The notes under the pieces are model-generated. The model ran no database searches. It saw only the letters and a list, made by a program, of their open reading frames with translations, and was not told where the DNA came from. The position numbers and the translations under genes are program-made. From a virus (Duplodnaviria > Caudoviricetes), in IMG/VR virus record IMGVR_UViG_3300043756_000044, positions 1 through 29,458 of that record: DNA of 29,458 nt; one strand, written 5' to 3'. Positions within the stretch are counted from its first letter, which is position 1, and every line of letters starts with the position of its first letter. Below are positions 1 to 29,458 of the stretch, one piece after another.

Positions 1-724
1 GTGTACCTCCACCGATGGGATAGAGAACTTCTTGCGAGTCGGCAACAAAGGTCTGGATGGTGCGACCGTTGGGGGCTTTATTGATCATGGTTTCGTTTGC
101 CGTGTGAGAGGGGAGCACACCTTGCGGCCAATTGAAGTTATGCCCGCCTGCACCATCCTGAATGATGATGAAGGTGTAGAGATTGCCGGGAAGGATGTTG
201 GTCAGATAAGGTCCAGTACAGTCAGCGGTCAGCGTGATTTGCCATGCGGTGAACTGAGCGCCAGAGAACTCCGGGGAAGTCGAGAACGGCACAACCTGAA
301 GCTGGTTGATGATGAGCGGCGGCAGCGGCGGTATCGGTAAAGAAGGATCAAAGGACGCCATCCCGTCCACGTCATACTGCTGCGCATCCATAAAAACAAA
401 CGCGTCGACTTGGATGATGTCGCCGTTAAAGTCGCGAGTAGTGATGGTGTAATACGTTCCTTCGGGAAGGATCACATCATTCCCCACTACGGTCGCCGCC
501 CAAAAGCCTTTCGATGCCTCCGCTTGGACTACCAGCGATAGCTCGGCGAATCGTCCCACACCATTCGCCGAGAATGCGCGGGGAACCTGCGGGCCGTAGC
601 CGCATAGTGCAATCTCAACCGAGGAAGGATACGCCGGATTCAACCACCACGTACTGTCTGGTGGTGGTGGCTGCGGTGCTCCCTCATAGGCGGCTGTTCT
701 CAATCCTCCATAGATGTACGACAT
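1..724 (-). CDS. Tail fibre / receptor-binding-like protein (runs off the left edge; not in ORF track)
   Basis: Manual translation from ATG 724 (GAGG RBS): MSYIYGGLRTAAYEG...GNDVILPEGTYYTITTRD...PIPPLPP...GNLYTFIIIQDGAGGHNFNWP. Open to position 1. The YTFIIIQDxxGGxxxxWP motif resembles phage fibre domains. Confidence 0.6.
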   Translation of the reverse strand, partial: MSYIYGGLRTAAYEGAPQPPPPDSTWWLNPAYPSSVEIALCGYGPQVPRAFSANGVGRFAELSLVVQAEASKGFWAATVVGNDVILPEGTYYTITTRDFNGDIIQVDAFVFMDAQQYDVDGMASFDPSLPIPPLPPLIINQLQVVPFSTSPEFSGAQFTAWQITLTADCTGPYLTNILPGNLYTFIIIQDGAGGHNFNWPQGVLPSHTANETMINKAPNGRTIQTFVADSQEVLYPIGGGT

Positions 725-731
725 GGCAACC

Positions 732-1163
732 TCACGCAAAGAAACTCAGTGGTCCCACGGTCGCGATACGCGGATGCGCCCGGAGATCGTCGAGAATGTG
801 TTCCTGAAACCAAGGACGGTTGAGTTCGTTCAGATTGCAGTAGTAGAGCGAAGTGAGTTCGCCCCGGTCGTCGGTGATGTTTATGTTGGAATCGTCGGCA
901 ACCCCGTGATAGATGTCGTCGACAAGCATCAGCATCTTGCGAAAGGCAAGCGAGCGCGGGTCGATCTTCAGTGGTGGTTCGGTGAGGGTGCCAACGAAAT
1001 CCGGCGCTGCGTCGATCACTTGGCTCCACTCACCCCAACCCGCCTGCACACGATTGGCGATGACCTGCGCTACCGCTGCCATACAGTCCCACCCTCCATA
1101 GTGGTACGCCTCGCGCACGGCGAATTGCACCAGCTTGCCTTTGATGTAGTTCTCATACGTCAT
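732..1163 (-). CDS. SleB-like (Hydrolase_2) cell wall hydrolase, probable endolysin
   Basis: REA...MAAVAQVIANRV N-terminal motif with candidate catalytic Glu, YYCN...PWF and C-terminal RIATVGPLSFF. Lies downstream of a holin-like gene. Confidence 0.75.
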   Translation of the reverse strand: MTYENYIKGKLVQFAVREAYHYGGWDCMAAVAQVIANRVQAGWGEWSQVIDAAPDFVGTLTEPPLKIDPRSLAFRKMLMLVDDIYHGVADDSNINITDDRGELTSLYYCNLNELNRPWFQEHILDDLRAHPRIATVGPLSFFA

Positions 1164-1330
1164 GAGCGAATGCGCTTCTTTCTTCCACCGCGCAAGGTTT
1201 GCGGGTCTTGTCCCGGTGTATGGGTTCCAGACGTGTAGTTCTTTTTCTTCAGCACGCCTTCGTCGCTCGGGTCATACTTGCGGGCCTTCGGAGCACGTCT
1301 GACTCTTGGCAGACTTCTTTTCTTCGCCAT
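1160..1330 (-). CDS. 56-aa Arg/Lys-rich peptide (not in ORF track)
   Basis: MAKKRSLPRVRRAPKARKYDPSDEGVLKKKNYTSGTHTPGQDPQTLRGGRKKRIRS. TAATG overlap with the upstream ORF and ATGA overlap with the hydrolase. Confidence 0.7.
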   Translation of the reverse strand: MAKKRSLPRVRRAPKARKYDPSDEGVLKKKNYTSGTHTPGQDPQTLRGGRKKRIRS

Positions 1331-1503
1331 TAGCTTTTTCTCCTTCTCTTGATTTTGCGCGGCTTCATACGGGTTTTCATGCGGCTGGTTTTCAACGGAC
1401 GCTCGCTCGCGCTGAGTCGTCCGAATCCGTGTCCTGCGCGTCCCTCGGCATCCTTCACCTTGCGATGCTGCAGCCGGTTACTCCTGTTCCGTCTGGTTGC
1501 CAT
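1330..1503 (-). CDS. 57-aa Arg/Lys-rich peptide (not in ORF track)
   Basis: MATRRNRSNRLQHRKVKDAEGRAGHGFGRLSASERPLKTSRMKTRMKPRKIKRRRKS. AGGGG RBS; fills the gap between flanking genes. Confidence 0.7.
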   Translation of the reverse strand: MATRRNRSNRLQHRKVKDAEGRAGHGFGRLSASERPLKTSRMKTRMKPRKIKRRRKS

Positions 1504-1512
1504 TGTTCCCCC

Positions 1513-2001
1513 TTAGATAACCGGAGCATCGTGCATGTCCGGGCTTCCTGCGCGAATCGCATCCCATCCCTTGCGAAAATCCTTTTCCTTCTCGGGAGGA
1601 TCGGTCAGCTTGATATCGGTGTGCGGCTTCTCTCCGTTGCCGCCGCGTGCGTTCATCTTGTCGATGATGTTCGCCAGTGTACCGAGCGCGAAGGTAATCA
1701 GCGGTCGCAAGCGCTGCGGAACCGGCAATAGCTTAATGTCGTCGATGAGTTGATTGATGGCGCGGATAATGCCTGCCGCGCTCTGTCCTTCGTGCCACGT
1801 CTGAATCAGTGCGATGACCGCATCGGTATCGTTCTTTATCTTCGCGGCGAATTGCTGGTTACCCGATACCATAGCCAGCGTTGCCACGGTTGAGCCGAGC
1901 ACGCGCACCAGTTCGTCGAGAGATCGTTCGCCGCAACCACTAATCCTCCACCCTGCCAGCGGTAGCAGAGCGAACAAGATAACTGCGGAGCGCCGTGTCA
2001 T
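1513..2001 (-). CDS. Lipoprotein in lysis region (162 aa)
   Basis: Start reassigned to ATG 2001 (ATGA overlap, GGAGG RBS). MTRRSAVILFALLPLAGWRISG-C resembles a signal peptide II with lipobox. Confidence 0.6.
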   Translation of the reverse strand: MTRRSAVILFALLPLAGWRISGCGERSLDELVRVLGSTVATLAMVSGNQQFAAKIKNDTDAVIALIQTWHEGQSAAGIIRAINQLIDDIKLLPVPQRLRPLITFALGTLANIIDKMNARGGNGEKPHTDIKLTDPPEKEKDFRKGWDAIRAGSPDMHDAPVI

Positions 2002-2201
2002 GGCTTGCCTCCGTATGGCGGGTTCGAAGTCGCGAAGATAAGCAGGAACAGGCCGAATATCCCCTCTGCCAGCGTGAACAGGTGCGGAGAATTGATGGTC
2101 GCATTCTGTATCCATTGCTGCATGGCGGGTACTTGAGCAAGCAGAGTAAGAACAATCACGATTGCGATAACCGTGAGTGCTCTCTTGTCGGATGAGATCA
2201 T
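1998..2201 (-). CDS. Holin-like two-transmembrane protein (67 aa)
   Basis: GGAGG RBS, ATG 2201. Two hydrophobic segments (ALTVIAIVIVLTLLA and LFTLAEGIFGLFLLIFA). Lies upstream of the lipoprotein and hydrolase. Confidence 0.6.
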   Translation of the reverse strand: MISSDKRALTVIAIVIVLTLLAQVPAMQQWIQNATINSPHLFTLAEGIFGLFLLIFATSNPPYGGKP

Positions 2202-2320
2202 GGTTCCTCCTTTTTGCTGTGATAGCCGAGCCTGCACATATAGCAAATCGGCGAGTTCCAAACGCGGTTGCTGCACCCGCACGGGCAGCGGCAACGGGGA
2301 CGCTCTTCGGAAAGCTTCAT
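2198..2320 (-). CDS. 40-aa Cys-rich (zinc-ribbon-like) peptide
   Basis: MKLSEERPRCRCPCGCSNRVWNSPICYMCRLGYHSKKEEP. ATGA overlaps at both ends. Confidence 0.55.
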   Translation of the reverse strand: MKLSEERPRCRCPCGCSNRVWNSPICYMCRLGYHSKKEEP

Positions 2321-3003
2321 TGCACCAGTCCCGCCTTTCGTTGCCGGTTGTAGTAAAGGTTCTGGCGATAGATGAGTGAGACATCGCCGAGCGCTGGCTT
2401 GCCGAATGCCTTGTCGACTTCTTCCTCGGTAAGCACGCCAGCGAGAATCAGCGAGAGCATGGCGGTTCGCCATCCCCGGTAGCGCTCCGAGATCGGCACA
2501 TCGAAATCATCGAAGCGCATCAGCGACCATTCCGGGCCGTAGGGATATTGCAGCGTCGTCACCATCTTGCGTTCGCCCTTCACCCACGCCGAGACTCCCA
2601 CGCGACCGGCGATGGCGTAATCGTGCAGCCAGAGCCGACCGTTGCTGCGCTCCTTTTTGAACTCCTTCAATTGCCCCGTCTTGTCATCCGGCATCCACAC
2701 GTAAAAACTCGGCGTCTCTATCCGTGCATCCACTCCGGCGCGGCGTAACTTGCGGAAGACTTCGTGCGCGTGCAGGATGCCGGTCAGACGCATCTCTTCG
2801 TTCTCTTTCCCCATGAACCACCACTGTTGTTTCCAGCGCCTGCCCTCTGCCGCCATGTAGTTCTGTTCGTAGCGCACGCCGATGGCTTCCTCAAGATCGA
2901 CGGGGGCCACGTCCGGACGGAACGCGGGCGGGCTGGCATAGTTCTGCGGTATGGATAGCTCTTGGTCGACGGACATCGTGGATGTCTTACTGAGTTGGAG
3001 CAT
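2317..3003 (-). CDS. Hypothetical phage protein (about 228 aa)
   Basis: Start moved to ATG 3003 (AAGGGAG RBS). The longer ORF-track start overlaps the upstream gene by about 250 nt. Confidence 0.7.
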   Translation of the reverse strand: MLQLSKTSTMSVDQELSIPQNYASPPAFRPDVAPVDLEEAIGVRYEQNYMAAEGRRWKQQWWFMGKENEEMRLTGILHAHEVFRKLRRAGVDARIETPSFYVWMPDDKTGQLKEFKKERSNGRLWLHDYAIAGRVGVSAWVKGERKMVTTLQYPYGPEWSLMRFDDFDVPISERYRGWRTAMLSLILAGVLTEEEVDKAFGKPALGDVSLIYRQNLYYNRQRKAGLVQ

Positions 3004-5143
3004 TCGGAATCTCCCTTGTTGTAGTTCCCCCTGCGGTCGAGATAAGACGTGCGATGCGCGGGCCGATGACGCTGACCGGCTCATCGCTCTTAGCACCTTC
3101 GATAAAAGCGCGGGCAACCTCGGGGTTGGTTGCGATGCGCCGAAGCGTTCGGACATAGGCAGTATGAGCGCCGAGCACTGCCGCTCCACCCGCAGCACCG
3201 CCGAGCGTATGTCCGATGAAATGTCCCAAAGCGGTAACGCCACCGAACCCTAGACCGCCCCGGATTCTCCCACCGTAATAGGCTTTTTTGAGAATGCTGG
3301 TAGCGAGTTCCACTATGTTGTGTGCTCGCTCTGCCTTGGGAGATTCGAGAAGATCGCCCATCTCAATCAGGTGATCGAATCCTTCTTTGCCGATGACGGG
3401 ATCGAGCACGTCTCCGTACTTGGCGTGTACCTTCTCAAGATCGTCAGTGAGCGTACCTAGACCTTTAATCTCCTGCGGTCGGTTGATGGCCTTCGCTCGC
3501 GCTTCGCGTAAGGTGAAATGACTGTCGACAACGTTCTGCAATTCGCGCATCCCATTCGCGATTTGCTGCTCTTCATAAGCACGCTGTAGCAGTACCGAAG
3601 AATTTTCCGGCTGCGCTCCCTTTTCCTTAATGAAGTTCGCGAGATCGTCACTGGCTTGCCGCAAGGTCTGCTGCGCATCGATATGTTCGTGGAGATCACC
3701 CGAATACATCGCCTTGTCGAACGCATCCTGCGCGGTGTTGCGGGCCTGCACCAGCTTGTTAAATTCTTGGCTCAATCCCGCCTGTTGCATCTTCGCGCTG
3801 GCGACGGATTCCAGATGACTCGCGGCATCGCCCCAATTCTCCACACCTTGAGCAGCGCCTATCGGGTCATGGAGTTCGAAGGGACGCGCAGCGAGATAGC
3901 TGTCATGGCGCGATAGCTGTTGCTGAATGTCATCGTAGGCTTGCCGAAATTGATCGTCTTCCGCTGGCGTAGTGTCCCGGCTCAACCACTCCTGCTTAAT
4001 GTCATTCATTGCGGAGCGGGCCTCGCTCGCTGACATCGCGGTTGAACCATCGGGCGGGATGTAACGCCATCGATCACCCTGCCCTAACACTTCTCCCGGC
4101 GCTGTCGAACGGATGTTTGTGCCAACGGTGGAAGCGTTCACCGCGTCGTTCGTATCCTGCAGCGCGTTCGCTAACGCTGACTTTGCCTTGTTGGTGTTCA
4201 GTTGCTTCCATGCTTCGACACGTTGCCGCATGATCTCGGGGTAGTCTTCAATCGGAGCAATGCTTGCCCGTGGACTTGCGGCGGGTGCTCCTGTGAGCGG
4301 GTCTTTTATCTCGGAAGCGAGTTGCGTGAACTCTGCTCCACCGATGTTCCTCGGGACTGGCTGAATCTCCTGTGCTACGCGAGCCAGATGTCGCTGGTAT
4401 GCTCCTACACCTTCGCCCGCTAATTGCCCTGCAGCACCAAGCGGAGCGGCGATGGCGGCGGCTGTGCCGGTCTGTCCAATATCGCCACCTGTGTGAGCGT
4501 ACGTCTGTGCTCCCTGCTCGCCTGCGCTCTTGACTGCTGACCATCCGATACGGAGTAGGCGGCTGGTGAGGCTGTTGCCTTCCATCGCCTTCCATAACTT
4601 CGCTGACTGCTCGGCAATCTCTCCCGCGCTACGCGCTCCTGCTTCGGGCTGACCGGATGCGAACGCGAGCGCGAGTTCGCCTAGATTCTCGGCAAAGCCA
4701 CCAGCGGTTTGAAAGAATCCCTCGGGGTTGGAATTCTTCATTAACCAGTCAGCGCGGGATTGAGCCGCCGCTCGGCTGGCTTGCGAACTTGGACCGCGAA
4801 AACCCTGATTGACTGCGGCTAATGCCTGCTCATCGGTAGCATCTGGATTCGCTTTCTTGTACTCGATAACATCGATTGGCTCTGGTCCTTTGCCGAATGA
4901 TTTATTGACTAATTGCTGCACGCCACCAACTAACCCGCCAAGTTGTTTCCATGCCCCAATCCCCATGTTGATTTGCGGCCCCATGATCGGGTCTTGCTGC
5001 AATGCCGTCATCGCTGTTTGCATGAAGGTCGGCGGCTGTGCTGGCTGCGCGGGTGTCTGCGAGACAACACTCCACGGATCACCGCTCGCTGGTGGTGCTG
5101 GCTGTGTCGGTTCCTGCGAAACTACAGACCAATCATCGGCCAT
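2987..5143 (-). CDS. Large internal virion / DNA ejection-type protein (718 aa)
   Basis: Ala/Gln/Gly-rich helical protein with a duplicated DxWSVVSQxP N-terminus and glycine-zipper segments. Third of three ejection-like genes after the nozzle. Confidence 0.65.
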   Translation of the reverse strand: MADDWSVVSQEPTQPAPPASGDPWSVVSQTPAQPAQPPTFMQTAMTALQQDPIMGPQINMGIGAWKQLGGLVGGVQQLVNKSFGKGPEPIDVIEYKKANPDATDEQALAAVNQGFRGPSSQASRAAAQSRADWLMKNSNPEGFFQTAGGFAENLGELALAFASGQPEAGARSAGEIAEQSAKLWKAMEGNSLTSRLLRIGWSAVKSAGEQGAQTYAHTGGDIGQTGTAAAIAAPLGAAGQLAGEGVGAYQRHLARVAQEIQPVPRNIGGAEFTQLASEIKDPLTGAPAASPRASIAPIEDYPEIMRQRVEAWKQLNTNKAKSALANALQDTNDAVNASTVGTNIRSTAPGEVLGQGDRWRYIPPDGSTAMSASEARSAMNDIKQEWLSRDTTPAEDDQFRQAYDDIQQQLSRHDSYLAARPFELHDPIGAAQGVENWGDAASHLESVASAKMQQAGLSQEFNKLVQARNTAQDAFDKAMYSGDLHEHIDAQQTLRQASDDLANFIKEKGAQPENSSVLLQRAYEEQQIANGMRELQNVVDSHFTLREARAKAINRPQEIKGLGTLTDDLEKVHAKYGDVLDPVIGKEGFDHLIEMGDLLESPKAERAHNIVELATSILKKAYYGGRIRGGLGFGGVTALGHFIGHTLGGAAGGAAVLGAHTAYVRTLRRIATNPEVARAFIEGAKSDEPVSVIGPRIARLISTAGGTTTREIPNAPTQ

Positions 5144-5153
5144 CGCTTCTCCC

Positions 5154-6848
5154 CTACTTCACTCTTGTCGGCTTTCCGTTCTGCAGCGTCCATTGCTGAC
5201 CATTTCCAAAAGTTGTTGTCTGCCCTTCCTTCAATTGACTGAGCGCGGCGGGTGGTAAGGTTTCCGCTGGTGCTGCTGGTGCCGCTGGTGTTGCGGCTGC
5301 TGGTGCTGCCGCTGGTGCTGCACCGCCAACGGTCGCGAGATGTCCCGCAATCTTCGCCTTGCCTACGTCATTCATCGTCTGGACAATTTGCTTGCGCTGT
5401 TCGTCGCTGAACCATGTGCCTGTAGTAAAGTGACGGACTTTCGCTTCTGCAGAACCCATCCAATTCCGCGAGTTCTTCAGCATGTCCATCTGCGGGGTTG
5501 ACATTCTGAAACCGCTGGAGGGCTTCGCAAGATCGAAAAACTTCTCCATCAGCGCTTCATCGCTCGTACCCGTTGGCGGTTTATTCAGATAATCGTTTGC
5601 GTATGCTAGAGCGCTATTGATCGGCTCTAAAACTTTCGCGTTGGCAGCGTCAATTTTTTCCTTTGTTCCCGGTCTGAAAATTCCAGTTGAGGGTTCCACG
5701 ATAGCTCCGGTTCTATCGTTGTAAAGCAGGGGATTGCCCTCTTTGTCTTGCCCTAAAATCAACCTGCCCTGCGCATCTCTTGCGGCTGCACTGGCTGCAA
5801 TGCGCTGCGCTTCCAGCGCGAGTTTTCGCTGCGCTACATCGCCCTCAATCTTCGCCCACTCAATTTTCGTTTTGGCATCCTGCACGGCATCGCTCTGCAT
5901 CATCGCCATTAGCTTGTCTTTTGGCATGGAACCCGCGCCTATCGTGCCGAGATTCACGTCTTCCAGCTTCGTACCATCGGCGCTCACCCGCGTTACATGG
6001 CGCTCATAAGGTTCGGTATTTAGTTGGTGCATCGTGTCGATGGGACGTGAGTAGACATCGACTCCGATAGGGTTTCCATCGGGTCCATACTTGGTGAAGA
6101 CGGCGGTTCTGCCATCCGTATGTGCCTGCCTCAAATCGGGATTACTGTTTATTTGCTGTGCTACGCGGGTCATTAATGTATCTGGATTTCCATCGGAGGG
6201 GATGAATAAATGCTGCGCATTATCCGCCTGCATTGACTTCGCAATTCGGTCCTGCCGGTCCTGCTCATCCTCGGTCGCTTTGATCTGCGCTTGGTGCATA
6301 TCAAAGGTTCCTTTCATGGCGTGCTGGTTCAGCAAAATCATGTTCGCGTTGAATAATTGCCGGTCCCTGTCCTGCTTATTCATCTGCGCGGCAAGCTTCA
6401 AAGTCGCGTCCTGATTCCCCTCTCCGATGGTGGTTCCAATCTGCAAACCCGCTGCCGCTGCCCGTCCCGCACCCCCCGGACCTGTACCCACGGCGAACCC
6501 CTGCGCGGCTCCGGCAAGCGCTGCAGCGGCCACTCTGCCCCACCTTCCAGCGGTCGATTGGACCGGAACTGCAGCGTAAGAACCATCCTGATTTCGGATA
6601 ATTTGCATCTGCGTATCGCCGCCTGTCATTGCGTTCATGGCGTTCTTTAAGGCGGTCGAAATCCGTCCATGATGTACCGCCGCTGCGGCTAATTCGGGGT
6701 CGTAATTCGACGAAAGAATCGGCATTTGATCGTTCGGTAATTGCGTCGTTACGGTGACATCTTCGGGTGGGGCAATCCCCGTTTGCGCCCAACTATTCGG
6801 GCTTTGTTGCTGCCCTAAAGCATCCATTGCGCCGTCGAATAATGCCAT
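5154..6848 (-). CDS. Internal virion / DNA ejection-type protein (564 aa)
   Basis: Gly/Ala hydrophobic segment, coiled coils, Ala-Pro linker and a short C-terminal module (LKEGQTTTFGNGQQWTLQNGKP). Position matches P22 gp20/T7 gp15-type genes. Confidence 0.6.
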   Translation of the reverse strand: MALFDGAMDALGQQQSPNSWAQTGIAPPEDVTVTTQLPNDQMPILSSNYDPELAAAAVHHGRISTALKNAMNAMTGGDTQMQIIRNQDGSYAAVPVQSTAGRWGRVAAAALAGAAQGFAVGTGPGGAGRAAAAGLQIGTTIGEGNQDATLKLAAQMNKQDRDRQLFNANMILLNQHAMKGTFDMHQAQIKATEDEQDRQDRIAKSMQADNAQHLFIPSDGNPDTLMTRVAQQINSNPDLRQAHTDGRTAVFTKYGPDGNPIGVDVYSRPIDTMHQLNTEPYERHVTRVSADGTKLEDVNLGTIGAGSMPKDKLMAMMQSDAVQDAKTKIEWAKIEGDVAQRKLALEAQRIAASAAARDAQGRLILGQDKEGNPLLYNDRTGAIVEPSTGIFRPGTKEKIDAANAKVLEPINSALAYANDYLNKPPTGTSDEALMEKFFDLAKPSSGFRMSTPQMDMLKNSRNWMGSAEAKVRHFTTGTWFSDEQRKQIVQTMNDVGKAKIAGHLATVGGAAPAAAPAAATPAAPAAPAETLPPAALSQLKEGQTTTFGNGQQWTLQNGKPTRVK

Positions 6849-6860
6849 GACTTTCCCTCG

Positions 6861-7619
6861 TTATTGCATCCCTAATGGAGCGGTTGCGGGGTACGGGTTG
6901 TACCCCCCGGCAGCGGCAAACGGTACAGTTCCGGTTGTCGGATACGGATTGAAATAACCACCTGAATAACTTCCCCCGGCTGCTCCTCCCGCGTTAATTG
7001 CGGGGAGTTTCGGTGTCATAAATCCGCCTAGCGCGACGCCACCGACACCACCTAATGCACCGATTGCGGCGTTCCAAAGCGAGTTACTTTGCTGCGCAAT
7101 CTGGTTCGCGGTGGTCGATGCCAACCCGCCTGCGGAGGTAGCAGAACCGGCATACGCATTCGGGTTAACCATGTTGCCAACTCCGGCTAATGCGTTCGCC
7201 GCGTTCTGCCAGTTCTGGTATCCCATCTGGTAATTCGAGAGCATGTTCTGGTTGAGCGCGGTCGCTCGCTGTCCTGCAGCCTGAGCCGCAAGGTTCGCCA
7301 TCGTGTTCGCCTGAATACTGGAAGGTAATAACTGATCACCACCCCCCTGCGCAGCCAGAGCGCGGGCGGCGGCTTGCTGTGCTGCGCCGTACTGCTGCGC
7401 GATGGTTTCGCTCGCTGCGGTGTTCAACCCTGTAACCTGCGCCGGGGAGTACCCGGTTTGATACGGTCCCCGCGCCAGAATGGGCTGGAACGTGCTGGTA
7501 AGCGAGTTGAGGATGTTCTGGTTCTGCGCAAAAGCGGTCGAATAGTTCTGGTTCAGCGTCTTATACATCTGAGCCTGTTGCTGTTCGAGGTTCTGCTGTT
7601 CTCCGGTTGACCCGCACAT
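6861..7619 (-). CDS. Small ejection/pilot-type protein (252 aa)
   Basis: Begins MCGS, is Gln/Ala/Asn-rich and has a C-terminal glycine zipper (AAIGALGGVGGVALGG). Follows a GNAT-like gene, as T7 gp14 follows gp13. Confidence 0.6.
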   Translation of the reverse strand: MCGSTGEQQNLEQQQAQMYKTLNQNYSTAFAQNQNILNSLTSTFQPILARGPYQTGYSPAQVTGLNTAASETIAQQYGAAQQAAARALAAQGGGDQLLPSSIQANTMANLAAQAAGQRATALNQNMLSNYQMGYQNWQNAANALAGVGNMVNPNAYAGSATSAGGLASTTANQIAQQSNSLWNAAIGALGGVGGVALGGFMTPKLPAINAGGAAGGSYSGGYFNPYPTTGTVPFAAAGGYNPYPATAPLGMQ

Positions 7620-7626
7620 GACCCCA

Positions 7627-8100
7627 TCACCCCGCTTTCTCAAATGCCGTTGGCTGGTGCTGCCAATGCCCTACAAGGCGTCGCCAGAGCAAGGGACGGG
7701 TCAGCGTACCTTTCCCCATGTCGCGGAAGCCTAGACGCCGTTTCGCCATCGCCTTCAAAGCTGGTCCATCCGTGTCGAAAATTACCTCGCGGAAATGGTT
7801 CTGCAGTAGCAGACCTTCAAGCCACTCCATCCCCTTCGTCAGCACGTCGCGATTCACCGTGGAGTTCTGTTCCCCGAACTGCACCGAGAGCCGGACGGCA
7901 TTCTGTGTTTTGAAATAAAGGACTACCCTGCCCTGTTCGTCCTCAATCGCCCACGCCCCTTCCCCCGGCGCGAGATTGAGGAACCAATCGGCATCCATGA
8001 CCCCGTGATGGTAGGGATCGTTAAAAGTGAGCCTATCTATATAGGGACGGTCCTTCTCATCGACGGGCCGGACGGTATATCTATCGAAATTCAGGTTCAT
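7627..8100 (-). CDS. GNAT-fold-like virion-associated protein (157 aa)
   Basis: Start ATG 8100 (ATGA overlap, AGGGG RBS). TVRPVDEKD N-terminus and ALKAMAKRRLGF C-terminal motif resemble GNAT folds. Lies between nozzle and ejection genes. Confidence 0.55.
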   Translation of the reverse strand: MNLNFDRYTVRPVDEKDRPYIDRLTFNDPYHHGVMDADWFLNLAPGEGAWAIEDEQGRVVLYFKTQNAVRLSVQFGEQNSTVNRDVLTKGMEWLEGLLLQNHFREVIFDTDGPALKAMAKRRLGFRDMGKGTLTRPLLWRRLVGHWQHQPTAFEKAG

Positions 8101-8333
8101 TTTGTGGTCCCCCTTGCCGGTAGAATGCGGTGCGTCGGGACGTTGGGACCGCCGTATAACTGCCTTACAAACGCGTCCGCAGTCGACGCCTGTAGCGGCA
8201 TCGCGGAGCGCATAAAGGGCGAACGTGCGGGGATATTCTGCATCTCGGGATTGGCCGGTACGGGGGGAGTTTTCGGAGGTACTTGCGACCATCCTGAGAG
8301 GTCCGGCTGACGTAATTGGAAGGTACGCGGCAT
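8097..8333 (-). CDS. Hypothetical Pro-rich protein (78 aa)
   Basis: ATG 8333 overlaps the nozzle stop (TAATG); its stop overlaps the next ATG. Confidence 0.65.
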   Translation of the reverse strand: MPRTFQLRQPDLSGWSQVPPKTPPVPANPEMQNIPARSPFMRSAMPLQASTADAFVRQLYGGPNVPTHRILPARGTTK

Positions 8334-11300
8334 TATTGTTGCGCCCTCATTTCCTGCCACACCTGTCCGAATATGGTGTACGCATAGAGTTCACTTAATT
8401 CATCCTCGGCGGGCCACGATAACCCGAGCATAAGGTGCCGACACCACACCGGATTCTGTCCCGTTAATACAGCATGGCGGTTGGCAATAATGGTTTCGCT
8501 CGGGGGGAGATTCGGGGGGTCTTGTCGGGTACGCGGAAACGTCTCATACGTCCCCGATAACTCCCCGAATAATGCACTCAATTCCGGCGCGGAACCGGCT
8601 GCGGAACTCTCCACTGTGAACCACGCAACCCCGGCTAATTGTCCCGGTACGGCGAGGTTAATATTGCCGAAAAATACCGTCATCTGGTACGGGGTTCCGG
8701 TATCGGTTCGGGTATTCAAATCGCGAATTCTTATCGCTCCCCCGCTGCTCGCCGGTCCCACTAATAACATGCGAACGCCGGGGGTTATTTCTACCGATTG
8801 CACCGCACTGATTCCCCCATTAATGTACGCGGGAGGGTTCCAATGCTGTCCCGTATCGGGTGCAGTTACGGAGGAGAATCGAATCCATTTCTGGTTGTAA
8901 TCGGATACGTATAATGCTGCCTCCGCATTGACCCCTGTGTGGTACGAAAGCTGGCTGGAATCGGGTGGGAATTGATTGGCAATAATGTCCGCAATGGGGA
9001 ATGAAACCTCAAGAATTCCGCCACCGGGATCAAGCGCCATAATCTGTCGTTGTCCGGTTAATAAATACGCCGTTGTGAGGTTCACGGTGAACGCGTCATA
9101 GTTCAATAACGGCATGTTTTCAATCCAGCGGCTGATGAAAAATGGCTGGTCCGCGCCGTTGCCCTGAATGACGTAAACATCCCTCACGGTGAACACGCAC
9201 ATGCCGAGCGAATTCGCCCACAAACGGGTAATGGATGACTGCACGGTGAAGCTGATATTGAACCCTGTATTACCGTTCGAACCGGAGAGCGATGCGTCGG
9301 GACCGGAGCTAATCCACACCACGTTCCCCACCCCGGCGAATATCCTGCCCACGTGATATTCAAGGCAGGTTGCCCCCTGCGGCAGCGGTGTATTGACGCC
9401 CGTATTCGGGGCTTGCTGCGTGATGTCGAGAGCGCTGTCGGGCTTGTTGTCGACGTAGGTCCATGTCTGTCCCGCGCCGGGGTTCGGAACCGAGCCGAGA
9501 TAGAGGAACGTGGACCCGTTCTGCAGCGTTCGCCATAGCTTGATTGTGTCCACTCCCGGCTGTCCTGTTCCCTCCCCCTGAATGATTAGCTGGTTGCCTG
9601 CGGTGACGGTGATCTCGGGTGCCTGCGGGGACATGTTGCTCTGATCGATGTTCACGGAATTGAAGAAGGTATAGCCGTACAGAACCGGCCCCGCTCCCTG
9701 CGGAGCAAAGGCACCGGCGTTCTGCCAGAGCACGCTGTTATCGGTGGTAATCGCGCCTGAATCAATCGCCCAATCCGGGGTATTGGTGCCGCTCACCCCG
9801 GCGCTGAATATGTTCTGCAGGTAGCCGTTGGAATCGACGATGGTGGACGCTGCGGAGAGTTCCGTATTCGCTCCGATATCGTTCCAACTGAGAGCGCGTC
9901 CCAAGCATTGCCATACCACGCCACCATCCGATATCTGCGTATTCACCCCGCCGCGCCAGTGCGGTTCTGTGCCTCCGCTGTTCCCCGGCTGAATGGAAAC
10001 ATAAAGCTGGTTCGGCGTGCCGGAAACGGCAGTCACAACCCCTATGACTACCGCCCCGGTTGCGTAGGAATGATTCGCCTGCCAGCGCGAAGAACCGAGA
10101 TTGGTCCACGTCACCGAGCCGTCAGAAGTGGTTTGTCCCACGTTCTGATTCCATGCTGGCTCACCGCCGCCGGTTGTGCCGGTCCCGTTGGCAAACTGCA
10201 CATTGCCACCCACTGCGTTGAAGACTGAACCCACCGCGAAGACGTTGGCGGTCGCGTTCCAGCGGTTGCCGCTCCCGTCCTGTACGTATGCCTGCAGCGT
10301 CTGCCCCTGCATCCTGCACGTCCACCCGTGACCGCGATTGCCGGGGGCTGCAGCGTGACCGCTCATCGCGCACGTTTCGACGAATTGCGAGCCGGTATAT
10401 CCGGGCGGCAATCCATGCACATCGCCGTTGTTGAGTCCGGCGAAGATCATCGCAACGTTGTTGGCTCCGCTGGTGGGAATGATGACAGCCGTACCATTCG
10501 CCACTGACGTTGTGTAGGTGTTCTGGCCTCCAGTCCAATACACGCTGAACACTGCAGCGTTGCCATGCCACGAATTGCCGCTCCCGTCATCGTAGAGAGT
10601 CTGAATGGTCGACCCGCTCAGTTTGCAGTAGTACACGCCCTGCATCGCGTGATCGACGTTATCTGACGACACCATGCCTATCTGGTGCATGGAATTTCCC
10701 CACGAAACTCCTCCCGGCTGGAACACCTGAGAGCCATCGCCACCGACCCCAACTTGCAGCCAGATTTGATCTCCTAGCTGTGTGTGGAAGGTGATGCCGT
10801 GATAGCCGCCGTTGTAGTACTCCGAAACACCCCCGCCCGTGTCCCATGCAATCGCAATCCAGTTGGTCGATGCTGCGATTCCTGCCCCGCCTGAGCGGTT
10901 CTGAAAGTTCGATTGCACTACTCCACCCGTGCCGAGCGATTGAAAGACGCCTGCCACGGTGTTCGCTTGGTCCAGTCCAACACCTGCAGTCGTCCACACG
11001 ATGAGCCGTGAGGCGTCGAAGCCAGAGGGTAGGGAAATGCTTGCACCGCTCGAAAAATCCTGTCCGCAGATGATGGCAACCTGTCCGCCGCCCTGCGTCG
11101 GAATCACGTTGAAGTTCGATGGAATGTTGTTGAGATCATCCAGAATAACGATGCCGCTGAGAGCGCTGGAATGGACCTGATACGCCGTACCCGGTTGCCA
11201 CTGCGGATAGTTATTCGGTCGCGATTGCTGGATCACGCTTGGTGCGGAGGTCGGTGCATCCAGTCCCCACCGTCCGATGAAATCGGAGGTATGGTCCCAC

Positions 11301-11758
11301 TGCATATTGTCGACACCGTTGGAAAAATAAAGGTTGTTGCCGACCGATTGAAAGTAGGTTGAACCCGCGCCCGCGCTCTTCTGAAACATCATGCGCGTGC
11401 TTCCCGGCGTTACGTCCCACACCTGTTGCGGCGTATCGGCGAGCACATGAATCGCCTCGCTATTCATGGTGAAGGTATTGAACGAATAGAACCGCCGCAC
11501 CGGGGGAAAGGGACCATCGTTGTAGACGCTCAGACCGGCGCGGCGACGCAGCGTTTGTTTCGGCGTGATCTCGCAATTGATGCCTGCGGTGATGGCATCC
11601 TGCATCCCGCCGTAGAACTTTTCCACCATCGCGCTTGAGCCTGCATCGCGCAGGGGATTGGTATTCGTCCACATGCCCGTGAGCATCCGGTTCACATGGA
11701 GCGGAGCAAAGGCGCTTGACTCAAGCTGCGCACCCGATACTTGGAGAGCGCTGCTCAT
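8333..11758 (-). CDS. Tail nozzle / tail tubular protein B-like protein with inserted carbohydrate-binding-like repeats (1141 aa)
   Basis: N-terminal INCEI...LRRRAG and beta-propeller-like segments (NLYFSNG, GRIFAG...VWIS). Internal WQANHSY/DGSVTWT-type repeats. Lies after the adaptor genes. Confidence 0.7.
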   Translation of the reverse strand: MSSALQVSGAQLESSAFAPLHVNRMLTGMWTNTNPLRDAGSSAMVEKFYGGMQDAITAGINCEITPKQTLRRRAGLSVYNDGPFPPVRRFYSFNTFTMNSEAIHVLADTPQQVWDVTPGSTRMMFQKSAGAGSTYFQSVGNNLYFSNGVDNMQWDHTSDFIGRWGLDAPTSAPSVIQQSRPNNYPQWQPGTAYQVHSSALSGIVILDDLNNIPSNFNVIPTQGGGQVAIICGQDFSSGASISLPSGFDASRLIVWTTAGVGLDQANTVAGVFQSLGTGGVVQSNFQNRSGGAGIAASTNWIAIAWDTGGGVSEYYNGGYHGITFHTQLGDQIWLQVGVGGDGSQVFQPGGVSWGNSMHQIGMVSSDNVDHAMQGVYYCKLSGSTIQTLYDDGSGNSWHGNAAVFSVYWTGGQNTYTTSVANGTAVIIPTSGANNVAMIFAGLNNGDVHGLPPGYTGSQFVETCAMSGHAAAPGNRGHGWTCRMQGQTLQAYVQDGSGNRWNATANVFAVGSVFNAVGGNVQFANGTGTTGGGEPAWNQNVGQTTSDGSVTWTNLGSSRWQANHSYATGAVVIGVVTAVSGTPNQLYVSIQPGNSGGTEPHWRGGVNTQISDGGVVWQCLGRALSWNDIGANTELSAASTIVDSNGYLQNIFSAGVSGTNTPDWAIDSGAITTDNSVLWQNAGAFAPQGAGPVLYGYTFFNSVNIDQSNMSPQAPEITVTAGNQLIIQGEGTGQPGVDTIKLWRTLQNGSTFLYLGSVPNPGAGQTWTYVDNKPDSALDITQQAPNTGVNTPLPQGATCLEYHVGRIFAGVGNVVWISSGPDASLSGSNGNTGFNISFTVQSSITRLWANSLGMCVFTVRDVYVIQGNGADQPFFISRWIENMPLLNYDAFTVNLTTAYLLTGQRQIMALDPGGGILEVSFPIADIIANQFPPDSSQLSYHTGVNAEAALYVSDYNQKWIRFSSVTAPDTGQHWNPPAYINGGISAVQSVEITPGVRMLLVGPASSGGAIRIRDLNTRTDTGTPYQMTVFFGNINLAVPGQLAGVAWFTVESSAAGSAPELSALFGELSGTYETFPRTRQDPPNLPPSETIIANRHAVLTGQNPVWCRHLMLGLSWPAEDELSELYAYTIFGQVWQEMRAQQ

Positions 11759-12033
11759 GCCGCCCCCATGTAGACTGAAAGAGCCTTCTTTCGGGGCGGA
11801 CTGCTCACATGGGCAGAATTGGGAACCGGCTTCCTAGAGCCGGTTCCTGATTCCACTGAAAGGAGGTGATTATCTGTGTACTTGGAAGTAAGGATTAGGA
11901 TTTCAGACAAGCTCATCACGCTTGTTCTGAAAACGTTCATCACAGTTGCCGCGATTATGCGACTCCTGTAATCAACCACCCTCGTCAGTGTCCGCTGGCG
12001 GGGGTGCTTTTTAATTGTAGCAAACCCCCTCAT
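11755..12033 (-). CDS. Possible 92-aa bridge ORF antisense to peptide cassette 1
   Basis: ATGA overlap with the upstream stop (12030-12033) and with the downstream start (11755-11758). The protein has no recognisable features. Confidence 0.3.
   Translation of the reverse strand: MRGFATIKKHPRQRTLTRVVDYRSRIIAATVMNVFRTSVMSLSEILILTSKYTDNHLLSVESGTGSRKPVPNSAHVSSPPRKKALSVYMGAA
11771..11866 (+). promoter_or_regulatory. Putative -10 (TAGACT) and SD-sequestering 5' leader of peptide 1
   Basis: TAGACT 11771-11776. Anti-SD CCTTCTTTCGG 11784-11794 can pair with CTGAAAGGAGG 11856-11866, enclosing hairpin 11821-11848. No good -35 seen. Confidence 0.6.
11815..12007 (-). ncRNA. Putative cis-antisense (antitoxin-like) RNA 1; ends approximate
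   Basis: Would start below the extended -10 TGCTACAAT (12014-12022, minus), cover the peptide 1 ORF and SD, and reach the hairpin at 11821-11848. Confidence 0.45.
11876..11971 (+). CDS. 31-aa hydrophobic peptide, type I toxin-like (not in ORF track)
   Basis: SD AAAGGAGGTGA at 11859-11869 and GTG start: MYLEVRIRISDKLITLVLKTFITVAAIMRLL. A terminator follows. Confidence 0.75.
   Translation: MYLEVRIRISDKLITLVLKTFITVAAIMRLL
11977..12012 (+). terminator. Intrinsic terminator after peptide 1
   Basis: CACCCTCGTCAG-TGTCCG-CTGGCGGGGGTG, a 12-bp stem fully paired only on the plus strand (G-U pairs), followed by CTTTTT. Confidence 0.7.
12011..12024 (-). promoter_or_regulatory. Extended -10 promoter (TTTGCTACAATTAA), convergent on peptide 1
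   Basis: TG-n-TACAAT. The identical 14-mer recurs at 13174-13187 in the same position relative to peptide 2. Confidence 0.65.
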
Positions 12034-12752
12034 TGCTGCCTCGCCATGATGCCCTGTTGCGTGCTCTGCTGTGTGCGCTGCGGTTCGGCGATGACATCAA
12101 GCCAGTTGCCGAGAAAGATGTTGCGCTGCATCGCGCTCAATCCATCCTGAGCGCCGAGCAGATGACCGATGAACTTGGCAGAGAAGACAGGGAATCGCGC
12201 ATCCTTGGTGAGCATCGCGACGTAGGAGAGAAATCCCCAATCGTAGATGTAGGAAAGATGGTCGGGGATCGGCGTCCACGAAGACGCGAGCGATGACATC
12301 CAGTATGGCGCTTTCTGAAACACGCCGTTCAGCACGTAGGCATCATCGGGAATCGCGTTCAGGCGGAAGACAACGTAATCATCATCGCCGATGCTCTGCG
12401 TTGATATGCTCTGCGGTCGCTGAATGCTGGACTCTTCGGCAAGCACGTTCTGGACTTTGATCTCTTTCGTTTGCCCCTTGCTGTTAATGAGCCAAGCTTT
12501 CTCAAGGAATCCGAACTGCGTTAGCTGCAGCGAGTAATCCTGCAACGGGCGGATGGGATTGCCGTATTCGTCTTCGTTGGGAATCTGAATGGTGAACGTT
12601 CCACGATTCCAAGGCCATGCGAACGGAGCGCCGAGCATGGTTTGCTTGGTCATGTTCGCGGCAGTGAGCGCGGGTTCGCCATTCGACACGTTCACCGGCT
12701 GGTAGCCAAGGAAGGGAAGCGAATAGAGTGCGCTGGACATCACGTTTCTCAT
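12030..12752 (-). CDS. Head-tail adaptor / tail tubular protein A-like, paralog 2 (240 aa)
   Basis: EPALTAANMTKQTMLGAPFAWPWNR, QDY...GFLEKAW and PIPDHL motifs align by eye with 13711-14730. Lies upstream of the nozzle. Confidence 0.65.
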   Translation of the reverse strand: MRNVMSSALYSLPFLGYQPVNVSNGEPALTAANMTKQTMLGAPFAWPWNRGTFTIQIPNEDEYGNPIRPLQDYSLQLTQFGFLEKAWLINSKGQTKEIKVQNVLAEESSIQRPQSISTQSIGDDDYVVFRLNAIPDDAYVLNGVFQKAPYWMSSLASSWTPIPDHLSYIYDWGFLSYVAMLTKDARFPVFSAKFIGHLLGAQDGLSAMQRNIFLGNWLDVIAEPQRTQQSTQQGIMARQQ

Positions 12753-13240
12753 TCCTTTTCCCTCGCTTCTTCACACGCCCGCGCTGCCGCATGGATCGTG
12801 TCTTCGTTGACGTTCCCGGTTTCGATGACCACGATGCACACCAATGGCGCGGTTCGCTGGAACTGCGGCGAGCCGATGCGCACGCGCTGGTGGCATCCTG
12901 TGAGGAAGCAGGCTGTTAGACTGAGGATGGCTCCTTTCCAAGTGCGCCATCGGTTAAAAGGTCGTACCGGCCTTGTAACCGTAGAGGCGGTCATCAAGGC
13001 CGGTTCGAGGAAAGGAGATTGCGATGTGAGAGGTAAAGCTTTTCTATGCTTGCCTTGGCTGCATGTACGCGTCGTCATTGACTGGCGATTCGTACTGGCA
13101 GTTACAACACTTGCAAAAGTCCTGCTGCGGTAGGACTTCACTTCATCCGGGGGAACGCAACCCTCGGATGAACTTAATTGTAGCAAAGGCGCTATTCCGC
13201 TCTGCATACGCGCACCCCGTCCTCTGCATCGCTGGATCAT
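12749..13240 (-). CDS. Bridge ORF / small lipoprotein; start uncertain (13240 or 12994)
   Basis: Open from 3 nt after the upstream stop to an ATGA overlap with the adaptor. From Met 12994 it reads MTASTVTRPVRPFNRWRTWKGAILSLTACFLTG-C, resembling a lipoprotein signal. Confidence 0.4.
   Translation of the reverse strand: MIQRCRGRGARMQSGIAPLLQLSSSEGCVPPDEVKSYRSRTFASVVTASTNRQSMTTRTCSQGKHRKALPLTSQSPFLEPALMTASTVTRPVRPFNRWRTWKGAILSLTACFLTGCHQRVRIGSPQFQRTAPLVCIVVIETGNVNEDTIHAAARACEEAREKE
12914..13017 (+). promoter_or_regulatory. Putative extended -10 (TGtTAGACT) and SD-sequestering leader of peptide 2
   Basis: TAGACT 12917-12922. Anti-SD CTCCTTTCC 12931-12939 is the exact complement of GGAAAGGAG 13009-13017, enclosing hairpin 12966-13004. 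Confidence 0.65.
12955..13170 (-). ncRNA. Putative cis-antisense (antitoxin-like) RNA 2; ends approximate
   Basis: Lies downstream of TGCTACAAT (13177-13185, minus), covers peptide 2 and its SD, and would end after hairpin 12966-13004 plus CTTTT. Confidence 0.45.
13026..13133 (+). CDS. 35-aa hydrophobic/basic peptide, type I toxin-like
   Basis: SD AAAGGAG and GTG start: MRGKAFLCLPWLHVRVVIDWRFVLAVTTLAKVLLR. Same cassette layout as peptide 1. Confidence 0.7.
   Translation: MRGKAFLCLPWLHVRVVIDWRFVLAVTTLAKVLLR
13142..13179 (+). terminator. Terminator-like hairpin after peptide 2
   Basis: TTCATCCGGGGG-AACGCAA-CCCTCGGATGAA, a 12-bp stem (one G-U on the plus strand) with a weak U tract (CTTAATT). 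Confidence 0.5.
13174..13187 (-). promoter_or_regulatory. Extended -10 promoter (TTTGCTACAATTAA), convergent on peptide 2
   Basis: Exact copy of 12011-12024. Confidence 0.65.
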
Positions 13241-13243
13241 GGT

Positions 13244-13711
13244 TTACTTCTTTCGATCTCGCCCGCCCTGTTGTCCCGCGAACTGCTGGAACTTGATTTC
13301 TCCACCGGATGCCTCGCCAGCAATCACGCTGACATCGCATGTGGCAGTGATGGTTTTCTTGCCTTCCCCGAGATCGGCGTCAGCGGTTGCCTGAAACTGG
13401 ACAGGTCCAATCGGGCCTACGGAATGAATATTGGCGATTAACGGGTTGCCGGAAGCCACTTCAATCGTTGCGATATCTTCATCGCTGGACGCCCACTCGG
13501 TAGGACCATCTACCTTCGCGGGATTGCCTGCCTTGTCAACCCACTCGATAGACAGCGTTGCGTACTGCCCGGACTGCATTGTGTTGGACATGTGCTCTCC
13601 TTTGAAAACGTATTGACCTAACGTGAAGGTGAAGATTGCCCGATACGGTGTCACGTAGGGAACGCCGTGCTGGATGATGAGGGGGGTTGCAAAACTCACT
13701 TCTAGCTTCAT
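13244..13711 (-). CDS. Ig-like domain virion protein (155 aa from 13711, or 115 aa from 13591)
   Basis: DKAGNP...EWASSDEDIATI...ATADAD resembles Big_2-like folds. TGATG-coupled start at 13711 and AAAGGAG-preceded ATG at 13591. Confidence 0.65.
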   Translation of the reverse strand: MKLEVSFATPLIIQHGVPYVTPYRAIFTFTLGQYVFKGEHMSNTMQSGQYATLSIEWVDKAGNPAKVDGPTEWASSDEDIATIEVASGNPLIANIHSVGPIGPVQFQATADADLGEGKKTITATCDVSVIAGEASGGEIKFQQFAGQQGGRDRKK

Positions 13712-14730
13712 CAGCTTCCTCCCCACTGTCGCCAATATGGATTGCCGGGGCCGGGGTCCGTGTAGTACTCGGGTTGCAGCATTCCACGGTCGGGGAAGAA
13801 TCCGCGCCCTTCGTCTTCGCGGTCCCCCTGTTGCATGAGGTTTTTGATCGACGCAAGCCACTCCTGTTTCATCGGCGCGTACCGCGCTCTGACAAGGGGA
13901 ACGGCACTGTAGCGGTGAGCGAACGCGATGAAGCCATCGCGGAAGGATTTCGCGTTGTCCTCGGGAACAGGATCGATAGTGTCCTGCAGGCTGGTATAAA
14001 CGGGGGCCGTCTTCTGGTAGAAGATGCGGATGAGCCATGTTGCCCCGGCAGAATCGGGCGGCGGCGGGAACATGCGAATGCCATCAGCGAACGGATCGGC
14101 AACCGTCCATTCGCACGTTCCATCGACGATGACCTGTCCAACCGGCCAATCAGGGGGCTTTTTCGGTCCAACCCACGAAGGGGCAACGGGCGGCTCTGAG
14201 CCGGTCACACCCCACTTGGTCAGCACCAGAATGTTTCCTTGGCTGTCAAGAATGTTGGTTGGCGGATTATCCGGCGTTACCGGAACGCCGTAGGGATTGA
14301 CGTAGGTTTTGTAAGGTCCGGGCCAATAGCCTTGTTCCAGTTGATTGTTGGGGAGGGTGCATACACGTGTCGGCCAACCTGCCATGACGCGAGAGATATT
14401 CAAATCGCGTACGCATTCAATCGGCCATGCCGGGGGAGGGACAATCGTTGTGTTGAGTTGAATGCGGTAGGCGTTTTCGAGCCAACCCACATTGTTAATG
14501 TTGAGACTCGCGTAATCCTGTTGTCGCGAGACAAGGAAGAAGGGTGGATATTTTGCGCGGTTCCACTTCCACGGGAACCGCATCGATAGCATGTCCTGAA
14601 TCACATCGTTGGCAATGGTGAGCGCGGGTTCGGCTGCAAACCCACCCGTGCTCACCAATACAGGATTCAGATCGCCAATCGTGCTTACCGAATCGATTAA
14701 ATCCTGTATACGCGTAACTGCGTTTCCCAT
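13711..14730 (-). CDS. Head-tail adaptor-like protein, paralog 1, with inserted repeat module (339 aa)
   Basis: EPALTIANDVIQDMLSMRFPWKWNR, IRMFPPP and PVPED motifs. GAGG RBS; lies after the capsid cluster. Confidence 0.65.
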   Translation of the reverse strand: MGNAVTRIQDLIDSVSTIGDLNPVLVSTGGFAAEPALTIANDVIQDMLSMRFPWKWNRAKYPPFFLVSRQQDYASLNINNVGWLENAYRIQLNTTIVPPPAWPIECVRDLNISRVMAGWPTRVCTLPNNQLEQGYWPGPYKTYVNPYGVPVTPDNPPTNILDSQGNILVLTKWGVTGSEPPVAPSWVGPKKPPDWPVGQVIVDGTCEWTVADPFADGIRMFPPPPDSAGATWLIRIFYQKTAPVYTSLQDTIDPVPEDNAKSFRDGFIAFAHRYSAVPLVRARYAPMKQEWLASIKNLMQQGDREDEGRGFFPDRGMLQPEYYTDPGPGNPYWRQWGGS

Positions 14731-14740
14731 AACGCCTCAC

Positions 14741-15433
14741 TCAATCTGCTGCCGATGCCTTGTGACGTGGAGGACCACCCGAGCCGGGGACGCCTTGCTC
14801 TTTCTGCTCTTCGGCCCTGCGTTCGCGGAAGTTTTCGATGTACGTCTTCCATTGCTCGGCGGTCATCGATTGCGCTTCCATGTGATCGATGGAGGTATCA
14901 CGCTGGAAATCTGGATTGAGTAGAACGCCGATTGCCGCCGCTGCCTTTTTCTGGTTCTTCACAAAGCGGGCTTGGAACTCATCGTTTGCCCGCTCGTTTT
15001 TTACAGCCTGAGAAACCAGATAAGCGCGGTAGTCACGGAACGCGATGAATTGCTGTTTCCCGGCAGCGATTTCGTCGTAGTTGGGCATTCCTTTGCTGGC
15101 ATCGCCGGGAGGGAACTCCGACTTGGGGTCGTAGTTTTCCTGTTTGTAATCGTCCTCAGTCTTGCCGTTAGGGAACATCTCTTTCGGAAGTTCCACCTCT
15201 TCCTCTTCATCGTCCCCACCCTGAGAATCGAATTTGTTGTCCTCGGCAGCGCCGGTTGTGCCTGTGCTGGAATCGTCGTCATGTTCGTCACCGCCGCCAC
15301 CGGCAGCGGCATAGCTGTAGTGTCTCTGTTCCTCATCCATAGCCTTCTCCTTTTTCTTGGGCTTGGCTTTGTGGGCAGCGAGCGGCTTTGCTGCCCTCAC
15401 TTTGACTTTGGTTTTTGCCTTGTGCATTGCCAT
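14741..15433 (-). CDS. Hypothetical protein with Lys-rich N-terminus and acidic core (230 aa)
   Basis: ORF fills the operon slot. Internal AAGGAG RBS before ATG 15340. Confidence 0.7.
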   Translation of the reverse strand: MAMHKAKTKVKVRAAKPLAAHKAKPKKKEKAMDEEQRHYSYAAAGGGGDEHDDDSSTGTTGAAEDNKFDSQGGDDEEEEVELPKEMFPNGKTEDDYKQENYDPKSEFPPGDASKGMPNYDEIAAGKQQFIAFRDYRAYLVSQAVKNERANDEFQARFVKNQKKAAAAIGVLLNPDFQRDTSIDHMEAQSMTAEQWKTYIENFRERRAEEQKEQGVPGSGGPPRHKASAAD

Positions 15434-15436
15434 AGA

Positions 15437-15895
15437 TCACGCTGCCGTCTGGTTTTGGGAAACCAAGTAGATTTGCGAGCCGCCTGTGGTGTTGTCGGTG
15501 GGGAATGCCACGGCTTCCTGATATTCCTTAACCTCCAACATGTAGGCGCGTTTCTCTTCGCCGCTCGCGTTTCGTGGGGGTGGTTCGGGCGGTTTCCAGA
15601 GTTTGAAACACCGCATACAGATCACGATTTGCGGGCCGGTCGGCAGAATGAATTTCGCAACGGCGTAGTGCGAATCGTTGCCTTGCATCAGCGATTCGAC
15701 GCCCATGCCGCCTTTCTTGTGCCAACACAGCGCCTGCGTTCGATCTCTGTTCTCCCGCTCAGATCGAAGCGAGTCCTCAATCGAACGTCGCCTGATTTCG
15801 CGGGTGTTTTGCCGACCACGCATCTCCTGCACCCGATAGCGCATTTCCTCCAGTTGCAGGGCTTCCATCTCCGATTGAATTGACTTTTCTGGCAT
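15437..15895 (-). CDS. Hypothetical protein, coiled coil plus putative Zn site (152 aa)
   Basis: AAAGGAG RBS. CWH...H...CMRC pattern. Directly after the capsid gene. Confidence 0.75.
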   Translation of the reverse strand: MPEKSIQSEMEALQLEEMRYRVQEMRGRQNTREIRRRSIEDSLRSERENRDRTQALCWHKKGGMGVESLMQGNDSHYAVAKFILPTGPQIVICMRCFKLWKPPEPPPRNASGEEKRAYMLEVKEYQEAVAFPTDNTTGGSQIYLVSQNQTAA

Positions 15896-15906
15896 TCCTG
15901 CTCCTT

Positions 15907-17091
15907 TCAGGCAATGGCCGATGTCGCATCGATGTAGCGGATGCGGGATACGGGTGTGCCGCTACCGGGGGATGTACCGGGAGGCAATGTGACTGTATAA
16001 AGGAAGTTGTAACTGGCGAACCCGCCAATCATCCTCGAAGGATCGTAACCTGTTGGTTCTGTTAGCCTTCTGATCCAAACCTGCAGATTACGCCAGAGTC
16101 CTTCACCGATTTGCGTATGGTAACGAGAGCCAAAGCTGACTCCAATAATGCCGTCACGACCGACTATGTAAGTGCGCAGCGCCGTTCCTGTGCCACCGGC
16201 ATAGTTCGGTGTCTGTTTCACAAACGTCGATTGGAAGAAGGTAACGCCACCCCAATCGATCACCGGCACTCGATCACCATCCGGGCTTGGAAGTTCTTTC
16301 AACTCTTCCCAACCCATCGAATGACGCTTAACCACGTCAACGATACCGTTCACGGCCTGATCGGAGAGCAAATCACCAACTACGAACGGATGAATGATGC
16401 CGAAATAGTTGCCTTCCCAAAACGGCAGCACGTTCTGACCGGCGAGCGATTGCGCTGCCGCCGTGATATCCACGGTCGCCAGATGCGTTGTTGCATCTTT
16501 GGAAAGGATGTTGGTGAGCGGGTCCAGAGCAGACGCTGTATCTGCGGTGTTCTGGATGAGCATATTGCAGACCTGAGCCATGCGATATGCCATCTGCACA
16601 CCCAAGCCCTCCAGCGTGTCATCGATGGCGGTCCCGAGCGCGTAATCAGAGATGTTCGCGTAATCTCCGTACTGACCGAGCGTCGATGTATTCTGGATTA
16701 CCTGTACGGTCAATCCAGTCTGGATTGTGCCTTCAGGCGCTTGCGTGAGCGGCGGTGCTGGTAGGTTGACATACTCGAAGAGCATGATCTTGTTGCCAGC
16801 GTTTTCCTCGATCATGCGGCGTGAGGTTGCCCGAACCCACGCCATGTTCCCTTTCAGGTTCTCTACGAATACTTTGTCATACTTTGTGACTGTCGACTGC
16901 GGAAGATTGACGGTGAGGTTCGACGCTGGTGAGACACCAACCCCGAACGCGCCCCTCAATCGAGTGTTGCCGACATCGTGAGCAAACCATGCAATTTGCC
17001 CGCCGATGGCGGCAACGAACTCGATAAAGGGTATGACATACCTGCGGCAAAACGCCCGACCGCGTTCAGCGGCCACACTATTCGTGCGCAT
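15907..17091 (-). CDS. Major capsid protein (N4 gp56-like, HK97 fold)
   Basis: SPAS...KYDKVFVENL, EG...TLGQYGDYANISD and YFGIIHPFVVGDL motifs. Follows the scaffold; GGGAG RBS. Confidence 0.88.
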   Translation of the reverse strand: MRTNSVAAERGRAFCRRYVIPFIEFVAAIGGQIAWFAHDVGNTRLRGAFGVGVSPASNLTVNLPQSTVTKYDKVFVENLKGNMAWVRATSRRMIEENAGNKIMLFEYVNLPAPPLTQAPEGTIQTGLTVQVIQNTSTLGQYGDYANISDYALGTAIDDTLEGLGVQMAYRMAQVCNMLIQNTADTASALDPLTNILSKDATTHLATVDITAAAQSLAGQNVLPFWEGNYFGIIHPFVVGDLLSDQAVNGIVDVVKRHSMGWEELKELPSPDGDRVPVIDWGGVTFFQSTFVKQTPNYAGGTGTALRTYIVGRDGIIGVSFGSRYHTQIGEGLWRNLQVWIRRLTEPTGYDPSRMIGGFASYNFLYTVTLPPGTSPGSGTPVSRIRYIDATSAIA

Positions 17092-17192
17092 GTGATAACT
17101 CCCTTTTGAATTGGCGAGGGGTTAGTCCTCATGCGGGTCTTAACCGCTTCCTATGTCCCCGTCAGGGGAGTTGGTTGCCGCGTCTTAGACGG

Positions 17193-18002
17193 TCACCTCG
17201 GTAGGTTGTCGACCGCACGCCTGAATTGCGGATCACGACACCGTTCTTCGTACTCACTGCGAGACATCTTTTCAATCTCGGCCCATGTGATAAGCGGTTT
17301 AGGTTTCGGCGGGGGAGGCTTCATTCCGTTCGCATCACTCGAACGCAACCCCGAAGCACGCGCCACCGAGCGATGCTCCGATTCTCCGTTCGTCTGAGGC
17401 GGCGGCGGTGCTGGTGCCTGTTCCAGTACCCCGTCCTCCGTCAACTGTTCATAAACGATGTTGAGGTTGTTGCGCGTGAGATCATACCCGCGCCGGATAA
17501 TTTCGCCCTCAAGTGCCTGCCTGTTGTTTTCGCTGCGATAGTACTCCGGGTGTTCGGCGAGGAATGCAGCCACTTCGCCGTCATAGTATCGTTTCGCGTC
17601 CTCTTGCCCAATCTCGGTAATGCGTTGCGCAATTGCTGCAGGCGGTGCTCCCTGCCTCTTGGTCACGATCTCTTCCACGGTTTCTACGACCTGAGCAGGG
17701 TCGGTGATACTGCTGGAATAGCGTAGACGGTCAGCGGGGGTGATCTCTTGAGGTTCCATTTTTGGGGGCATGTCGCGGCCTCTGTCCGGCTTCATCAAGC
17801 GACCAAGCTGCCGGTTCGCTTCCACCTGCGCCCTCGCCATTTTTTCGTTAACCTCAAGCATGGATTTCCCTTTAAACGTCGAAACCCTCGTGTTGCCCTT
17901 TCCTACGATCTCCAGTGTGTATTCGCCATTCTCATCGGGGATCACTTCAATGATGTTCCCGGTTTCGTCTGTGCGCGTTTCATTCAGCCATCTACGTTCC
18001 AT
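17193..18002 (-). CDS. Capsid scaffolding protein (269 aa)
   Basis: Charged helical protein with a Pro-rich linker and C-terminal EIEKMSRSEYEER helix. Immediately upstream of the capsid; GAGGAG RBS. Confidence 0.75.
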   Translation of the reverse strand: MERRWLNETRTDETGNIIEVIPDENGEYTLEIVGKGNTRVSTFKGKSMLEVNEKMARAQVEANRQLGRLMKPDRGRDMPPKMEPQEITPADRLRYSSSITDPAQVVETVEEIVTKRQGAPPAAIAQRITEIGQEDAKRYYDGEVAAFLAEHPEYYRSENNRQALEGEIIRRGYDLTRNNLNIVYEQLTEDGVLEQAPAPPPPQTNGESEHRSVARASGLRSSDANGMKPPPPKPKPLITWAEIEKMSRSEYEERCRDPQFRRAVDNLPR

Positions 18003-18027
18003 TTAAAGCTCCTCATGTGCCGGAGCA

Positions 18028-18402
18028 TTATTGCGTCTGAAGATCGACGGTTGGGTTAAGTATGTTTTCTCGTTCTCTCTCTTCGTCAGAAAAAATAACG
18101 CCCTCGGGTTGGGTAGCAACACCTGCCAAGTAAGTATTCAGACATTCATCGACCTTTCTCTGCATATGCATAAACACCTGCCATGCCGCCTTCGACATCT
18201 TGTGATTCGCCAACACTTTTTGTTCCTGTTCGGCATCCGTGTTTATCAACTCGGTTTCCGTTTCGATACAGACCTGTTCCATCACGTCCAGCAAATCCTG
18301 CCATGTCTCGGACAAGCGTAGCGAGTAGAGCCGCGCAACGGCGTTCGGCGTCAGCTTTGCCGTGACTCCGAAACGCCGTTCTGTGCGCGGTTCGCTGTTC
18401 AT
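18028..18402 (-). CDS. Small helical protein between portal and scaffold (124 aa)
   Basis: Helical, with a WQDLLDVME motif. Occupies the usual post-portal slot. Confidence 0.75.
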   Translation of the reverse strand: MNSEPRTERRFGVTAKLTPNAVARLYSLRLSETWQDLLDVMEQVCIETETELINTDAEQEQKVLANHKMSKAAWQVFMHMQRKVDECLNTYLAGVATQPEGVIFSDEERERENILNPTVDLQTQ

Positions 18403-18405
18403 GGT

Positions 18406-18573
18406 TTAGTAGCCTCGCCCGCCTTTGTCTTTTTCTCCGGGCTTTTGCTCTCCGGGCTTATGCTCTTCGGGCTTATGCTCTTCGGGCTTATGCTCTTCAC
18501 CTTGCTTTTTAGCGGGGTCTTGCTTTGGGTCATGCGGTTGCTGTTGGCCTGTTTTCTCTTGTTCGGCATTCAT
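18406..18573 (-). CDS. 55-aa low-complexity peptide with (E/G)E(H/Q)KP repeats (not in ORF track)
   Basis: GAGG RBS. MNAEQEKTGQQQPHDPKQDPAKKQGEEHKPEEHKPEEHKPGEQKPGEKDKGGRGY. Fills the gap exactly. Confidence 0.65.
   Translation of the reverse strand: MNAEQEKTGQQQPHDPKQDPAKKQGEEHKPEEHKPEEHKPGEQKPGEKDKGGRGY
18435..18498. repeat. 15-bp tandem repeat, about 4.3 copies
   Basis: ctccgggcttttgct, ctccgggcttatgct, cttcgggcttatgct, cttcgggcttatgct, cttc. Confidence 0.9.
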
Positions 18574-18580
18574 AGTTACC

Positions 18581-18946
18581 TCATGCGAAACCGATAGGTT
18601 GGTCTGTCATTTCGTGTACGCCGGATAGCTCCGTCGCGTATTTCTGCATCTCTTGAATCGTGCCGATATGGGCCGCTTTGAGCATGTAGCCCTTGGCATA
18701 GCAATACTCGCCGAGCGGGGTGATACGGACGAAGTATCGGCCCCTGTCACCTAGCTCGGTTTTTGTCAGGTTCTCAATCAAGCCACGGTCTGCCAGCGGC
18801 GTTACGATCTCCGCGAGCGTCATGTCGTCGCCCTCATCGTGCAGCGCTCCGATACCGATTCCGCCGAACGCGTCTTTAACCTTCTGCGCAATGAGCACGG
18901 CGAGCGCCTGATTGTGCCGGGGCATGATCTTAATGAAGTGTTCCAT
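18581..18946 (-). CDS. Hypothetical protein, possibly winged-helix-like (121 aa)
   Basis: LADRGLIE...YFVRITPLG resembles a wHTH wing. GAGG RBS. Confidence 0.6.
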   Translation of the reverse strand: MEHFIKIMPRHNQALAVLIAQKVKDAFGGIGIGALHDEGDDMTLAEIVTPLADRGLIENLTKTELGDRGRYFVRITPLGEYCYAKGYMLKAAHIGTIQEMQKYATELSGVHEMTDQPIGFA

Positions 18947-19694
18947 CGGCTACCTCTCTTGACTTCATATATTTCCGATACGCCGATATTGCTTCTCGTT
19001 TCGTAGTGAAAGCACCAATGTGAATATGGCGCTTTTTCCCGTCAACTCTGAATGACGTTACGGCTCTCCATTTTTGGGCTGCTTTATGCCATGAAATCCC
19101 TCTATGCCCACTGGTGTTCTGTTTCGATAGTGGTTTGGTTGGTCTATAACGGGGGTTTTGTTCAGCTTTTGATTTTGCTTCCTGATAAGCCTCATTCGCA
19201 GCTTCTGCTGTATCGAACACGCCGAGAGAATAAGTTCTGCCGCGAATTACTATGCGCGAAGCCCACTGTTCATCTTTCCAGCGAATGACATTCTCATAGC
19301 CAGTGGTATTACGGACTGATAGCGGACGTGTGAATTCTGATGGTGGTGTGTATTCGATCACTGCCGGGGCATTTGAACGATCTACACTGTTCAATCGATT
19401 GCGTAGATTTTCTGAAAACGTTAACTGTCTTAAATTGCATCGACGATTATCGAGCGTATCGCCGTTCCAATGGTCCCCTACTTTACCTTTTTCTGTGTCC
19501 AGAATCAGGTTGTGCATTCCGAGCAGGATGATCTTTCCTTCATCAAGACGCACACGTCGCTTTGCATAGTAGATATTTGTCTTGGCACTATTCCGCGCTG
19601 CAATCCAGCGCCATTGCATGAGCCAGTCGTAATCGGCTTCATCGACAATGGCGAATTGGCCTTGCGTTAACGGAATGAGGCGATAATCACTCAA
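18930..19694 (-). CDS. HNH homing endonuclease with two AP2 DNA-binding domains
   Basis: IPLTQGQFAIVD N-terminus, DHWNGDTLDNRRCNLR HNH motif, and two NTS/TGxxxV/I...W...GxFxT AP2 repeats. Visibly more AT-rich than its flanks. Confidence 0.9.
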   Translation of the reverse strand: MSDYRLIPLTQGQFAIVDEADYDWLMQWRWIAARNSAKTNIYYAKRRVRLDEGKIILLGMHNLILDTEKGKVGDHWNGDTLDNRRCNLRQLTFSENLRNRLNSVDRSNAPAVIEYTPPSEFTRPLSVRNTTGYENVIRWKDEQWASRIVIRGRTYSLGVFDTAEAANEAYQEAKSKAEQNPRYRPTKPLSKQNTSGHRGISWHKAAQKWRAVTSFRVDGKKRHIHIGAFTTKREAISAYRKYMKSREVADGTLH

Positions 19695-19696
19695 CT

Positions 19697-21817
19697 CTAG
19701 GTTCCTCCAAAGAACTGACTTTGCTGCATAGTTTGGGTATCGGACATACGCTGCGCAATAGCGGCAGCGCGATTCAGCGGAGATTCGACTAGGTGTCCAC
19801 CCTGTTGCTTCAATGCCTGTGTTGCTATCCTTCCTTCGATCTTCTGGTTCTCAAGGCGCATCTGGTCCTGCACCTTTTGCTCCTGCATCTGCTGTTCCTG
19901 TTGCATCTGCATTTGCGCGGCTTGATTCATCTGCTGTTTCTCCTCATCGGTCATCGGCACGATGAGGTCGCGCTTATTCTGCCACCCACTAACATCCATT
20001 AGCATACTACACACTTCTAACACATTAACCTTCCATCCTGTCTGACTCAGTTGCTGCACCAGCGCCTGATTGCCGAATATTTCGAGCAGGAAGGGAAGCG
20101 ATTGCGCCATGCGAGCGCGGGCGGCGAGCCGCGTACCGGCAAGCGTGTCGAATTCCAGCTTGGCATTCAGGAAACTATAGAAATCCACCAGAATTGGTTC
20201 TGCCAGTTGCGCGAGCAGCGCCCGAATCTCGGCAACCGTCATGGATTGCGGCACGATATCCCATAGGAAGTCGAGGAAGGGAAGCAGAACACCGTCGATA
20301 AGGCGCTCTATAGGCGCTTGGAGGCGTCCCTGCGCTCCAGCCTGTATCATGCCCGCCCCGGTCCCCGAACGCCCTATAGACGATCCTCGCGGCGGCAATG
20401 CCCCTTGTATGGAAGCCATGTCCGCGCCCACCGTCGCGTCAGCGGTCATATTCGACACCTGCAGCACCCGCCACGCGTCAGCGGGAACCACCGGCTGCGG
20501 TACAAGCGAGATGGCGCGGGTGGCATCGTTGCCGTCCACCAGACGGATTCCGCCGAGCCTGCGGCGTTGCTCCTGTGTCGGCACGTTCGCTCCCCGCGCT
20601 ATGGCGTACTCGGGCTGGACGGCGAATGCGATAAGGTCAAGGGCCGCGTTCGTGATCCCCTGATCGATTCGTTGGTCGCTTCCGGCGACCCTTCCGCAGC
20701 CTAGTCCTATGGGGCTGTTCTCTATGTTCCAGAAATTCGCGCTGAGGAAGGGAATGCGACCAAGATTGTGCCGTCCGTTGCGAATCACAACCTTTTGCTG
20801 CAGGACGGCGCGAACATGACCCTCCGACCACCATTCCAGAATCTGCATCGGCTGTTCTAGCGGGTCGATGGTCCATTCCGTGTCGGGTCGCTCGGCATGA
20901 AATACCTGCGGGTTGGCTTGCATTGTAGCCGCCACCATGTTCGTACCTTCAGTCTGTTCTGTTTCAGACATGAAGATGAATCGCAAAGTTTCATCGTCAG
21001 GAATGTCATAATCTGGATTTTGTCGGAGTTTTTTGAGGTCATCGTAGTTGACATAGAACTCCTGTACTACCCAACCCGCCTTGTGCATCTGGTTCGGCGC
21101 GTTCCATTTTGGATTCCAGAAAACGGTCCCTAATTCGCACTTCTCAAAGATCGGTTTCTTCTTTACAACCTCGCGTTCGATGCGCTCAAACTCATCGCTT
21201 TCCTTGGTGAACACCAGCACCGGGGGACCACCAAGCGGGAGATCGATGCGCTGTGGAGCGGCTTTTCGTTCGTAGCGCACTTCCTTTTCGGTGTACTCCT
21301 CCCACCCGATTTTGAAGATCACGGTCCCCTGATTCACCATGCCTTCAATGCCGTAAGAGAACTCCTGTTTGAAATCGCAGAGGTCGAGCATGATTCCGAG
21401 CAGCGCCTTCCACGCCCGCGCTGCATCGCTGTGCGTGCGCGGTCGCGGGTTCACTTCAAACGGAATCGGCTCAGAAAAAATCGCGCTTGCTAGGGCAGGC
21501 GCGATGGAATTTACTTGCTTGGCGAGATTAAACCTTGAAACGTTCGATCTCGTTATGTTCGATCCTTCGAACACCGATTGTGTTCGCGGCGATTGGTAGA
21601 GCGTATCGGATTCGCGCCAGTGCAGAACCCATAAACGATCACTCAACCACGCGGCGGAACGCTGGTAATCGCGGATGACAATCGACAACACAGACTCATC
21701 CGTGTACTTGGGGTCGGGTACAGGGGTAGCGGGAGTCGATACGTCCTCGGGGTATACAGGACGGCTCCACGCTCCACCCGTAGTCACGAGAGGCGAGACT
21801 GAGGATGGCGCTGCCAT
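19697..21817 (-). CDS. Portal protein (706 aa)
   Basis: Size and position after the terminase. GTVIFKIGW, IPF...PIGLG, D.TVGA...QG and RSGTGA motifs and a Gln-rich C-terminal tail, as in podoviral portals. Confidence 0.88.
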   Translation of the reverse strand: MAAPSSVSPLVTTGGAWSRPVYPEDVSTPATPVPDPKYTDESVLSIVIRDYQRSAAWLSDRLWVLHWRESDTLYQSPRTQSVFEGSNITRSNVSRFNLAKQVNSIAPALASAIFSEPIPFEVNPRPRTHSDAARAWKALLGIMLDLCDFKQEFSYGIEGMVNQGTVIFKIGWEEYTEKEVRYERKAAPQRIDLPLGGPPVLVFTKESDEFERIEREVVKKKPIFEKCELGTVFWNPKWNAPNQMHKAGWVVQEFYVNYDDLKKLRQNPDYDIPDDETLRFIFMSETEQTEGTNMVAATMQANPQVFHAERPDTEWTIDPLEQPMQILEWWSEGHVRAVLQQKVVIRNGRHNLGRIPFLSANFWNIENSPIGLGCGRVAGSDQRIDQGITNAALDLIAFAVQPEYAIARGANVPTQEQRRRLGGIRLVDGNDATRAISLVPQPVVPADAWRVLQVSNMTADATVGADMASIQGALPPRGSSIGRSGTGAGMIQAGAQGRLQAPIERLIDGVLLPFLDFLWDIVPQSMTVAEIRALLAQLAEPILVDFYSFLNAKLEFDTLAGTRLAARARMAQSLPFLLEIFGNQALVQQLSQTGWKVNVLEVCSMLMDVSGWQNKRDLIVPMTDEEKQQMNQAAQMQMQQEQQMQEQKVQDQMRLENQKIEGRIATQALKQQGGHLVESPLNRAAAIAQRMSDTQTMQQSQFFGGT

Positions 21818-21891
21818 ATGGGGAGATGTATGGCGGGTTTAGGCCGCGCAAAACGTGAGAGATACCCCGAACCCGTATCCCTGTTGATGCG

Positions 21892-21920
21892 TTGAACTTT
21901 ACGCCCGTTTCTTTTAGCCT
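21892..21920 (+). promoter_or_regulatory. Sigma70-type promoter for a leaderless antisense gene
   Basis: TTGAAC-N17-TAGCCT, with GTG start 6 nt after the -10. Confidence 0.6.
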
Positions 21921-21926
21921 GCAAGC

Positions 21927-22268
21927 GTGAAAGAAGAAATAATTGATCGCATAGAACGGATGGCCGCACTGGTCGAAGAAGAACAGGGCAGGCCGGTTCG
22001 CTGGTGGTATCTCAGTTTTGCCACCGAAGAAAGCGCTAAAGCTGTCATGGTGAAAGCGTGTGGATTCGCTACCGCCTACATGACCTGCAATTTTTTGGGA
22101 ATCAATCCGGGCGGGCAAGTGATGGGGTTGGAGATTCCCGATGAGATGGCACCGTCCGCGAAGTACATCTACCGCGTGCTCACCAAACAAGAGGTCGAGG
22201 AATGCTGGAATGAGCCGGTCATATCGCTCAGGGAGTTGCGGAAGATGACAGAGAGCGAGCCGAATTGA
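21927..22268 (+). CDS. Hypothetical moron-like protein (113 aa), opposite strand between terL and portal
   Basis: Occupies a gap free of minus-strand genes and has its own promoter. WWYLSFA...LGINPGGQV motif. Confidence 0.75.
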   Translation: MKEEIIDRIERMAALVEEEQGRPVRWWYLSFATEESAKAVMVKACGFATAYMTCNFLGINPGGQVMGLEIPDEMAPSAKYIYRVLTKQEVEECWNEPVISLRELRKMTESEPN

Positions 22269-22296
22269 ACTTTTCAAAAAATCTTGAAAATCAAAC

Positions 22297-22326
22297 AAAA
22301 AAAAGACCCCACTGCCCTGAGGTCTT
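22297..22326 (-). terminator. Intrinsic terminator after terL
   Basis: Minus strand AAGACCTCA-GGGCAG-TGGGGTCTT followed by a T run. Confidence 0.75.
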
Positions 22327-22377
22327 GAGAAAGCAAGCAAAGATCGATTCAGTTTAGTCCACGGGTAAATTCCAGTG

Positions 22378-24216
22378 TCAGTATTCCAGTCCGGGTATCT
22401 GAATTTCAAGTCCGTTTGAACCTACCTTCAAATCTTCGATCTCCGGTTCCGGCTCTTCCTCCGGTTCCGGCTCTGGTGGAGCGTAGGGCGGGCGGTTGTA
22501 AACCAGATTGTAGTGATCCCGCTCGCGCATCATCTGCCACGCCAGTTCGTCAGCACGATCATGCGTGTGGTGACTCGCAGGCAGCGAATCGGCAATGTAG
22601 CTGATCACTTCCGGCAGTCCGGTTTCATCGATCATGCCGTACTCCATGAACCCCGTGATGAGCGGCTTGGTTTTCACCCCAGTGGAAAACAAGAGCCGCC
22701 CCGAAGCTATAGCCGCTTCCACGCTGCGAATGTGCGTGTCACGGAGTCCCGCGTCTTCCTCAAAGGGAATCCACGTAATGTTTATTTCCCATCCCGAATT
22801 GAGCGCATAATCCCTGATTGCCGGATCGAAGCTGATGGCCCCCGGCGATTCGATGATAGATACGCTGTGCGTTCCATACTTCCGCGCCAGATCATGTACC
22901 ACGCGAGCGATACCGGACGGCTTATGATGACCCTGAAGTACGTCCACGATAAAAACACGATCTCGGTGCAGTAAACCCACCGCACCAGATGTCTTTTGCC
23001 ATTTAAGCGACCTGCAGGGAAGTCGAAACACCAGCTTTGGAGTACCTTCCAAGGGTACTTTCGTCTCATCCACCATCGCGCCAATGATCTCCCCTTCGTC
23101 GAAGACAATTTCTTCGGCTCCGTAGGTGTCCAGCATGTATTGCGACATGAAACTTTGATAGTCAGCTTCATACTCTTCCCTCAGAAAGTCGTAATTGAGA
23201 ATGCTCGGGAACAGTAGCTCAATCTCTTCCTCTGCAGGGAATCCGTTGGCGTCGAGGCGCATTCCACTGAGCAGGCGCATCGCCGGTTTGTATACGCGGT
23301 CGTAGCTGCCGGGGCGGGCCGTCAGCGTCTCATCGTTGAAGATGTCATGGACGCCATATGGCGTTCCAATCTTCAGTTCGATGCCCGTAGGCTTGAGAAT
23401 TTTGCGCACCAGCTTGTATGCCTTGGTGATGCGCTCGCGGGCTTGGTAGGTGTTGCTGTTGCGATTGGTGTGGATGTCATCGATGATGAGGATGTCCGGG
23501 TGCCATCCGGTCGTTGCGGATTCGACCGAATTGCCCCATATCAGCGGTTCGATGATCTCCGGTTCTACCTGCCGGATGGCTGCGGTGAACTGCCCGCTGC
23601 TGGTACGGGAAGCCGTCACACACAGTTCAGGAAAGAGCGCCTGAAACAGAGTAGGACCGCGTTGCGTGAGCCGCTGTGTGAAGAAGCTAGCCACCTCATC
23701 CACGAACGCAAACGCGAGTTCCTTGGAACCAGACAGAATGAGAATGGCAATGGTTTCGTAGTAGTGCAGGATGAGCATGACGCAGAACGCAAGATCGATG
23801 GTCGTCTTGTAGGTGTTGCGCGGATAAATTAGCGAGCGACGACGCTTCAAACCGATGGCGATTTCTTCGACCATCTTGTTATCGCCGTCGATCTCGGGGA
23901 AGAACGCCAGCGCTTCGCGATGCACATCCTCGGTGATGAGACAGTAGCCGAGCACGTAGCAGAGCGCGAGCAGGTTGGTTTTGCAGACGCGCCTGCCTTC
24001 CTCTTTGAGCCGGTTGTCCACCAGCACCATCGCGGTCAGTTCATCGCGCCATACCTTGTTATCGCAGCGCGGAGCGCCTTCCACGCGCAGCCTGCGCCAA
24101 TCGAAGTGCTGTGTTGAGGGGACCGGCTCTTTTCTTGGGGGGAGACGTTGCAGCGTTGGCTTGCGCGGTTTGCGCGGCGTGCTTGCTTCCATCAAACTGC
24201 CTTCCACGAGGGGCAT
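22378..24216 (-). CDS. terL: Large terminase subunit (ATPase intact, nuclease site degenerate)
   Basis: Walker A-like YPRNTYKTT, Walker B GWHPDILIIDD, coupling motif IGTPY and FMSQYM linker. GGAGG RBS before ATG 24216. Confidence 0.85.
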   Translation of the reverse strand: MPLVEGSLMEASTPRKPRKPTLQRLPPRKEPVPSTQHFDWRRLRVEGAPRCDNKVWRDELTAMVLVDNRLKEEGRRVCKTNLLALCYVLGYCLITEDVHREALAFFPEIDGDNKMVEEIAIGLKRRRSLIYPRNTYKTTIDLAFCVMLILHYYETIAILILSGSKELAFAFVDEVASFFTQRLTQRGPTLFQALFPELCVTASRTSSGQFTAAIRQVEPEIIEPLIWGNSVESATTGWHPDILIIDDIHTNRNSNTYQARERITKAYKLVRKILKPTGIELKIGTPYGVHDIFNDETLTARPGSYDRVYKPAMRLLSGMRLDANGFPAEEEIELLFPSILNYDFLREEYEADYQSFMSQYMLDTYGAEEIVFDEGEIIGAMVDETKVPLEGTPKLVFRLPCRSLKWQKTSGAVGLLHRDRVFIVDVLQGHHKPSGIARVVHDLARKYGTHSVSIIESPGAISFDPAIRDYALNSGWEINITWIPFEEDAGLRDTHIRSVEAAIASGRLLFSTGVKTKPLITGFMEYGMIDETGLPEVISYIADSLPASHHTHDRADELAWQMMRERDHYNLVYNRPPYAPPEPEPEEEPEPEIEDLKVGSNGLEIQIPGLEY

Positions 24217-24317
24217 TTGATTCCTCCAAAGCACGGGGGGCGAGTCGTCACTATCGCCCCCACCTGAATCACCGCCCTGCTCTCACCTTTAGGGTTCCAA
24301 ACGAGGGGGCGAGTCAT

Positions 24318-24575
24318 TCAGCTTTTGAGAAGATTACGGCCTTCGCGCTCAAACCACGCTGCCGCTTCTTCCTTAGTCCCGTCGAACTCTCCACTCATCG
24401 CACGTTCGGCCATTTTATGTAGTCCGAACATTCGGCAGTCGCGGATGAGGTCTAACGCTGGTGTTGCGCTCTCGCTCTCGTAATCATCGTATTGACCATC
24501 TTTAGCCAATCCAATCATTGCCAAAGGCGCGTTTTCCTCGATAAGCGCTTCGGTGAGTCGATCTTTCGTTTTCAT
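24318..24575 (-). CDS. Hypothetical protein (85 aa)
   Basis: AAGGGA RBS. GQYDDYES and GEFDGTKEE internal pseudo-repeat. Confidence 0.75.
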   Translation of the reverse strand: MKTKDRLTEALIEENAPLAMIGLAKDGQYDDYESESATPALDLIRDCRMFGLHKMAERAMSGEFDGTKEEAAAWFEREGRNLLKS

Positions 24576-24668
24576 TCTTTCCCTTTTTATTCAGCTTTCA
24601 GACGACCGGCATTCCTAATCCCACACTCGGTCAATTTTTGTGGAGTTGGATTCAATGAAGCGCGGTCG

Positions 24669-24848
24669 TCAACTCGATTTCTTGCGGCGTCTCTTCCGGC
24701 TCACACCCGCCTGCCGCAACCCTACAGCTATCGCTTGCTTCGTTGCTCGCTTCGCACCAAACTTTCGCTTTGTTCTGGCGAAGGTTCTACCCTTGCGAAA
24801 TTCCGCGATGTTCCGACCGACGTTCTTTTTTCCGCGTCGTCCCGGCAT
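24669..24848 (-). CDS. 59-aa highly basic peptide with KQAIAVGL motif (DUF6496-like; not in ORF track)
   Basis: MPGRRGKKNVGRNIAEFRKGRTFARTKRKFGAKRATKQAIAVGLRQAGVSRKRRRKKSS. Own promoter upstream. Confidence 0.75.
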   Translation of the reverse strand: MPGRRGKKNVGRNIAEFRKGRTFARTKRKFGAKRATKQAIAVGLRQAGVSRKRRRKKSS

Positions 24849-24857
24849 GATGCCGAC

Positions 24858-24886
24858 ACCATAGCACTAACCGTGTTCCGTCGCAA
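24858..24886 (-). promoter_or_regulatory. Sigma70-type promoter
   Basis: TTGCGA-N17-TATGGT with extended TG, 9 nt upstream of ATG 24848. Confidence 0.6.
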
Positions 24887-24971
24887 GGGAGGAATGCAGG
24901 GACCGCAGTTCATGGAGCATTGTCCGTCCTCCCAACAATCAGAGCAGGGAGGAGTCGAACGGATGCCGAAC

Positions 24972-25214
24972 CTATAGAGCGGCAGCATGTTTTCTCCTCT
25001 CCCGTCGCCATGCACGAAACTCATCGCGCTCTTCAGGAGTTGACGGCTGCGAGCAATACTTACAGCGCTTCAATTCCTTTTTCTCGCGCAAGTAGTTTAC
25101 CCGCGCCTTCGCGCAATCCTCACCACAAGTGATTGCCCGCTTTCTCTTCCGCTCCAGTGGAACCGCGCTGCCGCACACCACGCAAAACACGGATACATGA
25201 TCTAAAGTCGCCAC
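24972..25214 (-). CDS. Zinc-ribbon protein (80 aa)
   Basis: CVVC...TCGEDC...CKYC. GTG start overlaps the RusA stop (TAGTG). Confidence 0.75.
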   Translation of the reverse strand: MATLDHVSVFCVVCGSAVPLERKRKRAITCGEDCAKARVNYLREKKELKRCKYCSQPSTPEERDEFRAWRRERRKHAAAL

Positions 25215-25627
25215 TAATTCTCCATTCTCTCTACGTAAAAAACCGTTCGCGGGCTGCGCGGGTCGCTGCGGTGATCCTTATCCACCACGATATTGCAATC
25301 TGCAATATAGGCGTCGCTATGGATAACGCCTGCGCTCTGCAAACCATCCATACAGCACTTCGCGAAGTTGTCAGCATCCCCTCGCTGCGAGTACGCCAAG
25401 TACACGATCACCTTCACACGGTAGCGGGCTTTTTTGCGCTCGCGCTCATCCTCTGGTGCAACTGTCAATCCCTTAGAAAATATAGCCACCGCTTGTTTCC
25501 ACGCCACCGCCTCTTTTGACAGTTTTCTCCCCCTGTGCGGATACCCCAAGCGGTCGCGATACATCGTAACTTCCCAATAGTGATTGACCGATACTGGCTT
25601 CCACGGTACTTCGAATGTCACTTGCAT
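25214..25627 (-). CDS. rusA: RusA family Holliday junction resolvase
   Basis: PVSVNHYW N-terminus and RGDADNFAKCCMDGL...GVIHSDAYI catalytic motif. Confidence 0.9.
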   Translation of the reverse strand: MQVTFEVPWKPVSVNHYWEVTMYRDRLGYPHRGRKLSKEAVAWKQAVAIFSKGLTVAPEDERERKKARYRVKVIVYLAYSQRGDADNFAKCCMDGLQSAGVIHSDAYIADCNIVVDKDHRSDPRSPRTVFYVERMEN

Positions 25628-25663
25628 AAACAGAGTCTATCATATAGTCTTTAGTAATGGCTA
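25622..25663. promoter_or_regulatory. Overlapping divergent promoters, both predicted leaderless
   Basis: Plus: TTGCAT-N17-TAGTCT-N6-ATG(25657). Minus: TAGCCA-N18-(TGa)TAGACT-N6-ATG(25627). Confidence 0.65.
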
Positions 25664-25914
25664 CAAAATCCGTACCTTTAGTTCGAATGCCAAGAGTGCC
25701 AAACGGTTCGCGGGTGAAGATGGTTGCGCAGACCGTGCGGCTTACCGATGACGAAAACGAACGCATCAAACGGGCCGCGAAAAAGCAGGGCTGGACCGCG
25801 AATGCATTCATGGTTTACGTGCTCAATTCCGCCGCTAACGATGTTCTCGGAACACCAAAAGAAAGGGAAGAATTCCTAAATGGCAAGACCACCAGCAAAC
25901 CGTCCAGCAAGTAA
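25657..25914 (+). CDS. Ribbon-helix-helix DNA-binding protein
   Basis: QTVRLTDDENERIKRAAKKQGWTANAFM pattern. Confidence 0.75.
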   Translation: MATKSVPLVRMPRVPNGSRVKMVAQTVRLTDDENERIKRAAKKQGWTANAFMVYVLNSAANDVLGTPKEREEFLNGKTTSKPSSK

Positions 25915-26098
25915 TCCACCAGCCGATGAACCCAAACTGCATTTGCACTTCGATGATCCTATGCAGGAGATTCTTTTCCTGCTCGGTCAGTTGAACGGCA
26001 ATCATACCGCGACCGCGCACCGCATCACCGAACTTGTGCTCATCGTGCAGCGCGATTGGAAAGCGGAACTCGCGGCGGCAGAGAAAGTAGGCGAGTGA
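25880..26098 (+). CDS. Hypothetical protein (72 aa)
   Basis: Part of a coupled plus-strand ORF chain (TGATG at its end). Confidence 0.6.
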   Translation: MARPPANRPASNPPADEPKLHLHFDDPMQEILFLLGQLNGNHTATAHRITELVLIVQRDWKAELAAAEKVGE

Positions 26099-26322
26099 TG
26101 ATCTCATTCGGGCAGCTTCTACTGGCTGTGTCGATTCCATCCATCATAGCCATTATTGGAATCCTGTTGAACAACAGCAATATGAACTCGCTGCGAACGG
26201 AATTACGTGCTGACATGGCGGACCTGCGGAACTTTATGAACCACTTCGTAGATCGTCACATTACCCATGAGGGACGCATCGCGACCGTGGAAGAACGCAC
26301 CAAACCGAAAGAGGGCAAGTGA
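26098..26322 (+). CDS. Single-TM plus coiled-coil protein (74 aa)
   Basis: ATG 26098. LLLAVSIPSIIAIIGILL followed by LRTELRADM...HEGRIATVE. Confidence 0.7.
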   Translation: MISFGQLLLAVSIPSIIAIIGILLNNSNMNSLRTELRADMADLRNFMNHFVDRHITHEGRIATVEERTKPKEGK

Positions 26323-26504
26323 TGGCGACATTCGAGGAACGCATGGAAGCGCTCACGCGCAACTTAGAACTCATGGAGGTTGAATTCCGTGAGTTCACGG
26401 CTATTGTCATCCCTGCACTGCACTCTATGGCGGAAACGGCGCAGCACCTGCTGCTCATCGCTCAGGCGCACGAAAAGCGCATTGAGCGGTTGGAGGGTGA
26501 GTAG
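26319..26504 (+). CDS. Short coiled-coil protein (61 aa)
   Basis: TFEERMEAL...HEKRIERLEG. Translationally coupled. Confidence 0.7.
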   Translation: MMATFEERMEALTRNLELMEVEFREFTAIVIPALHSMAETAQHLLLIAQAHEKRIERLEGE

Positions 26505-26782
26505 TGGCATCGATACTGGTACGCGTTAATGGCACGATGGACACCATCAAACCGGCGAACGGTGTGAACTGGTCATTGGAGGAACTGCAGACTTTGGTGG
26601 GAGGCTACATCGAAGCTGTGCGCATCGGCCCTAGTAAATGGCTGATCGTGGACGAAGAAGGTTTGCTGAAAAACAAGCCGTTCAACGCCAACGCTTCCAC
26701 GATGGCAAGCTGTCAGATCGTGGGAGATGCGGTCATGGTCGGAACTTGGATGGAGATGAACGGCCCGGAGGATGAGCAATGA
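26504..26782 (+). CDS. DUF3846-like protein
   Basis: LEELQTLVGGYIE...IVDEEGLLKNKPFN...IVGD motif. Confidence 0.75.
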   Translation: MASILVRVNGTMDTIKPANGVNWSLEELQTLVGGYIEAVRIGPSKWLIVDEEGLLKNKPFNANASTMASCQIVGDAVMVGTWMEMNGPEDEQ

Positions 26783-27009
26783 CCATCGATGAGTTAAAGG
26801 ATTACATCGACGTAAAGTTTCAGGAGCAGCGGCAGTACACCGACGAACGTACTCGCGACATGGAAACCCACTTACTGAAGGAATTCCGCAAGTGGGCTAT
26901 TCCAATCGAGGGCGGGCGGCGGATACAGACAGCAACGAATCTCACTGTTGAAGAGCGATTGGCCGCGCTGGAAGATCGAGTAAAGGACTTAGAAGCAGAA
27001 GAGGATTAA
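26779..27009 (+). CDS. Short coiled-coil protein (76 aa)
   Basis: GGAGG RBS. METHLLKEFRKWA...ERLAALEDRVKDLE. Confidence 0.75.
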   Translation: MTIDELKDYIDVKFQEQRQYTDERTRDMETHLLKEFRKWAIPIEGGRRIQTATNLTVEERLAALEDRVKDLEAEED

Positions 27010-27423
27010 ATGTCAAGAATCTCAGGGAATAAAACAAATACTCCAAAGCGACCTTCACGCCCGCCTCGAAATAAAGCGGGAAGGATGTTAAGAGCAGAAG
27101 ATTTGTTGGGGATGATGGGGGATAAACACCAGCGATGGCTTGTAGTGATAAAGCCTGAGTATCGTCTTCACCCGCGAGGTTCTATTTTTTCGTTTAAGCG
27201 GAAGAAGGGAACGGCATCATTCCAACCGTCATGTTCATGGCCTCCATTCCGATGTCAAATCAAAGATGGTTTGTTCTACGACGAACAGGATAGGCTTGTG
27301 TTGGTTTGGGAATATATGAATCTTGACGGCACGCCGTTCCATCCCCCATTCAAAAAACGTGGTAGGGACTTGACTAAAAAAAAGATCAAGCCTACGCTTT
27401 CAGCACCACAAACTTCCCTGTAG
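27010..27423 (+). CDS. Hypothetical basic protein (137 aa)
   Basis: GAGG RBS, abuts the upstream stop, lower GC. Confidence 0.55.
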   Translation: MSRISGNKTNTPKRPSRPPRNKAGRMLRAEDLLGMMGDKHQRWLVVIKPEYRLHPRGSIFSFKRKKGTASFQPSCSWPPFRCQIKDGLFYDEQDRLVLVWEYMNLDGTPFHPPFKKRGRDLTKKKIKPTLSAPQTSL

Positions 27424-27614
27424 CGGGGAACATTTTTCATTAACCCATCCATTCGGTGGCAATGTGGTACATTCAGATACATCGGGGTTGCTCCCGATAC
27501 CAACTAGCGCCTGCTAAGTTAGGTTTTAGGGGTGGTGGTTTACCAATTCCCACCGCCCCCGCCCTTCCTTAGTGAATCGCTGTTGAGGGCGAAGATGAAA
27601 TAAGAATTGGACCC

Positions 27615-27935
27615 ATGAGCGCAAATAAAGCCATAGGCCCATTGAGGAATGGTGTGCCTATGCGCAACAAAGCTGCCTTTCGGCATCTCGTGCTGGTCCT
27701 AATTTCGTGGTGCGAATACAACGGGGAATATGCAACCCCGGAGAAGATCGAACACTACTCCCGCCTGTCTCACAAGCAATGCTCAACCGTTCTCTCAGAA
27801 TTGTGGACACAAGGAATGATTGTGTCCGAAGTTCTCGGGGACATCCGATTTTATAAGGTTCCAGAATCAATAAAGCGTTCAGAATTAGTTGATTGGGAAT
27901 TTGTCCGGGAAAGTCTTGGACGTGATGTGGACTGA
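27615..27935 (+). CDS. Winged HTH-like protein (106 aa)
   Basis: TPEKIEHYSRLSHKQCSTVLSELWTQGMI...FYKV. Confidence 0.55.
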   Translation: MSANKAIGPLRNGVPMRNKAAFRHLVLVLISWCEYNGEYATPEKIEHYSRLSHKQCSTVLSELWTQGMIVSEVLGDIRFYKVPESIKRSELVDWEFVRESLGRDVD

Positions 27936-27972
27936 TGTGTACTAATGTGTACCAACGTGGAGTGATGTGAAA
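27923..27972 (+). repeat. Five phased 10-bp direct repeats upstream of the replication gene
   Basis: TGATGTGGAC, TGATGTGTAC, TAATGTGTAC, CAACGTGGAG, TGATGTGAAA. Confidence 0.75.
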
Positions 27973-29036
27973 TGTACTCAAAAGTGTTCTCACAGATATT
28001 CGATTCGTCCATTGCCGAGGATTATGTGGTCCGACATGTCTTCATGGATTTGCTAGTTTTGGCGGACAAATGGGGCGAGATCGACATGACACTTGAAGCC
28101 ATCGCTCGGCGCACAAATGTACCCATCGAATTAGTCACTCGCGCTATCACCACATTGATGCAGGCTGATACCTCTAGCCGCTCTAAAGAGGAGTATGGTA
28201 AGCGACTTGTTTTGTTAGACAAGCATCGTGATTGGGGATGGAAGATTGTCAATTATAAGAAGTATCGAGCGATGCAAGATTCTGATGCTAGACGGTCGTA
28301 TTGGAGAGACTATAAGCGGCAGCGCAGAGCGGCAGAAAAGTTATCGGATGATGAACCAATTGGTAAGTCCAATTATAGACCTAAAAAAGTTGTCCCGGAC
28401 ATTCCCATACTGTCTCAAGATTCCACTGATGCAGATGCAGAAGCAGATGCATACTTAAAAACCTTAAACCCCCCTCCCCCTTTGGAATGTCCACATGTGG
28501 ACGCGAAAGGCGACCCAAGAGGCAAGCCGGTCGTCGTGATGCCGGTAGACCCGCTAGGCAATCCCGAGGTCTACACACAATCCAACCTCATCGCGCTCGC
28601 TTGCCCTGAGGCACGCCTTCGCGGGTGGAGTGAAAGCAAGATCACTCATGCGCATCGCGTCGCGATAATCACCGCTGCCAGAGGCGAGGCTGTAGAACTT
28701 GGGGTCAGCATGGCCGAAGCAATGAACGGTTTGCTGATCGCCGTTCAGGACCAAACGTCGAGTGTGCCTGAAGAGCGCTGGCAGTACATGGGAAATCTTG
28801 AAACCTACTTCCGCAAGCAGAGCTACCGCATTCCACCGAAGAACCTCATGGGGGGAAACGATGTACGAACAAGAGTTCAACGCAATCATCCGACAAAGGC
28901 GGACAGGACTATCCAAGCCCTTGCTGAATTCCGAAATCGAATTGCAACGGATTGGGAACCAGTTGGCGGCGACGGCGGTATGCAGGCAGACGCCGCTGGA
29001 TGGAACGACGCTGGTGGTATACGCAAAGCAACTTAG
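27972..29036 (+). CDS. Phage replication initiator (replisome organiser-like, 354 aa)
   Basis: YSKVFSQIFDSSI...LLVLAD...IARR...GWKIVNYKKYR N-terminal domain, RRSYWRDYKR helix and DADAEAD linker. GGAG RBS. Confidence 0.75.
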   Translation: MYSKVFSQIFDSSIAEDYVVRHVFMDLLVLADKWGEIDMTLEAIARRTNVPIELVTRAITTLMQADTSSRSKEEYGKRLVLLDKHRDWGWKIVNYKKYRAMQDSDARRSYWRDYKRQRRAAEKLSDDEPIGKSNYRPKKVVPDIPILSQDSTDADAEADAYLKTLNPPPPLECPHVDAKGDPRGKPVVVMPVDPLGNPEVYTQSNLIALACPEARLRGWSESKITHAHRVAIITAARGEAVELGVSMAEAMNGLLIAVQDQTSSVPEERWQYMGNLETYFRKQSYRIPPKNLMGGNDVRTRVQRNHPTKADRTIQALAEFRNRIATDWEPVGGDGGMQADAAGWNDAGGIRKAT

Positions 29037-29334
29037 CTTGCTCGATGCGACCCGCTACGTGCTGGCTGATGTGGAAGAGGCCCTGTTCGAGATCGGACGC
29101 GAATCTCGCGGCGAGTACGACACTCCGTTTCCATCCGTGGGCGAGTTGCTGGACAGGGTGGAGGCACAACGGCGCAAGCGCACTGCGGGGGAAGCGCAAA
29201 AGCAATGCGATGCTCGGCTAGCCGCCTACGAAGCCTACGCGGATCGGATTCGACAGGAGCGCGAGGATGAATGGAACCGGAAAAAGGGCGAACGCGAGAA
29301 AACGCGTCAGGAGGCTCTAGGGAGAGCCGGTTAG
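28861..29334 (+). CDS. Helicase loader/inhibitor-like protein (157 aa; start uncertain)
   Basis: Follows and overlaps the initiator. VYAKQL...DVEEAL...PFPSVGEL pattern resembles lambda P / G39P-like partners. Confidence 0.5.
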   Translation: MYEQEFNAIIRQRRTGLSKPLLNSEIELQRIGNQLAATAVCRQTPLDGTTLVVYAKQLSLLDATRYVLADVEEALFEIGRESRGEYDTPFPSVGELLDRVEAQRRKRTAGEAQKQCDARLAAYEAYADRIRQEREDEWNRKKGEREKTRQEALGRAG

Positions 29335-29458
29335 GTTTTTGGGTGGGTAGTATGCCTAAAGAGCCAGCGATAGCAGGAATAGGCATTGGCACCACCAGCC
29401 AACGGTATCGTAGAAAGTGGAAATAGTAGCCATTGTGTGTAGCGGTGGTGAGGGTGGG

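Follow-up and report, generated by a model that had tools for sequence, protein, structure and literature searches.

Background

Phage morons, such as HK97 gp15 and those of the P22 sieA region, are optional, self-promoted and self-terminated units that lie between conserved virion genes. Among toxin-antitoxin (TA) systems of type I, Ibs/Sib of Escherichia coli combines a short hydrophobic peptide (IbsC has 19 aa, according to excerpts of PMC8309996) with a cis-antisense RNA over the whole ORF and its ribosome-binding site (RBS), and in Fst/Ldr the convergent RNA I and RNA II overlap at their 3' ends only (both as set out in the accessible text of PMC4147584). The hokW-sokW locus of prophage Sp5 is a phage-borne type I system that affects the phage life cycle (PMC8621323, in excerpt). 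A further precedent is the noncontiguous operon: in Tai/Ati of phi80 and Tha/Ith of S. aureus 80alpha, a phage operon is split by a gene that lies antisense to it and has its own promoter, and transcription of the operon reduces how much this gene is expressed (accessible portions of PMC11364771, PMC11087260 and PMC11034616).

The window analysed here is the entire contig of a soil phage (29,458 nt, or 29.5 kb; GC about 55%), and two cassettes in its late operon, A and B, resemble each of these systems in part. Like morons they are optional units between conserved virion genes; unlike morons they are antisense, and they carry a Shine-Dalgarno (SD) lock, a convergent promoter and a frame-preserving bridge. 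With Ibs/Sib they share a short hydrophobic peptide, and an antisense RNA from the predicted promoter would cover the whole ORF and RBS, but the peptides have 26-36 aa where Ibs has about 19, and they sit in a phage operon together with a bridge ORF. Fst/Ldr has peptides of similar length and convergent RNAs, but its PxxxG motif is absent here (0 of 20 peptides), and the antisense promoter is here predicted to lie beyond the terminator, aimed across the ORF. The cassettes are phage-borne like hokW-sokW, but Hok has about 52 aa and has no match here, and no integrase was found above cut-off in five cassette-bearing contigs (CheckV completeness 42-56%). The arrangement that defines a noncontiguous operon, a self-promoted antisense gene between same-strand operon genes, is present as a prediction. 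In place of the conserved protein counterpart of Tai/Ati and Tha/Ith, however, we find a predicted RNA inhibitor and a sequence-neutral coupled ORF, and the accessible descriptions of those two systems contain no such bridge. By the tests run, the cassettes appear to be a family that resembles type I TA loci, is set in a noncontiguous late operon and lies outside Ibs, Fst/Ldr, Hok and TisB.

Results and Discussion

The phage and its late operon

The minus-strand late block is ordered terminase, portal, major capsid protein, and then the conserved 339-, 240- and 1141-aa genes. The genes that bound the cassettes are:

8333..11758, minus strand: 1141-aa virion gene, 3' of cassette A; nozzle-like by position; its start ATG overlaps the stop of bridge A (ATGA)
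12030..12752, minus strand: conserved 240-aa virion gene between cassettes A and B; adaptor-like by position
13244..13711, minus strand: inserted sense-strand gene, 155 aa from a TGATG-coupled ATG; upstream partner of bridge B, bounding gap B
13711..14730, minus strand: conserved virion gene of 339 aa, sharing 33.5% identity with Tunturi_3 gp12

"Adaptor" and "nozzle" are labels by position. A first-pass annotation, made from the sequence alone, had called 12030-12752 an adaptor gene; its position agrees with that name, but PHROG and Pfam searches gave no match for the protein. A profile of the 240-aa gene found nothing in genome contigs, and the inserted gene at 13244-13711 has no family match. 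Among 50,697 phage records, the sole cultured match of the 339-aa gene is Tunturiibacter phage Tunturi_3 (33.5% over 94%), which also has the lowest E-value among the terminase matches listed (15 of 327). Tunturi_3 is a podovirus of Acidobacteriota (excerpts of PMC11924767). The genome-contig matches (n=3) comprise two in Acidobacteriota MAGs and one in a Saccharibacteria bin, and all may be binned phage contigs. We infer, with moderate confidence, an Acidobacteriota host for the phage of the window; the carriers of the cassettes are probably Acidobacteriota podoviruses.

Anatomy of the two cassettes

Both gaps flanking the 240-aa gene were reported in the first-pass annotation to carry the same ordered elements on the strand opposite the operon, and we found every one of these in place. 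Together with the operon-strand ORFs discussed below, they are:

11755..12033, minus strand: bridge ORF A (92 codons), sequence-neutral, with an ATGA coupling at either end
11771..11776, plus strand: predicted -10 box (TAGACT) of peptide mRNA A; T-A-x-A-C-T is invariant in 14 aligned cassettes
11783..11869, plus strand: leader A; the anti-SD (from 11783) pairs with the SD at 11859-11869, enclosing a hairpin at 11816-11853
11876..11971, plus strand: gene of peptide A, a candidate toxin of 31 aa with a GTG start; hydrophobic and cationic, with one helix predicted
11977..12012, plus strand: 13-bp hairpin (11977-12006) with U-tract, predicted terminator of peptide mRNA A
12014..12022, minus strand: extended -10 (TGCTACAAT), predicted antisense-RNA promoter A, 3' of the bridge A start codon
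12749..13240, minus strand: bridge ORF B, 163 codons; starts 3 nt past the upstream stop codon and ends ATGA on the 240-aa gene
12917..12922, plus strand: predicted -10 box (TAGACT, with TGn before it) of peptide mRNA B
12931..13017, plus strand: leader B; the anti-SD at 12931-12939 pairs with the SD at 13011-13017, enclosing a hairpin at 12962-13008
13026..13133, plus strand: peptide B gene, GTG start, 35 aa; candidate toxin, with a 36-aa homologue at the endolysin junction of relative G306
13142..13172, plus strand: hairpin of 12 bp with a weak U-tract, the predicted terminator for peptide mRNA B
13177..13185, minus strand: extended -10 (TGCTACAAT), predicted antisense-RNA promoter B

The motif TAGACTGA is present in the window at 11771 and 12917 alone, and ACCGGC/GCCGGT stems lie at 11825/11839 (A) and 12966/12999 (B). 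The 3' hairpin, described earlier as 12 bp in both cassettes, has that length in B but 13 bp in A; the two hairpins head a list of 21 terminator-like sites in 20 kb. The identical 14-mer that had been put forward as a shared element, TTAATTGTAGCAAA, does occur at 12011 and 13174, but this repeat by itself is not beyond chance because the window holds 32 repeated 14-mer words. Against expectations from shuffles, TGNTANAAT was counted twice (1.95 expected) and TARACTG three times (3.25 expected), and a sigma-70 scan gave no -35/-10 pair and no -35 boxes at the cassettes. Single motifs are at chance counts, and the significance of the cassettes rests on the ordered placement of their elements and on conservation in relatives. 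Both promoter-like boxes keep their positions across 20 cassettes. The reverse extended -10 box is kept in all 20, in the forms TGCTACAAT, TGATATAAT, TGATACAAT and TGGTACAAT; this variation among relatives is promoter-like, and the position of the predicted antisense promoter fits an RNA covering the whole ORF and RBS.

The leader and the peptide

In the predicted folds of leaders A and B, the 5' anti-SD binds the SD (z of -5.9 and -4.3; 0 of 200 shuffles), which is left with an unpaired probability of at most 0.01, and the 3' hairpins of A and B have z of -5.2 and -6.8. A covariation analysis in relatives supports this lock. In 14 aligned cassettes, two-sided changes occur in 36 of 44 predicted pairs and the anti-SD/SD helix is 95% paired; overall, 90% of alignment cells are paired, a level reached by 0 of 500 shuffles and compared with 41-50% in slid controls, for a structure derived from the same 14-cassette alignment, which favours its score. 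In this model, the RBS of the predicted peptide mRNA is sequestered. The covariation test found no activating switch in the leader. One candidate switch, a hairpin near the 5' end that could bind the anti-SD and turn translation on, appears in the nascent fold of window A. Its conservation is not supported: it is 69% paired, and 466 of 500 shuffles score as high.

All 20 peptides are 26-35 aa long and net positive, with a maximum Kyte-Doolittle 17-mer of 1.25-2.73, and AlphaFold models peptide A as one helix (pLDDT 81). Over 12 spanning-tree pairs of 13 cassettes, a set that leaves out window B and L091, differences within the peptide ORF at codon positions 1, 2 and 3 number 83/283, 55/283 and 106/282 (2 < 1 < 3, p=1e-5). 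The peptide frame is under protein-level selection, and conservation of the peptides as ORFs in homologous loci, on which the earlier proposal had been made to depend, extends to 20 cassettes. Covariation, peptide-frame selection and positional conservation all uphold the type I TA-like anatomy that had been proposed.

The statement that the peptides match no known toxin also held up in our searches. Pfam and NCBIfam cut-offs were passed by 0 of 22 peptides, and none of the 22 matched the Ibs profiles. Hok/Gef, TisB and the other profiled type I toxins gave nothing above cut-off, with TisB at E=0.3-0.5, far below it, for one peptide of 22. Rfam gave no match to the window at E<=1, and blastn with cassette A found none among phages or plasmids. 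A peptide profile searched against 1.84 billion representatives returned one match (E=2e-4). The best ESM Atlas score was 0.85, to clusters without a name, and is a lead only. The peptides are likely to be membrane toxins.

A bridging ORF on the operon strand

The first-pass annotation did not remark on a further feature of both gaps: each is covered from end to end by an ORF of the operon strand, of 92 codons in A and 163 in B.

A spanning stop-free frame is present in 20 of 20 cassettes, where per-cassette Markov resampling predicts 1.51. The chance of an open frame, in any frame, is 0.03-0.14 per cassette, and the remaining two operon-strand frames hold 1-10 stops. In 17 of 20 cassettes the bridge starts at -1 on the upstream stop, and in 18 of 20 it ends TGATG or ATGA, the exceptions at either end lying within about 11 nt. 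Because the cassettes are related (66-82% along the spanning tree), the 20 open frames are not independent trials, and three further tests therefore matter: spacers, codon avoidance and the deletion in L116.

Window B aside, the 14 cassettes of the same register have seven lengths for the spacer from -10 box to start and four for that from stop to reverse box, all multiples of 3; for at least nine length changes, all by multiples of 3, the chance is (1/3)^9, or about 5e-5. The spacers of window B (109 and 43) fall outside the rule and its frame is open, and the five antiparallel-register 5' spacers (134, 142, 142, 144 and 145) are not constant modulo 3, again with open frames. The peptides of those five cassettes, which are exactly antiparallel to the bridge, have CTA or TTA at 0 of 31 leucines, versus 31 of 125 in the others (Fisher p=7e-4), and no TCA codons, versus 11 in the others. 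The peptides avoid stop-making codons in the antiparallel register, where avoidance matters. As an aside, in the main register a hydrophobic ORF would leave the antisense frame open cheaply over its own 90 nt. Finally, L116 is L110 minus 135 nt (the SD and the 5' half of the peptide), with flanks at 96%, and the deletion is in frame; taken alone, this has a one-in-three chance.

The protein encoded by the bridge tells a different story from its openness. Outside the peptide ORF, differences by codon position number 153/573, 153/575 and 155/578 (0.267, 0.266 and 0.268; p=0.997), against 0.24/0.15/0.45 in the 240-aa gene for the same pairs. Because the bridge is without codon-position bias, we conclude that its openness is selected and its protein is not.

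An open frame is found in 33 of 34 inserts, which is trivial for sense genes, and the antisense AP2-like insert has one early stop followed by 173 open codons ending ATGA. The G306 cassette, at a third junction, is bridged too. Single open frames span 0 of 25 terminase-portal gaps in relatives, the longer of which hold several genes; in the window, an antisense gene in this gap is overlain by an open frame of 563 nt, shared by 0 of 25 relatives. L136 carries a similar peptide unit in its terminase-portal gap, sense-oriented, and each of the three frames opposite to it contains stops.

A profile of bridge A finds 33 similar ORFs in a protein database, itself included, in a set that is biased towards open frames; several of these proteins are apparently chimeric, yet in frame. 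Gene callers list the bridge ORFs as "hypothetical protein", and the real peptide is not annotated. The C-terminal 81 aa of bridge B were considered as a stand-alone lipoprotein and set aside, having no relative in viral contigs. In the literature covered, mostly papers readable without subscription and their main texts, we found no description of a sequence-neutral bridging ORF.

Empty, filled and deleted sites

Scans with the 240-aa protein yielded 82 distinct loci, from which we scored 142 junctions, the window's two included and seven distant loci (L119-L125) and partnerless junctions left out. Inserts occur at 34 of these junctions, and the other 108 are empty, with gaps of -19 to 7 nt. 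Of the inserts, 20 are cassettes like the window's, one (L116) is a deletion derivative, and the remainder are sense-strand genes (methylases, small membrane proteins) and the one antisense AP2-like gene. The abutting empty sites and the coupling suggest that the flanking genes are co-transcribed across the insert. The cassette label changes 13 times on a quick 69-row tree, at least 8 changes being forced by starred branches. As one example, L088 and L089 have flanks 97% identical and differ by a clean 261-nt cassette indel; L076 holds a truncated cassette beyond the 20. The cassettes are accessory modules with repeated gain and loss.

Related units occur elsewhere in the genomes. In G306, a B-type cassette separates a conserved gene of 242 aa from an endolysin-like gene, at a place where, in G304, the 242-aa homologue is ATGA-coupled directly to endolysin, and L136 has a similar peptide in sense orientation ahead of the portal gene. 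The first-pass annotation had regarded A and B as a duplicated pair. This is not borne out: they belong to different subtypes, and among the loci compared B matches the G306 cassette alone, as does the B-type profile, and window B reaches just 37 bits on a model that includes it. Because the subtypes differ, independent acquisition of A and B is likelier.

All cassette counts are lower bounds because the detectors are imperfect. A generic detector failed to pick up either window cassette and brought in several ORFs that are unrelated, and model R1 scores the second subtype at 14-17 bits. Model R1 found no cassette among the 23 candidates scored per genome in the families of two Acidobacteriota MAGs (0/151 and 0/151 genomes, run without positive control), and a smaller set gave 0/2. 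A three-part DNA pattern searched in viral contigs returned the contig of L023 alone. In sequencing runs, one contig matches 11592-14200 with no difference and may come from the sample in which the phage was originally found. Among 111 ORFs of three cassette-bearing contigs (42-56% complete), none matched an integrase, repressor or partition gene.

Proposed function and alternatives

The reading that we consider fairly probable is that of an accessory antisense gene for a likely toxic peptide, predicted to be silenced by a locked RBS and an antisense RNA, across which the operon-strand frame likely just ferries ribosomes. Host RNA polymerase would make a stable, silent peptide mRNA, and the antisense promoter, sitting behind the peptide-gene terminator, would yield an antisense RNA, short-lived and some 190-210 nt long, that spans the ORF and the SD in the Ibs/Sib layout. 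In the late phase, the operon mRNA would cross the cassette and add antisense and polymerase-collision silencing. Ribosomes on the bridge would mask cassette hairpins, Rho sites or duplexes and would re-initiate at the ATGA overlap, so that tail-gene translation stays coupled. The antisense RNA, predicted to start 3' of the bridge start codon, would be untranslated and could terminate. If phage DNA were lost, or infection stalled before the late phase, the host would die, giving addiction in the carrier state. Of the possible benefits we prefer this one, in a carrier state or a stalled infection, to exclusion and to a role in lysis timing, and it is the weakest step of the reading. Lysis timing, one of the roles suggested earlier, would be disfavoured on the ground that late transcription produces the complement of the peptide mRNA.

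A bolder version, which we think doubtful, is a ribosome-licensed addiction module, in which the dummy ORF makes the antitoxin terminator conditional, the late mRNA serves as a second antitoxin, and apparently non-integrating Acidobacteriota podoviruses carry a dead-man's switch. The late-operon RNA would be translated and read through, whereas the antitoxin RNA, without the bridge start codon, would stop. An operon-strand hairpin with a U-rich tail, 45-60 nt past the peptide start, was found in 12 of 15 same-register cassettes by a scan run without shuffle control, and the same scan found none in window A, window B, L023 or any of the five other-register cassettes. Because the window's own two cassettes have no such match and the scan was uncontrolled in this way, conditional termination is put forward as a hypothesis.

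Several other explanations have to be weighed against the silenced-toxin reading. The peptide might instead be a regulated, non-lethal membrane effector, acting in superinfection exclusion or giving HokW-like help in lysis, over a bridge that works in the same way. The failure to detect a lysogeny module in the contigs described above would suit such an effector, as would the cassette directly upstream of an endolysin-like gene, the sense-oriented peptide ahead of the L136 portal gene, and the report that HokW of prophage Sp5 speeds phage release (PMC8621323, in excerpt). However, toxic type I systems have the layout predicted here, an SD lock (12-14 bp) together with an antisense promoter of full overlap (accessible text of PMC4147584), late transcription opposes the peptide gene and would suit silencing over late expression, and the L116 deletion takes the SD and peptide and leaves both promoters. 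We judge the effector rather unlikely.

The remaining two alternatives concern the bridge. Protein inhibitors are documented in noncontiguous phage operons (excerpts of PMC11087260 and PMC11364771), and bridge ORFs are called as genes and align as a family, so that one might take the bridge product for a protein antitoxin expressed late, on the model of Ith with Tha or Ati with Tai. This seems very improbable to us in view of the flat codon-position divergence outside the peptide gene, the existence of two registers, lengths of 92-163 aa, and few invariant residues, which, read from the alignments, are those of promoter boxes, SDs and the peptide stop. That the open frame is a by-product of composition and an antisense gene is less credible still: the cassettes do share ancestry at a GC of about 55%, and the window does contain its unshared 563-nt frame at the terminase-portal gap, but the low per-cassette chance, the stops in the other frames, the length changes by threes, the register-specific codon avoidance and the coupling at both ends largely refute it.

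Implications

These results add a type I TA-like family that no profile covers, in phages probably of Acidobacteriota. The abstract of a 2025 paper (PMC12390103) names Proteobacteria, Firmicutes and Tenericutes as the only groups in which type I systems had been found. Our results also provide clean natural evidence that selection can keep an ORF open without favouring a particular product: indels stay in frame, codons are avoided in a register-specific way, divergence is flat across codon positions, and empty, filled and deleted alleles can be matched. The natural allele series (L088/L089 and L110/L116) makes the mechanism directly testable. We also wish to sound a warning for annotation, which takes the dummy ORF as a "hypothetical protein" and skips the real peptide. 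The findings bear on how operons take up antisense cargo without polarity and, if the bolder reading is true, sequence-neutral bridge ORFs would be a general, unrecognised route by which phages tolerate antisense cargo in coupled operons.

Additional genes at the cassette junctions

Junctions of the late operon that can hold the type I toxin-antitoxin-like cassettes may also carry other genes. Where the 240-aa gene (12030-12752 in the window) meets the 1141-aa gene (8333-11758), a 33-aa hydrophobic sense-strand ORF with its own Shine-Dalgarno (SD) sequence lies directly upstream of the cassette site in the related loci L001, L039, L081, L088, L089, L090 and L091. The bridge, the stop-free operon-strand ORF that runs across a cassette, overlies this ORF too, in a different frame, and in L088 and L090 the ORF is present and the cassette absent. 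Between the 339-aa gene (13711-14730) and the 240-aa gene, locus L065 has an antisense gene (2420-3000), putatively AP2-like, over which the operon strand holds a 173-codon open frame with an ATGA end on the downstream gene. At another site, upstream of the portal gene in L136 (5250-5560, plus strand), we observed a 27-aa peptide unit similar to those of the cassettes, in sense orientation, with an anti-SD and a symmetric terminator hairpin and without a bridge.

The 3' part of bridge B (12749-12994, minus strand) appears to resemble a lipoprotein signal sequence whose lipobox reads LTGC. Its NCBIfam lipoprotein match is weak (E=0.11), and no relatives were found in viral contigs; it is possibly the remnant of a captured small gene.

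Terminase-portal gap and repeats

The following features lie between terminase and portal in the window:

21927-22268, plus strand: 113-aa gene
within 21696-22409, minus strand: stop-free operon-strand frame of 563 nt that spans the gap
22326-22303, minus strand: strong predicted operon-strand terminator, inside the 563-nt frame
22356-22350, minus strand: TAAACTG box, inside the 563-nt frame

The 563-nt frame lacks an ATG where the terminase gene stops, and none of 25 relatives shares it.

Elsewhere, a 14-mer occurs three times in an intergenic gap (18453-18496), its copies spaced 15 nt apart. The 240-aa and 339-aa genes show a weak N-terminal cross-match (tblastn among relatives, E 1e-2 to 1e-5), and they may be paralogues.

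Cassette variants

A second cassette subtype, found in L039, L053, L070, L073 and L084, has a longer leader, an antiparallel register of peptide and bridge frames, and a conserved GCGCA-GATTGCGCTYAACGCAATC-like motif. Six cassettes (window 13024-13029; those of L110, L240, L062, L072 and L089) have a start-stop pair in a different frame, either ATG-TGA or TTG-TGA, that overlaps the GTG start codon of the peptide gene; the overlap may be chance. Tandem partial cassettes, with an additional 3' hairpin or segment, occur in L091 (1058-1366) and in the bridge-like database proteins P0122 and P0123. They retain the bridge frame and suggest that cassettes recombine with one another.
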